A DNA stretch of 51,079 nucleotides, taken from positions 1,980-53,058 of the forward strand of contig JAGOEZ010000001.1 of the NCBI GenBank assembly GCA_017997455.1, in the 5' to 3' direction. How positions within the stretch are numbered: position 1 is the first letter of the stretch; every line of letters starts with the position of its first letter. The notes under the pieces were generated by a model. The model did no database searches. It worked only from the letters and a program-made list of their open reading frames with translations, and was not told where the DNA came from. Source of the stretch: Lysobacterales bacterium. Lineage in GTDB: Bacteria; Pseudomonadota; Gammaproteobacteria; Xanthomonadales; Ahniellaceae. Shown here in pieces: positions 1-51,079 of this stretch. Made by a program: the position numbers and the translations under genes.

Positions 1-2811
1 GGCCGCGGCCTCGGCCAGCACCCGCTCCGCCTGCTCCGGCTTGCCCCACGCCGCGTACATCTCCACGACCCGGTCGCGCGCCGCCTTGACCCGCGGGTCG
101 GTGGCGGGAAATGCGCCGGCGATGGTCTTCCAGGCCTCGAGCACCAGCGGTTCGGCCTCTTCGAAACGGCGCTCCAGGTACAGGGCCTTGCCGTAGCCGC
201 CGCGGATCGCGGCGAGTTGCCAGTTGCCGGCCGGCAGTGCCCGGGTCGCGCGCGGCAGCAGCGCGGCGTAGCCTTCGGCGGCGCGCGCGGCATCGCCGCG
301 GTCGCGCACCACCGACAGGTAGTTGTTCTCGATCAGCACGGTTTCCGGATGGTCCGGGCCGTTGGCCTGCGCGTAAAGATGCGCGGCCTGTCCCAGCAGC
401 ACCTCGGCCCTGGCCAGGTCGTTGCGATCGCGCGCCATCACCGCGAGGAAGCTCAGGGTGCGGACGGTCTCCGGATGGGCCTCGCCGAGCACCGCGCGGC
501 GGCGTTCGTAAACGTCCTGCATGACCCTCTCGGCCTCCTCGCCGCGCTGCTCCGCGCGCAGGCCGATCGCGAGGTTGGCCCGCATCGTGAGCACGTCGGG
601 ATGGTCGGCGCCGAGGATGCGCGTGCGCACGCCGATGATGCGCTCGAACAGCGGGATCGCCTCGGCATTGCGCCCGGCGTTGCTGAGCGCGGTGGCGACA
701 TGGGCGAGATAGCGCAGCGTGTCCGGATGTTCCGGCCCCAGGACCTGCTCGGCCGCCTGCGCCGCCTCGCGGTAGCGCTGCTCGGCGAGCGCGTAGTCGC
801 CGCGCCGCAGCGCCAGGTTGGCGCCGCGCGAGACCAGCTGCAGGACCACCGGGTGCGCGGGTCCCAGGCGCACGCGCTCGGCTTCGTAGGCCTGCTTGAT
901 CAGCGCATCGGCCTCGTCCCATTCGCCCTGCGCGCCGAGCAGGTCGGCAAGCCCGGCGCGGGCGCCGCTGGCCTCGGTGGAATCGACGCCATTGGCCGCC
1001 TCCGCGGCGGCCAGGTTGGCGCGCGCCATCGCCACCGCGGCCTTGCCGTCGCCCAATTGCGCCGCGAGTTCCGCCGCGGCGCGGCGCGCCTCGTCGGCCG
1101 AGCCCGGCGCCAGCCCCTGGATTGTGGACAGGCCCGGCAGCAGCGGCTGCAGGGCGACCTGGGCCGCCTGGTACTCGCCGCGTTCGGCCAGCACCAGCGC
1201 CAGCTCGAGTTCGGCCTGCACGCGATCGGCCGCATCCGCCGGCAGTTGCGCGGCGAGGGTGGCGACCGCGGGCTCGAGCAGCTTCTGCGCGTCGTCGAGC
1301 AGGCCCAGGCGCCGCAGCGTGCGGCCCAGCAGCGTGCCGATCTGGCCGCGCAGGCGCGGGTCGTCGACCAGGCTGGCGTCGAGTTCGCGCCCCGCGCTCT
1401 GCAGGGCGTCCGCCAGCTTGACCTCGCGCGCGTTGGCCGAGTCGCCGCGCAGCTTCCACGGATCCGGCGCCGCGATCATGCGCTCGAGGAAGTCCTGCGT
1501 CGCCCGCGCCCGCGCGCTCTCGGTCTCGGCGGCGACGCGCGCGACGTCGGCGCGCTCGCGCTGGGCGCGCGCTTCCAGCGCCATCCACGTCGTGCCGACG
1601 ATGCCGCCGACCAGCGACAGCAGCACCGCGGCGGCGGCACCCACCACCAGGCGGTTGCGCGCGACGAACTTGCGCAGCATGTAGACGCGGCTCGGCGGGC
1701 TCGCCAGCACCGCTTCGCCGTTGAGGAAGCGGCGGATGTCGGCGGCGAACTCGGACGCCGAGGCGTAGCGCCGCTCGCGGTCGCGCTCCAGCGCCTTGAG
1801 CACGATCCAGTCGAGGTCGCCACGCAGGTGGCGCGCCAGCGCCGGACCGTCGCTGGACATCGCCTTGCGCCAGTTGAAGTCGCCGCCGCGGGTCAGTTCG
1901 GCGACGCGCCGGCTCGGCGGCTTGATCGGGTACTCGTTGAGGAGCTTCGCCAGCTCGGCGTCGGGCGTGCGCGAGATCACTTCGCCCGGGATCGGCAGTT
2001 CGTGCGTGACCAGCTTGTAGAGCACCACGCCCAGCGCGTAGACATCGGTCCGGGTATCGATCGCGCCGGGGTCGCCACCCGCCTGCTCGGGGCTCATGTA
2101 GGCCGGCGTGCCCAGCGGCATGCCGGCGCGCGTGGTGCCGGGTTCCGGGCGCCCGAGCGGATCGAGGCTCTTGGCGATCCCGAAGTCGATCACCTTGACC
2201 AGCACCTGGCCCTGGTAATCGGCCACCAGCAGGTTTCCGGGCTTGAGGTCGCGATGGATCACGCCCTTCTGGTGCGCGTGCTGCACGCCTTCGCACACCT
2301 GCAGGAACAGCTCCACCCGGTGGCGCAGGTCGGTGCCGCGGCGGTCGCAGAACTCGTCCAGCGGCACGCCGGGCACGTACTCCATCGCGAAATAGAGCCG
2401 CCCCTCGCCGGTCGCGCCCACGTCCAGCACCTGGGCGATGTTGGGATGGGACATCCGCGCCAGCAGCTCGCGCTCGGCGCGGAAGCGCGACAGCAGCTCC
2501 TCGCTGTCGAAACCGGCCTTGATCACCTTGAGCGCGACCTGGCGCCGCACCGGCGCGGTCTGGTCGGCGAGGTACACCGCGCCCATGCCGCCGCTGCCGA
2601 TCTGGGCCGAAATGCGGTACGGGCCGAGGGTGCGGCCCTTCATCGAGAAGGGGCTGTCGTCGCCGGGATCGATGGAGGCAGCGGACGGCGCGTCCCCGCC
2701 GGGGGCCTGCGGCGGCGCGCGCGTGGCGCCCGCGTCCTCGGCAAGGCCAGGCGGCGCGGCGCCGCCGGGCGGCTTGGCTGGCGGCGGATCCTGGTCGCGG
2801 GTGCCGGTCAT
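1..2811 (-). CDS. Hanks-type Ser/Thr protein kinase with one TM segment and a long C-terminal TPR-like repeat region (3' end runs off the window start)
   Basis: Own translation of the minus strand from ATG 2811 gives IGSGGMGAVY (P-loop), VALKVIK, HRDLKPGNLL (about 2227-2256) and IDFGIAK. These are followed by a hydrophobic stretch LVVGAAAAVLLSLVGGIVG and about 550 aa of Ala/Leu-rich TPR-like repeats, with no stop before position 1. It is absent from the ORF track because it is open at the window edge. An in-frame alternative ATG lies at 2880. Confidence 0.9.
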   Translation of the reverse strand, partial: MTGTRDQDPPPAKPPGGAAPPGLAEDAGATRAPPQAPGGDAPSAASIDPGDDSPFSMKGRTLGPYRISAQIGSGGMGAVYLADQTAPVRRQVALKVIKAGFDSEELLSRFRAERELLARMSHPNIAQVLDVGATGEGRLYFAMEYVPGVPLDEFCDRRGTDLRHRVELFLQVCEGVQHAHQKGVIHRDLKPGNLLVADYQGQVLVKVIDFGIAKSLDPLGRPEPGTTRAGMPLGTPAYMSPEQAGGDPGAIDTRTDVYALGVVLYKLVTHELPIPGEVISRTPDAELAKLLNEYPIKPPSRRVAELTRGGDFNWRKAMSSDGPALARHLRGDLDWIVLKALERDRERRYASASEFAADIRRFLNGEAVLASPPSRVYMLRKFVARNRLVVGAAAAVLLSLVGGIVGTTWMALEARAQRERADVARVAAETESARARATQDFLERMIAAPDPWKLRGDSANAREVKLADALQSAGRELDASLVDDPRLRGQIGTLLGRTLRRLGLLDDAQKLLEPAVATLAAQLPADAADRVQAELELALVLAERGEYQAAQVALQPLLPGLSTIQGLAPGSADEARRAAAELAAQLGDGKAAVAMARANLAAAEAANGVDSTEASGARAGLADLLGAQGEWDEADALIKQAYEAERVRLGPAHPVVLQLVSRGANLALRRGDYALAEQRYREAAQAAEQVLGPEHPDTLRYLAHVATALSNAGRNAEAIPLFERIIGVRTRILGADHPDVLTMRANLAIGLRAEQRGEEAERVMQDVYERRRAVLGEAHPETVRTLSFLAVMARDRNDLARAEVLLGQAAHLYAQANGPDHPETVLIENNYLSVVRDRGDAARAAEGYAALLPRATRALPAGNWQLAAIRGGYGKALYLERRFEEAEPLVLEAWKTIAGAFPATDPRVKAARDRVVEMYAAWGKPEQAERVLAEAAA

Positions 2812-2902
2812 GCGGGCGGGCTCATGCGGATGCCCGCATCTTGGCTCCGCGTCCGCGACGCCGCAAGCGCCCGCGGCCATGCGGCCGCGATAAGCTCGGG
2901 CC

Positions 2903-3463
2903 ATGCTCCTAGCCCAGGTCCAACTCGGTCTGCCGCCGTGGGTGCACGAACTCGTCGACCCGGCGCTCGTGTGCGCGGACGACGGCGCGAAGATGGCGCT
3001 GGCGGTCCGGCTTTCGGCCCTCAACGTCGAGCACGAGACCGGGGGACCGTTCGGCGCGGCGATCTTCGATGCCGCGGGACGCCTGCTCAGCGTCGGGGTC
3101 AACCAGGTGGTGGCGCAGAACTGCTCGGTCGCGCATGCGGAGATGCTGGCCTTCATGCTGGCCCAGCGGCGGCTGCAGCGCTTCCGCCTCGACGCGGATG
3201 GATCGCGCTACACCCTGGCGACCAGTTCGCAGCCCTGCTGCCAGTGCTACGGCGCCAGCGTCTGGGCCGGCATCAGCGAGCTCCTGGTCGGCGCGCGGGC
3301 CGAGGACGTGATGGAACTGACGGAGTTCGACGAGGGCCCGCTGCCGGCCGACTGGACCGGCGAACTGGAGCGCCGCGGCATCGCCGTGCGCCGCGACCTC
3401 GGGCGCGATGCGGCGCGCGAGGTCCTGCGGCGCTACGGCAGCGGGGGCGGACGCCGCTACTGA
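2903..3463 (+). CDS. CDA-fold nucleoside/nucleotide deaminase (TadA/guanine-deaminase-like), substrate not assignable
   Basis: ORF track, 186 aa. Zinc-deaminase signatures HAE (CSVAHAEMLAF) and PCxxC (SSQPCCQCYGA). Divergent from the kinase gene. Confidence 0.8.
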   Translation: MLLAQVQLGLPPWVHELVDPALVCADDGAKMALAVRLSALNVEHETGGPFGAAIFDAAGRLLSVGVNQVVAQNCSVAHAEMLAFMLAQRRLQRFRLDADGSRYTLATSSQPCCQCYGASVWAGISELLVGARAEDVMELTEFDEGPLPADWTGELERRGIAVRRDLGRDAAREVLRRYGSGGGRRY

Positions 3464-3505
3464 ATCGCCCGCCCCCTGCGATCGATGGCCGGGTAGCATG
3501 CGGGC

Positions 3506-4567
3506 ATGGAAGCATCCGCCGAAACGGGCCTGCTGCTGTGGTGCCGCGCGGGTTTCGAGCCCGAATGCGCGCAGGAGATCCAGTACTGCGTCGCTGGCCA
3601 GCACCGCGTCGCCGGCGCGGGCCAGGCCTGCGCGGTGCGGACCGAGCGCGGCAGCGGGATGGTGCGCTGCCTGCCGCAGGACGGCGCGCTGGCGGTGCCG
3701 GACTGGCGCTCGCTGATCTATGCCCGCGCCGTGCTGCGCGTGCTCGGCGAGCTGCGTGATCTCGACCCGAAGGATCGCCTCGGACCGGCGCTGGCGCTGG
3801 CCGGCCGCGACGGCGCGCGCTATGCCGAGGTCTGGGTCGAGGCGCCCGACAGCGAAGGCGGCGAGGACCTGCGCGGCCTCGCCCGCGGGCTCGAGGCCGC
3901 GGCGCTCGCGGCCATGCGCAAGCGCGGCCTGCTCGATCGCGCCGCGCCGCTGCGACTCCACCTGTGCCTGGCCTCGGGCACCGCGATGACGGTCGCCAGT
4001 GCGCGCATCGACGGCTCGGCGCCGTGGCCCGGCGGCATCCCGCGCCTGAAGCTGCTGCGCGAAGCGCCCAGCCGCTCGGCGCTGAAGATCGAGGAAGCCT
4101 GGCTGGTCCTGCTCGATGACGCCGAGCGCGCCTCGTGGCTGCGCCCGGGCATGAGCGCGGTAGACCTCGGCGCCGCACCCGGCGGCTGGACCTGGCAGCT
4201 CGCGCGCCGCGGCCTGCGCGTCACCGCGATCGACAACGGCCCGCTCGCCCCGCACGTGCTGGCGATGGACACGGTCGAGCACCTGCGTGCCGACGGCTTC
4301 CGCCATCGCCCGCGCAAGCCGGTCGACTGGGTGGTCTGCGACATGGTCGAGCAACCGGTGCGGGTGGCCGCGCTGATGGGCGAGTGGCTGGCCCAGGGCC
4401 ACGCCCGCGCCGCGCTCTTCAACCTCAAGTTGCCGATGAAGAAGCGCTGGGAGGAAACCCAGCGCTGCCTCGGCCTGCTGCGCGAAGCCGCGCCCCGCCA
4501 CGAATTCCGCGCCCGGCAGCTCTACCACGACCGCGAGGAGATCACTGTCCTCGCCCTGCCCATGTAG
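3506..4567 (+). CDS. rlmM: 23S rRNA 2'-O-ribose C2498 methyltransferase RlmM (YgdE family)
   Basis: 353 aa. N-terminus LLLWCRAGFEPECAQEI is typical of RlmM. Also SRSALKIEEA, SAM-binding AVDLGAAPGGWT and VVCDMVEQP. The TAG stop lies inside the REP GTAG terminus. Confidence 0.85.
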   Translation: MEASAETGLLLWCRAGFEPECAQEIQYCVAGQHRVAGAGQACAVRTERGSGMVRCLPQDGALAVPDWRSLIYARAVLRVLGELRDLDPKDRLGPALALAGRDGARYAEVWVEAPDSEGGEDLRGLARGLEAAALAAMRKRGLLDRAAPLRLHLCLASGTAMTVASARIDGSAPWPGGIPRLKLLREAPSRSALKIEEAWLVLLDDAERASWLRPGMSAVDLGAAPGGWTWQLARRGLRVTAIDNGPLAPHVLAMDTVEHLRADGFRHRPRKPVDWVVCDMVEQPVRVAALMGEWLAQGHARAALFNLKLPMKKRWEETQRCLGLLREAAPRHEFRARQLYHDREEITVLALPM

Positions 4568-4649
4568 GAGCGCACCTTGTGCGCGACCGCGGACTGGCAG
4601 GAAACGGGATCCTGCGAGTCCGCGGTCGCGCACAAGGTGCGCTCCTACA
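4563..4649. repeat. REP inverted pair, family A (TGTAGGAGCGCACCTTGTGCGCGACCGCGG ... CCGCGGTCGCGCACAAGGTGCGCTCCTACA)
   Basis: Near-perfect ~30-nt inverted arms around a ~27-nt spacer were read directly. Each arm is itself a small palindrome (GCGCAC..GTGCGC). The same element recurs at 28844, 31040, 39029 and 46764. Confidence 0.9.
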
Positions 4650-4772
4650 GATGGCGACTCGTGGACGGGCGACGTGCGGCAGGCCCGTGTCGACCCGGGA
4701 TGCCATGAAACTGTCGGGCCTTGCTGGTACCTTTCGCGACCTTGAATCGACGTTGACCATCGAGGGGATTAC

Positions 4773-7697
4773 ATGTTCGCTTCATATCCGATCGCAGCAC
4801 GAGGCGCGCTCCTGGCATTTCTGGCCGCGCTTGGCCTCGGCGTCGCGTCACCCGCGAAGGCCCAGGTGGTCATCAGCCAGGTCTACGGCGGCGGCGGCAA
4901 CAATGGCTCCCTCTACCGGAACGATTTCGTCGAACTGTTCAACCGCGGCGCGGCACCGGTCAATGTCACTGGTTGGTCGTTGCAGTTCACGAACGCCACG
5001 GCGACCAACGCCTGGACCGTCACGGCCCTGAGCGGCACGATCCAGCCTGGCGCCTACTACCTTATCCAGCAGGCCGCTGGTACGGGCGGCACCGTGGACC
5101 TGCCGACCCCGGATGCGACCGGGACTGCCGCTATGGGCGCAACGTCCGGCAACGCGATCCTGCTCAGTGCCAACACGCAATTGCCGACCGGATGTCCCGC
5201 AGGCGGCAACGGCGCAGTGATCGACCGGGTCGGCTACGGGGCGACGGCGATCTGCGGCGAAACCGCCCCGACGGCGGCGCCCAGCAACACGACGTCTGTA
5301 GGCCGCGGCAGCAACGGCTGCACGGATTCCGGCAACAACAGCAGCGACTTCACGGTTTCCGCCGGCAGCAACACCTTCGTGCCGCGCAATTCGTCGAGCG
5401 CGCTCAATCCCTGCGGTCCGGTTGGCACCAGCCTCAGCGTCAACGACGTCGCCGCGATCGAAACCGACGCCGGCACCACCACCTTCTCCTTCACCGTCTC
5501 GCTGAGCGCCCCTGCTGGCGCCGGCGGCGTGACCTTCGACATCGCCACCGCCGACGGTACGGGGACGCTGGCCGACAACGACTACGTCCAGCGCGCCTTG
5601 ACCGGGCAGACGATCGCCACGGGCAACTCGAGCTATACCTTTGATGTGAGCGTCAATGGCGATCTCACCAACGAGCCCAACGAGACCTTCTTCGTCAACG
5701 TCACCAACGTGACGGGCGCCACCGTCGCCGACGGCCAGGGCCAGGGCACGATCAACAACGACGATGCGCCGCTGACCCCGATCCACGCCATCCAGGGCAA
5801 CGGCGCGGCCTCGCCATTGCTGGGCAACGCGGTGGTCACGCGCGGCGTGGTCACGGTGCGGGTCAACAACGGCTTCTACTTCCAGACCCCGGACGCCGAC
5901 GCCGACGCCGACCCCAACACCTCGCAGGGCATGTTCGCGTTCACGTCGAGCGCACCACCCGCCGGCGCGGCGGTCGGCAACCTGGTCCAGGTGGCCGGGA
6001 CGGTGGCCGAGTTCGTGCCGCCGACCGACCTCAACCAGCAGCCGTTGACCCAGTTGACCTCGCCCACCACCACCGTGATCGCTACCGGGCAGCCGCTGCC
6101 CGCGCCGGTGACCCTGACGACCGTGTTGCCCGATCCCGCGGGCGGCATCGAGCAGCTCGAGCGCCTCGAGAACATGCGCGTCACCGCGCCGTCCTTCACC
6201 ATCACCGGCGCCACCGGCGGCTCGATCAGCGAGCCCAACGCCACGTCGACCACCAACGGTCGCTTCTACGGCGTCGTCGCCGGCACTCCGCGGCCATTCC
6301 GCGAAACGGGCCTGGAACCCGAGGATGCGGTCGGGCAGCCGGCGACGATCCCGCGCTGGGATGGCAATCCGGAGCGAATCAACTTCGAGAGCCTGCGCGC
6401 ACGCAATGCCGCCGGCACCTTGCGCACGGCGATCAACGTCGACGCCGGCCAGGGCGTGTCGGGCCTCACCGGCGTGATCGACTATGCCTTCCGCAACTGG
6501 CGCTTCACCATCGACTTCGACGCCGTGGCCGTGGTGACCGGCAGCGCGACCGCGGGGGCGGTGAGCGCGGCCACGCCGGCCGAGTACACCGTTGCCAGCT
6601 ACAACCTGCAGCGCTTCTTCGACGACAACAACGATCCGGCGCTCAGCGAACCGGTGCTGACCCCGGCCGCGTTCGCCAACCGACTGGCCAAGGCCTCGCG
6701 CGGCATCCGCGAGTTCCTGCGCGCGCCCGACATCATCGGCATCGTCGAGATCGAGGATCTCGCCACCCTGCAGGCGCTGGCGACCCGCATCAACGCCGAT
6801 GCGGTCGCCGCCAACGAACCGGATCCCCAGTACCAGGCCTACCTGAGCAATGGCACCGATCCGGGTGGCATCGACGTGGGTTTCCTGGTCAAGGCCGCGC
6901 CGGTCGTGGGCAGCACGCCGCGCGTCGCGGTGAACAGCGTGACCCAGTTCGGTCTGAACACGCTGCTCAAGTGTCCCGATGGCAGCGACAACGTGACCGG
7001 CGAGCGCCTCAACGACCGGCCGCCGCTGCTGCTCGACGCCGTGGTCGCGGCACCCAACGGCGCCAGCGCGCCGGTGGTGGTGATCGTCAACCACTCGCGT
7101 TCGCTCGGCAGCGCCACCTCGACCGCGGCACCGCCCGTGGGTCCCTGCCCGGTGGTGAACTTCGCCACCGAAGGCGACCGCGTGCGGCGCAAGCGCCAGC
7201 AGCAAGCCGAATTCCTCGCCGACCTGGTGCAGGCGCGCCAGGTCGCCAACCCGAACGAGAACCTGGTCGTGGTCGGCGACTTCAACGCCTTCGAGTTCAA
7301 CGATGGCCTCGGCGACTCGATCGGCGTGATCTCCGGCACGCCGGCGCCGGACAACGAGACCGTGGTTCCCGGCGATGGCATCGACCTCGTGAACCCGAAC
7401 CTCGGCAACCTCATCGCCGGGGTCGCCGCGCTCCAGCGCTACAGCTACGTGTTCGACGGCGACGCGCAGAACCTCGACCACGCGCTGGTGAATGCCGCGA
7501 TCGCCGCCAGCGCGGCGCCGGTCCGCCTCGAGCATGCGCGCATCAATGCCGATTTCGCCGAGGACAACCGCGGCGACACCACGGTGCCGCTGCGCCTGTC
7601 CGACCACGATCCGGCGGTGGCGTACTTCACGGGCCCCGGCTTTGGGCTGCCCGATGCCGTGTTCAGCAATGGCTTCGAGGATCCGCCGCCGCCCTGA
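4773..7697 (+). CDS. Secreted ExeM/NucH-type extracellular nuclease (lamin-tail domain + Calx-beta-like + endonuclease/exonuclease/phosphatase domain)
   Basis: 974 aa. Signal peptide ending SPAKA/QV. LTD motif ISQVYGGGGNNGSLYRNDFVELFN. Calx-beta-like segment ending GTINNDD. IHAIQGNGAASPL motif. EEP-domain motifs YNLQRFF and LSDHDPAVAYF. A GAGGGG Shine-Dalgarno lies just upstream. Confidence 0.85.
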   Translation: MFASYPIAARGALLAFLAALGLGVASPAKAQVVISQVYGGGGNNGSLYRNDFVELFNRGAAPVNVTGWSLQFTNATATNAWTVTALSGTIQPGAYYLIQQAAGTGGTVDLPTPDATGTAAMGATSGNAILLSANTQLPTGCPAGGNGAVIDRVGYGATAICGETAPTAAPSNTTSVGRGSNGCTDSGNNSSDFTVSAGSNTFVPRNSSSALNPCGPVGTSLSVNDVAAIETDAGTTTFSFTVSLSAPAGAGGVTFDIATADGTGTLADNDYVQRALTGQTIATGNSSYTFDVSVNGDLTNEPNETFFVNVTNVTGATVADGQGQGTINNDDAPLTPIHAIQGNGAASPLLGNAVVTRGVVTVRVNNGFYFQTPDADADADPNTSQGMFAFTSSAPPAGAAVGNLVQVAGTVAEFVPPTDLNQQPLTQLTSPTTTVIATGQPLPAPVTLTTVLPDPAGGIEQLERLENMRVTAPSFTITGATGGSISEPNATSTTNGRFYGVVAGTPRPFRETGLEPEDAVGQPATIPRWDGNPERINFESLRARNAAGTLRTAINVDAGQGVSGLTGVIDYAFRNWRFTIDFDAVAVVTGSATAGAVSAATPAEYTVASYNLQRFFDDNNDPALSEPVLTPAAFANRLAKASRGIREFLRAPDIIGIVEIEDLATLQALATRINADAVAANEPDPQYQAYLSNGTDPGGIDVGFLVKAAPVVGSTPRVAVNSVTQFGLNTLLKCPDGSDNVTGERLNDRPPLLLDAVVAAPNGASAPVVVIVNHSRSLGSATSTAAPPVGPCPVVNFATEGDRVRRKRQQQAEFLADLVQARQVANPNENLVVVGDFNAFEFNDGLGDSIGVISGTPAPDNETVVPGDGIDLVNPNLGNLIAGVAALQRYSYVFDGDAQNLDHALVNAAIAASAAPVRLEHARINADFAEDNRGDTTVPLRLSDHDPAVAYFTGPGFGLPDAVFSNGFEDPPPP

Positions 7698-7721
7698 CCC
7701 GGCGACACCGCTACAATCCGG

Positions 7722-7752
7722 ACGGCCCGCCCCATGGCGGGCCGTTCAGTTT
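7722..7752 (+). terminator. Intrinsic terminator-like hairpin after the nuclease gene
   Basis: ACGGCCCGCC-CCAT-GGCGGGCCGT is a perfect 10-bp GC stem with a 4-nt loop, followed by TCAGTTT. It starts 25 nt after the TGA at 7695-7697 and ends only ~8 nt before the next ATG (7760). Confidence 0.55.
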
Positions 7753-7759
7753 CAGGCCC

Positions 7760-8611
7760 ATGCATTCCACCGACGATCCCAGGAACCCGCGCGAACCCGG
7801 CCCGGCCGCGCCGCTGGCCTTGCTCGAGCGCACCCTTCGCGCCGATGTCGAGGAGGCGCGCGCGATCGAGCCGCTGATCGAGCAGGCCGACAGCGTCCAT
7901 GGCCGCATCCGGCGCGGACTCGGCCGGGTGGCGCCGCTGCTGGGCCTGCTGGTCCTGGGTGCGATCCTGGTCGGCAGCGGGCTGTACCGCGAACTGACCA
8001 TCGAGAACCTCGCCACGCACCACGACGACCTGCTCGCGTGGGTCGCCACGCACCCGGTGCTGGCGACGATGGGCCTGCTCGGCGCGCTGGCCCTGATCGT
8101 CAGCACCGGGCTGCCCGGCGGCGCCGTGCTGGTGGTGGCCGCGGGCTTCCTGTTCGGGGTCCTGCCCGGCACCCTGGTCGCGATGAGCGGCGCCGCCATC
8201 GGCGCCAGCGTGCTGTATTTCGCCGCGCGCCGCGTGTTCGTCGGCGGCGGCAAGGAACCGGCGCTGGCCACCCGCGTGCGCGAGGGCTTTGCGCGCAATC
8301 CGGTGAGCTTCGCCTTCTTCATCCGTCTGGTGCCGGTGTTCCCCTTCGGCGCCGCCAGCGTCGCGCTGGCCTGGGCCGGCTGCCGGCCGCTGCTGTTCCT
8401 GGCCGCGACCTTCTTCGGCAACCTGCCCTCGTCGCTGGTGTACACCGCGATCGGCGCCGGGCTCGACCGCACCCTGGCCGAGCACGGCACGGTGTCCCTG
8501 AGCCTGCTCGCGCAGCCGCGCTTCCTGCTGCCGCTGGCGGCCCTGGCGCTGCTGGCCCTGCTGCCGGTGTTCTTCGGCCTGCGCGGCCGGCGTCGCGCCG
8601 GCAAGGCCTGA
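7760..8611 (+). CDS. TVP38/TMEM64 (DedA-related, SNARE-associated) family inner-membrane protein
   Basis: This is the in-frame tail of track ORF 6971..8611, starting at the only ATG before the first TM segment. It has multiple hydrophobic helices, and motifs such as LPGGAVLVVAAGFLFG and FFIRLVPVFPF are typical of the family. Confidence 0.75.
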   Translation: MHSTDDPRNPREPGPAAPLALLERTLRADVEEARAIEPLIEQADSVHGRIRRGLGRVAPLLGLLVLGAILVGSGLYRELTIENLATHHDDLLAWVATHPVLATMGLLGALALIVSTGLPGGAVLVVAAGFLFGVLPGTLVAMSGAAIGASVLYFAARRVFVGGGKEPALATRVREGFARNPVSFAFFIRLVPVFPFGAASVALAWAGCRPLLFLAATFFGNLPSSLVYTAIGAGLDRTLAEHGTVSLSLLAQPRFLLPLAALALLALLPVFFGLRGRRRAGKA

Positions 8612-8625
8612 GCCGCGCCGCCGCA

Positions 8626-10458
8626 GTGAAGGCCCGGTCCGCGCGCCCTCGCCTCCGCTACGCATTGGCGCTGGCCATGCTGTGCCCCTGGTGGCCGGCC
8701 GCCGCGGCGCTGGCTGCGGCAAAACCGGACGCGCCCGCGCCGCGCATCGCGCTGACCATCACCGGGGTCAAGGACGCCCAGCTCAACGCGGTGCGCGATG
8801 CCCTCGACCTGCACGCCTGGCGCAATCGCGGCGACCTGACGCCGGCACGGATGGCGCGCCTGCAGCGCCGCGCGCCGGCGCAAGCGCGAGCCGCGCTGGA
8901 GATCTACGGCTACTACAGCGCCGGGGTCGAGGTGAGCTCGCAGCCGCGCGCGGATGGCTGGGACGTGAAGGTCGCGATCGAGCGCGGCGAACCGGTGCGG
9001 GTGACGGTGCTCGACGTGCAGGTGACCGGCGAGGGCGCGCCGGCCGGCAACATCCCGATCGGCGACGAGTCCGAGCCCGGGCTTGCGGCCGCGCTGCGAC
9101 GTTTCCGGCCGCGGGTGGGCGAGGTCTTCGACCACGTGCTCTACGAGCAGTCCAAGCGCGGCGTGGAGCGCGCGCTGCTGCGCTACGGCTTCTTCGACTT
9201 CGACGCCACCCGCCAACGGGTGGAGGTCAGCCGCGGCCAGCGCAGCGCGGAGGTGCGCCTGCACTGGGAGTCGGGCCCGCGTTTCCGCTTCGGCGAGCTG
9301 CGCTTCACCGGCGCGCAGTTCCCCCCGGCCTTCATGCAGCGCTTCGCCAGCTTCGAGCGCGGCGAGCCCTTCGACCACGCGCGCCTGGAACTGCTGCAGC
9401 AACGGCTGGCGCAGAGCGAGTACTTCGGCCAGATCGTGGTTGCGCCCGACCCGGAGGCGGCGAGCGGGGGCGAGGTGCCGGTCAACGTCACCCTGACGCC
9501 GGCGCTGCGCACGGTGTACACCGCCGGACTGCTGATCGACTCGGACTACGGCGCCGGCGTGCGCTTCGGCGTCGACCGGCGCTGGGTCAACGACCGCGGG
9601 CACCGGCTGCGGGCCAAGTTCGAACTCGCGCAGTACCTTGACGTCGCCGCAGCGGAGTACGTGTTCCCGCGCGCGGCCAGCATCGAGAGCGCGTGGGCGG
9701 TGGCGGCGCGCTACCGCGACGAGAACACCGATGCGGTCGACGCCAGTTCCTATTCGCTCAGCGGCAGCCTGATCGTGCCCTGGCGCGGCTGGAGCGTGGT
9801 CAGCTCGCTCAATGCGCTCGATGGCACCTTCACCAACAGCAGCCAGGACGACGGCGTCATCGACCAGTTCACCGAAAGCACCCTGGTGTTCTACCCCGAG
9901 CTGCGCGCCGACCGCGTGTTCGCGCGCAGCCGCATCCGTCCGCGGCGCGGCGCGTCGCTGTCCCTGCGCGCCCGCGGCGCCAGCGACAGCGTGCTGTCGG
10001 AGGTCTCGCTGCTGCAGCTCCATGGCTTCGGGCGCTACATCATGCCGATCGGCAAGGCCAACCGCCTGCTGCTGCGCGCCGAACTCGGCGCCACCTCGAC
10101 CGACGACATCACCGCGCTGCCGCCCGAACTGCGCTTCTACGCCGGCGGCTCCAACAGCGTGCGCGGATATGAATTCCAGAGCGTGGGCGCGCGCGACGCC
10201 GACGACGAGGTGATCGGCGGCAAGTACGTGGCGACCGCGAGCCTCGAATTCGAGCGCCAGTTCCGCCCCGACTTCGCCTGGGCCGCGTTCGTCGATGCCG
10301 GCGATGCCTGGTCCGACGGTTCGCCCGACATCGTGTTCGGCGCCGGCTTCGGCATCCGCTGGATTTCCCCCGTCGGCCCGGTGCGCGTGGACCTCGCGCA
10401 TGGCTTCGACGACGACAGCGTGGTCACGCTGCACGTCTCCGCCGGACCCGACCTGTGA
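8626..10458 (+). CDS. tamA: Translocation and assembly module outer-membrane subunit TamA (Omp85/BamA family)
   Basis: This is the tail of track ORF 7492..10458. GTG 8626 gives a proper signal peptide (KARSARPRLR + hydrophobic core + AAA). It has POTRA-like N-terminal repeats and a C-terminal Omp85 barrel (RFYAGGSNSVRGYEFQS, FVDAGDAW). It overlaps tamB by 4 nt (GTGA). Confidence 0.85.
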   Translation: MKARSARPRLRYALALAMLCPWWPAAAALAAAKPDAPAPRIALTITGVKDAQLNAVRDALDLHAWRNRGDLTPARMARLQRRAPAQARAALEIYGYYSAGVEVSSQPRADGWDVKVAIERGEPVRVTVLDVQVTGEGAPAGNIPIGDESEPGLAAALRRFRPRVGEVFDHVLYEQSKRGVERALLRYGFFDFDATRQRVEVSRGQRSAEVRLHWESGPRFRFGELRFTGAQFPPAFMQRFASFERGEPFDHARLELLQQRLAQSEYFGQIVVAPDPEAASGGEVPVNVTLTPALRTVYTAGLLIDSDYGAGVRFGVDRRWVNDRGHRLRAKFELAQYLDVAAAEYVFPRAASIESAWAVAARYRDENTDAVDASSYSLSGSLIVPWRGWSVVSSLNALDGTFTNSSQDDGVIDQFTESTLVFYPELRADRVFARSRIRPRRGASLSLRARGASDSVLSEVSLLQLHGFGRYIMPIGKANRLLLRAELGATSTDDITALPPELRFYAGGSNSVRGYEFQSVGARDADDEVIGGKYVATASLEFERQFRPDFAWAAFVDAGDAWSDGSPDIVFGAGFGIRWISPVGPVRVDLAHGFDDDSVVTLHVSAGPDL

Positions 10459-13400
10459 CGCGCCGGCGCTGGCTGCTCGGACTGGCGGGCCTGGCCTTGC
10501 TGCTCGGGCTGCTGGCCCTGGCCTTGCTGGCCACGGGCACCGGCACGCGCGTGGTGCTGGAGCGGATCGAGGCCGAGTTCCCCGGCCTGACCGTGGGCCA
10601 TGCCGATGGCCGGCTGTCCGGCACCGTGGTCCTCGACGACGTGCACTGGCAGGGCGACGGCATCGAGGTCTCGATCCGGCGCCTGGCCCTGGTGCCGCGC
10701 CTGCGCCTGCTGCTGGGCGGCACGATCGCCTTTGCGAGCATCGATGCCGAAGGCCTCCGCGTGCGCAGCTTCGCGCGCGCGGCCGCGGCCGATGCGCCGG
10801 GAGGTGACGTGGCCTGGCCGCGCATTCCGGCCACGGAATTGACCCTGCGCGATGCGCAGTGGACCGATGGCGCCTCGGTGGTCACGATCACCCGGGCCCG
10901 CGCGCGCGCCGCGCTGGACCAGCCGCGGCTGGTGCTCGAGCGCCTCGATCTCAGCGCGCCGGAGGGCCGGGTGCGTGGCGCCTTGTCGCTGGACCTGGTG
11001 AACTCGCTGGCGGAGGGGCGCGCCACCTTCGACTGGCTGCTCGACGAGCAGCGGTTCCAGGGCGTCTACGAAGGCCAGCGCCGCGCCAACGAGGCGCTGT
11101 TCACGCTGACGCTGCAGGCGCCCTGGCAGGCGACCGTGGCCGCCACGACCGACGCGAGGCAGGCCTGGAACGCCTGGCAAGGCACGCTGGACCTGCCCCC
11201 GCAGTCGCTCGCCGGCCTGCCGGCGGTGCTGGCCGACGCGCCGACCAGCCTGCACCTCGAGGCGAGTGCGCAGGCCGACGGGCCGATCGAGGTCGCGGGA
11301 ACCGTGGCTGCGCTTGGCCGCGAATGGCTGCTCGACGAAGCCGTCGTGACGCGGAACCTCGGCGACTGGCGCATCGACTCGCTGCGCCTGCGCGAATCCG
11401 CCGGCGCCGGCGAACTGCGCCTCGCGGGCATGTTGCACCCCGCCGCGCCGCTCGCGCTGGACCTGCAGGCAACCCTGAAGTCGTTGAGCCTGCCGTGGCC
11501 TGCCGCCGTCGCGGACATGCGGCTCGACGGGACGCTGCACGTCGCCGGCAACGACCGGCAATTCGCCTTCGCGCCCGCGCTCGACCTCAGCGTGCCGGGC
11601 CTGCCGCGCGGCCGGCTCGGCGGCCGGGTCACGCTGGATGCCGGCATGATCGAACTGCAACCATTGTTGCTCGAAGTCGGCGGCGGCAGCTTCACCGCGG
11701 CTGGCCAGGTGCCGCGCGACGACGCGGTGGAGGGCGCGGTGGCCGTGGTGGCGCAGGCCTTCGATCCGGCGCTGCTGGCGCCGGCCTGGAGTGGTCGCCT
11801 CGACGGCGCGATCGCATTCCGCGGCAGCGGCCTCGGCGCCGGCACGCCGACCGGCACCTTGCAGGTGCAGACCCTGCAGGGGCAACTGCGCCAGCGCGCG
11901 GTGAATGCCGACGGCGCCATGGCGCTGTCCGCCGGCGCGCCCGGCGCGGCGACCCTGCGCGTGCGCAGCGGGCGCGCGCGCCTCGAGCTCGACGGCGATG
12001 CGGGCGCCGCGACCGACTTCAACCTGCAATTGGACGCCCCCGACCTCGCGGACCTGTTCCCGGGTTGGCGTGGCGCGCTGACGATCGACGCGGACCTGGC
12101 ACGCGACCCGGCGGCCTGGCCGCGACGCGCGCGTATCGACGGCAGCGGCATCGCCGTCGGCGACTTCCGGGCCGCCACGCTGCGCGGCGTGCTCGAAGCC
12201 GCAGCCGGACGCGAGGGTCCGCTCGAATTCGAACTCGTCGCCGCGGGGCTGGACGTGGCCGGCCAGAACCTCGACCGCGCGCGCATGCAGGTGTCGGGCC
12301 CGCTCGCCCAGCACCGGATCGCGCTCGAACTGGCGCGCGATGCCGCCAGCGTGAAGGCACTGGCCGAGGGGACCTGGAACGGCGAGCGCTGGGATGGCCG
12401 CATCGCGGCGCTCGACGCCGTGCTGGCCAAGGGCGAGCCCCTGGCCCTGCAGGCCCCGGCGCTGCTCGCGATCGGCGCGGACCGGGTCACGCTCGGCGCG
12501 CTGTGCGTGGCCGGCGCGCGCGCGCGGCTGTGCGCCGACGCCGAGGGCACGCCGGCGCTGGGCAATGCCACGCTGCGACTGGACTCGCTGCCCTTGCAGG
12601 TGGTGGAGCTCTTCGTCGACCTGCCCGACCGCACGAGCCTGGACGGCGAAGCCAATGGCGTGGCGCGGCTGGCCTGGAGCGACGGTGCGCCGCTCGCCAT
12701 CGATGCCAGCCTGCGCGCCGAGCGCGGGCGCTGGATCGACGAGCGCAGCGAAGGCCTCGACGTCGGCTTCGACGGGCTCGCCCTCGATGCCGCCTGGCGC
12801 GGCGATGCCGGCAGCGCGACCGTCGACGCCATGCTGCTGCCCGCGGGCTCGATCCACGCGACCGTGACCCGCGATCCGGCCGACCCGGAGCGCCCGTGGC
12901 GGATCGTCGCCAATGCCGACCTGCCGGAGATCAAATGGATCGAGGAGTTCTTTCCGCAGTTCGACGCCACCGCGGGCCATGCCTGGGTCGAGCTCGACTG
13001 GCGCGGCGGCGCGGCGCCGGCGCAGTTGCGCGCGCGCGGCCGCATCGAGGACGTGGCTGGCGAGATGCCCGGACTGGGCATCCGGCTCGCCGACGGCAAC
13101 CTGCGCCTCGAGCAGGACGGCGACCAGGTCGCGATCCAGGGCAGCGTCGACTCCAACGGCGGCACGCTCAAGCTGGTCGGGCGCTACGATCCGCGCGAGG
13201 AGCAGCGCCTGCTGCTCGAGCTCGGCGGCATCGACGTCGAGGTCGCCAACCTGCCGGAGGCGCGCTTGCGCGTCACCCCGGACCTCCGGCTCTCATTCGA
13301 CGGCGACAGCTGGCGCCTCGGCGGCAAGATCGTGATCCCGAAGGCGCGCATCGACGTGTCGCGCCTGGAGAGCGGCGCGCGGCGCAGCGCGGACGTCGTC

Positions 13401-13988
13401 GTGATCGACGACCCGCCGGGCACGGGCGCCGCGCAACGCCCGTGGCGGGTCAAGGTCGAGGTGGTGCTCGGCGGCGACGTGGTCGTGCAGGGCTTCGGTT
13501 TCGACGGCAACGTGATCGGCCTGCTCACTGTGAGCCAGCGCTCGGGCCGCCAGGCGACCGGCTCGGGCGAACTGGTGGTCGACGGGCGCTACTCGGCGCT
13601 GGGGCAGAACTTCGACATCGAGAGCGGGCGCCTGCTGTTCTCGGGCGGCGCGCTGGACAACCCCTCGCTCTCGCTGCGCGCGACCCAGCGCTTCGGCAAC
13701 AACACCACGACCGTGCGCATCAACGGCACCGCGGCCAATCCCGAACTGCACGTGGGCACGCCCGACGGCGTCACCGAGGTCGACGCGCTGGCCGCGCTCA
13801 TGGGCAGTTCCGGCACCTTCGCCTTCGGCCGCTACCTCACGCCGCGCCTGTACGTGGGCTACGGCATCGGCCTGATCTCCGGCGGCGAGGTGTTCTCGGT
13901 GCGTTACCGGATCAACCGCAGCTTCGACATCGAAGGCACGTCCGGCGCCGAGAACCGCGCCGCGCTCAACTACCGCATCGAGCGCTGA
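10455..13988 (+). CDS. tamB: Translocation and assembly module inner-membrane subunit TamB (DUF490 C-terminus)
   Basis: 1177 aa with a GTG start. N-terminal signal-anchor RRRWLLGLAGLALLLGLLALALLA, a long beta-rich body, and a DUF490-like C-terminus (RLYVGYGIGL...RYRINRSFDIEG). It lies immediately downstream of tamA. Confidence 0.85.
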   Translation: MTRRRWLLGLAGLALLLGLLALALLATGTGTRVVLERIEAEFPGLTVGHADGRLSGTVVLDDVHWQGDGIEVSIRRLALVPRLRLLLGGTIAFASIDAEGLRVRSFARAAAADAPGGDVAWPRIPATELTLRDAQWTDGASVVTITRARARAALDQPRLVLERLDLSAPEGRVRGALSLDLVNSLAEGRATFDWLLDEQRFQGVYEGQRRANEALFTLTLQAPWQATVAATTDARQAWNAWQGTLDLPPQSLAGLPAVLADAPTSLHLEASAQADGPIEVAGTVAALGREWLLDEAVVTRNLGDWRIDSLRLRESAGAGELRLAGMLHPAAPLALDLQATLKSLSLPWPAAVADMRLDGTLHVAGNDRQFAFAPALDLSVPGLPRGRLGGRVTLDAGMIELQPLLLEVGGGSFTAAGQVPRDDAVEGAVAVVAQAFDPALLAPAWSGRLDGAIAFRGSGLGAGTPTGTLQVQTLQGQLRQRAVNADGAMALSAGAPGAATLRVRSGRARLELDGDAGAATDFNLQLDAPDLADLFPGWRGALTIDADLARDPAAWPRRARIDGSGIAVGDFRAATLRGVLEAAAGREGPLEFELVAAGLDVAGQNLDRARMQVSGPLAQHRIALELARDAASVKALAEGTWNGERWDGRIAALDAVLAKGEPLALQAPALLAIGADRVTLGALCVAGARARLCADAEGTPALGNATLRLDSLPLQVVELFVDLPDRTSLDGEANGVARLAWSDGAPLAIDASLRAERGRWIDERSEGLDVGFDGLALDAAWRGDAGSATVDAMLLPAGSIHATVTRDPADPERPWRIVANADLPEIKWIEEFFPQFDATAGHAWVELDWRGGAAPAQLRARGRIEDVAGEMPGLGIRLADGNLRLEQDGDQVAIQGSVDSNGGTLKLVGRYDPREEQRLLLELGGIDVEVANLPEARLRVTPDLRLSFDGDSWRLGGKIVIPKARIDVSRLESGARRSADVVVIDDPPGTGAAQRPWRVKVEVVLGGDVVVQGFGFDGNVIGLLTVSQRSGRQATGSGELVVDGRYSALGQNFDIESGRLLFSGGALDNPSLSLRATQRFGNNTTTVRINGTAANPELHVGTPDGVTEVDALAALMGSSGTFAFGRYLTPRLYVGYGIGLISGGEVFSVRYRINRSFDIEGTSGAENRAALNYRIER

Positions 13989-15208
13989 GCCGGCAGGCGT
14001 TGCGCCAGCGGCGGCACGCGCCCGGCCCAACCGCAGGCGTGCAAGGCCAGGCGGCGCTTGAGCGGCGCCAGGCGGTCGACCCAGGCCATGCCGCCGCGAC
14101 GCAGCCAGCCGATGCCGGGCGTGTCGGTGCGGAACAGCGCGTCGATCAGGTCCAGCGACTTCGCCGCCAGCGCCGCGTCGCTCTCGCGCCAGCGGCGGTA
14201 GCGCGCCAGGGTCGTCGCCGCGCCGGGGTCTTCCGCCGCGGCGTGCGCGGCGACCAGCACCTGGGCCAGCGCGGCCGCGTCCAGCAGGCCGAGGTTGAGG
14301 CCCTGCCCGGCCAGCGGATGGACCACGTGCGCGGCGTCGCCGACCAGCGCGAGTCGCGGCCCGGCGTAGGCCTCGGCCAGTTGCAGGCGCAACGGGAACG
14401 CGACCCGGGGCGAGGTCGCGGTGATGGCGCCGACCGGGCCGTCGAAGGCCGCGCCCACTTCGCGGCAGAAGGCGTCGTCGTCCAGCGCCAGGACCTCGGC
14501 GGCGCGCGCATCGCGCAGCGACCACACGACACTCGAACGTCCATCGGCCAGTGGCAGCAGCGCGAGCGACCCGTCCGCGGAGAAGCGCTGCCAGGCGGTG
14601 TCCTGGTGCGGGCGCGTGGTCGCGACATGCGCCACCACCGCGCGCTGCGCATAGTCGCGGCCTTCGGTGCGCAGGCCCGCGAGCTCGCGCAGCGGCGACC
14701 AGGCGCCGTCGGCGGCCACGGCCAGGCGCGCGCGCACGCGCGCGCCGGAATCCAGGCCCAGCACCGCTTCGCGCGCGCCGGCCTCGAAGGCCGTCACGCG
14801 CGCGGGACACAGGCGCTGCACGCGCGGCTCGTCGCACACCGCCTGCCACAGCGCCGCGCGCAAGGCACGATCCTCGACGATCCAGCCCAGCTGCGGCTCG
14901 CCGACCTGGTCGGCGTCGAAGGCGAGCCCTTGTCCTGGCGCGTCCTCCCACACGCGCATGGCGCGATACGGCTGCGCGCGGGCGGCAGCCGGATGCGGCC
15001 AGGCGCCAAGGCGCTCGAGCATCGCGGCGGGGCCCGGCGCGAGCGCATAGACCCGCAGGTCCCATTCTCCCGCGGGATCGAAGGGCTCGGGTTCGCGCGC
15101 CTCGACCAGCGCCACCGCGAGCCCATCGCGCGCCAACGCCAGCGCCAGTGCCGCGCCGACCACGCCGGCGCCGACCACGGCGACATCCACGCGCGAGTCG
15201 CTCGACAT
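13970..15208 (-). CDS. FAD-dependent ubiquinone-biosynthesis hydroxylase, UbiI/VisC/UbiF-like
   Basis: Track ORF 13970..15235. I prefer ATG 15208 (MSSDSRVDVAVVGAGVVGAALALALAR, a Rossmann GxGxxG). UbiH/COQ6-family motifs GDAAHVVHPLAGQGLNLGLLD are present. It is the second gene of a tandem pair, as in E. coli ubiH-visC. Its 3' end overlaps the tamB 3' end by 19 nt. Confidence 0.8.
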   Translation of the reverse strand: MSSDSRVDVAVVGAGVVGAALALALARDGLAVALVEAREPEPFDPAGEWDLRVYALAPGPAAMLERLGAWPHPAAARAQPYRAMRVWEDAPGQGLAFDADQVGEPQLGWIVEDRALRAALWQAVCDEPRVQRLCPARVTAFEAGAREAVLGLDSGARVRARLAVAADGAWSPLRELAGLRTEGRDYAQRAVVAHVATTRPHQDTAWQRFSADGSLALLPLADGRSSVVWSLRDARAAEVLALDDDAFCREVGAAFDGPVGAITATSPRVAFPLRLQLAEAYAGPRLALVGDAAHVVHPLAGQGLNLGLLDAAALAQVLVAAHAAAEDPGAATTLARYRRWRESDAALAAKSLDLIDALFRTDTPGIGWLRRGGMAWVDRLAPLKRRLALHACGWAGRVPPLAQRLPAQRSMR

Positions 15209-15215
15209 CGCCGCG

Positions 15216-16481
15216 CTACCCGCCCCGGCCTGCAAGCGATGCTTCGCGCAGGCTGCGCGCCGATGCGTCCGCGGGATAACCCATCAGCCGCCAGGCCAGT
15301 TCGCGCTTGGCGTCGGGCCAGCGTTCCAGCGCCGCCATCGCGAGCCCGCGCGCGAACCGCAGCGGCGCGCCGCGATGGGCGAAGCCGCGGACCAGGCCGT
15401 CGGTCCACTCGATGGTGCGCGCGCGGTCCCCGGCGCGGGCCGCCGCGTGGGCCGCGAGCAGCGCGGGCGCGCCCGGATCGGTGCCGTCGCGCAGCGCCGC
15501 GGCGATCTCCCGCGCCAGCACCATGGCGTCGCGCAGCCCGAGGTTGAAGCCCTGCGCGCCGATCGGGTGCAGGGTCTGCGCCGCGTTGCCGACCAGCACG
15601 GCGCGGGACGCGGTGAGCGCATCGGCGCGGGTCAAGGCCAGCGGCCAGGGCTGGCGGCGGCCGATCCGCCGCAGGCGGCCCGCGCCATGGCCGAGCAGGG
15701 CCTGGATCTCGGCCATGCAGGCGCCATCGTCGAGCGCGAGCACCCGTTCCACGGCGGCACTCGCCACCGTCCAGACCAGCCCGGCGCGAGCGCGCGACAG
15801 CGGCAGCAGCGCCAGCGGGCCATCGGGCGTGAAGCGCTCGCGCGCGACGCCCTCGGCGGCGCCGTCGATCTCGACCGCTGCCGCGATCGCGGTCTGGCCG
15901 TAGTCGTGGGTGCTGGCGCCGATGCCCAAGGCGCCACGCACGAACGAGGCGGTGCCGTCGGCGCCCACCAGCAGGCGCGCACGGATCCGCGCGCGCCGGC
16001 CCTCGTGCTCGTATTCGACCTCGATCGCGTCGGCGCCGGCCGCGATCGCGACCACGCGCGCCGGCGCCACGCGCCGCAGGCGCTGGCAGGCCTCGACCCG
16101 CCGCGCCAGGCCCTGCGCCACGGCGCGGGCCGGCGCGGTGCTGCCCAGCGATTCGAGGCCGTAATCCGCTGCAGCGATCCTGACCACGCCGAAGTCGCCC
16201 CGGCTGGACACCTCGACACGCCGGATCGCCTGCGCCTCGGGCGCGATCGCGGGCCACGCGCCGATCGCGGCCAGGGCCTCGACCGTGCGCCGCGCCAAGG
16301 CGAAGTGGCGCTCGTCCCAGCGTGCCTCCGCGCTGCGCGGCGGCTCGGCCTCGAGCTGGACCAGGTCCAGCGCGAGGCCGTCGAGCGCGCAGGCGAGGCT
16401 GCTGCCGACCAGCCCGCCGCCCACGATCAGGACGTCGCATCGGGTATCCACCGGTGCATGATACGGCCCGGGTGCCGGCAA
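15216..16481 (-). CDS. ubiH: FAD-dependent 2-octaprenyl-6-methoxyphenol hydroxylase UbiH-like
   Basis: 421 aa. CDVLIVGGGLVGSSLACAL (GxGxxG) and GNAAQTLHPIGAQGFNLGLRD. It is a paralogue of the downstream gene. The exact start is uncertain. Confidence 0.75.
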   Translation of the reverse strand: MPAPGPYHAPVDTRCDVLIVGGGLVGSSLACALDGLALDLVQLEAEPPRSAEARWDERHFALARRTVEALAAIGAWPAIAPEAQAIRRVEVSSRGDFGVVRIAAADYGLESLGSTAPARAVAQGLARRVEACQRLRRVAPARVVAIAAGADAIEVEYEHEGRRARIRARLLVGADGTASFVRGALGIGASTHDYGQTAIAAAVEIDGAAEGVARERFTPDGPLALLPLSRARAGLVWTVASAAVERVLALDDGACMAEIQALLGHGAGRLRRIGRRQPWPLALTRADALTASRAVLVGNAAQTLHPIGAQGFNLGLRDAMVLAREIAAALRDGTDPGAPALLAAHAAARAGDRARTIEWTDGLVRGFAHRGAPLRFARGLAMAALERWPDAKRELAWRLMGYPADASARSLREASLAGRGG

Positions 16482-16584
16482 CCGCGATGGTGCCTGCCGG
16501 GACGCTCCGGCGACGGCGACGGCGACCGCAGGCCCGCGCGTTGCTAAACTACCGGCCCGCCGCTCACCCCGTGGTCCCGCGCCG

Positions 16585-17115
16585 ATGGAAGCCCGCTACG
16601 ATCCACTCGCACCCCGCACCCTGGTCCTGGTCGGGTTGATCGCGGCCTGCGTGCTCTCGCGCCTGATCCCGCACCCGTGGAATTTCAGCCCGATCGAGGC
16701 GGTCGCGCTGTTCGCGGGCGCGCGCTTCGCCGACCGCCGGCTGGCGCTGCTGGTGCCGATCGCGGCCATGGCGCTGTCGGACGTGGTGCTGGGTTTCCAC
16801 GGCGGCATCCCGGTGGTCTATGCCTGCATCGCGCTCATGGCCTGGTTCGGGCGCGGACTGCGCGAGCGCGGTGGCGCCTGGCGCATCGCCGCCTATGGTT
16901 TCGCGAGCGCGAGCTTCTTCTTCGTCGCCACCAACCTGCAGGTCTGGCTGGCCTCCGGCATGTACCCGCTCACGCTCGAGGGCCTCGCCACCTGCTTCGG
17001 CCTGGCACTGCCGTTCTTCCAGAACCAGCTGGCCGGCGTGGCCTTCTACAGCACCCTGCTGTTCGGCGGCTGGGCGCTGCTGGCGCGGCGCGTGCCGGCG
17101 CTGGCCGCGGCCTGA
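16585..17115 (+). CDS. Small polytopic membrane protein resembling the DUF6580 putative-transporter family
   Basis: 176 aa with about 5-6 hydrophobic helices. The motif RLIPHPWNFSPIEAVALFAG is the signature I associate with DUF6580. The family name is from memory and needs an HMM check. Confidence 0.6.
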   Translation: MEARYDPLAPRTLVLVGLIAACVLSRLIPHPWNFSPIEAVALFAGARFADRRLALLVPIAAMALSDVVLGFHGGIPVVYACIALMAWFGRGLRERGGAWRIAAYGFASASFFFVATNLQVWLASGMYPLTLEGLATCFGLALPFFQNQLAGVAFYSTLLFGGWALLARRVPALAAA

Positions 17116-17122
17116 GGCGCGT

Positions 17123-17146
17123 GCAGCGGGCCGCGTGGCCCGCTGC
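17123..17146 (+). terminator. Perfect 10-bp GC hairpin between the DUF6580-like gene and the adenosyltransferase gene (no U-tract)
   Basis: GCAGCGGGCC-GCGT-GGCCCGCTGC was read directly, 8 nt after the TGA at 17113-17115. No T-run follows, so it may be an attenuator or RNA-stability element rather than a terminator. Confidence 0.3.
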
Positions 17147-17189
17147 GGCTTCGATCCCGCGACCGTCTCCAACCGACCTCGATCGCGCC

Positions 17190-17747
17190 ATGGGCAACCG
17201 GCTGACGAAGATCTACACCCGCACCGGCGACGACGGCACCACCGGCCTGGGCGACGGCAAGCGCGTGGCCAAGGATTCGGCGCGGGTCAGCGCCTACGGC
17301 ACCGTCGACGAGCTCAACAGCGCGCTCGGCGTGGTCCTCGCGCAGCCCCTGCCCGACGCGCTGCGCGACGCGCTGACCGAAGTGCAGCACGAGCTCTTCG
17401 ACCTCGGCGGCGAGCTGTGCATACCCGGCAGCGAGATGATCCAGGAGGCCGACATCGTGCGCCTGGAACGGCGCCTCGACGGCTTCAACGAGGACCTGCC
17501 GCCGCTGAAGGACTTCATCCTGCCGGGCGGGGGCGCGGCGGCGGCCCACTGCCACCTCGCGCGCACGATCTGCCGCCGCGCCGAGCGCGAACTGGTCACG
17601 CTGTCGCACCACGACGCCGTGCGCGGCGAGGCGATCCGCTACCTCAACCGGCTCTCGGACCTGCTGTTCGTGCTCGCGCGGGTGCTGGCGCGCGCCGACG
17701 GCAACGGCGAGGTGCTGTGGCGCCACGAACGGCGCCCGCGCGGATGA
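17190..17747 (+). CDS. ATP:cob(I)alamin adenosyltransferase, PduO/MMAB type
   Basis: This is the tail of track ORF 16677..17747, from ATG 17190. KIYTRTGDDGTTGL, YGTVDELNSALG and FILPGG...HLARTICRRAER are classic PduO-type motifs. Confidence 0.9.
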   Translation: MGNRLTKIYTRTGDDGTTGLGDGKRVAKDSARVSAYGTVDELNSALGVVLAQPLPDALRDALTEVQHELFDLGGELCIPGSEMIQEADIVRLERRLDGFNEDLPPLKDFILPGGGAAAAHCHLARTICRRAERELVTLSHHDAVRGEAIRYLNRLSDLLFVLARVLARADGNGEVLWRHERRPRG

Positions 17748-17806
17748 GCACGTTCCGCGCGCGCGGACCCGCGCCCGGCAGCTGAGCCGCGGCGCCCGCG
17801 ACTTCC

Positions 17807-18733
17807 GTGATCTACACCCATCCCGCCTGCCTCGCGCACGACCCCGGCCCCGGGCATCCGGAGTGCCCGGAGCGCCTGGCCGCCGTGCTCGAGGCGCTGG
17901 CCGCGCCCGAGTTCGCCGCGGTGCCGCGCATCGAGGCGCCGCTGGCCACGCGCGCGCAGATCGCGCGCGTGCACGTGGAAGGACTCTACGATGCGCTGGA
18001 ACGCAGCGCACCCGCGAGCGGGCGCGTGCGCCTGGATCCCGACACCGCGATGTCGCCGGGCAGCTGGGAGGCGGCGCTGCGCGGTGCCGGCGCGGCCTGC
18101 GCGGCGGTGGATGCGGTGGTCGCCGGTCCGGCGCGGCGCGCCTTCTGCGCCGTGCGCCCGCCCGGGCACCATGCGACGCCGCGGCACCCGATGGGCTTCT
18201 GCCTGCTCAACAGCGTGGCGATCGGCGCCCGCCACGCGCTGGACCGGCACGGCCTGGAACGGGTGGCGATCGTGGACTTCGACGTGCACCACGGCAACGG
18301 CACCCAGGATGCCTTCGCCGACGAACCGCGCGTGCTGTATGCCTCGACCCATCAATGGCCGCTGTATCCGGGCACCGGCGCGCCCGAGGAGCGCGGCCGC
18401 GGCAACATCCTCAACGTGCCGCTGGCGCCCGGCACGCATTCGGCCGCGTTCCGCCGCGCCTGCACGGAGACGCTGCTGCCCGCGATCGAGGCCTTCGCGC
18501 CGCAACTGCTGCTGGTATCGGCGGGCTTCGATGCGCATCGGCTCGACCCGCTCGCCAACCTCGACCTCGAGGACGACGACTACGCCTGGCTCAGCGCCGC
18601 GCTGGTCGCGATCGCCGAGCGCCACGCCGGCGGGCGCCTGGTGTCCACGCTCGAGGGCGGCTACAGCCTCACCGCCCTGCGCCACGCCGCCACCGTCCAC
18701 TGCCGCGCCCTGTTCGGCACGACCGCGCCCTGA
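17807..18733 (+). CDS. Histone deacetylase-family (class II HDAC-like / acetoin-utilisation AcuC-like) amidohydrolase
   Basis: 308 aa with a GTG start. [27 protein letters not shown] and LEGGY are the Zn and catalytic motifs of the arginase/deacetylase fold. Confidence 0.85.
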
Positions 18734-18879
18734 AAGCCCAGGCCGGCACGGTTCCCAGGGTGCAAAACGCGGCCTGCGTCACGTTGCGGCACGAATGCCC
18801 GGCCGAAGCTTGCGCTGGATCACGGCGCGCCCGCGCGCCGGTCGCTAGCCTGATCGCACCCACGCCCGACCCTGCGCCC

Positions 18880-20625
18880 ATGATCCGTCGCCTGCTCCTG
18901 CTTTGTGTCCTGATCCTGCCCTGGCTGCCCGCGTGCGCCGCCGAGACCTTCTACGCCAGCGCCGTGCCCAGCGGCAGCATCGAAGTCAGCCTGCATCCGA
19001 CCGAGGGCATCGCCGCGGGATCGACCCGGATCGTCACCTTCGGGGTGCCGTTTCCGCGCGGTTCGCTGACCGCGGCCCAGCTCGCCAGCGTGCGGGTGCT
19101 GCGCAACGGCAGTGAAGTCGCGGCCTACGTCGACCAGCTGGCGCCGTGGCGCCACCGCAGCAACGCCGGCATCGACGGCCAATCGGTCCGCATCGCGCGG
19201 ATCCAGATCGAGCACGCCACGGCCGCCACCTATCCCAACGCGGACTCGCTCACCCTGGAGTGGGGCGGCAGCGCCCGCGCGCTGAACCGGCCGGTGCTGC
19301 TCGACCCGCGCGCCAGCTGGCACACCGTCAACAGCGGCAGCTTCGCCAGCGCGGACAACGTGCAGGAGCCCGACGTCTATGCCGTGCTGCCGCGCGCCTG
19401 GCTCGCGCACGGCGTCCTGCGCGGCGTGCGCACCACGGCCTTCGACCCGACCAACACCAACCAGCGCGACGATCCTGCCGCGATGCGCGCGATCGCCAAC
19501 TGGCCCGGCACCCAGGAAGCGGAGCGCGCGCTCAAGAACAACTTCTACACCGCGATCAACGAGGACGATGCGCGCGTCACCGCGGGCAACCAGGTCCCGT
19601 ACAAGACCGTCGCCGAACCCTGGCTCTACGATCGCGCCGCGACCATGTTCGTGCTGTATTCGCGCAGCGGCTCGTTCAAGGCCCTGCGCGAGGCGGTGCG
19701 CGCCACCGATTTCTACGCCGACCGCGTCAATGCCACCGGCCATTTCAGCCTCGCGGCGGGCGACACCAAGTACGCCTACAACGAGTCCATGGCCTATTCC
19801 TACTGGCTCACCGGCGACGCCACCCTGCTGCCCGCGATCTCGCGCGTGGTCGACGCGCAGCAGGGCTTCAGCCATGTCTGGTCGCCGCAGCTGGGCTTCT
19901 GGACCGAGCGCCACACCGCGTTCAAGCTGCTGGCCAACGTGGTCGCCTACGAGGTCACCGGCAGCAGCACGCTGCGCGACCGCGTGACCACGATCCTGGC
20001 CGACCTGCGCCGCCACCAGGACGGCGCCAATGGCCAGGTGCCGACGCCGCGCATCGACGGCGGCCTGTACCACACCGGCGAGCAGCACGGCGATTGGGGT
20101 CCTGAGCTGGGCGCCTCGCCGTGGATGAGCGTGCTGGTCACCGACGCCGTCGTGCGCGCCTACGGCAGCGGCGAGGACGCGGCCACCGCGCAGTTCCTGC
20201 TGCGCATGGGCCGCTACATGAATTCCAGCCTGGTGCTGGACCCGGAGGATCCCTATGGCACCGGCGCGCCCGCGCTGGCTTCGCTGTACGCGACCCTGCT
20301 CAATGGCGGCGACGCCTTCGGCGAGGGCGGGCAGGAAGAGCATTCGCTCGAGGTGGCTGCGCACATCGCCTGGGCGTACTACTTCAGCGATCTGCTTGGC
20401 GCGCCGGAGCCGGCCCTGCGCCAGCGCGCGCTGGACCTCTACGAGACCTACGACGCCGGGGTCAACTTCTGGATCCGTCCCACTGCCCCGGCCAGCGGAC
20501 TTGCCGCATACCGGGTTTCACCGCCGCGCAAATGGGGCTGGGAGCACCGCACCGCCGACGCAATGGCCTTCGCGCTGGGCCTCAACGCGCCGCCGCCGAC
20601 CCTGTTCACCAGCGGCTTCGAATAG
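18880..20625 (+). CDS. Secreted protein of unknown function, possibly an alpha/alpha-toroid carbohydrate-active-like fold
   Basis: This is the tail of track ORF 17863..20625, from ATG 18880. Signal peptide MIRRLLLLCVLILPWLPACAAE. About 581 aa, rich in W/Y/H helices. I recognise no catalytic motif. The C-terminus is PPPTLFTSGFE. Confidence 0.65.
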   Translation: MIRRLLLLCVLILPWLPACAAETFYASAVPSGSIEVSLHPTEGIAAGSTRIVTFGVPFPRGSLTAAQLASVRVLRNGSEVAAYVDQLAPWRHRSNAGIDGQSVRIARIQIEHATAATYPNADSLTLEWGGSARALNRPVLLDPRASWHTVNSGSFASADNVQEPDVYAVLPRAWLAHGVLRGVRTTAFDPTNTNQRDDPAAMRAIANWPGTQEAERALKNNFYTAINEDDARVTAGNQVPYKTVAEPWLYDRAATMFVLYSRSGSFKALREAVRATDFYADRVNATGHFSLAAGDTKYAYNESMAYSYWLTGDATLLPAISRVVDAQQGFSHVWSPQLGFWTERHTAFKLLANVVAYEVTGSSTLRDRVTTILADLRRHQDGANGQVPTPRIDGGLYHTGEQHGDWGPELGASPWMSVLVTDAVVRAYGSGEDAATAQFLLRMGRYMNSSLVLDPEDPYGTGAPALASLYATLLNGGDAFGEGGQEEHSLEVAAHIAWAYYFSDLLGAPEPALRQRALDLYETYDAGVNFWIRPTAPASGLAAYRVSPPRKWGWEHRTADAMAFALGLNAPPPTLFTSGFE

Positions 20626-20652
20626 CCCGATCCGCGAATCGCGGCACGCACG

Positions 20653-20679
20653 CCCTGCAGGAGCGGCTTCAGCCGCGGA
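20653..20679. repeat. Solo REP monomer, family B (CCCTGCAGGAGCGGCTTCAGCCGCGGA)
   Basis: It matches the arms at 37593, 47935 and 47987 with one mismatch. It overlaps the msrB stop codon (20669-20671) and the last ~3 codons. Confidence 0.75.
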
Positions 20680-21076
20680 CTTCGTCGGCGCTGAAATCCA
20701 GCGCCGCGGAATTGATGCAGTAGCGCAGCCCGGTCGGTCGCGGCCCGTCGGCGAACAGGTGGCCGAGGTGGGAATTGCAGCGCGCGCACAGCACCTCGGT
20801 GCGGCGCATGCCGTGCGATTCGTCGATCCGCTGCGCCACCGCTGCCTGGTCGAGCGGCGAATGGAAGCTGGGCCAGCCGGTTCCCGAGTCGAACTTCGCC
20901 GCCGATCCGAACAGCCCGGCGCCGCAGGCCGCGCAGCGATAGGCGCCCGCGGCCTTGTGGTTCCAGTAGCGGCCGGTGAAGGGCGCCTCGGTGGCCGAGC
21001 AGCGGCACACCGCGTATTGCTCCGGCGTCAGCTCGGCGCGCCACTGCGCGTCGCTCTTGTCGATCTTCGGCTCCAT
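20669..21076 (-). CDS. msrB: Peptide-methionine (R)-S-oxide reductase MsrB
   Basis: Track ORF 20669..21130; I prefer ATG 21076 ([21 protein letters not shown]). Two CxxC pairs (CAAC, CARC), GTGWPSF and RYCINS are MsrB hallmarks. Confidence 0.9.
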
Positions 21077-21156
21077 CGTCGGGTTCCTCCAGCCTGGCGG
21101 CGCGTTGCCGCGCGCTTGCCCATGCGGCAAGCTTAGCCGCCTTTCGTCATCGGACC

Positions 21157-23370
21157 GTGCACGTGCCCCAGTGCTTTCGTCCCACCGCGCTAGCGATCGC
21201 CCTGGTCGTGGTCCTGCCTGCCAAGGTCGCGCTCGCCGCCGATGGTCCGGACTGGTCGCTGTGCGGGGTCAACACGCTGTTCGAGTTCTATACCCCGGGC
21301 CTGCCCACCGAGGTCGACCGCACCCTCGCGCCGACCGACTTCGACGCCGTGAGCGTCGGCGTCGAAGGCCCGCCGGAGGCGCGGATCTACCGCCTCGAGG
21401 GGGCGGCCGTGGTCCAGCGCGGCGACCAGCGCGTCGCCGGCGAGGTCCTGCGATACGACGCCGGCAGCGGGGTGGTCGAGGCCGAGGGCGCGGTGACCTA
21501 CCAGGACCGCACCCTGCTGCTGGGCGCCGATCGCGCGCGCAGCGACACCCGCAAGGACGCGACCCGGCTCGACAACGTCAGCTTCCAGTTGCTGGCGGCG
21601 CGCGGCAACGGCACCGCCCGGAGCGCCGAACTGCTCGATCGCGACCACGCCGAGCTGACGATGGTGAGCTTCTCGACCTGCAATCCCGACCAGCGCGACT
21701 GGGAGATCACGGCCGACCGCATGAAGCTCGACCAGTCCACGGGCACGGGCTACGCGCACGACATGCGCCTGCGCTTCAAGGACGTGACCCTGCTGCGCCT
21801 GCCCTACGCGACCTTCCCGATCGACGACCGCCGCCGCAGCGGCTTCCTGCTGCCTTCGATCGGCGCTTCCAACAACGGCGGCTTCGACTTCGCGGTGCCC
21901 TACTACCTCAACCTCGCGCCGAACTACGACGCCACCCTGGTGCCGCGCGTGATCACCGACCGCGGCTTCATGGCCGGCGGCGAACTGCGCTACCTCGACC
22001 GCACCCAGCGCGTGACCCTGTCGGGCGACTACCTGCCGGACGACGACGAGGCCGACCGCGACCGCTGGTCGTACCGGGTCACCGAGACCGGCACCTACGG
22101 GCCGAATTTCTTCAGCCTGGTCGACATCAACAAGGTCTCGGACAACCGCTACTTCGAGGATTTCGGCGACAGCCTCAGCAGCGCGGCGACCAGCCTGCTG
22201 CCATCCACCGCCTACCTGCACGGCCGCGGCGAGTGGTGGAACATCGCCTTCGGCGGCGACGATTTCGACGTCACCGACCCGACGCTGGCGCCGGGGAGCG
22301 AGCCCTATACCCGCCTGCCGCGCTTCACCGCCAACCTCGACTACCGCCTCGCCGACTGGGCCCGGGTCGGCCTCGACACCGAACTGGTGGCGTTCGAGAA
22401 GGATGCGGCGCTCGACGGCGACCGCTACGACGTCACGCCGTGGGTGTCGTTCCCGATCGAGCGCGCGGCCTGGTACCTGCGGCCGCGCCTGGCTTACCGC
22501 CAGACCGACTACGACCTCGACGGCGCCACCGAGGGTTCGCCCGACCGCGGCCTGCCGATCACGAGCCTCGATGCCGGGATGTACTTCGACCGCGCCACGC
22601 GCTGGGGCGATAGACCGCTGCGCCAGACCCTGGAGCCGCGCCTGTACTACCTCAACGTGCCCTACCGCAACCAGGACGAGCTGCCGATCTTCGACACCCA
22701 GGAGCTGACCTTCGGCTTCGCGCAACTGTTCCGCAACAACCGCTATACCGGCGCCGACCGCCAGCAGGATGCGAACCAGCTCGCGCTGGCCCTGAGCACC
22801 CGCGTGATCGACGACAGCGACGGGCGCGAACTGGTGCGGGCGAGCATCGGGCAGATCCGCTATTTCGAGGACCAGGAGGTGCAGCTGCCGGGCGTGGCGC
22901 CCACCGACGACGAGGGCTCGGAACTGGTCGGCGAAATCGCCTTCGAGCGCGAGCGCTGGGGCTTCGCCTGGGCCCAGCAGTACGACCCGGAGGACGACAA
23001 CACGACCCTGTCCTCGGTCCGGGCCCAGTACCGCTTCGGCGACGCGGGCGTGGCCAACGCCGCCTACCGCTACCGGCGCGACGAGTTCGAGCAGGTCGAC
23101 TTCTCGGCGGCCATCCCGGTCTCGGAGCGGGTCCGCCTGATCGGGCGCTGGAACTGGTCGCTGCCCGACGACCAGACCCTGGAGACCTTCGCCGGGATCG
23201 AGTACGAGAGCTGCTGCTACGAGGTGCGCTTCCTGGGCCGCCGCTACGTGCGCAATACCGAGGGCGACTATGCCAATGCGGTCTACCTCGAACTGGAGCT
23301 CAAGGGCCTGGGCTCGCTGGGGCGCCGCTCGGGTGATTTCCTGCGCCGTGCTATCCTTGGATATCGTTGA
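21157..23370 (+). CDS. lptD: LPS-assembly outer-membrane protein LptD (Imp/OstA)
   Basis: 737 aa with a GTG start and a signal peptide. An OstA-N-like segment is followed by [30 protein letters not shown] and a large barrel. It lies upstream of surA as in E. coli. Confidence 0.9.
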
Positions 23371-23520
23371 TTATCCTTATGTTTGTCGGATTTCCGGGGC
23401 GCCTACAGCCGCGATAGGCCCCTTTCGCAGCTGATGGCGCTCCCGCAAGGCTGCGCCCCCTAACCCCCCATTAATACCCGCCGCGCGACAATCGCGGCTT
23501 CCGAATCGCGCCAGGCCCCC

Positions 23521-24867
23521 ATGCACACCGACATGACCAGATTCCTCGCCCTCGTCGTCCTCGCCCTCGCCCTCGCCGCGCTCGGCGCCGCCCAGGGCGC
23601 GCGGGCGCAGGCGCTCTCGACCGATCCCGTCGACCGCATCGTCGCGGTGGTGGACGAGGACGTCATCCTGCAGAGCGAACTCGACCGCGCGGTCGGCAAC
23701 ATCCTCGCGCAGTACGCCGGGCGCCCCGGGCAGCTGCCGGCGCGCGAGGTGATCGAGCGCCAGGTGCTCGAGCGGCTGATCACGATCCGGCTGCAGCTCG
23801 CGCGCGCGGAGCAGACCGGAATCCGGGTCAACGACACCGAGCTCGACCAGTCGGTGATGCGGCTCGCGCAGCAGAACAACGTCAGCCTCGACCAGCTGCG
23901 CGCCTCGCTCGAGCGCGACGGCTTCAGCTACACCGAGTTCCGCGACACCATGCGCGACGAGCTCCTGGTGCAGCGCCTGCGCCAGCGCTTCGTGCAGAGC
24001 CGCGTCAACGTCACCGATACCGAGGTCGATATCCTGCTCGCCAGCGAGAGCCTCAAGCGCGGCGAGGTGCGGCTGTCGCACATCCTCGTCGGCGTGCCCG
24101 ATGGCGCCAGCGCGGCGCAGATCCAGGCCGCGCGCGAGAAGGCCGAGATGGTCATGAAGGAGATCGACGGCGGCCTCGACTTCGCCTCGGCCGCGATCCG
24201 CTTTTCCGATGGCCAGCAGGCGCTCGAGGGTGGCGACCTCGGCTGGCGCAAGTACAACGAGGTGCCGGACGCCTTCGCGGACCAGATCGCCGGCATGCAA
24301 CCCGGCGAGGTCACCCAGCCGATGCGCGGCCCCAGCGGCTTCCACATCCTCAAGCTGGTCGAGGTCCGCGAGCAGCAGCAGGAGCTGGTGCGCGAGTACA
24401 ACGCGCGCCACATCATGGTCAACACCAGCGAGCTGGTCACCGCCGACGACGCCCTCGCCACGGTGCGGGACATCCGCCGCCGGCTCGAGGCCGGCACCGA
24501 TTTCGCCGAACTGGCCAAGGAGTTCAGCGACGACAACACCACCGCCAACCTCGGCGGCGACATGGGCTGGTTCGAGATCGGCGCCTACGGCACCCGCGTC
24601 GAGCAGGTGCTGGGCGGGCTCGACGACGGCGAGCTGTCGGAGCCGTTCCAGACCGAGGTGGGCTGGCACCTGATGCAGCGCCTTGGCACGCGCGAGGCCG
24701 ACGTGACCGACGAGCGCCGCCGCGAGCAGGCGCGCGAGATCGTGCGCAACCGCAAGGCCGAGGAGGAGTACGACCTCTACCTGCGCCAGCTGCGCGGCGA
24801 GGCCTACATCGAGAACCGCCTCACCGAGCAGGCCGAGCCGGCAGCCGACTCGACCACGACGGGTTGA
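23521..24867 (+). CDS. surA: Periplasmic chaperone / peptidyl-prolyl isomerase SurA
   Basis: 448 aa with a signal peptide. N-terminal VDRIVAVVDEDVILQSELD and two parvulin PPIase domains (SHILV.., GGDLGW; ARHIMV.., GGDMGWF). Confidence 0.9.
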   Translation: MHTDMTRFLALVVLALALAALGAAQGARAQALSTDPVDRIVAVVDEDVILQSELDRAVGNILAQYAGRPGQLPAREVIERQVLERLITIRLQLARAEQTGIRVNDTELDQSVMRLAQQNNVSLDQLRASLERDGFSYTEFRDTMRDELLVQRLRQRFVQSRVNVTDTEVDILLASESLKRGEVRLSHILVGVPDGASAAQIQAAREKAEMVMKEIDGGLDFASAAIRFSDGQQALEGGDLGWRKYNEVPDAFADQIAGMQPGEVTQPMRGPSGFHILKLVEVREQQQELVREYNARHIMVNTSELVTADDALATVRDIRRRLEAGTDFAELAKEFSDDNTTANLGGDMGWFEIGAYGTRVEQVLGGLDDGELSEPFQTEVGWHLMQRLGTREADVTDERRREQAREIVRNRKAEEEYDLYLRQLRGEAYIENRLTEQAEPAADSTTTG

Positions 24868-24882
24868 GGCCGGGGCGCGGCC

Positions 24883-25896
24883 TTGGCGACCGCGCCGACC
24901 GTCCCGCGCATTCCCCGCATCGCGGTCACCGCGGGCGAGCCCGCCGGCATCGGCCCCGAGCTGGTCGCCGCGCTGGCCCGGCGCGATTGGCCGCTGCAAC
25001 TGGTCGCGATCGGCGATGCGGCCACGATCGCGGCGCGCGCGCTCGATTCCCGGCTGGAACTGGTCCCCTACGACCCCGCATTGCCGGCCGCGCCCGCGCG
25101 CGCCGGGCGCCTCGAGGTCCTGGACGTGCCGCTGGCCGCGCCGGCGGTCGCCGGGCGCCTCGACCCGGCCAATGCCGGCCACGTGCTGCAGGTCCTGGCG
25201 CGGGCCAGCGATGGCGCGCTCGACGGGCGCTTCGATGCCGTCGTGACCGCGCCGGTGCACAAGGGCGTGATCAACGACGGCGGGCAGGCCTTCACTGGCC
25301 ACACCGAGTTCTTCGCCGGGCGCGCGCGCTGCGCGGTGGTGATGATGCTGGCCGCGCCGCGCCTGCGCGTGGCCCTGGCCACCACCCACCTGCCGCTGGC
25401 GGCAGTGCCCGCCGCGATCACGCGCGAGGGCCTCGCCTGCAGCCTGCGGATCCTCGACCATGACCTGCGCGCGCGCTTCGGCATCGCCCGGCCGCGCATC
25501 GGCGTGCTGGGCCTCAATCCGCATGCCGGCGAGGGCGGCCACCTGGGCCGCGAGGAAATCGAGACCATCGCGCCGGTGCTGGCGGCCCTGCGCGACGAGG
25601 GACTGGAACTCGAAGGGCCGCTCGCGGCCGACACCGCCTTCGTGCCGGCGCGGCTGGATCGCTGCAATGCGTACCTCGCCATGTACCACGACCAGGGCCT
25701 GCCGGTGCTCAAGGCACTGGGCTTCGGCGATGCGGTCAACGTGACCCTGGGCCTGCCCTACGTCCGCAGCTCGGTCGACCACGGCGTGGCGCTGGACCTC
25801 GCCGGCAGCGGCCGCGCCGACCCCGCGAGCCTGCAGGCTGCGCTCGAACTGGCACGCGTGCTGGCCCTGCGCGGCACCGCGCTGGCCGCGGGCTGA
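24883..25896 (+). CDS. pdxA: 4-hydroxythreonine-4-phosphate dehydrogenase PdxA
   Basis: 337 aa. [38 protein letters not shown] and VRSSVDHG. The only in-frame start after the surA stop is TTG at 24883. Confidence 0.9.
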
Positions 25897-25945
25897 GCGC
25901 GTGGCGCGCGCCGGACGGCCTCCATCGCGACCTGGGCGCGCGTCC

Positions 25946-26749
25946 ATGCCGGACGAAGCCGCGACCGGACCGCACCGGACCAAGAAGCGCTTCGGGCAAC
26001 ATTTCCTCCACGACCGCGGCGTGATCGAGCGCCTGCTGCGCGCGATCGACCCCCAGCCAGGCGAACGCTTCGTCGAAATCGGGCCGGGCGACGGCGCACT
26101 GACCTTCCCGCTGCTGGCCCGCATCGGCCGGCTGACCGCGATCGAGCTCGACCGCGACCTGATCCCGCGCCTGCGCGAGCGCGGCGGCGATGCGCTCGAA
26201 CTGGTCGAGGCCGACGCCCTGACGGTGGACCTGACGGCGCTGGCGGCAGGCCAGCCAATGCGCCTGGTCGGCAACCTGCCCTACAACATCTCGACGCCGA
26301 TCCTGTTCCATGCGCTGGCGCACGCCGGCGTGGTGCAGGACATGCACTTCATGCTGCAGAAGGAAGTGGTGGACCGGATGGGTGCGGGCCCCGGCAGCAA
26401 GGTCTACGGGCGCCTGTCGGTGATGCTGCAGGCGCGCTGCCGGGTCGAGCCGCTGTTCAAGGTCGGGCCGGGAGCCTTCCAGCCGCCGCCCAAGGTCGAC
26501 TCGGCGATCGTGCGCCTGGTGCCATTGCCGGCGGCGGCGATCGGGCTGCTCGATCCGGCGCGCTTCGAAGCCGTGGTCCGTGCCGCGTTCGCGCAACGGC
26601 GCAAGACCCTGCGCAACGCGCTGGCCGGGGTCGCCGATGTCGCCACGCTGCAGGCGGCCGGCATCGATCCGCAGGCCCGCGCCGAAACGGTGGCCGTGGC
26701 CGACTACGTGGCGCTGGCCAACCGCCTCGCCACCACCATGCCCGCCTAG
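25946..26749 (+). CDS. rsmA: 16S rRNA (adenine1518/1519-N6)-dimethyltransferase RsmA/KsgA
   Basis: Track ORF begins at GTG 25901; I prefer ATG 25946. [22 protein letters not shown] and [10 protein letters not shown]. Confidence 0.9.
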
Positions 26750-27501
26750 GGGAAGCGGTAGGAGGCGCCCACGAACACGTAGGCACGGTAGCTGTCTTCC
26801 ATGATCGGACTGTCGCTGATGTCGTCCGGGTAGAAGTCGGCGCCGACGTTGACCAGCCAGTTCCAGCGGTCCGTGAGCGGTGCGCCGAAGGTGTAGTTGG
26901 GGCTGATGATCACGCTGCCGCCCGGCGAATAGGCTGGCCGCCCGGGCACTGCCTCGGCGTCTTCGACGCCGAAGTAGTAGTCGGCCAGCGAGGAGCTGTA
27001 GTAAGCGATCCGCACCGCGGGCAGTCCGAAGCGCGTGAGCTTGGACCAGGTGATGTCGGCCTGGTAGCCACCGTGGCGGTCGAGGGTGTCGGCGCCGACG
27101 GAGAATGCGAACTTGCCGAAGGTCTCGGAACGGCGCACGTAGGCGAGGCCGGCATCGAGGGTGCCATCGCGGTCGTCCATGCCATCGAGGAAGTCGGAAT
27201 CGTCTTCCTCGTAGCCGTCGAAGCGCCACTCGGCGAAGGCATCCACCGACCAGCGCTCATCACCCGCGATCTGGAATCCCAGACCGGTCTCGCGCACGAA
27301 CAAGCGGCCTATGCGCCAGGTGATGGTGGGGAAGGCATAGAGCTCGCTGTCCACGCCCTTGTAGGGCTCGGTGTTCCAGAGCACGCCCACGCCCAGGGTA
27401 TTGCCGGTGTCACGGGCGTCGATGACCTGGGCCCCGGCAAGACCGGCATGGAGCGCGATCCACACGATCAGGGATCTGGCGAGCAGCACGACAGGACGCA
27501 T
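26746..27501 (-). CDS. mipA: MipA/OmpV-family outer-membrane protein
   Basis: This is the tail of track ORF 26746..27978, from ATG 27501. Signal peptide [57 protein letters not shown] and an alternating beta-strand pattern ending ..GASYRFP. Its stop overlaps the rsmA stop (CTAG, 26746-26749). Confidence 0.75.
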
Positions 27502-27597
27502 TGGGGGACTCCGCGGGAGGGCGCGGCGAGTATACGCGATCGATTGCGAGCCCGGCCGCCCCTTGAATGCGGAGGCCCGCTTCCCGAGAATCCCCCC

Positions 27598-27981
27598 ATG
27601 CCCAGCACCAAGAGCCACGACATCCGGGTCCAGGTCGCCACGCGATTCCTGGACGAGCAGTCGCACCCGACCCAGAATCGCTTCGTGTTCTCCTACACGG
27701 TCACGATCCGCAACCGGGGCGAAACCCCGGCCAAGCTTCTGTCCCGTCACTGGATCATCACCGACGGCAACGGCAAGGTGCAGGAAGTGCGCGGCGACGG
27801 CGTGGTCGGCGAGCAGCCGCGCGTGCGGCCCGGCGAGGACTACCAGTACACCTCGGGCGCCGTGCTCGAGACCGCCGTGGGCACCATGCGCGGCAGCTAC
27901 CAGATGCTGTCCGAGGACGGCACCCGCTTCGACGCCGCGATTCCCGAGTTCACGCTGTCGGTGCCGCGGACCCTGCACTGA
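27598..27981 (+). CDS. apaG: ApaG (DUF525) protein
   Basis: This is the tail of track ORF 27073..27981, from ATG 27598. IRVQVATRFLDEQSHPTQNRFVFSYTVTIRN, LLSRHWIITDGNG, GEQP and Y.YTSG are ApaG signatures. Confidence 0.9.
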   Translation: MPSTKSHDIRVQVATRFLDEQSHPTQNRFVFSYTVTIRNRGETPAKLLSRHWIITDGNGKVQEVRGDGVVGEQPRVRPGEDYQYTSGAVLETAVGTMRGSYQMLSEDGTRFDAAIPEFTLSVPRTLH

Positions 27982-28820
27982 TGGCGACGTACGCCATCGG
28001 CGACGTCCAGGGCTGCCACGATCCGCTGCGGCGACTGCTCGACAAGCTCAAGTTCGACCCGGCGCGCGACCGCCTGTGGTTCTGCGGCGACCTCGTCAAT
28101 CGTGGCGGCCAGTCGCTCGAAGTGCTGCGGCTGGTGCGCTCGCTCGACGACGTCAGCAAGGTGGTGCTGGGCAACCACGACCTCTCGCTGCTGGCGATCG
28201 CCGGGCGCAAGGAGTCCGACCAGCGCAAGGTCAACCCCGACCTGCAGCGGGTGCTGTTCGCCGACGACCGGGACGAGCTGATTCCCTGGCTGCGCCAGCG
28301 GCCGCTGCTGCACGTCGACCGGATGCTGGGTTACCTGCTGGTGCATGCCGGCCTCGCGCCCAAGTGGACCGTGGCGCTGGCGGAAAAGCGCGCGCGCGAG
28401 GTCGAGGCGAAGCTGCGCGGCAAGAACCATCCCAAGCTGCTGCGCCAGATGTACGGCAACAAGCCCGGCGCCTGGTCGCCCAAGCTCGAGGGCATGGAGC
28501 GCATGCGCGCGATCATCAACGTGATGACGCGGCTGCGCTTCTGCGACGTGCGCGGCCGCATCGCCTTCGACGAGAAGGGCGCGCCGGGCACGCAGACGCC
28601 CGGGCTCTATCCCTGGTTCGAGGTCCCCGGCCAGATCAAGCGCGAGCTGCGCGTGGTCACCGGGCACTGGTCCACGCTGGGCCTGTTCATGGGCTTGGGC
28701 GTCTATGGCATCGACACCGGTTGCGTGTGGGGCGGCCCGCTCACTGCACTGGAACTGGGCCCGGAGCCGCGCGTGATCCAGGTGCCCGGCAAGCCCGGCG
28801 CCAAGGGCGGCGGCGACTAG
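27981..28820 (+). CDS. apaH: Bis(5'-nucleosyl)-tetraphosphatase (symmetrical) ApaH
   Basis: This is the tail of track ORF 27567..28820. MATYAIGDVQGC, GDLVNRG, GNHD and VTGHW are metallophosphatase motifs. It has a TGATG overlap with apaG. Confidence 0.9.
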   Translation: MATYAIGDVQGCHDPLRRLLDKLKFDPARDRLWFCGDLVNRGGQSLEVLRLVRSLDDVSKVVLGNHDLSLLAIAGRKESDQRKVNPDLQRVLFADDRDELIPWLRQRPLLHVDRMLGYLLVHAGLAPKWTVALAEKRAREVEAKLRGKNHPKLLRQMYGNKPGAWSPKLEGMERMRAIINVMTRLRFCDVRGRIAFDEKGAPGTQTPGLYPWFEVPGQIKRELRVVTGHWSTLGLFMGLGVYGIDTGCVWGGPLTALELGPEPRVIQVPGKPGAKGGGD

Positions 28821-28843
28821 CGTCCTGGTCCCCGGCGCGCTGC

Positions 28844-28930
28844 TGTCGGAGCGCATCTCATGCGCGACCGCGGATTCGCACGCTTCGGGGCGCTTCAGTG
28901 CCGGGATCGCGCATGAGATGCGCTCCTACA
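28844..28930. repeat. REP inverted pair, family A (left terminus degenerate: TGTCGGAGCGCATCTCATGCGCGACCGCGG)
   Basis: Inverted arms were read directly. It lies between the convergent apaH and folA 3' ends. Confidence 0.85.
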
Positions 28931-29003
28931 AAGGCCAGGCCGCGACATGGCGGATGGACGAGCGCGGCCAGTTCGCCACCACCGCCGCATCCCGCGCCAT
29001 TCA

Positions 29004-29507
29004 CTATCCGAGAATCCGATCGCAGCCCAGGAACGTGAATGCGTGCGCGTGCCGGCCGTCCGCCGCATGTGCCTCGCGCCGCGTTTCCCTCCAGTCCGCG
29101 GTGCGCCATGGCGGAAACCATGCGTCGGCACTCGGCAAGCGGGTGTCGACTTCCGTCAGTTCAAGGCGATCCGCCAGTGGCAAGGCCAGCGCGTAGACCT
29201 CGCCGCCGCCGATCACCATCAATTCGGCGCCGGCGGCTCGCGCGAGGGCCTCGGCCAGCGATGCCACCGCCTGCATGCCCGCGTGCGGCACCCGACCACT
29301 GCGTGTGAGCACGAGATTCAGACGTCCCGGCAACGCACGCCGCAGCGACTCCGCGGTCTTGCGTCCCATGAGGACCGGCTTGCCCAGCGTCAGCGCCTTG
29401 AAGCGTCGCAGGTCGTCCGGCAGGTGCCATGGCAGCTTGCCGTCCACGCCGATGGCGCGGTTGCGGTCCATGGCGGCGACCAGCGTGATGCGGATCGGGG
29501 CGGACAC
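29004..29507 (-). CDS. folA: Dihydrofolate reductase FolA
   Basis: 167 aa. ITLVAAMDRNRAIGVDGKLPWHLPDDLRRFKALTLGKPVLMGRKT and MVIGGGEVY. It is convergent with apaH as in E. coli. Confidence 0.9.
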   Translation of the reverse strand: MSAPIRITLVAAMDRNRAIGVDGKLPWHLPDDLRRFKALTLGKPVLMGRKTAESLRRALPGRLNLVLTRSGRVPHAGMQAVASLAEALARAAGAELMVIGGGEVYALALPLADRLELTEVDTRLPSADAWFPPWRTADWRETRREAHAADGRHAHAFTFLGCDRILG

Positions 29508-29537
29508 CTGCTGGGGCAGCGTGCGACGCGGGCCGGC

Positions 29538-30146
29538 TCAGAGCCGCGCCAACTGGCGGTCGTGCACCCGCGCGAGCAGCAGTTGCGCGGTGATGGCGCC
29601 CAGCAGGGCCTGGAACATGTCGTTCTGGGTGTCCCAGATGTCGCCCTGGGTGCCGAGGAAGGCCTCGGCGCCGTGGCCGCCGATGAGCGCGGTCCACCAC
29701 TCGATCAACTCGTAGAAGGCGCTGAAGGCGAGGCAGATCGCGACCACGATCGTGAACAGCCACTTGCCCGGACGCAGCGGCGAGGTCCGCAGCAGGATCT
29801 CGCGGGCCAGGATCGCCGGGACGAAACCCTGGGCGAAATGGCCGATGCGGTCGTAGTGGTTGCGGGCAAAGCCGAAGGCCTCGCGCATCCACTCGCCCAG
29901 CGGGACCATCGCATAGGTGTAGTGGCCGCCGAGGATCAGGATCAGCCCGTGCACGAACAGCAGCGCGTACAACAGCATCGTGAGCGGGAAGCGCCGTCGC
30001 GTGGCGACCAGGATCGGGACCGCGATCAGGACCGGCGCGACTTCCAGCCACCACGTGACACGGTCGTTCGGCTCGACGCCCGAGACCGCCAGCGCGACGA
30101 AGGTCGCGGCGAGCAGCACGGCGGGAATCCAGGAGGATCCGGTCAT
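29538..30146 (-). CDS. DUF2238 (YjdF-like) inner-membrane protein
   Basis: Track ORF 29538..30197; I prefer ATG 30146, which lies 10 nt after the thyA stop. About 6 TM helices. NHYDRIGHFAQGFVPA and FLGTQGDIWDTQNDM are motifs I associate with DUF2238. Confidence 0.7.
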   Translation of the reverse strand: MTGSSWIPAVLLAATFVALAVSGVEPNDRVTWWLEVAPVLIAVPILVATRRRFPLTMLLYALLFVHGLILILGGHYTYAMVPLGEWMREAFGFARNHYDRIGHFAQGFVPAILAREILLRTSPLRPGKWLFTIVVAICLAFSAFYELIEWWTALIGGHGAEAFLGTQGDIWDTQNDMFQALLGAITAQLLLARVHDRQLARL

Positions 30147-30156
30147 TCGCGCATCC

Positions 30157-30951
30157 TCAAACCGCCACTGGCGCGCGGATCGCGGCCTGGGGTGCATAGT
30201 CGACGATCTCGATGTCCTCGTAGCGGAAATCGAACACCGACGTCACCGCGGGATTCAGCTGCAGCCTCGGCAACGGACGCGGCGTGCGCGCGAGCTGCTC
30301 GCGGGCCTGCTCGCGGTGGTTGTCGTACAGGTGCGCATCACCCAGGGTGTGGATGAACTCGCCGGGCGCCAGGCCGGTGACCTGCGCGACCATGTGCGTG
30401 AGCAGCGCATAGGAGGCGATGTTGAACGGCACGCCGAGGAACACGTCGCCCGAGCGCTGGTACAGCTGGCACGAGAGCCGCCCATCGGCGACGTAGAACT
30501 GGAACAGCGCGTGGCAGGGCATCAGCGCCATGCGCGGCAGGTCGCCGACGTTCCAGGCGCTGACGATCAGGCGGCGCGAATCGGGATTGCGCCGGATCTC
30601 GTCCACGACCCAGGCGATCTGGTCGATGCTGCGGCCGTCGCGGGTCTCCCACGAGCGCCACTGCTTGCCGTAGACCGGGCCGAGTTCGCCGTCGGCATCG
30701 GCCCATTCGTCCCAGATCGAGACCTTGTGCTCGCGCAGCGAGGCCACGTTGGTCTCGCCGCGCAGGAACCACAGGAGCTCATGGACGATCGAGCGCAGGT
30801 GCAGCTTCTTGGTCGTGACCAGCGGGAAACCGTCGGCGAGGTCGTAGCGCATCTGCCAGCCGAACACGCTGCGCGTGCCGGTCCCGGTGCGATCGGACTT
30901 GGGCGTGCCGTGGTCGTGCAGGTGGCGCAGGAGGTCGAGGTATTGGCGCAT
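30157..30951 (-). CDS. thyA: Thymidylate synthase ThyA
   Basis: 264 aa. [45 protein letters not shown] and [16 protein letters not shown]. Confidence 0.95.
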
Positions 30952-31039
30952 GGTCGTGCCCGCGATTCTATCGCCAGCCGGGTGCGTAGTCGCGCACGGG
31001 ATGCACTTGAACGCTGCAGATTGCCAAGGTCTCGCCCCC

Positions 31040-31126
31040 TGTAGGAGCGCATCTCATGCGCGACCGCGGACTCGGAGTTCACCGAAACCTGCAGTGCCGC
31101 GGTCGCGCATGAGATGCGCTCCTACA
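31040..31126. repeat. REP inverted pair, family A
   Basis: TGTAGGAGCGCATCTCATGCGCGACCGCGG ... CCGCGGTCGCGCATGAGATGCGCTCCTACA. The right-hand CTAC contains the lgt stop codon. It lies between lgt and thyA. Confidence 0.9.
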
Positions 31127-31994
31127 GTCCGTTTCTGGTGTGCGGGGGCAAGGCCTGCCGCCGCGACAGCGCCAGCAACACCAGCCCCACCGCCACCAGC
31201 GGCAACGACAGCACCTGCCCCATCGTGAGCCACTCGAAGGCGAGGTACCCGAGGTGCGCATCCGGCACCCGCACGAACTCCACCAGGAAGCGGAAGCCTC
31301 CGTAGAGCACCGCGAACCAGCCCGACACCGCATAGCGCCGCCGCGGCTTCGCCGAGTACCACCACAACAGCGCGAACATCAGCAGGCCTTCGAGCAGGGC
31401 TTCGTAGAGCTGCGAGGGATGGCGCGCGTACGCACTAAGCTCGCCGACCTGGTGCAGCGCCTGCAGGCGCTCGGGCGACAGCCCTGCGTACTGCGCGGGC
31501 AAGCCGCTCGGAAAGACCACGGCCCACGGGACATCGGTGGTCTTGCCCCACAACTCGCCGCCGATGTAGTTGCCCAGGCGCCCGAAGCCCAGGCCCGGCG
31601 GCACGATCGGCGCGACGAAGTCGATGGTGTCCCAGGTCGCGATGCGATGGCGTCGCGACCACCACCACATGCCGACGAGCACGCCGACCAGCCCGCCATG
31701 GAAGGACATGCCGCCCTCCCACACGCGCAGCAGCGCCAGCGGATCGTGGATCCACTCCTGCCACCCGTACACCAGCATGTAGCCCAGGCGACCACCGGCG
31801 ATCACGCCCAGCATGCCGTAGAACATCAGGTCGGAATACGCCGCCTCGTCGATGCCCAGGCGCCCGGCGCGCACGCGCCGCAGGCCCAGCCAGTAGCCGA
31901 TGCCGAAGGCGAGCAGGTACATGATCCCGTACCAGTGGATCGAGAGCGGCCCGAGGCGCAGGGCGATCGGGTCGATCTGGTGCAGGATGGTCAT
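31122..31994 (-). CDS. lgt: Prolipoprotein diacylglyceryl transferase Lgt
   Basis: Track ORF 31122..32234; I prefer ATG 31994 ([30 protein letters not shown]). [31 protein letters not shown] and HPSQLYEA. Confidence 0.9.
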
Positions 31995-32116
31995 GCCGCT
32001 CGGACTCGCTACGTACGGATCGGCGCGCTGACGGAGTCGACGCCCGGTGATTATGGACGATCGCAAATGGGGACGCGATGGCCGAACCAAGGTGACCGAC
32101 GCAAAACGAGAGCGCC

Positions 32117-34516
32117 CTACAGACGCTCCGACTCTCCAAGTGCCCGGGCCAGCATCGAATCGTCGATCCGCGATCGGACAATGGCAAGTCCCGCACCTAC
32201 GCAGCAAGCGCCGGCCGCCAGGCCGATGGCCCACGCGAGGGGTAGTGCGTCAGCCTTCCCCGATGGACTCAGCAGCGAAACAACCAGCAGGCTGGCCGTC
32301 ACCAGAGCGGCCGAGAGCAGACTCGCCGGCCACAGCCGTGCCCGCACCAGCGCCAAGGCCAGTTCCCAACGCCCGGCGCCGAAGGTCCAGCGCACGGCAA
32401 GCTCGGGCCGCATCCACTCCAGGGCTGCCAGCAAGGTACTGACGCACATCGCGACCGCGACCAGGGACACGACCACCATGATCAGGATCGACAGCAAGGC
32501 AACCGCAAGGTCAAGTCGAAGGTCTTCCGCAATCCTCTCCGCCACGGGGCGCGAAGGCCCCAAGGTCGCGCCGGGCACGATCGCCGCCAACGTTGACCCG
32601 ATTGCCGCGAGCTCCGGCCCACTCTCGCCCCGCCACAAGACGACACCGAGCCCGCTCGCCTGCCGGAGCGGGAGGTAGATCGTGGGCGTGGCGCTTCCGC
32701 GCGCGTCCGCGTACTGGGCGTCTTCGGCCAAGCCGCAGATCTCGATCTCGGGAAAGGTAGCCGATGCAGACGGGATCGATGCTCGGATCCTCGCGGCAGA
32801 GGGGCCTGCTGGTAGCCCGTGCTGCCGCAGGAATACCCGGTTCGCGATCGCCTGGTGCTCGCCAAGCATGCCGAGCGGCCCGCACCACGATGTAGCCGGA
32901 GTGCCGATCAGCGAGAAGTAGTTGCTGGTGACGAAGTTGATCGAAACGAGGTCGCTACGCGATGCGTTGTTCCATTGAATAACCGAGGAAACCACATTCG
33001 GCACGCCAATTGGCGCCGCTGTTGCCGCCGCGACCCTGCTGTCCGGCCTATCCATCGATACACCGTCAATCATGGCGGCGATCGAGCGACCATCGAGCAC
33101 GCTCGGGACACCACCGCCTACTTCCTCACTGCGGACGACGGGCGCGTTCTGCAGCCCCTCAACTTCGAATCCAAAGTCGCGCGTCGAAAACTCCAGCGCA
33201 CGATGCACGCCGAGAGTCGCCGTTCCCGCGACCACGACGACCGCGCACGCAGAGACGACGATCAATGCCATGGCGCCATGCTTGAGTCTGCGGATTCCCG
33301 ACTTCGCCTTGCCCATCGTTGGCGTGCCCGAAACCCAGGACTGCAATACCAATGGAACAGTTGCGATGATCGTGGCGACCAACAGCCATAGCGCCATTGC
33401 CTGCAGGCCTCCAGGCAGCGTGTTCAGAGTCTCGCGAAGTGGCAGCCCGGTTGCCTTCGGCGGAATCACGCCCAAGGTCGCCACGACTACCGCAGCACAG
33501 GCGACTACGACCAGCGCTGCGATTAGTTCCGCGCCCGCGCGCCTTGCCCACCAACGCCCCCTCGTCTCGCCGACCGCCATCCGCACGGCGTCGCTCGCAC
33601 GCTGGCGCATGAGCATGACGAATCGAGTCGCAACGTAGGTCGCGACAAGGACCACGGCCATCGCCAGCGCATTGAGCAAGAGCGCATCGCCCCACGCGCG
33701 GTAGACGATGCGCCGCTGCGGCGTATCGCCTACGCCAGGGAGCAAGGCCGCGCGCAGAGTAGAAAAGCGACTGGAAAATTGCAGCCAGTGATTCACCGAT
33801 GCGGCCCCAGCGACGAAGCCGCGGCTGGCCTTGAGCCCGATGAACTGCGGCCGAAGTGGGGCAACAACGTCCTGCATCCCCCGGGGCACGATCGCATAGG
33901 GCCACGCGCCGAGTGGAACCCAGCCCACCACAGGGCGCTCGGCCACTGGGCCGTCAAACGCACTCAGGGCGACCCCCACGATCCGAAACTCTACGCTTCC
34001 AGTGCTGCCTGGACGGGTATCTCCGATCGACTGCCATCGAATGCTTCGGCCTATTGCGGCTGCCTCGCTGCCAAACCAGGCACGCGCGGCGGTACGCGTT
34101 AGGACTACTTCCGCACCGGCATCCCCCTGCAAATCGAGCGCTAGACTGCGTGCCGTCAAAGTCCTTCCTAGAATCGGGACGCCAAGAATCGGCAACAGGT
34201 CCCCGGTCGTCCAGGCAAGGGTCTGGCGTCCCAAGGACCGATCATCGGCCCAAACCTCGCGAGTTAACGGCAAGGCCGTGAACCACTCACCGCCAACGCG
34301 GTCGCCGTCCAGCGCCGCCAACGCATCGAACGGAAGGGACTCGGCCACACCGAGAAAGGAGCCCGCCAACGCGATGTAGACGGTAGCGACGCGACCGTCC
34401 GGCGCACTTCCGGGAAGCCTGGGTTGCCGAACGTAGCTGGCCAAGCCGAGGCAGATTGCAAGCAATGCTAGACCCAAGCCAACGCCTGCGGGCTGCAATG
34501 ATCGACCCAGGCGCAT
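32117..34516 (-). CDS. Duplicated MacB/FtsX-type ABC permease (two [TM - periplasmic MacB_PCD-like domain - 3-TM FtsX] modules), no cognate ATPase nearby
   Basis: 799 aa. TM1 is [22 protein letters not shown]-like motifs in half 1 are [25 protein letters not shown] ... EFRIVGV. The FtsX motif is [28 protein letters not shown]. The second half repeats the pattern ([32 protein letters not shown], then [24 protein letters not shown]). Confidence 0.8.
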
Positions 34517-34517
34517 C

Positions 34518-35042
34518 TCAGAATAGGACTAAATTTACGTCCATCACCGTGGGTTGGATGCCGCGTCGCGCCAATTCCGCATCCAGCGTCGGACGGACGC
34601 GGGCGCAAGGCTCGCACATCGCCGCGAGTGCAGCGGGCACGACCACCAGCACGAGGCCGTCATTGCCGACGGCGTCCACGTCAAGCCGTGGAAACAGCTC
34701 CGTAATCTTCGCGGCGCCCTGCACGCAATCGAAGTTCAGACCGGAAATGAAGTCCAACTCGTATGCGCCCGCCAGACAGCCATCGAGGCCGAACGCCAAC
34801 ACGATCGGGAACCACGCAACTCGCGGATCGCCTGCCGCGCCTGCGGGCAGGCTGGCAGTGCCAGCCTTAAGCGCACCAGATCGATCAATGCTGCTCCTAA
34901 GTTCCACACTGGAAACGGACGGGCCTGAAGGCGTGGTTACTGGGACGTGGATCGGGTCGGCAGCAAACAAGCGCAACGGCATGCCCAAGGTGCCAGCGAT
35001 TGCACCGACGAGCGCTATCCCAAGCATGCTACGAGGAATCAT
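34518..35042 (-). CDS. Hypothetical exported protein with a C-terminal CxxC (CEPC) motif
   Basis: Track ORF 34518..35159 begins at a TTG. I prefer ATG 35042, which gives a signal-peptide-like MIPRSMLGIALVGAIAGTLGMPLRLFA/AD. Length 174 aa. There are four Cys in the mature part, including LVLVVVPAALAAMCEPCARV. Its stop lies 1 nt from the permease ATG. The start is uncertain. Confidence 0.55.
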   Translation of the reverse strand: MIPRSMLGIALVGAIAGTLGMPLRLFAADPIHVPVTTPSGPSVSSVELRSSIDRSGALKAGTASLPAGAAGDPRVAWFPIVLAFGLDGCLAGAYELDFISGLNFDCVQGAAKITELFPRLDVDAVGNDGLVLVVVPAALAAMCEPCARVRPTLDAELARRGIQPTVMDVNLVLF

Positions 35043-35206
35043 CAGGTATGTGCTCAAGCAACCCATGCAAGTCAACTTGGGTACCGCCCACATACATGGG
35101 CGGCCCCAAGGCGCTGAGTGAACTTCATCAAACGACCGACGTAGCCGGTTTCCCGCCAATACGCATTCGGGAGATGCTGACTATCGTCGCGGGTTACGCG
35201 AGAAAC

Positions 35207-35386
35207 CTAGAACGGGTGGTAGATGCATCGACCTCGCTCGCAAAAGAGAAAGCCGACCAACACCCCGGCCTGGAACACTGGATGCATCCCGTCGGGAAGC
35301 GCATTCGCTTCCTGTACCCCCGAAGCTCCCAGCACGAGGGCAACGGCCATCAGTACAGGCATCACGCGTTTCACTAGTGCTCGCAT
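35207..35386 (-). CDS. Small secreted peptide precursor (59 aa; predicted 29-aa Sec signal + 30-aa mature Cys-x4-Cys peptide)
   Basis: Track ORF 35207..35407. The internal ATG 35386 is preceded by GGGAGAG with a 5-nt spacer. MRALVKR + VMPVLMAVALVLGASG + QEANA/LP is a canonical n-h-c signal with an AxA site. The mature peptide is LPDGMHPVFQAGVLVGFLFCERGRCIYHPF. Confidence 0.5.
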   Translation of the reverse strand: MRALVKRVMPVLMAVALVLGASGVQEANALPDGMHPVFQAGVLVGFLFCERGRCIYHPF

Positions 35387-35594
35387 GTGTACTCTCCCGA
35401 GAGTCATCCCCCAACTGCCATCCTAACCGAGGCTCAAGGCAGACGCATAGTCCGCATTGAGTCGCTATCGGACGATTTGGGGTTCGCTTCGTTGCCGTCA
35501 TGCTTCAGGTACTTGCTGCGCGCACTAGGACCCAGGTCCTCTCGACGGAATTCCGGCCGCATGGTGCTCCTCGCGGTCGTCATACGCCTGCCGA

Positions 35595-36830
35595 TCAAGC
35601 CGGCAATACCCGGCAGACGTAGCCTTTTAGGTAGTCGGTCTCCGGAATTGCAGCGTGAATGGGATGATCCGGCCCTTGTTGCAGTTGCATCAGCACCTGC
35701 AGCGAGCGGTCCAGGTGCCGGGCGCCCTGCTGCAACGCGTCGAGCAGGGCCGCGCGCGGCATGTGGTACGAGCACGAGCAACTGACCAGGGTGCCGTCGC
35801 GCGCCAGCACCTGCATGCCGGCCTCGTTGAGGCGCCGGTAGGCGAGGCGGCCTTCGGCGTAGTCCTTCTTGCGCTTGACGAAGGCCGGCGGGTCGAGGAT
35901 CACCACGTCGTAGTGCTCGCGTTGCTGGCGCAGGCCCTTCAAGTGCTCGAAGGCATCGGCTTCGATCGCCTGCACGCGTTCGGACAGGCCGTTGGCCTCG
36001 GCGTTGGCGCGGATGGCGGCGACCGCGGCGGCGGAAACGTCGACGCAGTGCACTTCGCTCGCGCCCATCGCCGCGGCGCGCAGTCCCCAGGCGCCGGCAT
36101 AGCTGAACACGTCGAGCACGCGCTTGCCGCGCACCAGGCGCGAGAGCACGTCGCGATTGCCGCGCTGGTCGTAGAACCAGCCGGTCTTCTGGCCGCGCAC
36201 CGGGTCGATGGTGAAGCGCAGTCCGCCCTCCTCCACCGTCACCGACGCCGGCAATTCGCCGATGTCGGCCTCGACGTACTCGGGCAGGTTCTCGAGCCGG
36301 CGCGCCGAACCGGCGTTCTTCCACACCAGCGTGGCGGGCTTGAGCACCTTGGCCACCGCGTCGACCACGGCGCCGCGTTGCGCCTCCATGCCCGCGGTCG
36401 CGATCTGGCCCACGATCACGTCGCCGTAGCGGTCCAGCACCAGGCCCGGCAAGCCGTCGGACTCGCCGAACACCAGGCGGTAGTACGGTTGCTCGTACAG
36501 GCGCTCGCGCAATGCCAGCGCCACGTTGAGCCGATGCACGATGAGCGAACGATCCAGCGGATGGCGTAGTCCGCGCGTCACCAGGCGCGCGCAGATCAGC
36601 GCGTTCGGGTTGACGTAGCCGATGCCGAGCGGCTTGCCGGCGTGGTCGACCACCACCGCGGTCTCGCCCGGGCGGAAGGCCGTGAGCGGCGAGCGCTTGA
36701 CGTCGACCTCGTTGGAGAACACCCACAGGTGGCCGGCACGCAGGCGCGCATCCTCGCCCTTGCGCAGGCACAGCGCCGGATACTCGACCCCGGGCTCGGC
36801 CGCGGTGTCAACGGGTTCGATCTCTTCCAT
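35595..36830 (-). CDS. rlmI: 23S rRNA (cytosine1962-C5)-methyltransferase RlmI-like (PUA + class I SAM MTase)
   Basis: Track ORF 35595..36926; I prefer ATG 36830 (MEEIEPVD..). LRKGEDARLRAGHLWVFSNEV, QKTGWFYDQRGNR, VLDVFSYAGAWG, VILDPPAF and SCSCSYH. Confidence 0.85.
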   Translation of the reverse strand: MEEIEPVDTAAEPGVEYPALCLRKGEDARLRAGHLWVFSNEVDVKRSPLTAFRPGETAVVVDHAGKPLGIGYVNPNALICARLVTRGLRHPLDRSLIVHRLNVALALRERLYEQPYYRLVFGESDGLPGLVLDRYGDVIVGQIATAGMEAQRGAVVDAVAKVLKPATLVWKNAGSARRLENLPEYVEADIGELPASVTVEEGGLRFTIDPVRGQKTGWFYDQRGNRDVLSRLVRGKRVLDVFSYAGAWGLRAAAMGASEVHCVDVSAAAVAAIRANAEANGLSERVQAIEADAFEHLKGLRQQREHYDVVILDPPAFVKRKKDYAEGRLAYRRLNEAGMQVLARDGTLVSCSCSYHMPRAALLDALQQGARHLDRSLQVLMQLQQGPDHPIHAAIPETDYLKGYVCRVLPA

Positions 36831-36918
36831 GGCGCCAGTGTGAGGCCTCGCCGTCGCGCGGGGAAGCATCCCGCGGGCCTGCGTGGCAAGCTGGCGGCCC
36901 CGCCTGCAGGCCCGCCCC

Positions 36919-39028
<2,110 letters not shown>

Positions 39029-39033
<5 letters not shown>

Positions 39034-39214
39034 GAGCGCATCTCATGCGCGACCGAGGCCCCGCACGGCCGCGACGCCAGATCATCTCGCCCGCAGGAGC
39101 CCACGCCGTGGGCGACCGCGGCGTCGGTCGCCCGCGGCGTGGGCTCCTACGAGCATGTTGGATTGTGATCGCGAGCGTGCGGGGCCTCGGTCGCGCATGA
39201 GATGCGCTCCTACA
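39029..39214. repeat. Composite REP: family-A inverted pair whose spacer contains a second, variant REP pair (39093-39150)
   Basis: The outer arms are TGTAGGAGCGCATCTCATGCGCGACCGAGGCCCCGCAC / GTGCGGGGCCTCGGTCGCGCATGAGATGCGCTCCTACA. The inner arms are GCAGGAGCCCACGCCGTGGGCGACCGCGG / CGGTCGCCCGCGGCGTGGGCTCCTAC. It lies between the convergent DUF255 and gcvP 3' ends. Confidence 0.85.
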
Positions 39215-39227
39215 GGGCTGCGGCAGG

Positions 39228-42101
<2,874 letters not shown>

Positions 42102-42189
42102 GCGGGCGGGCAACCTGGGCGGCGAAGGGGATGGACGGATGCACGGCGCGCCGGCGCCGGGCCGCATCGCGATCCGTGCCGTGCGCCCC

Positions 42190-42378
42190 ATCTGTCGCTG
42201 CGCCTGAGAGCGTTATCCCTTCGGCGGGAGCGCCCGCGGCAACCGGCCACGTCGCTCCACTTTCCAGATTGGTGTGGCCTGCCGTCGCGGTCCTTCTGCC
42301 TGAGAGTTTCCGGGGCGGTTGCTCCTTCGGCGCCGGCCTCCCCGAAGGGGGCGCGGTCTCTCCCGTGACGGCGGCGAG
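42190..42378 (-). promoter_or_regulatory. Tandem glycine riboswitch in the gcvP leader
   Basis: The minus-strand RNA reads CGGGAGAGACCGCGCCCCCUUCGGGGAGGCCGGCGCCGAAGGAGCAACCGCCCCGGAAACUCUCAGGCAGAAGGACCGCGACGG (aptamer 1). It continues CUGGAAAGUGGAGCGACGUGGCCGGUUGCCGCGGGCGCUCCCGCCGAAGGGAUAACGCUCUCAGGCGCAGCGACAG (aptamer 2). Both carry the conserved GGAGAG/GGAAAG, CGCCGAAGG and CUCUCAGGC..GAC cores. The element lies ~90 nt upstream of the gcvP ATG. Confidence 0.85.
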
Positions 42379-42439
42379 AGTCTACCACGCGACCCTGTAG
42401 CAGCGAGGTCCGGCAATAGCGGTTGCGGTCGTGGAATCG

Positions 42440-42507
42440 TTGCCCTGCAGGAGCGCGCTCTGCGCGCGATAGGCCTGTCGCGCGCAGAGCGCGCTCCTGC
42501 AGGGCAA
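42440..42507. repeat. REP inverted pair, CTGCAGG-type variant (TTGCCCTGCAGGAGCGCGCTCTGCGCGCGA ... TCGCGCGCAGAGCGCGCTCCTGCAGGGCAA)
   Basis: Perfect ~29-nt arms around a ~10-nt spacer were read directly. It lies between the 3' end of the TPM gene and the riboswitch 5' end. Confidence 0.85.
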
Positions 42508-42519
42508 GGACGTTGCGGG

Positions 42520-43020
42520 TCAAAGGACGATCGGGCGATCGGGCAACTCTCGGGGATTGTCGGTGGTGGCGGGGAAATGCGTGCGCAGCAGCGCGTGCAG
42601 GGCGTTCACCGCGGCCACCACGCCATCGGCGGGCGCATCGCGGCGGAATCCGTCGGCCACCAGCCCGCCCACGCGCTGCCAGTCGGACGTGTCGACGCGG
42701 GCGTGGATGCCGCGATCGGCCACCAGTTCGATGCGATGCTCGGCCAGCAGCACGTACACCAGCACGCCCGTGTTGGCCTGCGTGTCCCAGACGCGCAGTT
42801 GCGCGAAGGCGTCGAGCGCCCGCCCGCGCGCATCGACGCCCTGCAGCACCTCGAAGGGCGACAGCCGCGACTCCACCGCGAACACGATCTCGCCGGCATG
42901 CGTGCGCTCGCCGTCTTCGATCGCCTGCTGGATGCGGATCAGCGTCGCCGGATCGAACTGGCGGCGCAGCGCGCCCCGGGCGCGGAACAGGTTGGCGACG
43001 ATCCGGCTGGCGACGCCCAT
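42520..43020 (-). CDS. TPM-domain protein (third gene of the lemA-TPM-TPM cluster)
   Basis: Track ORF 42520..43173; I prefer ATG 43020, which lies 1 nt after the upstream stop. ERTHAGEIVFAVESRL, NTGVLVYVLLAEHRIELVADRGI. The gene order is typical of LemA operons. Confidence 0.7.
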   Translation of the reverse strand: MGVASRIVANLFRARGALRRQFDPATLIRIQQAIEDGERTHAGEIVFAVESRLSPFEVLQGVDARGRALDAFAQLRVWDTQANTGVLVYVLLAEHRIELVADRGIHARVDTSDWQRVGGLVADGFRRDAPADGVVAAVNALHALLRTHFPATTDNPRELPDRPIVL

Positions 43021-43021
43021 C

Positions 43022-43933
43022 TCACCAGCTCCCCGAGGCGCCACCGCCACCGAAGCCACCGCCACCGCCCGACCAGCCGCCACTGCCGCTGGAGCGGCCG
43101 CCGCTCGAACCGCCGCCGCCGAAACCGCCGCCGCCGAATCCGCCGCCACCGCCCCACCCCCCGCGGCGCACATAGCGGCCGCTGCCGGCGGGCATCAGCG
43201 CCACGACCGCGGCCAGGATGGCCGGCAATGCCAAGCCCAGCAACGTGGCTACCAGCACGAAACCGAGGCCGCCGGCCAGGCCACCGGCGAGCAGGGAGCG
43301 CAAGGCCGCAGGCCGCCGGCGCAGGCTGGAGAACACGGCGCCGATCACGAAGGCCAGGACCAGCGCCATCGGCAAGCGCTCGCGGCCATCGCGCGCGGCT
43401 TCCAGCGGCGCCGGCAGCGCTTCGCCCTCGATCAGCTTGACCAGGACATCGGTCGCGTCGGACAAGCCGGCGTAGTAGTCCCCGGCGCGAAACTGCGGCG
43501 TGATGTACTCGCGGATCACGCGGCTCGCCACGGCGTCGGGGATCGCGCCCTCGAGGCCGTACCCGACCTCGATCCGCACCTTGCGGTCATCCTTGGCGAC
43601 CAGCAGCAGCACGCCGTCGTCGACCTGGCCGCCGCGGCCGATGCGATTGCGCTCGGCGACCTCGAGCGCGTACTGCTCGATCGATTGCGGCTGCGTGCTG
43701 GCCACCACCAGCACCACCAGCTGGCTGCCCTTGCGCTGCTCGAGCGCGGCGAGCCTGGCTTCCAGCTGCGCGAGCTGGCTCGCGTCGAGCGTCCCGGTCT
43801 GGTCGGTGGCCCGCGCGCGCAGCGCCGGCGTCTCCGCGCCCTGCACGGCCGCGACCGGCGCCAGCAGGCACAGCCAAGCGACCCAGAGTAGTCGTGGCAG
43901 CACCGCCCGCGCCTGGCGCGCGATGGGCAGCAC
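43022..43933 (-). CDS. TPM-domain membrane protein YgcG-like with a Gly-rich C-terminal tail
   Basis: 303 aa with a GTG start and a signal peptide. TDQTGTLDASQLAQLEARL, QLVVLVVAST, VLLLVAKDDRKVRIEVGYGLEGAIPD, TM segments, then GGWGGGGGFGGGGFGGGG... Confidence 0.8.
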   Translation of the reverse strand: MLPIARQARAVLPRLLWVAWLCLLAPVAAVQGAETPALRARATDQTGTLDASQLAQLEARLAALEQRKGSQLVVLVVASTQPQSIEQYALEVAERNRIGRGGQVDDGVLLLVAKDDRKVRIEVGYGLEGAIPDAVASRVIREYITPQFRAGDYYAGLSDATDVLVKLIEGEALPAPLEAARDGRERLPMALVLAFVIGAVFSSLRRRPAALRSLLAGGLAGGLGFVLVATLLGLALPAILAAVVALMPAGSGRYVRRGGWGGGGGFGGGGFGGGGSSGGRSSGSGGWSGGGGGFGGGGASGSW

Positions 43934-43942
43934 CGGGCGGCC

Positions 43943-44608
43943 TCAGCCCGCGGGTGGCGTCGCCGGCGCTTCCGGCTGCGGCTCGGGCGCCGCAGTGGGC
44001 GCGGGCTGGGCCGGCGCGGGCGCGACCGTGAAGTCCACCGTGGGTGCGCGCGAGATCGCGGCCTCGTTCTCGACCGCGAAGTTGGGCTTCACGTCGTGGC
44101 CGAACACCATCGCGGTGAGGTTGACCGGGAAGCGCCGGACCAGCGTGTTGTAGGCCTGCACGTCCTCGATGTAGCGGTTGCGGGCCACGGCGACGCGGTT
44201 CTCGGTGCCCTCGAGTTGCGCCTGCAGGTCGCGGAAGTTCTGGTCGGACTTGAGCTGCGGGTAGTTCTCGCTCACGACCAGCAGGCGCGAGAGCGCGCCC
44301 GAGAGCTCGCCCTGGGCGGCCTGGAATTTCCTCAGCGCCTCGGGGTCGTTGGCCATCTCCGGCGTCATCTGGATGGCGCCGACCCGCGCCCGGGCATTGG
44401 TGACCTCGGTCAGCACGCGCTCTTCCTGCGCCGCGTAGCCCTTCACGGTGTTGACCAGGTTCGGGATCAGGTCTGCGCGGCGCTGGTACTGGTTGACCAC
44501 TTCGGACCAGCCGGCCTTGACCTTTTCGTCCTGCTCCTGGATGCGGTTGTAGCCGCATGCGCCGAGCAGCAGCGGAGCCAGCAACAGCACGAAGACGCGC
44601 AGGCGCAT
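43943..44608 (-). CDS. lemA: LemA-family lipoprotein/membrane protein
   Basis: Track ORF 43943..44665; I prefer ATG 44608, preceded by GGAGG. Lipobox LLLGAC. YNRIQEQDEKVKAGWSEVVNQYQRRADLIPNLV, ENYPQLKSDQNF and RNRYIEDVQAYN. Confidence 0.9.
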   Translation of the reverse strand: MRLRVFVLLLAPLLLGACGYNRIQEQDEKVKAGWSEVVNQYQRRADLIPNLVNTVKGYAAQEERVLTEVTNARARVGAIQMTPEMANDPEALRKFQAAQGELSGALSRLLVVSENYPQLKSDQNFRDLQAQLEGTENRVAVARNRYIEDVQAYNTLVRRFPVNLTAMVFGHDVKPNFAVENEAAISRAPTVDFTVAPAPAQPAPTAAPEPQPEAPATPPAG

Positions 44609-44689
44609 GGGGAGCCTCCAACGAACCGGAAACGACATTGCAGCACCCTTGCCCATGGCGCGCAATCGCGCCGCGGCCGGCGCCCGTGG

Positions 44690-45466
44690 TTACAGCTCGC
44701 GCGCCTCGCCGTCGGCAGCCGGCACGTCCTCGCGCGAGATGCGCTGCGCCATCTTCCGCGCCCGGCGCGTGCGCGCCAGCATGTTGAGCCCTTCCACGCC
44801 GCCCGAGAAGGCCATGGCGAAATAGAGATAGGCACGCGGGATATGGAACGCCAGGCCGTCGGCGATCAGCGCCATGCCGACCAGGATCAGGAACGACAGC
44901 GCCAGCATCTTGATCGTCGGATGGCGGTCGATGAACTCGCCGATCGGATTCGAGGCGATCAGCATCACCCCCACCGCGATCAGGATCGCCGCGACCATGA
45001 CCGGGATCTGGTCGACCAGGCCGACCGCCGTGATGACCGAATCGAGCGAGAACACGATGTCGATGATCGCGATCTGCGCGATCACCACGCCGAAGCGCTG
45101 CGAGGCCCTGCCGGTGACGCCGCCGTCGTCGCCCGCCTCGACCGACTCGTGGATCTCCATCGTGCCCTTGATCAGCAGGAACAGGCCGCCGCCGATCAGG
45201 ACCAGGTCGCGGATCGAGATCTCGTTGCCGTAGAGCGTGAACAGCGGGGCGCCCATCCGGGCCAGCCACACGAGGCTGAGCAGCAGCAGGATCCGGGTGA
45301 CGCAGGCGAGCGCGAGCCCGAAGCGGCGCGCCGACGAGCGCCGCTCCGGCGGCAACCGGCTGACCGCGATCGAAATGAAGACGAGGTTGTCCACGCCGAG
45401 CACGATCTCGAGCGTGGTCAGGGTCAGCAGCGCGACCCAGATCTGCGAATCGAACACCCAATCCAA
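44690..45466 (-). CDS. terC: TerC-family integral membrane protein
   Basis: Track ORF 44690..45556. The conserved N-terminus (L)DWVFDSQIWVALLTLTTLEIVLGVDNLVFISI begins at TTG 45466; the ATG at 45556 would add 30 non-conserved residues abutting the dgkA stop codon (45557). The second GVDN-like repeat is DIVFSLDSVITAVG. Confidence 0.8.
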   Translation of the reverse strand: MDWVFDSQIWVALLTLTTLEIVLGVDNLVFISIAVSRLPPERRSSARRFGLALACVTRILLLLSLVWLARMGAPLFTLYGNEISIRDLVLIGGGLFLLIKGTMEIHESVEAGDDGGVTGRASQRFGVVIAQIAIIDIVFSLDSVITAVGLVDQIPVMVAAILIAVGVMLIASNPIGEFIDRHPTIKMLALSFLILVGMALIADGLAFHIPRAYLYFAMAFSGGVEGLNMLARTRRARKMAQRISREDVPAADGEAREL

Positions 45467-45556
45467 GAGTGATCCCTCAGCGTGCGTCGCGTGGCCCGGG
45501 TCCGATGGATATCGGGGCGCCGGCCGTCGGCTTCCACGCCGTCCGCGGGCAAACAT

Positions 45557-45940
45557 TCATGACAGGCGTGGCCACAATACCAGCGCCCAGCACAACACCA
45601 CGTTGAGCATCAGCACGAAGACCGCGGCCGACCCCATGTCCTTGGCGCGCCCGGCGAACTCGTGGAATTCCGGGCTGACCTTGTCGACGATGGCTTCCAG
45701 GGCGGAGTTCAGCAGCTCCGCCGACAGCACCAGCAACAGGCAGCCGACCAGCAGGGCGCGCTCGAGCGGGTTGTCGCCCAGCCACAGGCCCAGCGGCCCC
45801 AGCACCAGCACCAGGTAGACCTCGAGCCGGAACGAACTCTCGACCCGGAACGCCGTGGCCAGGCCCTTGATCGACCACATCATCGCCCGCCACACGCCCT
45901 GCGGCCCGCGTGGCACCAGCGTCTGCCTGCCGTCCGCCAT
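45557..45940 (-). CDS. dgkA: Diacylglycerol kinase DgkA (small trimeric membrane kinase)
   Basis: This is the tail of track ORF 45557..46309, from ATG 45940. SIKGLATAFRVESSFRLE, SAELLNSALEAIVDKVSPEFHEFAGRAKDMGSAAV closely parallels E. coli DgkA. Confidence 0.9.
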   Translation of the reverse strand: MADGRQTLVPRGPQGVWRAMMWSIKGLATAFRVESSFRLEVYLVLVLGPLGLWLGDNPLERALLVGCLLLVLSAELLNSALEAIVDKVSPEFHEFAGRAKDMGSAAVFVLMLNVVLCWALVLWPRLS

Positions 45941-46132
45941 CTGGCTGGATCCTGCCTGCGGCCCACGGCTCGCGCCGCATCGAGGCGGCAAGGTTAAGCG
46001 GAAACGCGGCGTCCGGACAAACCGCCGCCCGTCCCGGCACGCAGGCATGACCTCCGGGGTATTGAAAGGCCGCTTCCGCATCGCAATACGATGCCTATCC
46101 GCGGCGAGGACCGCGTGGCATGGGGACTGGCG

Positions 46133-46768
46133 ATGTTCGATCCTGAACGCCTCTTGGGCCAGATGATCGGGGGCGCCCTGGGCGGAGCCTTCGGTGGCCG
46201 GCGCGGGCGCCGCAATTCGGCATTCCGCACCGGCGACCTCGCCGGCAAGGCGCAGCTCGGCATCGGCCTGCTGGGCATCGCCATGGCGGCGTGGGAGCAC
46301 TACCAGCAACCGCGGGCGCCGGCCGCAACGCCTGGCGCCGCGGGGTCCGCGACGCCGCCGCCCGCGCCGGCCAGCGGACCGTTGCGTCCGCCACCGCCGC
46401 CGGCGGCCAATCCCGATCGCACGCGCGACATGGCGCTGCTGGTCCAGGCGATGGTCGCCGCTGCTGCCGCCGATGGCGCGATCGACGCGCAGGAGCGCGA
46501 GCGCATCCTCGCGCGCGCGACCGCGTCGGGACTCGACTCCGACTCGCAGGCCTTCCTCGAACGCGAACTGGCGGCGCCCCGCTCGCTGGAGCAGGTCGTG
46601 GCCGCTGCGCGTCCCGCGCTGGCGCCGGACATCTACGCCGCATCGCTGATCGCGATCAGCGCCGATACCGAAGCGGAACGTGCCTACCTCGACCGCCTGG
46701 CGCAGGCCCTGTCACTTCCAACCGAAACGCGCGCCGCCATCCACCAGCAACTCGGCCAGCCCTTGTAG
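46133..46768 (+). CDS. DUF533 (YebE-like, TerB-fold) protein
   Basis: Track ORF 46091..46768; I prefer ATG 46133 (MFDPERLLGQMIGGALGGAFGG). A Pro/Ala-rich linker is followed by LLVQAMVAAAAADGAIDAQERERI and YAASLIAI..DTEAERAYLDRLAQAL. The TAG stop lies inside the REP GTAG. Confidence 0.7.
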   Translation: MFDPERLLGQMIGGALGGAFGGRRGRRNSAFRTGDLAGKAQLGIGLLGIAMAAWEHYQQPRAPAATPGAAGSATPPPAPASGPLRPPPPPAANPDRTRDMALLVQAMVAAAAADGAIDAQERERILARATASGLDSDSQAFLERELAAPRSLEQVVAAARPALAPDIYAASLIAISADTEAERAYLDRLAQALSLPTETRAAIHQQLGQPL

Positions 46769-46850
46769 GAGCGCATCTCATGCGCGACCGCAGTCCCGCA
46801 CCCCGCGGATGCGTGGGGTTCCGCGGTCGCGCATGAGATGCGCTCCTACA
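46764..46850. repeat. REP inverted pair, family A
   Basis: TGTAGGAGCGCATCTCATGCGCGACCGCAG ... CCGCGGTCGCGCATGAGATGCGCTCCTACA was read directly. Confidence 0.9.
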
Positions 46851-46884
46851 TGAGGGCGAGCGTTCGCACTTCCGGAGAACTGCC

Positions 46885-47886
46885 ATGCACCAGTGGTACC
46901 TGAGTTATGACGGCCAGAGCATCGGCCCCCTGGACCTGGCCGCGGCGATCGCGAAGGTCAGGCAGGATCGCAACGGCCATTGCTGGCGCGCCGGCTTCGC
47001 CGAGTGGATCCCGATCGCGAGCTGCGCCGAACTCACGGCCGAGTCGCTGCCGGCCGCGCAGGCACCGCCGCCGACCGCACTGCGCGGCACCGACACGGTG
47101 GACTACACGATCCACGGCGAGGACATGCAGTTCATCGAGATCGGGCTCGATCCGGGCGAAAGCGTCGTGGCCGAGGCCGGCGCCATGATGTACAAGGACG
47201 CGACCGTGCAGATGGAGACCGTGTTCGGCGACGGCTCGCACGCCGGCCAGGGCGGCAGCTTCGTCGACAAGCTGGTCTCGGCCGGCAAGCGCGTGATCAC
47301 CGGCGAGACCCTGTTCACCACCGTGTTCAGCAACGCCGGCAGCGGCAAGGCGCGGGCGGCGTTCGCGGCGCCCTACCCCGGCACCATCATCCCGCTCACG
47401 CTGGCCAACTTCGGCCAGCGCCTGATCTGCCAGAAGGACAGCTTCCTGTGCGCCGCGCGCGGCGTCTCGCTGGACCTGTACTTCCAGAAGAAGATCATGA
47501 CCGCGCTGTTCGGCGGCGAGGGCTTCATCATGCAGAAGCTCGAGGGCGACGGGCAGGTGTTCATCCATGCCGGCGGCACGGTAGTCGAGCGCGAACTCGC
47601 GGCCGGCGAGGTGCTGCACGTGGACACCGGCTGCGTGGTCGCGTTCACCCAGACGGTGGGCTTCGACATCAAGTCGGTGGGCGGGGTCAAGAGCATCCTG
47701 TTCGGCGGCGAGGGGGTGTTCTTCGCCGAGATCCGCGGCCCGGGCCATGTGTGGCTGCAGTCGCTGCCCTTCTCGCGCCTCGCCGGCCGCATGCATGCCG
47801 CGGCCTGGCAGCGCGGCGGAAGCCGCGACGAGGGCTCGGTGCTGGGTGGCCTCGGTGGAATCCTCTCGGGCGACCGCCGCTTCTAG
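46885..47886 (+). CDS. GYF_2 (DUF4339)-like N-terminal domain fused to a TIGR00266/DUF124 (AIM24-like) domain
   Basis: 333 aa. The N-terminus WYLSYDGQSIGPLDLAA..CWRAGFAEWIPI resembles a GYF_2 domain. The body has DYTIHGEDMQFIEIGLDPGESVVAEAGAMMY and LFGGEGFIMQKLEGDGQVFIHAGG...FGGEGVFFAEIRGPGHVWLQSLP. Confidence 0.75.
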   Translation: MHQWYLSYDGQSIGPLDLAAAIAKVRQDRNGHCWRAGFAEWIPIASCAELTAESLPAAQAPPPTALRGTDTVDYTIHGEDMQFIEIGLDPGESVVAEAGAMMYKDATVQMETVFGDGSHAGQGGSFVDKLVSAGKRVITGETLFTTVFSNAGSGKARAAFAAPYPGTIIPLTLANFGQRLICQKDSFLCAARGVSLDLYFQKKIMTALFGGEGFIMQKLEGDGQVFIHAGGTVVERELAAGEVLHVDTGCVVAFTQTVGFDIKSVGGVKSILFGGEGVFFAEIRGPGHVWLQSLPFSRLAGRMHAAAWQRGGSRDEGSVLGGLGGILSGDRRF

Positions 47887-47934
47887 CGCGCTGCGGCAGG
47901 CCCATCGGCTACGGTCTCGCCATCCGTCGCGCCG

Positions 47935-48014
47935 GGTCGCGGCTGAAGCCGCTCCTGCAGGGCCAGCGTGCAGCGCTGGGCGCTGGCCCTGCAGGAGCGG
48001 CTTCAGCCGCGACC
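47935..48014. repeat. REP inverted pair, family B, opposite polarity (GCGAC ends outward, CTGCAGG ends inward)
   Basis: GGTCGCGGCTGAAGCCGCTCCTGCAGGGCCAGCG - spacer - CGCTGGCCCTGCAGGAGCGGCTTCAGCCGCGACC. It lies between the convergent 3' ends at 47886 and 48031. Confidence 0.85.
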
Positions 48015-48030
48015 GCGCGCGATCAATCGC

Positions 48031-49587
48031 CTAGACCGCTTGCGCCGGCACCGACACTTGCGCATCCAGCGGCGGCCGTGGCGGCGGACCATCGATCCGC
48101 GCCCGCAGGTGTTCGAGCAAGACCCGCGCATCGGCCTCGGCAAGATACGGGATGCGGAAGCGCGATGCGGCGGCCGCCGCACCCGCGGTATCGATCGAAA
48201 CGCTGGCCATGCCCGCGCGCCGGTCGAAGGGCGAAGCCGACAGCGACAGGGACTGGCCCTTCTCGATCCGCGCCACCAGCCACTGGCGCGACAGCCAGCC
48301 CGAGCGGTACGCGACGACCTCGTCGTCGATGGCATAGGCGCCGAAGCGCGCCTCGCCGCGCGCCTCGAAGGCGCTGTAGACCAGCACCCCCAGCCACGGC
48401 AGCAGCAGCATCGGCCCGAAGGCCAGTGTCAGGGCCGCGAATGGCACGCTCCATGCCAGCGCGGCCATGCGCAGCCGGCGCCAGAAGGTTCGCGGATGCA
48501 GGGGCCGCCACGCCAGGTCCTCCGGATCCAGGCCCGGCGCGAGTTCGCGCGCAATGCGGCGTACCTCGGCCGGGGTCCCGATCGGGACCAGCCAGCGCAG
48601 ACGCCCGCCCTCGGCTTCGTTCACCGCGGCCTGGCCGCCCGCGACCTCGCATGACAACCAGCGCCTTCCCATGCGCCGCGCCAGCCAGGATTCCCCGTAG
48701 AGCAGGCGCTGGACCTTCTCGCGCCGCGCGCTGGCGGCGTGGCGGGTGATGAGTCCGCCCTCGGTGCGCACGCGCTCGCCATGCCGGCGCAACTGGAAGC
48801 CGTGGAAGCTCAGGAACGCCATCGCCACCGACAGCAGCTTGAGCAGCAGCACGAAGAACACCAGCGCGACGGCCAGCGTCGCGACGCGCGCAGCGGTGCC
48901 GGCGATCGCGTGCGACCAGCTCTCGAACATCCCGTAGACGCCGCGGAACAGGCCACGCAGGGCGCCGCGTTCGCTGGGCGCCATCTGGTAGTAGAGCGCG
49001 AACAGCGCGCCGATCACCACCATGCCGCGATTGGTCACCAGGCCCAGGCGCACGATCTCGCCGCTGCCCAGTTCCAGTAGCGGCGGCTCCTCGGCCACGG
49101 TCGCATCCGCGTCGCCGGTACCGCCGTGTCCGCGCAGGATCGCTTCGAGCCGGTCCGCCTCGGGCAGGCGGATCACGCTCATCACCGCCTCGGGCCTGGC
49201 GCCGCCGGCCGATTCCAGGCGCAATTCGGTGACGTCGAACAGGCGGTGCAGGAGGTTGCGCTTGCGCACCATGTTCTGGATGCGCGCGAACGGGATATGG
49301 CGCTCGGTGCGGTTGAGGATGCCTTCGCGCACCACCAGCTCACCGGCGCCGATGCGGTAGCGGAAGCCGAAGCTGTAGATGAGCGAGTAAAGAGCCAGGG
49401 CGCCGGCGCCGACCAGCGCGAACAGCTCCCACCACTCGCCGCGGCCGAAGAACAGCAGGAACACCAGCGGCAGCGCCACCTGGCGCAACTGCGTGAGCAG
49501 CACGAACATCCAAGAGAAGGGATGCAGGCGGCCCTCGAACGCGACCGGCGGCGGCGTGGCGCCGGGTTCAGAGGGCGTCGTGGCCAT
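48031..49587 (-). CDS. YdbT-like membrane protein with three bacterial PH (bPH_2/DUF304) domains
   Basis: 518 aa. It has repeated units of a TM hairpin followed by a ..R.IPFARIQN...R....RLF... motif: RTERHIPFARIQNMVRKRNLLHRLF, ITRHAASARREKVQRLLYGESWLARRMG, and a third with LVARIEKGQSLSLSASPFDRRAGMASV. Confidence 0.75.
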   Translation of the reverse strand: MATTPSEPGATPPPVAFEGRLHPFSWMFVLLTQLRQVALPLVFLLFFGRGEWWELFALVGAGALALYSLIYSFGFRYRIGAGELVVREGILNRTERHIPFARIQNMVRKRNLLHRLFDVTELRLESAGGARPEAVMSVIRLPEADRLEAILRGHGGTGDADATVAEEPPLLELGSGEIVRLGLVTNRGMVVIGALFALYYQMAPSERGALRGLFRGVYGMFESWSHAIAGTAARVATLAVALVFFVLLLKLLSVAMAFLSFHGFQLRRHGERVRTEGGLITRHAASARREKVQRLLYGESWLARRMGRRWLSCEVAGGQAAVNEAEGGRLRWLVPIGTPAEVRRIARELAPGLDPEDLAWRPLHPRTFWRRLRMAALAWSVPFAALTLAFGPMLLLPWLGVLVYSAFEARGEARFGAYAIDDEVVAYRSGWLSRQWLVARIEKGQSLSLSASPFDRRAGMASVSIDTAGAAAAASRFRIPYLAEADARVLLEHLRARIDGPPPRPPLDAQVSVPAQAV

Positions 49588-50095
49588 CGCGTCCCAGCAG
49601 CAGGTCGCGCAGCGCCAGCGCGTCGGCGTGCGGCAGGCCCTCGACCTGGATCTCGGCCTGCTGCGTGCCCGCGGTATGGACCTTGAGCGTCGCCATACCG
49701 TAGTGGCGCGCGAGCGGGCCCTGGGTGACGTCGGTGTGCTGGATGCGCACCCGCGGCACGAAGGTCTCGACCTGCCACCAGACCCCGCGCCGGAGGCGCA
49801 GCCCGTCGGGCAGCAGCGCGCAATAGAAGCGCTGCAGCGCGCGGCGGTGGTACTGGATCGACAGGCGCAGGACCAGCGTGCCGACCAGGATCGAGAGCAG
49901 CGCCAGCAGCCAGCGGCCCGAGACGAGTCCGGCGATCACGCCCGGCAGGCTGACCACCACCGCGACCACCAGCCACTGCCAGAACCACAGTTCGCCGACG
50001 CGCGGATGCAGGCCGAACTCGCGCACGCTGTCGGATTCGACGCCGGGCAGCAGGCCGGCCGCGGGCGCGGCCGTCGCCACGATGGGATCGTTCAT
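49568..50095 (-). CDS. YdbS-like membrane protein with a single bPH_2 domain
   Basis: 175 aa. A TM hairpin is followed by LRLRRGVWWQVETFVPRVRIQHTDVTQGPLARHYGMATLKVHTAG. It overlaps the downstream ydbT-like gene by 20 nt. Confidence 0.7.
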   Translation of the reverse strand: MNDPIVATAAPAAGLLPGVESDSVREFGLHPRVGELWFWQWLVVAVVVSLPGVIAGLVSGRWLLALLSILVGTLVLRLSIQYHRRALQRFYCALLPDGLRLRRGVWWQVETFVPRVRIQHTDVTQGPLARHYGMATLKVHTAGTQQAEIQVEGLPHADALALRDLLLGRDGHDAL

Positions 50096-50167
50096 GTGGC
50101 GGGCAGGTTAGCCGATGCCGGGCGCGCGCTCACCTGCCCTTGGTCACGCGCGGGCGACGCCACGCCT

Positions 50168-51079
50168 TCAGTCGCCGTCGCGGTAGATGGCAGTGCGGAC
50201 CTTGCCGTCGGCGTCGATCGTGCCGCGATACATGCCCTCGGTGTTGAACGGCATCGCCACGCGGCCGCTCGCATCCAGCGCGATCACGCCGCCGTCGCCG
50301 CCCAGCGCCGGCACGACCTTGAGCACGACCTCCTCGGCGGCTGCCCGCACCGAGTCGCCGCGGTAGGCCATGCGCGCGCAGATGTCATGCGCGACCGCGG
50401 CACGGATGTAGAACTCGCCCCAGCCGGTCGCCGAAACCGCGCACTGCGCGCTGGCGTAGGTGCCGGCGCCGATCACGGGCGCATCGCCGATGCGGCCCCA
50501 GCGCTTGTTGGTCATGCCGCCGGTGGAAGTCGCCGCGGCCAGTTGCCCCTTGGCGTCGCGCGCCACCGCGCCCACGGTGCCGAAATAGGCCGTGGCCGGC
50601 AGCGTCGCCGAGGCCTGCGCCTTCTCGGCGGCCAGCGCCATCTGCAGCTGCTGCCAGCGCTCCTCGGTGCGGAAGTACGCCGGATCGACGAACTCGAATC
50701 CGATGCTCTTCGCGAAGGCCTCGGCGCCCTCGCCCGCCATCATCACGTGCGGCGACTTTTCCATCACCGCGCGCGCCAGCAGGACCGGGTTGCGGATGCG
50801 ATGCAGGCCCGCGACCGCGCCGGCGCGGCGGGTGGCGCCATCCATGATCGAGGCATCCAGTTCGTTGACGCCGTCGTGGTTGAACACCGCACCCTTGCCG
50901 GCGTTGAAGTACGGCGAGTCCTCCAGGACCACGATCGCCCGGGTCACCGCGTCGAGGCTGCTCCCGCCCTGCGCAATCACCGCGTGGCCGGCGCGCAGCG
51001 CGCGCGTGAGGTCGGCGCGCACGGCGGCCTCGCGTTCGGCGCTCAATTCGGCGCGCGGCATGGTCCCGGCGCCGCCGTG
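50168..51079 (-). CDS. Isoaspartyl peptidase / L-asparaginase (Ntn-hydrolase, IaaA-like); 5' end runs off the window
   Basis: The track ORF starts at an internal Met (51061), but the frame stays open to the window end and reads HGGAGTM.., the conserved N-terminal motif. Also NAGKGAVF and the autoproteolytic site GTVGAVA. GDAPVIGAG. Confidence 0.85.
   Translation of the reverse strand, partial: HGGAGTMPRAELSAEREAAVRADLTRALRAGHAVIAQGGSSLDAVTRAIVVLEDSPYFNAGKGAVFNHDGVNELDASIMDGATRRAGAVAGLHRIRNPVLLARAVMEKSPHVMMAGEGAEAFAKSIGFEFVDPAYFRTEERWQQLQMALAAEKAQASATLPATAYFGTVGAVARDAKGQLAAATSTGGMTNKRWGRIGDAPVIGAGTYASAQCAVSATGWGEFYIRAAVAHDICARMAYRGDSVRAAAEEVVLKVVPALGGDGGVIALDASGRVAMPFNTEGMYRGTIDADGKVRTAIYRDGD

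Follow-up and report, generated by a model that had tools for sequence, protein, structure and literature searches.

A Xanthomonadales island linking an ATPase-less, ADOP-like permease to a rare four-cysteine protein and a recurrent small cysteine peptide

ADOP-type duplicated FtsX permeases are called "orphan" since no ATPase gene is linked to them. To our knowledge, use of an ATPase has never been shown for ADOP proteins as a class, and the literature searched yielded no partner, substrate, or function for permeases of this type. The family (TIGR03434, "acidobacterial duplicated orphan permeases") is described as being of unknown function (PMC3914696). In type VII ABC systems, it is the partner protein that defines the function of each system (PMC12646458). 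MacAB-TolC expels STII, a small peptide that is delivered by Sec, oxidized by DsbA in the periplasm, and handled from the periplasmic side (PMC5985334). In Bacillus, the YknWXYZ system, with its MacB-family permease, protects against SDP, a Sec-exported peptide of ∼40 aa with one disulfide, and acts probably from outside the membrane (PMC5985334).

The locus analyzed here lies within a 51-kb stretch of DNA (the window) and comprises genes for a small peptide, a four-Cys protein (the partner), and a permease. The permease resembles ADOPs in its length (∼800 aa), in its two FtsX-type halves, each with a MacB-like periplasmic domain, and in the lack of an adjacent ABC ATPase gene. Unlike ADOPs, it scores nothing against TIGR03434 or Pfam FtsX/MacB_PCD, belongs to a tiny subfamily with its own periplasmic Cys pair, and is always preceded by the dedicated partner gene, a feature of which we know no description in ADOPs. 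The fold is shared with MacAB-TolC (Foldseek matches 5nik and 5gko), but MacB is a 4-TM homodimer with a fused ATPase that needs the MacA adaptor and TolC, whereas the window permease is modeled as a single 8-TM chain whose locus has no NBD, adaptor, or duct gene and contributes a small periplasmic partner of its own. YknWXYZ is a Gram-positive system of four components, including the ATPase YknY and the adaptor YknX, its toxin operon sdpABC lies elsewhere, and its peptides and accessory proteins bear no sequence relation to those of the window. YbbAP-TesA likewise consists of a single pseudosymmetric, duplicated permease chain and a function-defining periplasmic partner of ∼180 aa encoded by an adjacent gene (PMC12646458). 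However, YbbP has 10 TM segments, an adjacent ATPase (YbbA), and an SGNH hydrolase as partner, as opposed to 8 TM segments, no local ATPase, a partner fold without known match, and a linked peptide gene in the window. The window subfamily has a periplasmic partner in strict linkage, several unrelated versions of a candidate peptide ligand, and natural variants that consist of partner and permease only; this combination makes the orphan-permease problem directly testable.

Cassette layout and purifying selection

The cassette (∼3.6 kb) lies between rlmI and lgt, with its three genes in the same direction (Table 1). These minus-strand ORFs and the low-GC island were all found where the preliminary description had placed them. 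GC content is 64% in the island versus 69 to 72% in the flanks, and third-position GC is 0.67 to 0.74 in the cassette versus 0.86 to 0.93 in lgt and rlmI, a foreign-looking composition. A Shine-Dalgarno motif (GGGAGAG) is located 5 nt 5′ of the peptide start. The 164-nt spacer between the peptide and partner genes (35043 to 35206) is predicted to fold with −69.9 kcal/mol (z = −2.85 versus shuffles) and contains a GC-rich hairpin, not followed by a U-tail, that may serve as an mRNA stabilizer or attenuator. Partner and permease genes are separated by 1 nt (TGAgATG). At the permease stop codon, a putative terminator, recognized by a consensus scan, would end the transcription unit ahead of lgt; a sigma-70 promoter scan, which is uninformative at the GC content of this genome, returned no site.

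Table 1. Positions of the cassette genes and neighboring features in the window
Feature	Positions	Strand	Size or basis
Permease gene	32117..34516	−	799 aa
Partner (CxxC) protein gene	34518..35042	−	174 aa
Peptide precursor gene	35207..35386	−	59 aa + stop
GC-rich hairpin in the peptide-partner spacer (predicted)	35075..35110	−	RNA fold
Terminator-like hairpin and T-run over the permease stop codon (putative)	32109..32129	−	Consensus scan only
Remnant ORF between rlmI and the peptide gene	35434..35562	−	42 aa; similarity to L023 ORF

The remnant ORF (MRPEFRREDLGPSARSKY...) resembles the N terminus of an ORF that follows the BrnT toxin gene (Pfam E of 4e-24) upstream of the cassette in locus L023, and is probably left over from a toxin-antitoxin pair at the former edge of the island. 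Pfam annotation of 30 further ORFs, together with thyA and lgt from the annotation of related loci, returned housekeeping genes only. The window also encodes, far from the cassette, a Ser/Thr kinase (1 to 3207) and an asparaginase/isoaspartyl-peptidase homologue (50168 to 51079).

All three genes are under purifying selection and are conserved as ORFs in independent metagenome contigs. The dN/dS ratios are 0.15 to 0.29 for partner and permease (0.15 to 0.18 for the 799-codon permease ORF, which is unbroken in every lineage) and, in comparisons of close alleles, 0.05 to 0.08 for the peptide. Between the window and locus L001, 29 of the 30 residues of the mature peptide are identical (pN of 0.043 and pS of 0.88, synonymous sites being saturated). 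Together with synteny, these ratios and the independent contigs rule out chance ORFs. Since the gene order recurs in distant relatives, the cassette represents a real, undescribed envelope system. The preliminary description had allowed that the small ORFs might lack homologues, or that the locus might be a decayed fragment of one with an adjacent ATPase and adaptor in relatives; neither proved to be so, as both small ORFs have homologues in linkage with permeases of this kind, and an ATPase gene adjoins the permease in none of the relatives.

The permease and its four-cysteine partner

The first assignment of the permease to a duplicated MacB/FtsX type was upheld solely via its relatives and its structure, for the profile checks then proposed (PF02687, PF12704, and TIGR03434) give no direct match. 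At E ≤ 1, the window permease matches neither Pfam (FtsX, MacB_PCD) nor NCBIfam, TIGR03434 included; PADLOC returned no match either, and the permease alignment, used as a sequence profile, found nothing in the PDB. A word-indexed homologue search retrieved the permease itself and one 66% relative, while exhaustive HMM searching reached further, delimiting a subfamily of ∼18 clusters at E < 1e-30 among 1.84e9 representatives. Among 27 relatives, 21 match MacB_PCD, 9 match FtsX, and 18 match the ADOP model (best E of 1e-256). Relatives P0009 to P0018 score 27 to 50 bits against a cut-off of 27 in the Pfam check, and the L006 permease, 81% identical to that of the window, has a precomputed MacB_PCD match. 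Source organisms are named for two subfamily records, a Xanthomonadales bacterium and an "uncultured proteobacterium" MAG; the latter MAG was the only match of a four-sequence alignment in species-representative genomes.

The AF2 model of the permease (pLDDT of 86, pTM of 0.79) has 8 TM segments (4 + 4) and two periplasmic α/β domains (∼residues 43 to 260 and 455 to 652), that is, in duplicate, an FtsX-type four-helix bundle whose TM1 and TM2 are separated by a large periplasmic domain of Porter/Sabre type. Foldseek retrieved YbbP as the best match (9ge6/9ge7; E of 3e-13), then MacB (E of 1.5e-10), and further LolCDE, HrtBA, and BceAB; isolated MacB periplasmic domains matched with TM-scores of up to 0.65 on the target. 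As modeled, the permease is an internally duplicated member of the type VII ABC fold (MacB/FtsX, ADOP-like). Its coupling-helix motifs, xDxxRxxLGE between TM2 and TM3 (DAVRMAVGE in the window) and LAxRxxxGA between TM6 and TM7, recur in relatives as far as the canonical ADOP-like ones, with R312, G316, and G713 invariant or nearly so. The equivalent coupling helices bind the ATPase in the YbbP structure (PMC12646458), from which a role in docking an ATP-binding subunit is taken here.

The absence of an ABC ATPase or adaptor nearby, as first described, holds both for the 51 kb and for 11 related lineages. No ORF in the window carries both a Walker A motif and an LSGGQ signature, no ABC_tran domain was found in its 30 Pfam-scanned ORFs, and no ABC ATPase adjoins the module in the 11 related lineages, on contigs of up to 29 kb; this ATPase-less architecture is common to lineages sharing 24 to 81% identity. 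Neither the window nor the related loci encode a HlyD or Biotin_lipoyl-type adaptor, such as the MacA/HlyD-family protein linked in MacAB-TolC-type systems. With no linked adaptor or outer-membrane duct, it is not apparent how a substrate would cross the outer membrane. Conservation of the NBD-coupling-helix motifs suggests an ATPase encoded elsewhere, which casts doubt on the earlier view of the module as self-contained. Assignment to a phage-defence system was set aside, as PADLOC returned no match to one.

N-terminally, the partner carries a hydrophobic segment for export or anchoring; its four conserved cysteines are C89, C106, and the pair in C143-E-P-C146 (34616 to 34605). It represents a new, very rare family (9 clusters among 5.8e9 proteins) without match in Pfam, NCBIfam, or PADLOC, and its AF2 model (pLDDT of 77.7; 85 to 95 in the core) found no fold match in the PDB or BFVD (best Foldseek E of 0.55). 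The preliminary description had proposed this protein as an oxidase or chaperone of the peptide. In the model, strand 129-135 precedes C143-E-P-C146, which lies at the N terminus of helix 144-160, the thioredoxin-type placement of a CxxC after a β-strand. The segment aligns in register with the WCGPC-helix-strand segment of thioredoxins, the sole matches of the partner profile in the PDB (nonsignificant, with E of 0.6 to 0.9 over ∼35 residues), and hhalign against E. coli TrxA gave a probability of 5%. The secondary-structure elements, in the order ββα then βαβ and with a conserved WFP ahead of the first strand, would be compatible with a circularly permuted thioredoxin; an artificially permuted partner alignment yielded in the PDB and Pfam a local, nonsignificant match of the CxxC-helix only. 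The CxxC occurs in 11 of 12 aligned members. In the partner of L028 it is replaced by MPDRS, with C89 and C106 kept and a 6-Cys peptide still encoded upstream, and it is retained in the partners of peptide-less lineages. Given these patterns and the missing fold match, neither a thioredoxin-type oxidase role nor a chaperone role is established. The permease has a subfamily-specific Cys pair of its own in periplasmic domain 2 (C545/C594), but a redox relay with the partner CxxC was rejected, as the two do not covary: L028 lost the CxxC and retains the permease pair.

Linkage, upstream peptides, and allele replacement

The partner gene directly precedes the permease gene in 11/11 lineages, down to a permease identity of ∼24 to 26%, with stop-start distances of 1 to 6 nt (TGA-N-[A/G/T]TG in 8 lineages). 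In 6 of 10 lineages, this core is preceded within ∼250 nt by a small ORF that encodes a signal peptide and two or more Cys; a crude heuristic run over 139 kb, both strands, detected 6 other such ORFs, i.e., ∼0.0065 expected per 300 nt of one strand. The remaining four lineages carry partner and permease without a small peptide gene and have upstream a 301-aa secreted protein, a BrnT toxin-antitoxin pair, a BNR-repeat protein, or a dipeptidase instead. The core therefore requires no peptide; partner and permease are the fixed unit and the peptide is accessory. Thus, homologues of both small ORFs do recur beside such permeases, as a neighborhood survey was to establish, and the three genes are found together repeatedly, but the invariant part of the proposed three-gene unit is the partner-permease pair.

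Codons 1 to 29 of the peptide gene (35386 to 35300) specify a signal peptide with a basic n-region, a hydrophobic core of 13 to 15 residues, and cleavage at ...QEANA↓LP. The AxA motif is retained among alleles (ANA↓L, ASA↓L, and ANA↓G) although the signal sequence diverges. The mature 30-aa product, LPDGMHPVFQAGVLVGFLFCERGRCIYHPF (35299 to 35210), is hydrophobic and uncharged, and its C-x4-C, invariant in the alignment, is predicted to close a disulfide loop. As judged from the sequence, it thus combines the cleavable Sec signal peptide and the Cys-containing short mature chain of Sec-dependent disulfide peptide toxins and bacteriocins. The peptide pI of 4 to 6.9 is neutral to acidic, whereas typical membrane-active bacteriocins are cationic. 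Searches of Pfam, NCBIfam, and PADLOC returned no match and hence no described peptide family. The window-type peptide is conserved in lineages C, D1, D2, and A2; protein patterns and a 48-nt degenerate DNA pattern for it had no match in a metagenome contig collection that evidently does not include the contigs encoding it. Altogether, the small upstream Cys ORFs fall into three unrelated families: GFLFCxxGRCIYxPF and the 6-Cys ORFs of L025 and L028, each of the latter two known from one sequence. Across alleles with partners of 59% and permeases of 66% identity, 29 of the 30 mature-peptide residues are identical, whereas toxin/immunity pairs usually codiversify.

Between the L001 and L003 hosts, dS is 0.10 to 0.15 in lgt, rlmI, and thyA versus ∼1.6 to 1.8 in the cassette. 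Very divergent cassette alleles thus occupy the same site in two closely related hosts, which demonstrates allele replacement, a pattern typical of loci in interactions between strains. In L003, direct repeats of the lgt 5′ end border the two-gene core, which appears to have been inserted alone. Several cassette alleles occur in the same sample series, and one partner allele is found on 260 contigs. Within an otherwise conserved housekeeping neighborhood, the locus acts as a hypervariable island subject to recombination, which makes it of interest for strain-level competition in the sampled communities.

Candidate functions

We tentatively favor a reading in which partner and permease act, from the periplasmic side, on a disulfide peptide delivered by Sec, either exporting it or protecting the cell from it, with the ATPase encoded elsewhere. 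The cassette would be a horizontally exchanged envelope module with a variable front gene and a fixed core, in which a periplasmic four-Cys partner is translationally coupled to an 8-TM duplicated permease of MacB/FtsX fold and ADOP type. The peptide would enter the periplasm via Sec, lose its signal peptide at the AxA site, and be oxidized, with either the general Dsb system or the partner as oxidant. The partner, docked on the periplasmic domains of the permease, would capture it. Rather than transporting the peptide over the inner membrane, the permease would act mechanically from the periplasmic side, as other type VII ABC systems do, expelling the peptide or keeping the inner membrane of the producer free of it; export, self-protection, or both would result. 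Energy would be supplied by an ABC ATPase encoded elsewhere in the genome, and lineages with partner and permease only would be holders of orphan immunity. Arguing for this reading are the permease fold, the invariable partner linkage, the recurrent linkage of Cys peptides, allele replacement, and the conserved coupling helices, along with the precedents of MacAB-TolC/STII, YknXYZ/SDP, and the partner proteins that define type VII ABC function. Against it stand the four peptide-less lineages, the noncationic peptide, and the near invariance of that peptide while partner and permease diverge, the reverse of toxin/immunity codiversification, as well as the lack of a linked adaptor or duct, the ATPase not found, and the single sequences behind the L025 and L028 peptides.

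A further-reaching version of periplasmic peptide handling, which we regard as doubtful, is that the cassettes constitute a new class of polymorphic peptide locus in Gram-negatives (Xanthomonadales). The peptide would be a disulfide toxin or possibly a mimic of OMP C termini, with its aromatic end ...PF-COOH. Its dedicated export/immunity machine would comprise a permease of ADOP type, without ATPase, and a new partner, thioredoxin-like and possibly circularly permuted. If true, this would provide the first substrate, first partner, and first testable function for "orphan" ADOP permeases, and might bring to light a type VII ABC fold that borrows its ATPase or does without one.

It is rather unlikely, though to be taken seriously, that partner and permease serve envelope maintenance, as a machine that has nothing to do with the peptide. 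As in YbbAP-TesA, a membrane or lipid-linked molecule would be pulled out by the permease and handed to the partner, which would act on it, possibly via its CxxC. The small ORFs would be exchangeable cargo of the island or modulators of minor importance. A core more constant than the peptide, a CxxC kept in peptide-less lineages, and the apparent arrival of the core alone between the lgt repeats of L003 all favor such a machine, as does the closest structure, YbbP, whose function is set by a periplasmic enzyme partner. Yet three unrelated families of signal-peptide Cys mini-ORFs occupy the same position in independent lineages, where chance predicts ∼0.0065 per site, and the extreme purifying selection on the mature peptide points to a specific function tied to its location; moreover, the partner has no recognizable enzyme fold.

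A peptide-signaling or kin-recognition module seems improbable. The peptide would then be a secreted cue, partner and permease its periplasmic receptor, and the divergent alleles specificity groups. BceAB-type permeases sense peptides, and BceAB is among the structural matches of the permease; the noncationic peptide, the ancient divergent alleles at one locus in closely related hosts, and their co-occurrence in the same sample series agree with such a role. However, none of the lineages has a linked gene for signal transduction, such as a histidine kinase or response regulator, some lineages have no peptide, and alleles that differ greatly in partner and permease share an almost identical mature peptide, the opposite of what specificity groups predict.

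Least credible by far is the decay of a conventional MacB-type ABC operon that lost its ATPase and adaptor, with the small ORFs as noise: the 51 kb without either gene, the window proteins without direct profile match, and the toxin-antitoxin debris at the island edge would suit it, but it is already contradicted by the selection and synteny data, namely, a permease ORF intact in every lineage at low dN/dS, purifying selection on both small ORFs, and the same ATPase-less layout in all 11 lineages, to which the confident AF2 model of the permease adds.

Setting and reality of the cassette

Three minus-strand ORFs occupy a low-GC island exactly where a preliminary description had placed them: a peptide gene, a gene encoding an exported CxxC protein (the partner), and a gene encoding a duplicated MacB/FtsX-type permease. 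The GC content of the window (~72%) falls to 61 to 66% in this 3.6-kb island, which lies between lgt and an rlmI-type gene. Third-position GC is 0.67 to 0.74 in the cassette ORFs versus 0.86 to 0.93 in lgt and rlmI, and the cassette is thus compositionally foreign. The partner and permease genes are joined by a 1-nt gap (TGAgATG). The remainder of the window consists of housekeeping genes. On the lgt side of the island, these encode a Ser/Thr kinase, RlmM, a nuclease, TamA/TamB, UbiH-like oxidoreductases, LptD, SurA, PdxA, KsgA, MipA, an ApaH-like protein, FolA, DUF2238, ThyA, and Lgt; past the island, they specify RlmI, a DUF255 protein, GcvP, two TPM proteins, LemA, TerC, DgkA, AIM24, bPH_2 proteins, and asparaginase. 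No ORF in the window combines Walker A with LSGGQ and no adaptor family is represented, which bears out the earlier statement that neither an ABC ATPase nor an adaptor is encoded there. The DUF255 product is a Thioredox_DsbH thioredoxin-domain protein encoded two genes from the cassette; because its gene belongs to the housekeeping synteny conserved in all related contigs, its closeness to the CxxC protein is probably a coincidence. At the lgt stop codon and within the lgt-thyA spacer, two perfectly complementary 31-nt arms around a 27-nt loop form a strong hairpin, which is a terminator or else a REP-like element; an arm related to these is found twice in L003, one of the related loci (L001 to L029, on metagenome contigs or in a MAG).

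All three cassette genes are real. An identical cassette is present on contig JAGNNY010000025 of GCA_017990415.1, and other metagenome contigs carry divergent versions at the same chromosomal site. Amino acid identity to the window proteins is 78% (peptide), 59% (partner), and 66% (permease) in lineage C, and 74% (partner) and 81% (permease) in lineage B. Nei-Gojobori dN/dS ratios are 0.15 to 0.29 for the partner and permease genes and 0.05 to 0.08 for the peptide gene (close alleles). Between lineages A and C, 29 of the 30 residues of the mature peptide are identical (pN 0.043; pS 0.88, with synonymous sites saturated), whereas the signal peptide has diverged freely. The calculated mass of the mature window peptide is 3404.68 Da when reduced and 3402.67 Da when oxidised. 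The N-termini originally chosen proved to be the conserved ones, and both small ORFs have conserved homologues beside such permeases in lineages A, C, D1, and D2.

Coordinates of features in the window and related loci
Feature	Locus	Position	Strand	Remark
lgt	window	start 31994	minus	one flank of island
rlmI-type methyltransferase gene	window	stop 35595		other flank of island
Peptide gene	window	35386->35207	minus	59 aa
Spacer between peptide and partner genes	window			164 nt
Partner gene	window	35042->34518	minus	174 aa
Permease gene	window	34516->32117	minus	799 aa
Permease C594 and C545 codons	window	32735-32737 and 32882-32884	minus	SWCG...EICG
Terminator-like hairpin over permease stop	window	32129->32109		
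Remnant of BrnT-following ORF	window	35434-35562	minus	42 aa
DUF255/Thioredox_DsbH gene	window	36883-39033	plus	
31-nt inverted repeat	window	31039-31069 / 31097-31127		
Arm related to inverted repeat	L003	4850-4875 and 9166-9191		
lgt 5′ repeats	L003	4988-5149 vs 8213-8374		
Secreted protein gene of lineage B	L003	3755-4690		301-311 aa
BrnT gene and following ORF	L023	3-492		
BNR/Sortilin-Vps10-like gene	L013; L011; L012	7644-9863; 1-1767; 2860-5298		
PF-tail peptides	window; L028; L018	35207-35224; 48-227; 246-425	minus (window)	

A two-gene core behind a variable slot

The gene neighbourhood was readable in 11 lineages and the slot upstream of the partner gene in 10 of them. A partner-family gene lies directly upstream of the permease gene in 11/11 lineages, even at ~24 to 26% permease identity, with a stop-start junction of the form TGA-N-[A/G/T]TG in eight lineages and 3 to 6 nt in the other three. 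The recurrence envisaged earlier for both small ORFs therefore holds for the partner but only in part for the peptide, since a small Cys peptide gene fills just 6 of the 10 readable slots. The core of the cassette thus consists of partner and permease, preceded by a variable slot whose gene often encodes a peptide. Neither an ATPase nor an adaptor is encoded near the core in any lineage (contigs up to 29 kb).

Genes upstream of the partner gene, by cassette lineage
Lineage	Members	Upstream of partner gene	Small Cys peptide
A	window, L002, L024	peptide gene	yes
B	L003-L006	301-aa secreted protein + lgt 5′ fragment	no
C	L001, L007-L010	peptide gene	yes
D1	L017-L019	peptide gene	yes
D2	L020-L022	peptide gene	yes
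E	L023	BrnT toxin-antitoxin pair	no
F	L011, L013-L016	739-aa BNR/Sortilin-like protein	no
G	L012	membrane dipeptidase	no
P0010	L025-L027	73-aa ORF, 6-Cys mature peptide	yes
P0016	L028	59-aa ORF, 6-Cys mature peptide	yes
P0013	L029	contig ends	

The window peptide family, with the pattern PVF..G.L[VI]GFLFC..GRCIY.PF-stop, occurs in lineages A, C, D1, and D2, the partners of D1 and D2 being only about 30 to 35% identical to that of the window. In two more remote lineages, small ORFs unrelated to the window peptide were found at the same spot, namely in L025 (signal peptide, then EYSGSCIAGICCMAGPEGSFCCAFENGFICSFHFG) and L028 (signal peptide, then DGCGVSCREVGGGWWYCCGTGDCAGDCYYVDQNSPF). A crude detector (signal peptide plus at least two Cys), with which 139 kb were scanned on both strands, found all six upstream peptide ORFs and six other ORFs, i.e., ~0.0065 expected per 300 nt of one strand. 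Otherwise unrelated peptide families have similar tails (...YHPF, ...YQPF, and ...NSPF, in each case immediately before the stop); it is pure speculation that this aromatic ...PF-COOH end might serve as a recognition feature, e.g., one bound by a site of the PDZ or β-signal type. Among the other occupants of the slot, the large secreted protein with BNR/Sortilin-Vps10-like repeats and a C-terminal ...GFE is encoded directly upstream of the partner in lineage F and merely nearby in L012, and may be an alternative cargo or an unrelated neighbour. The lineage B protein, encoded between rlmI and the cassette, has a signal peptide and several cysteines and matched nothing in Pfam or PADLOC.

Permease, partner, and candidate function

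The assignment of the permease to the MacB/FtsX family was right, as judged from the profiles of its relatives and from its fold, although the searches proposed for it return nothing for the window protein, which has no Pfam or NCBIfam match at E ≤ 1; PDB sequences gave no match either. When 1.84 billion representatives were searched exhaustively with a profile, 261 permease relatives were retrieved, ~18 of them full-length at E < 1e-30; at E < 1e-10 the subfamily has roughly 28 members. Among 27 aligned relatives, MacB_PCD was matched by 21, FtsX by 9, and TIGR03434 (acidobacterial duplicated orphan permeases [ADOPs]) by 18, the best at 1e-256. With the relatives' alignment as input, AlphaFold produced a confident model (pLDDT 86, pTM 0.79) with 4+4 TM helices, two periplasmic α/β domains, a C-terminal helix, and short helices linking TM2 to TM3 and TM6 to TM7. 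The top Foldseek match was Escherichia coli YbbP (E 3e-13), followed by MacB, LolCDE, the Streptococcus pneumoniae MacB-like transporter, HrtBA, and BceAB. The loop motifs xDxxRxxLGE and LAxRxxxGA are kept as far as canonical ADOP-like proteins; in YbbP, helices equivalent to these loops bind the ATPase (PMC12646458). Seventeen of 18 close family members share two cysteines of periplasmic domain 2 (C545/C594) that probably form a subfamily-specific disulfide, whereas canonical ADOP-like relatives lack this pair and have the usual IVGVV.D strand at this place.

Among 5.8 billion proteins, the partner family accounts for only nine clusters at 90% identity, and it contains no Pfam domain. Its conserved cysteines are C89, C106, and C143-x-x-C146. 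The AlphaFold model, good for residues 40 to 174, retrieved nothing significant from PDB and BFVD (best E about 0.6), and places the CxxC at a helix start after a β-strand, as in thioredoxins. Searched against PDB sequences, the family profile hit thioredoxins only, with the CxxC in register (E 0.6 to 0.9), and hhalign gave a 5% probability of a thioredoxin match. A circularly permuted thioredoxin fold would be consistent with the modeled order of secondary structures and with the conserved WFP that precedes the first core strand. The L028 partner has lost the CxxC yet keeps C89/C106 and a neighbouring 6-Cys peptide gene; a role as oxidoreductase is thus possible but not established.

Type VII ABC systems act on the periplasmic side, with their function set by the partner protein (PMC12646458). 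MacAB-TolC expels STII, a Sec-delivered and DsbA-oxidised peptide, and YknXYZ guards Bacillus against SDP, a peptide that is exported via Sec and contains a single disulfide (PMC5985334). The simplest reading of the cassette, which we advance tentatively, is that the partner-permease pair would capture the peptide and clear it from the periplasm or from the inner membrane's outer leaflet, thereby exporting it, protecting the cell itself, or doing both. The conserved coupling motifs suggest that an ATPase encoded elsewhere would supply the energy, and core-only lineages would be orphan-immunity holders. Several observations count against peptide handling: four lineages have the core but no peptide gene, the peptides range from neutral to acidic, conservation is far higher in the mature peptide than in its presumed handlers, and no outer-membrane route was found at the locus; moreover, we know of no ADOP with a known ATPase. 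The main rival, rather unlikely in our judgment, is a YbbAP-TesA-like envelope machine whose true substrate is not the peptide. Signalling or kin recognition is improbable, no transducer being linked to the cassette, and a decayed operon is ruled out by selection and synteny.

The permease is a member of a known superfamily, and the puzzle posed by "orphan" ADOPs has been recognised before (PMC3914696). Neither Pfam, NCBIfam, PADLOC, nor the searchable literature contains the partner family, the peptide families, or the three-gene architecture, and one NCBI and three JGI/IMG relatives are named "hypothetical protein." The cassette supplies orphan ADOP-type permeases with a defined partner and a directly testable candidate ligand.

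Allele exchange and history of the island

L001 and L003 come from closely related hosts (dS 0.10 to 0.15 and 95 to 97% amino acid identity in lgt/rlmI/thyA), whereas their cassettes differ at a dS of about 1.6 to 1.8. The window host is farther from both (dS 0.29 to 0.43), and its cassette is nearer to that of L003 (dS about 0.55). Since cassette dS lies far above that of host genes, the alleles are much older than the host split and have been exchanged at a fixed site. Several alleles were found together in the same sample series; the series with contigs of this kind are SRR149325xx, SRR14092361/3, and ERZ286138xx. Just upstream of the L003 partner gene, 162 nt from the 5′ end of lgt recur as a degenerate copy (87% identical; start ATG->ACG), so that direct lgt repeats flank the two-gene core; they resemble the scar that would remain had the core been inserted without a peptide gene, either by a single crossover (Campbell-type) or duplicatively. 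In L023, the partner gene is directly preceded by a gene for a BrnT toxin (Pfam E 4e-24) and the 96-aa ORF that follows it, and the window retains a remnant of that ORF with the common motif RPE[F/Y]RREDLGP, which suggests that the island edge was formerly a toxin-antitoxin pair. Finally, MAG CALKUS01 ("uncultured proteobacterium") carries two paralogous partner-permease pairs on separate contigs (L011 and L012), whose permeases are 37 to 39% identical to that of the window and whose GC content, unlike that of the window cassette, equals that of the flanks.
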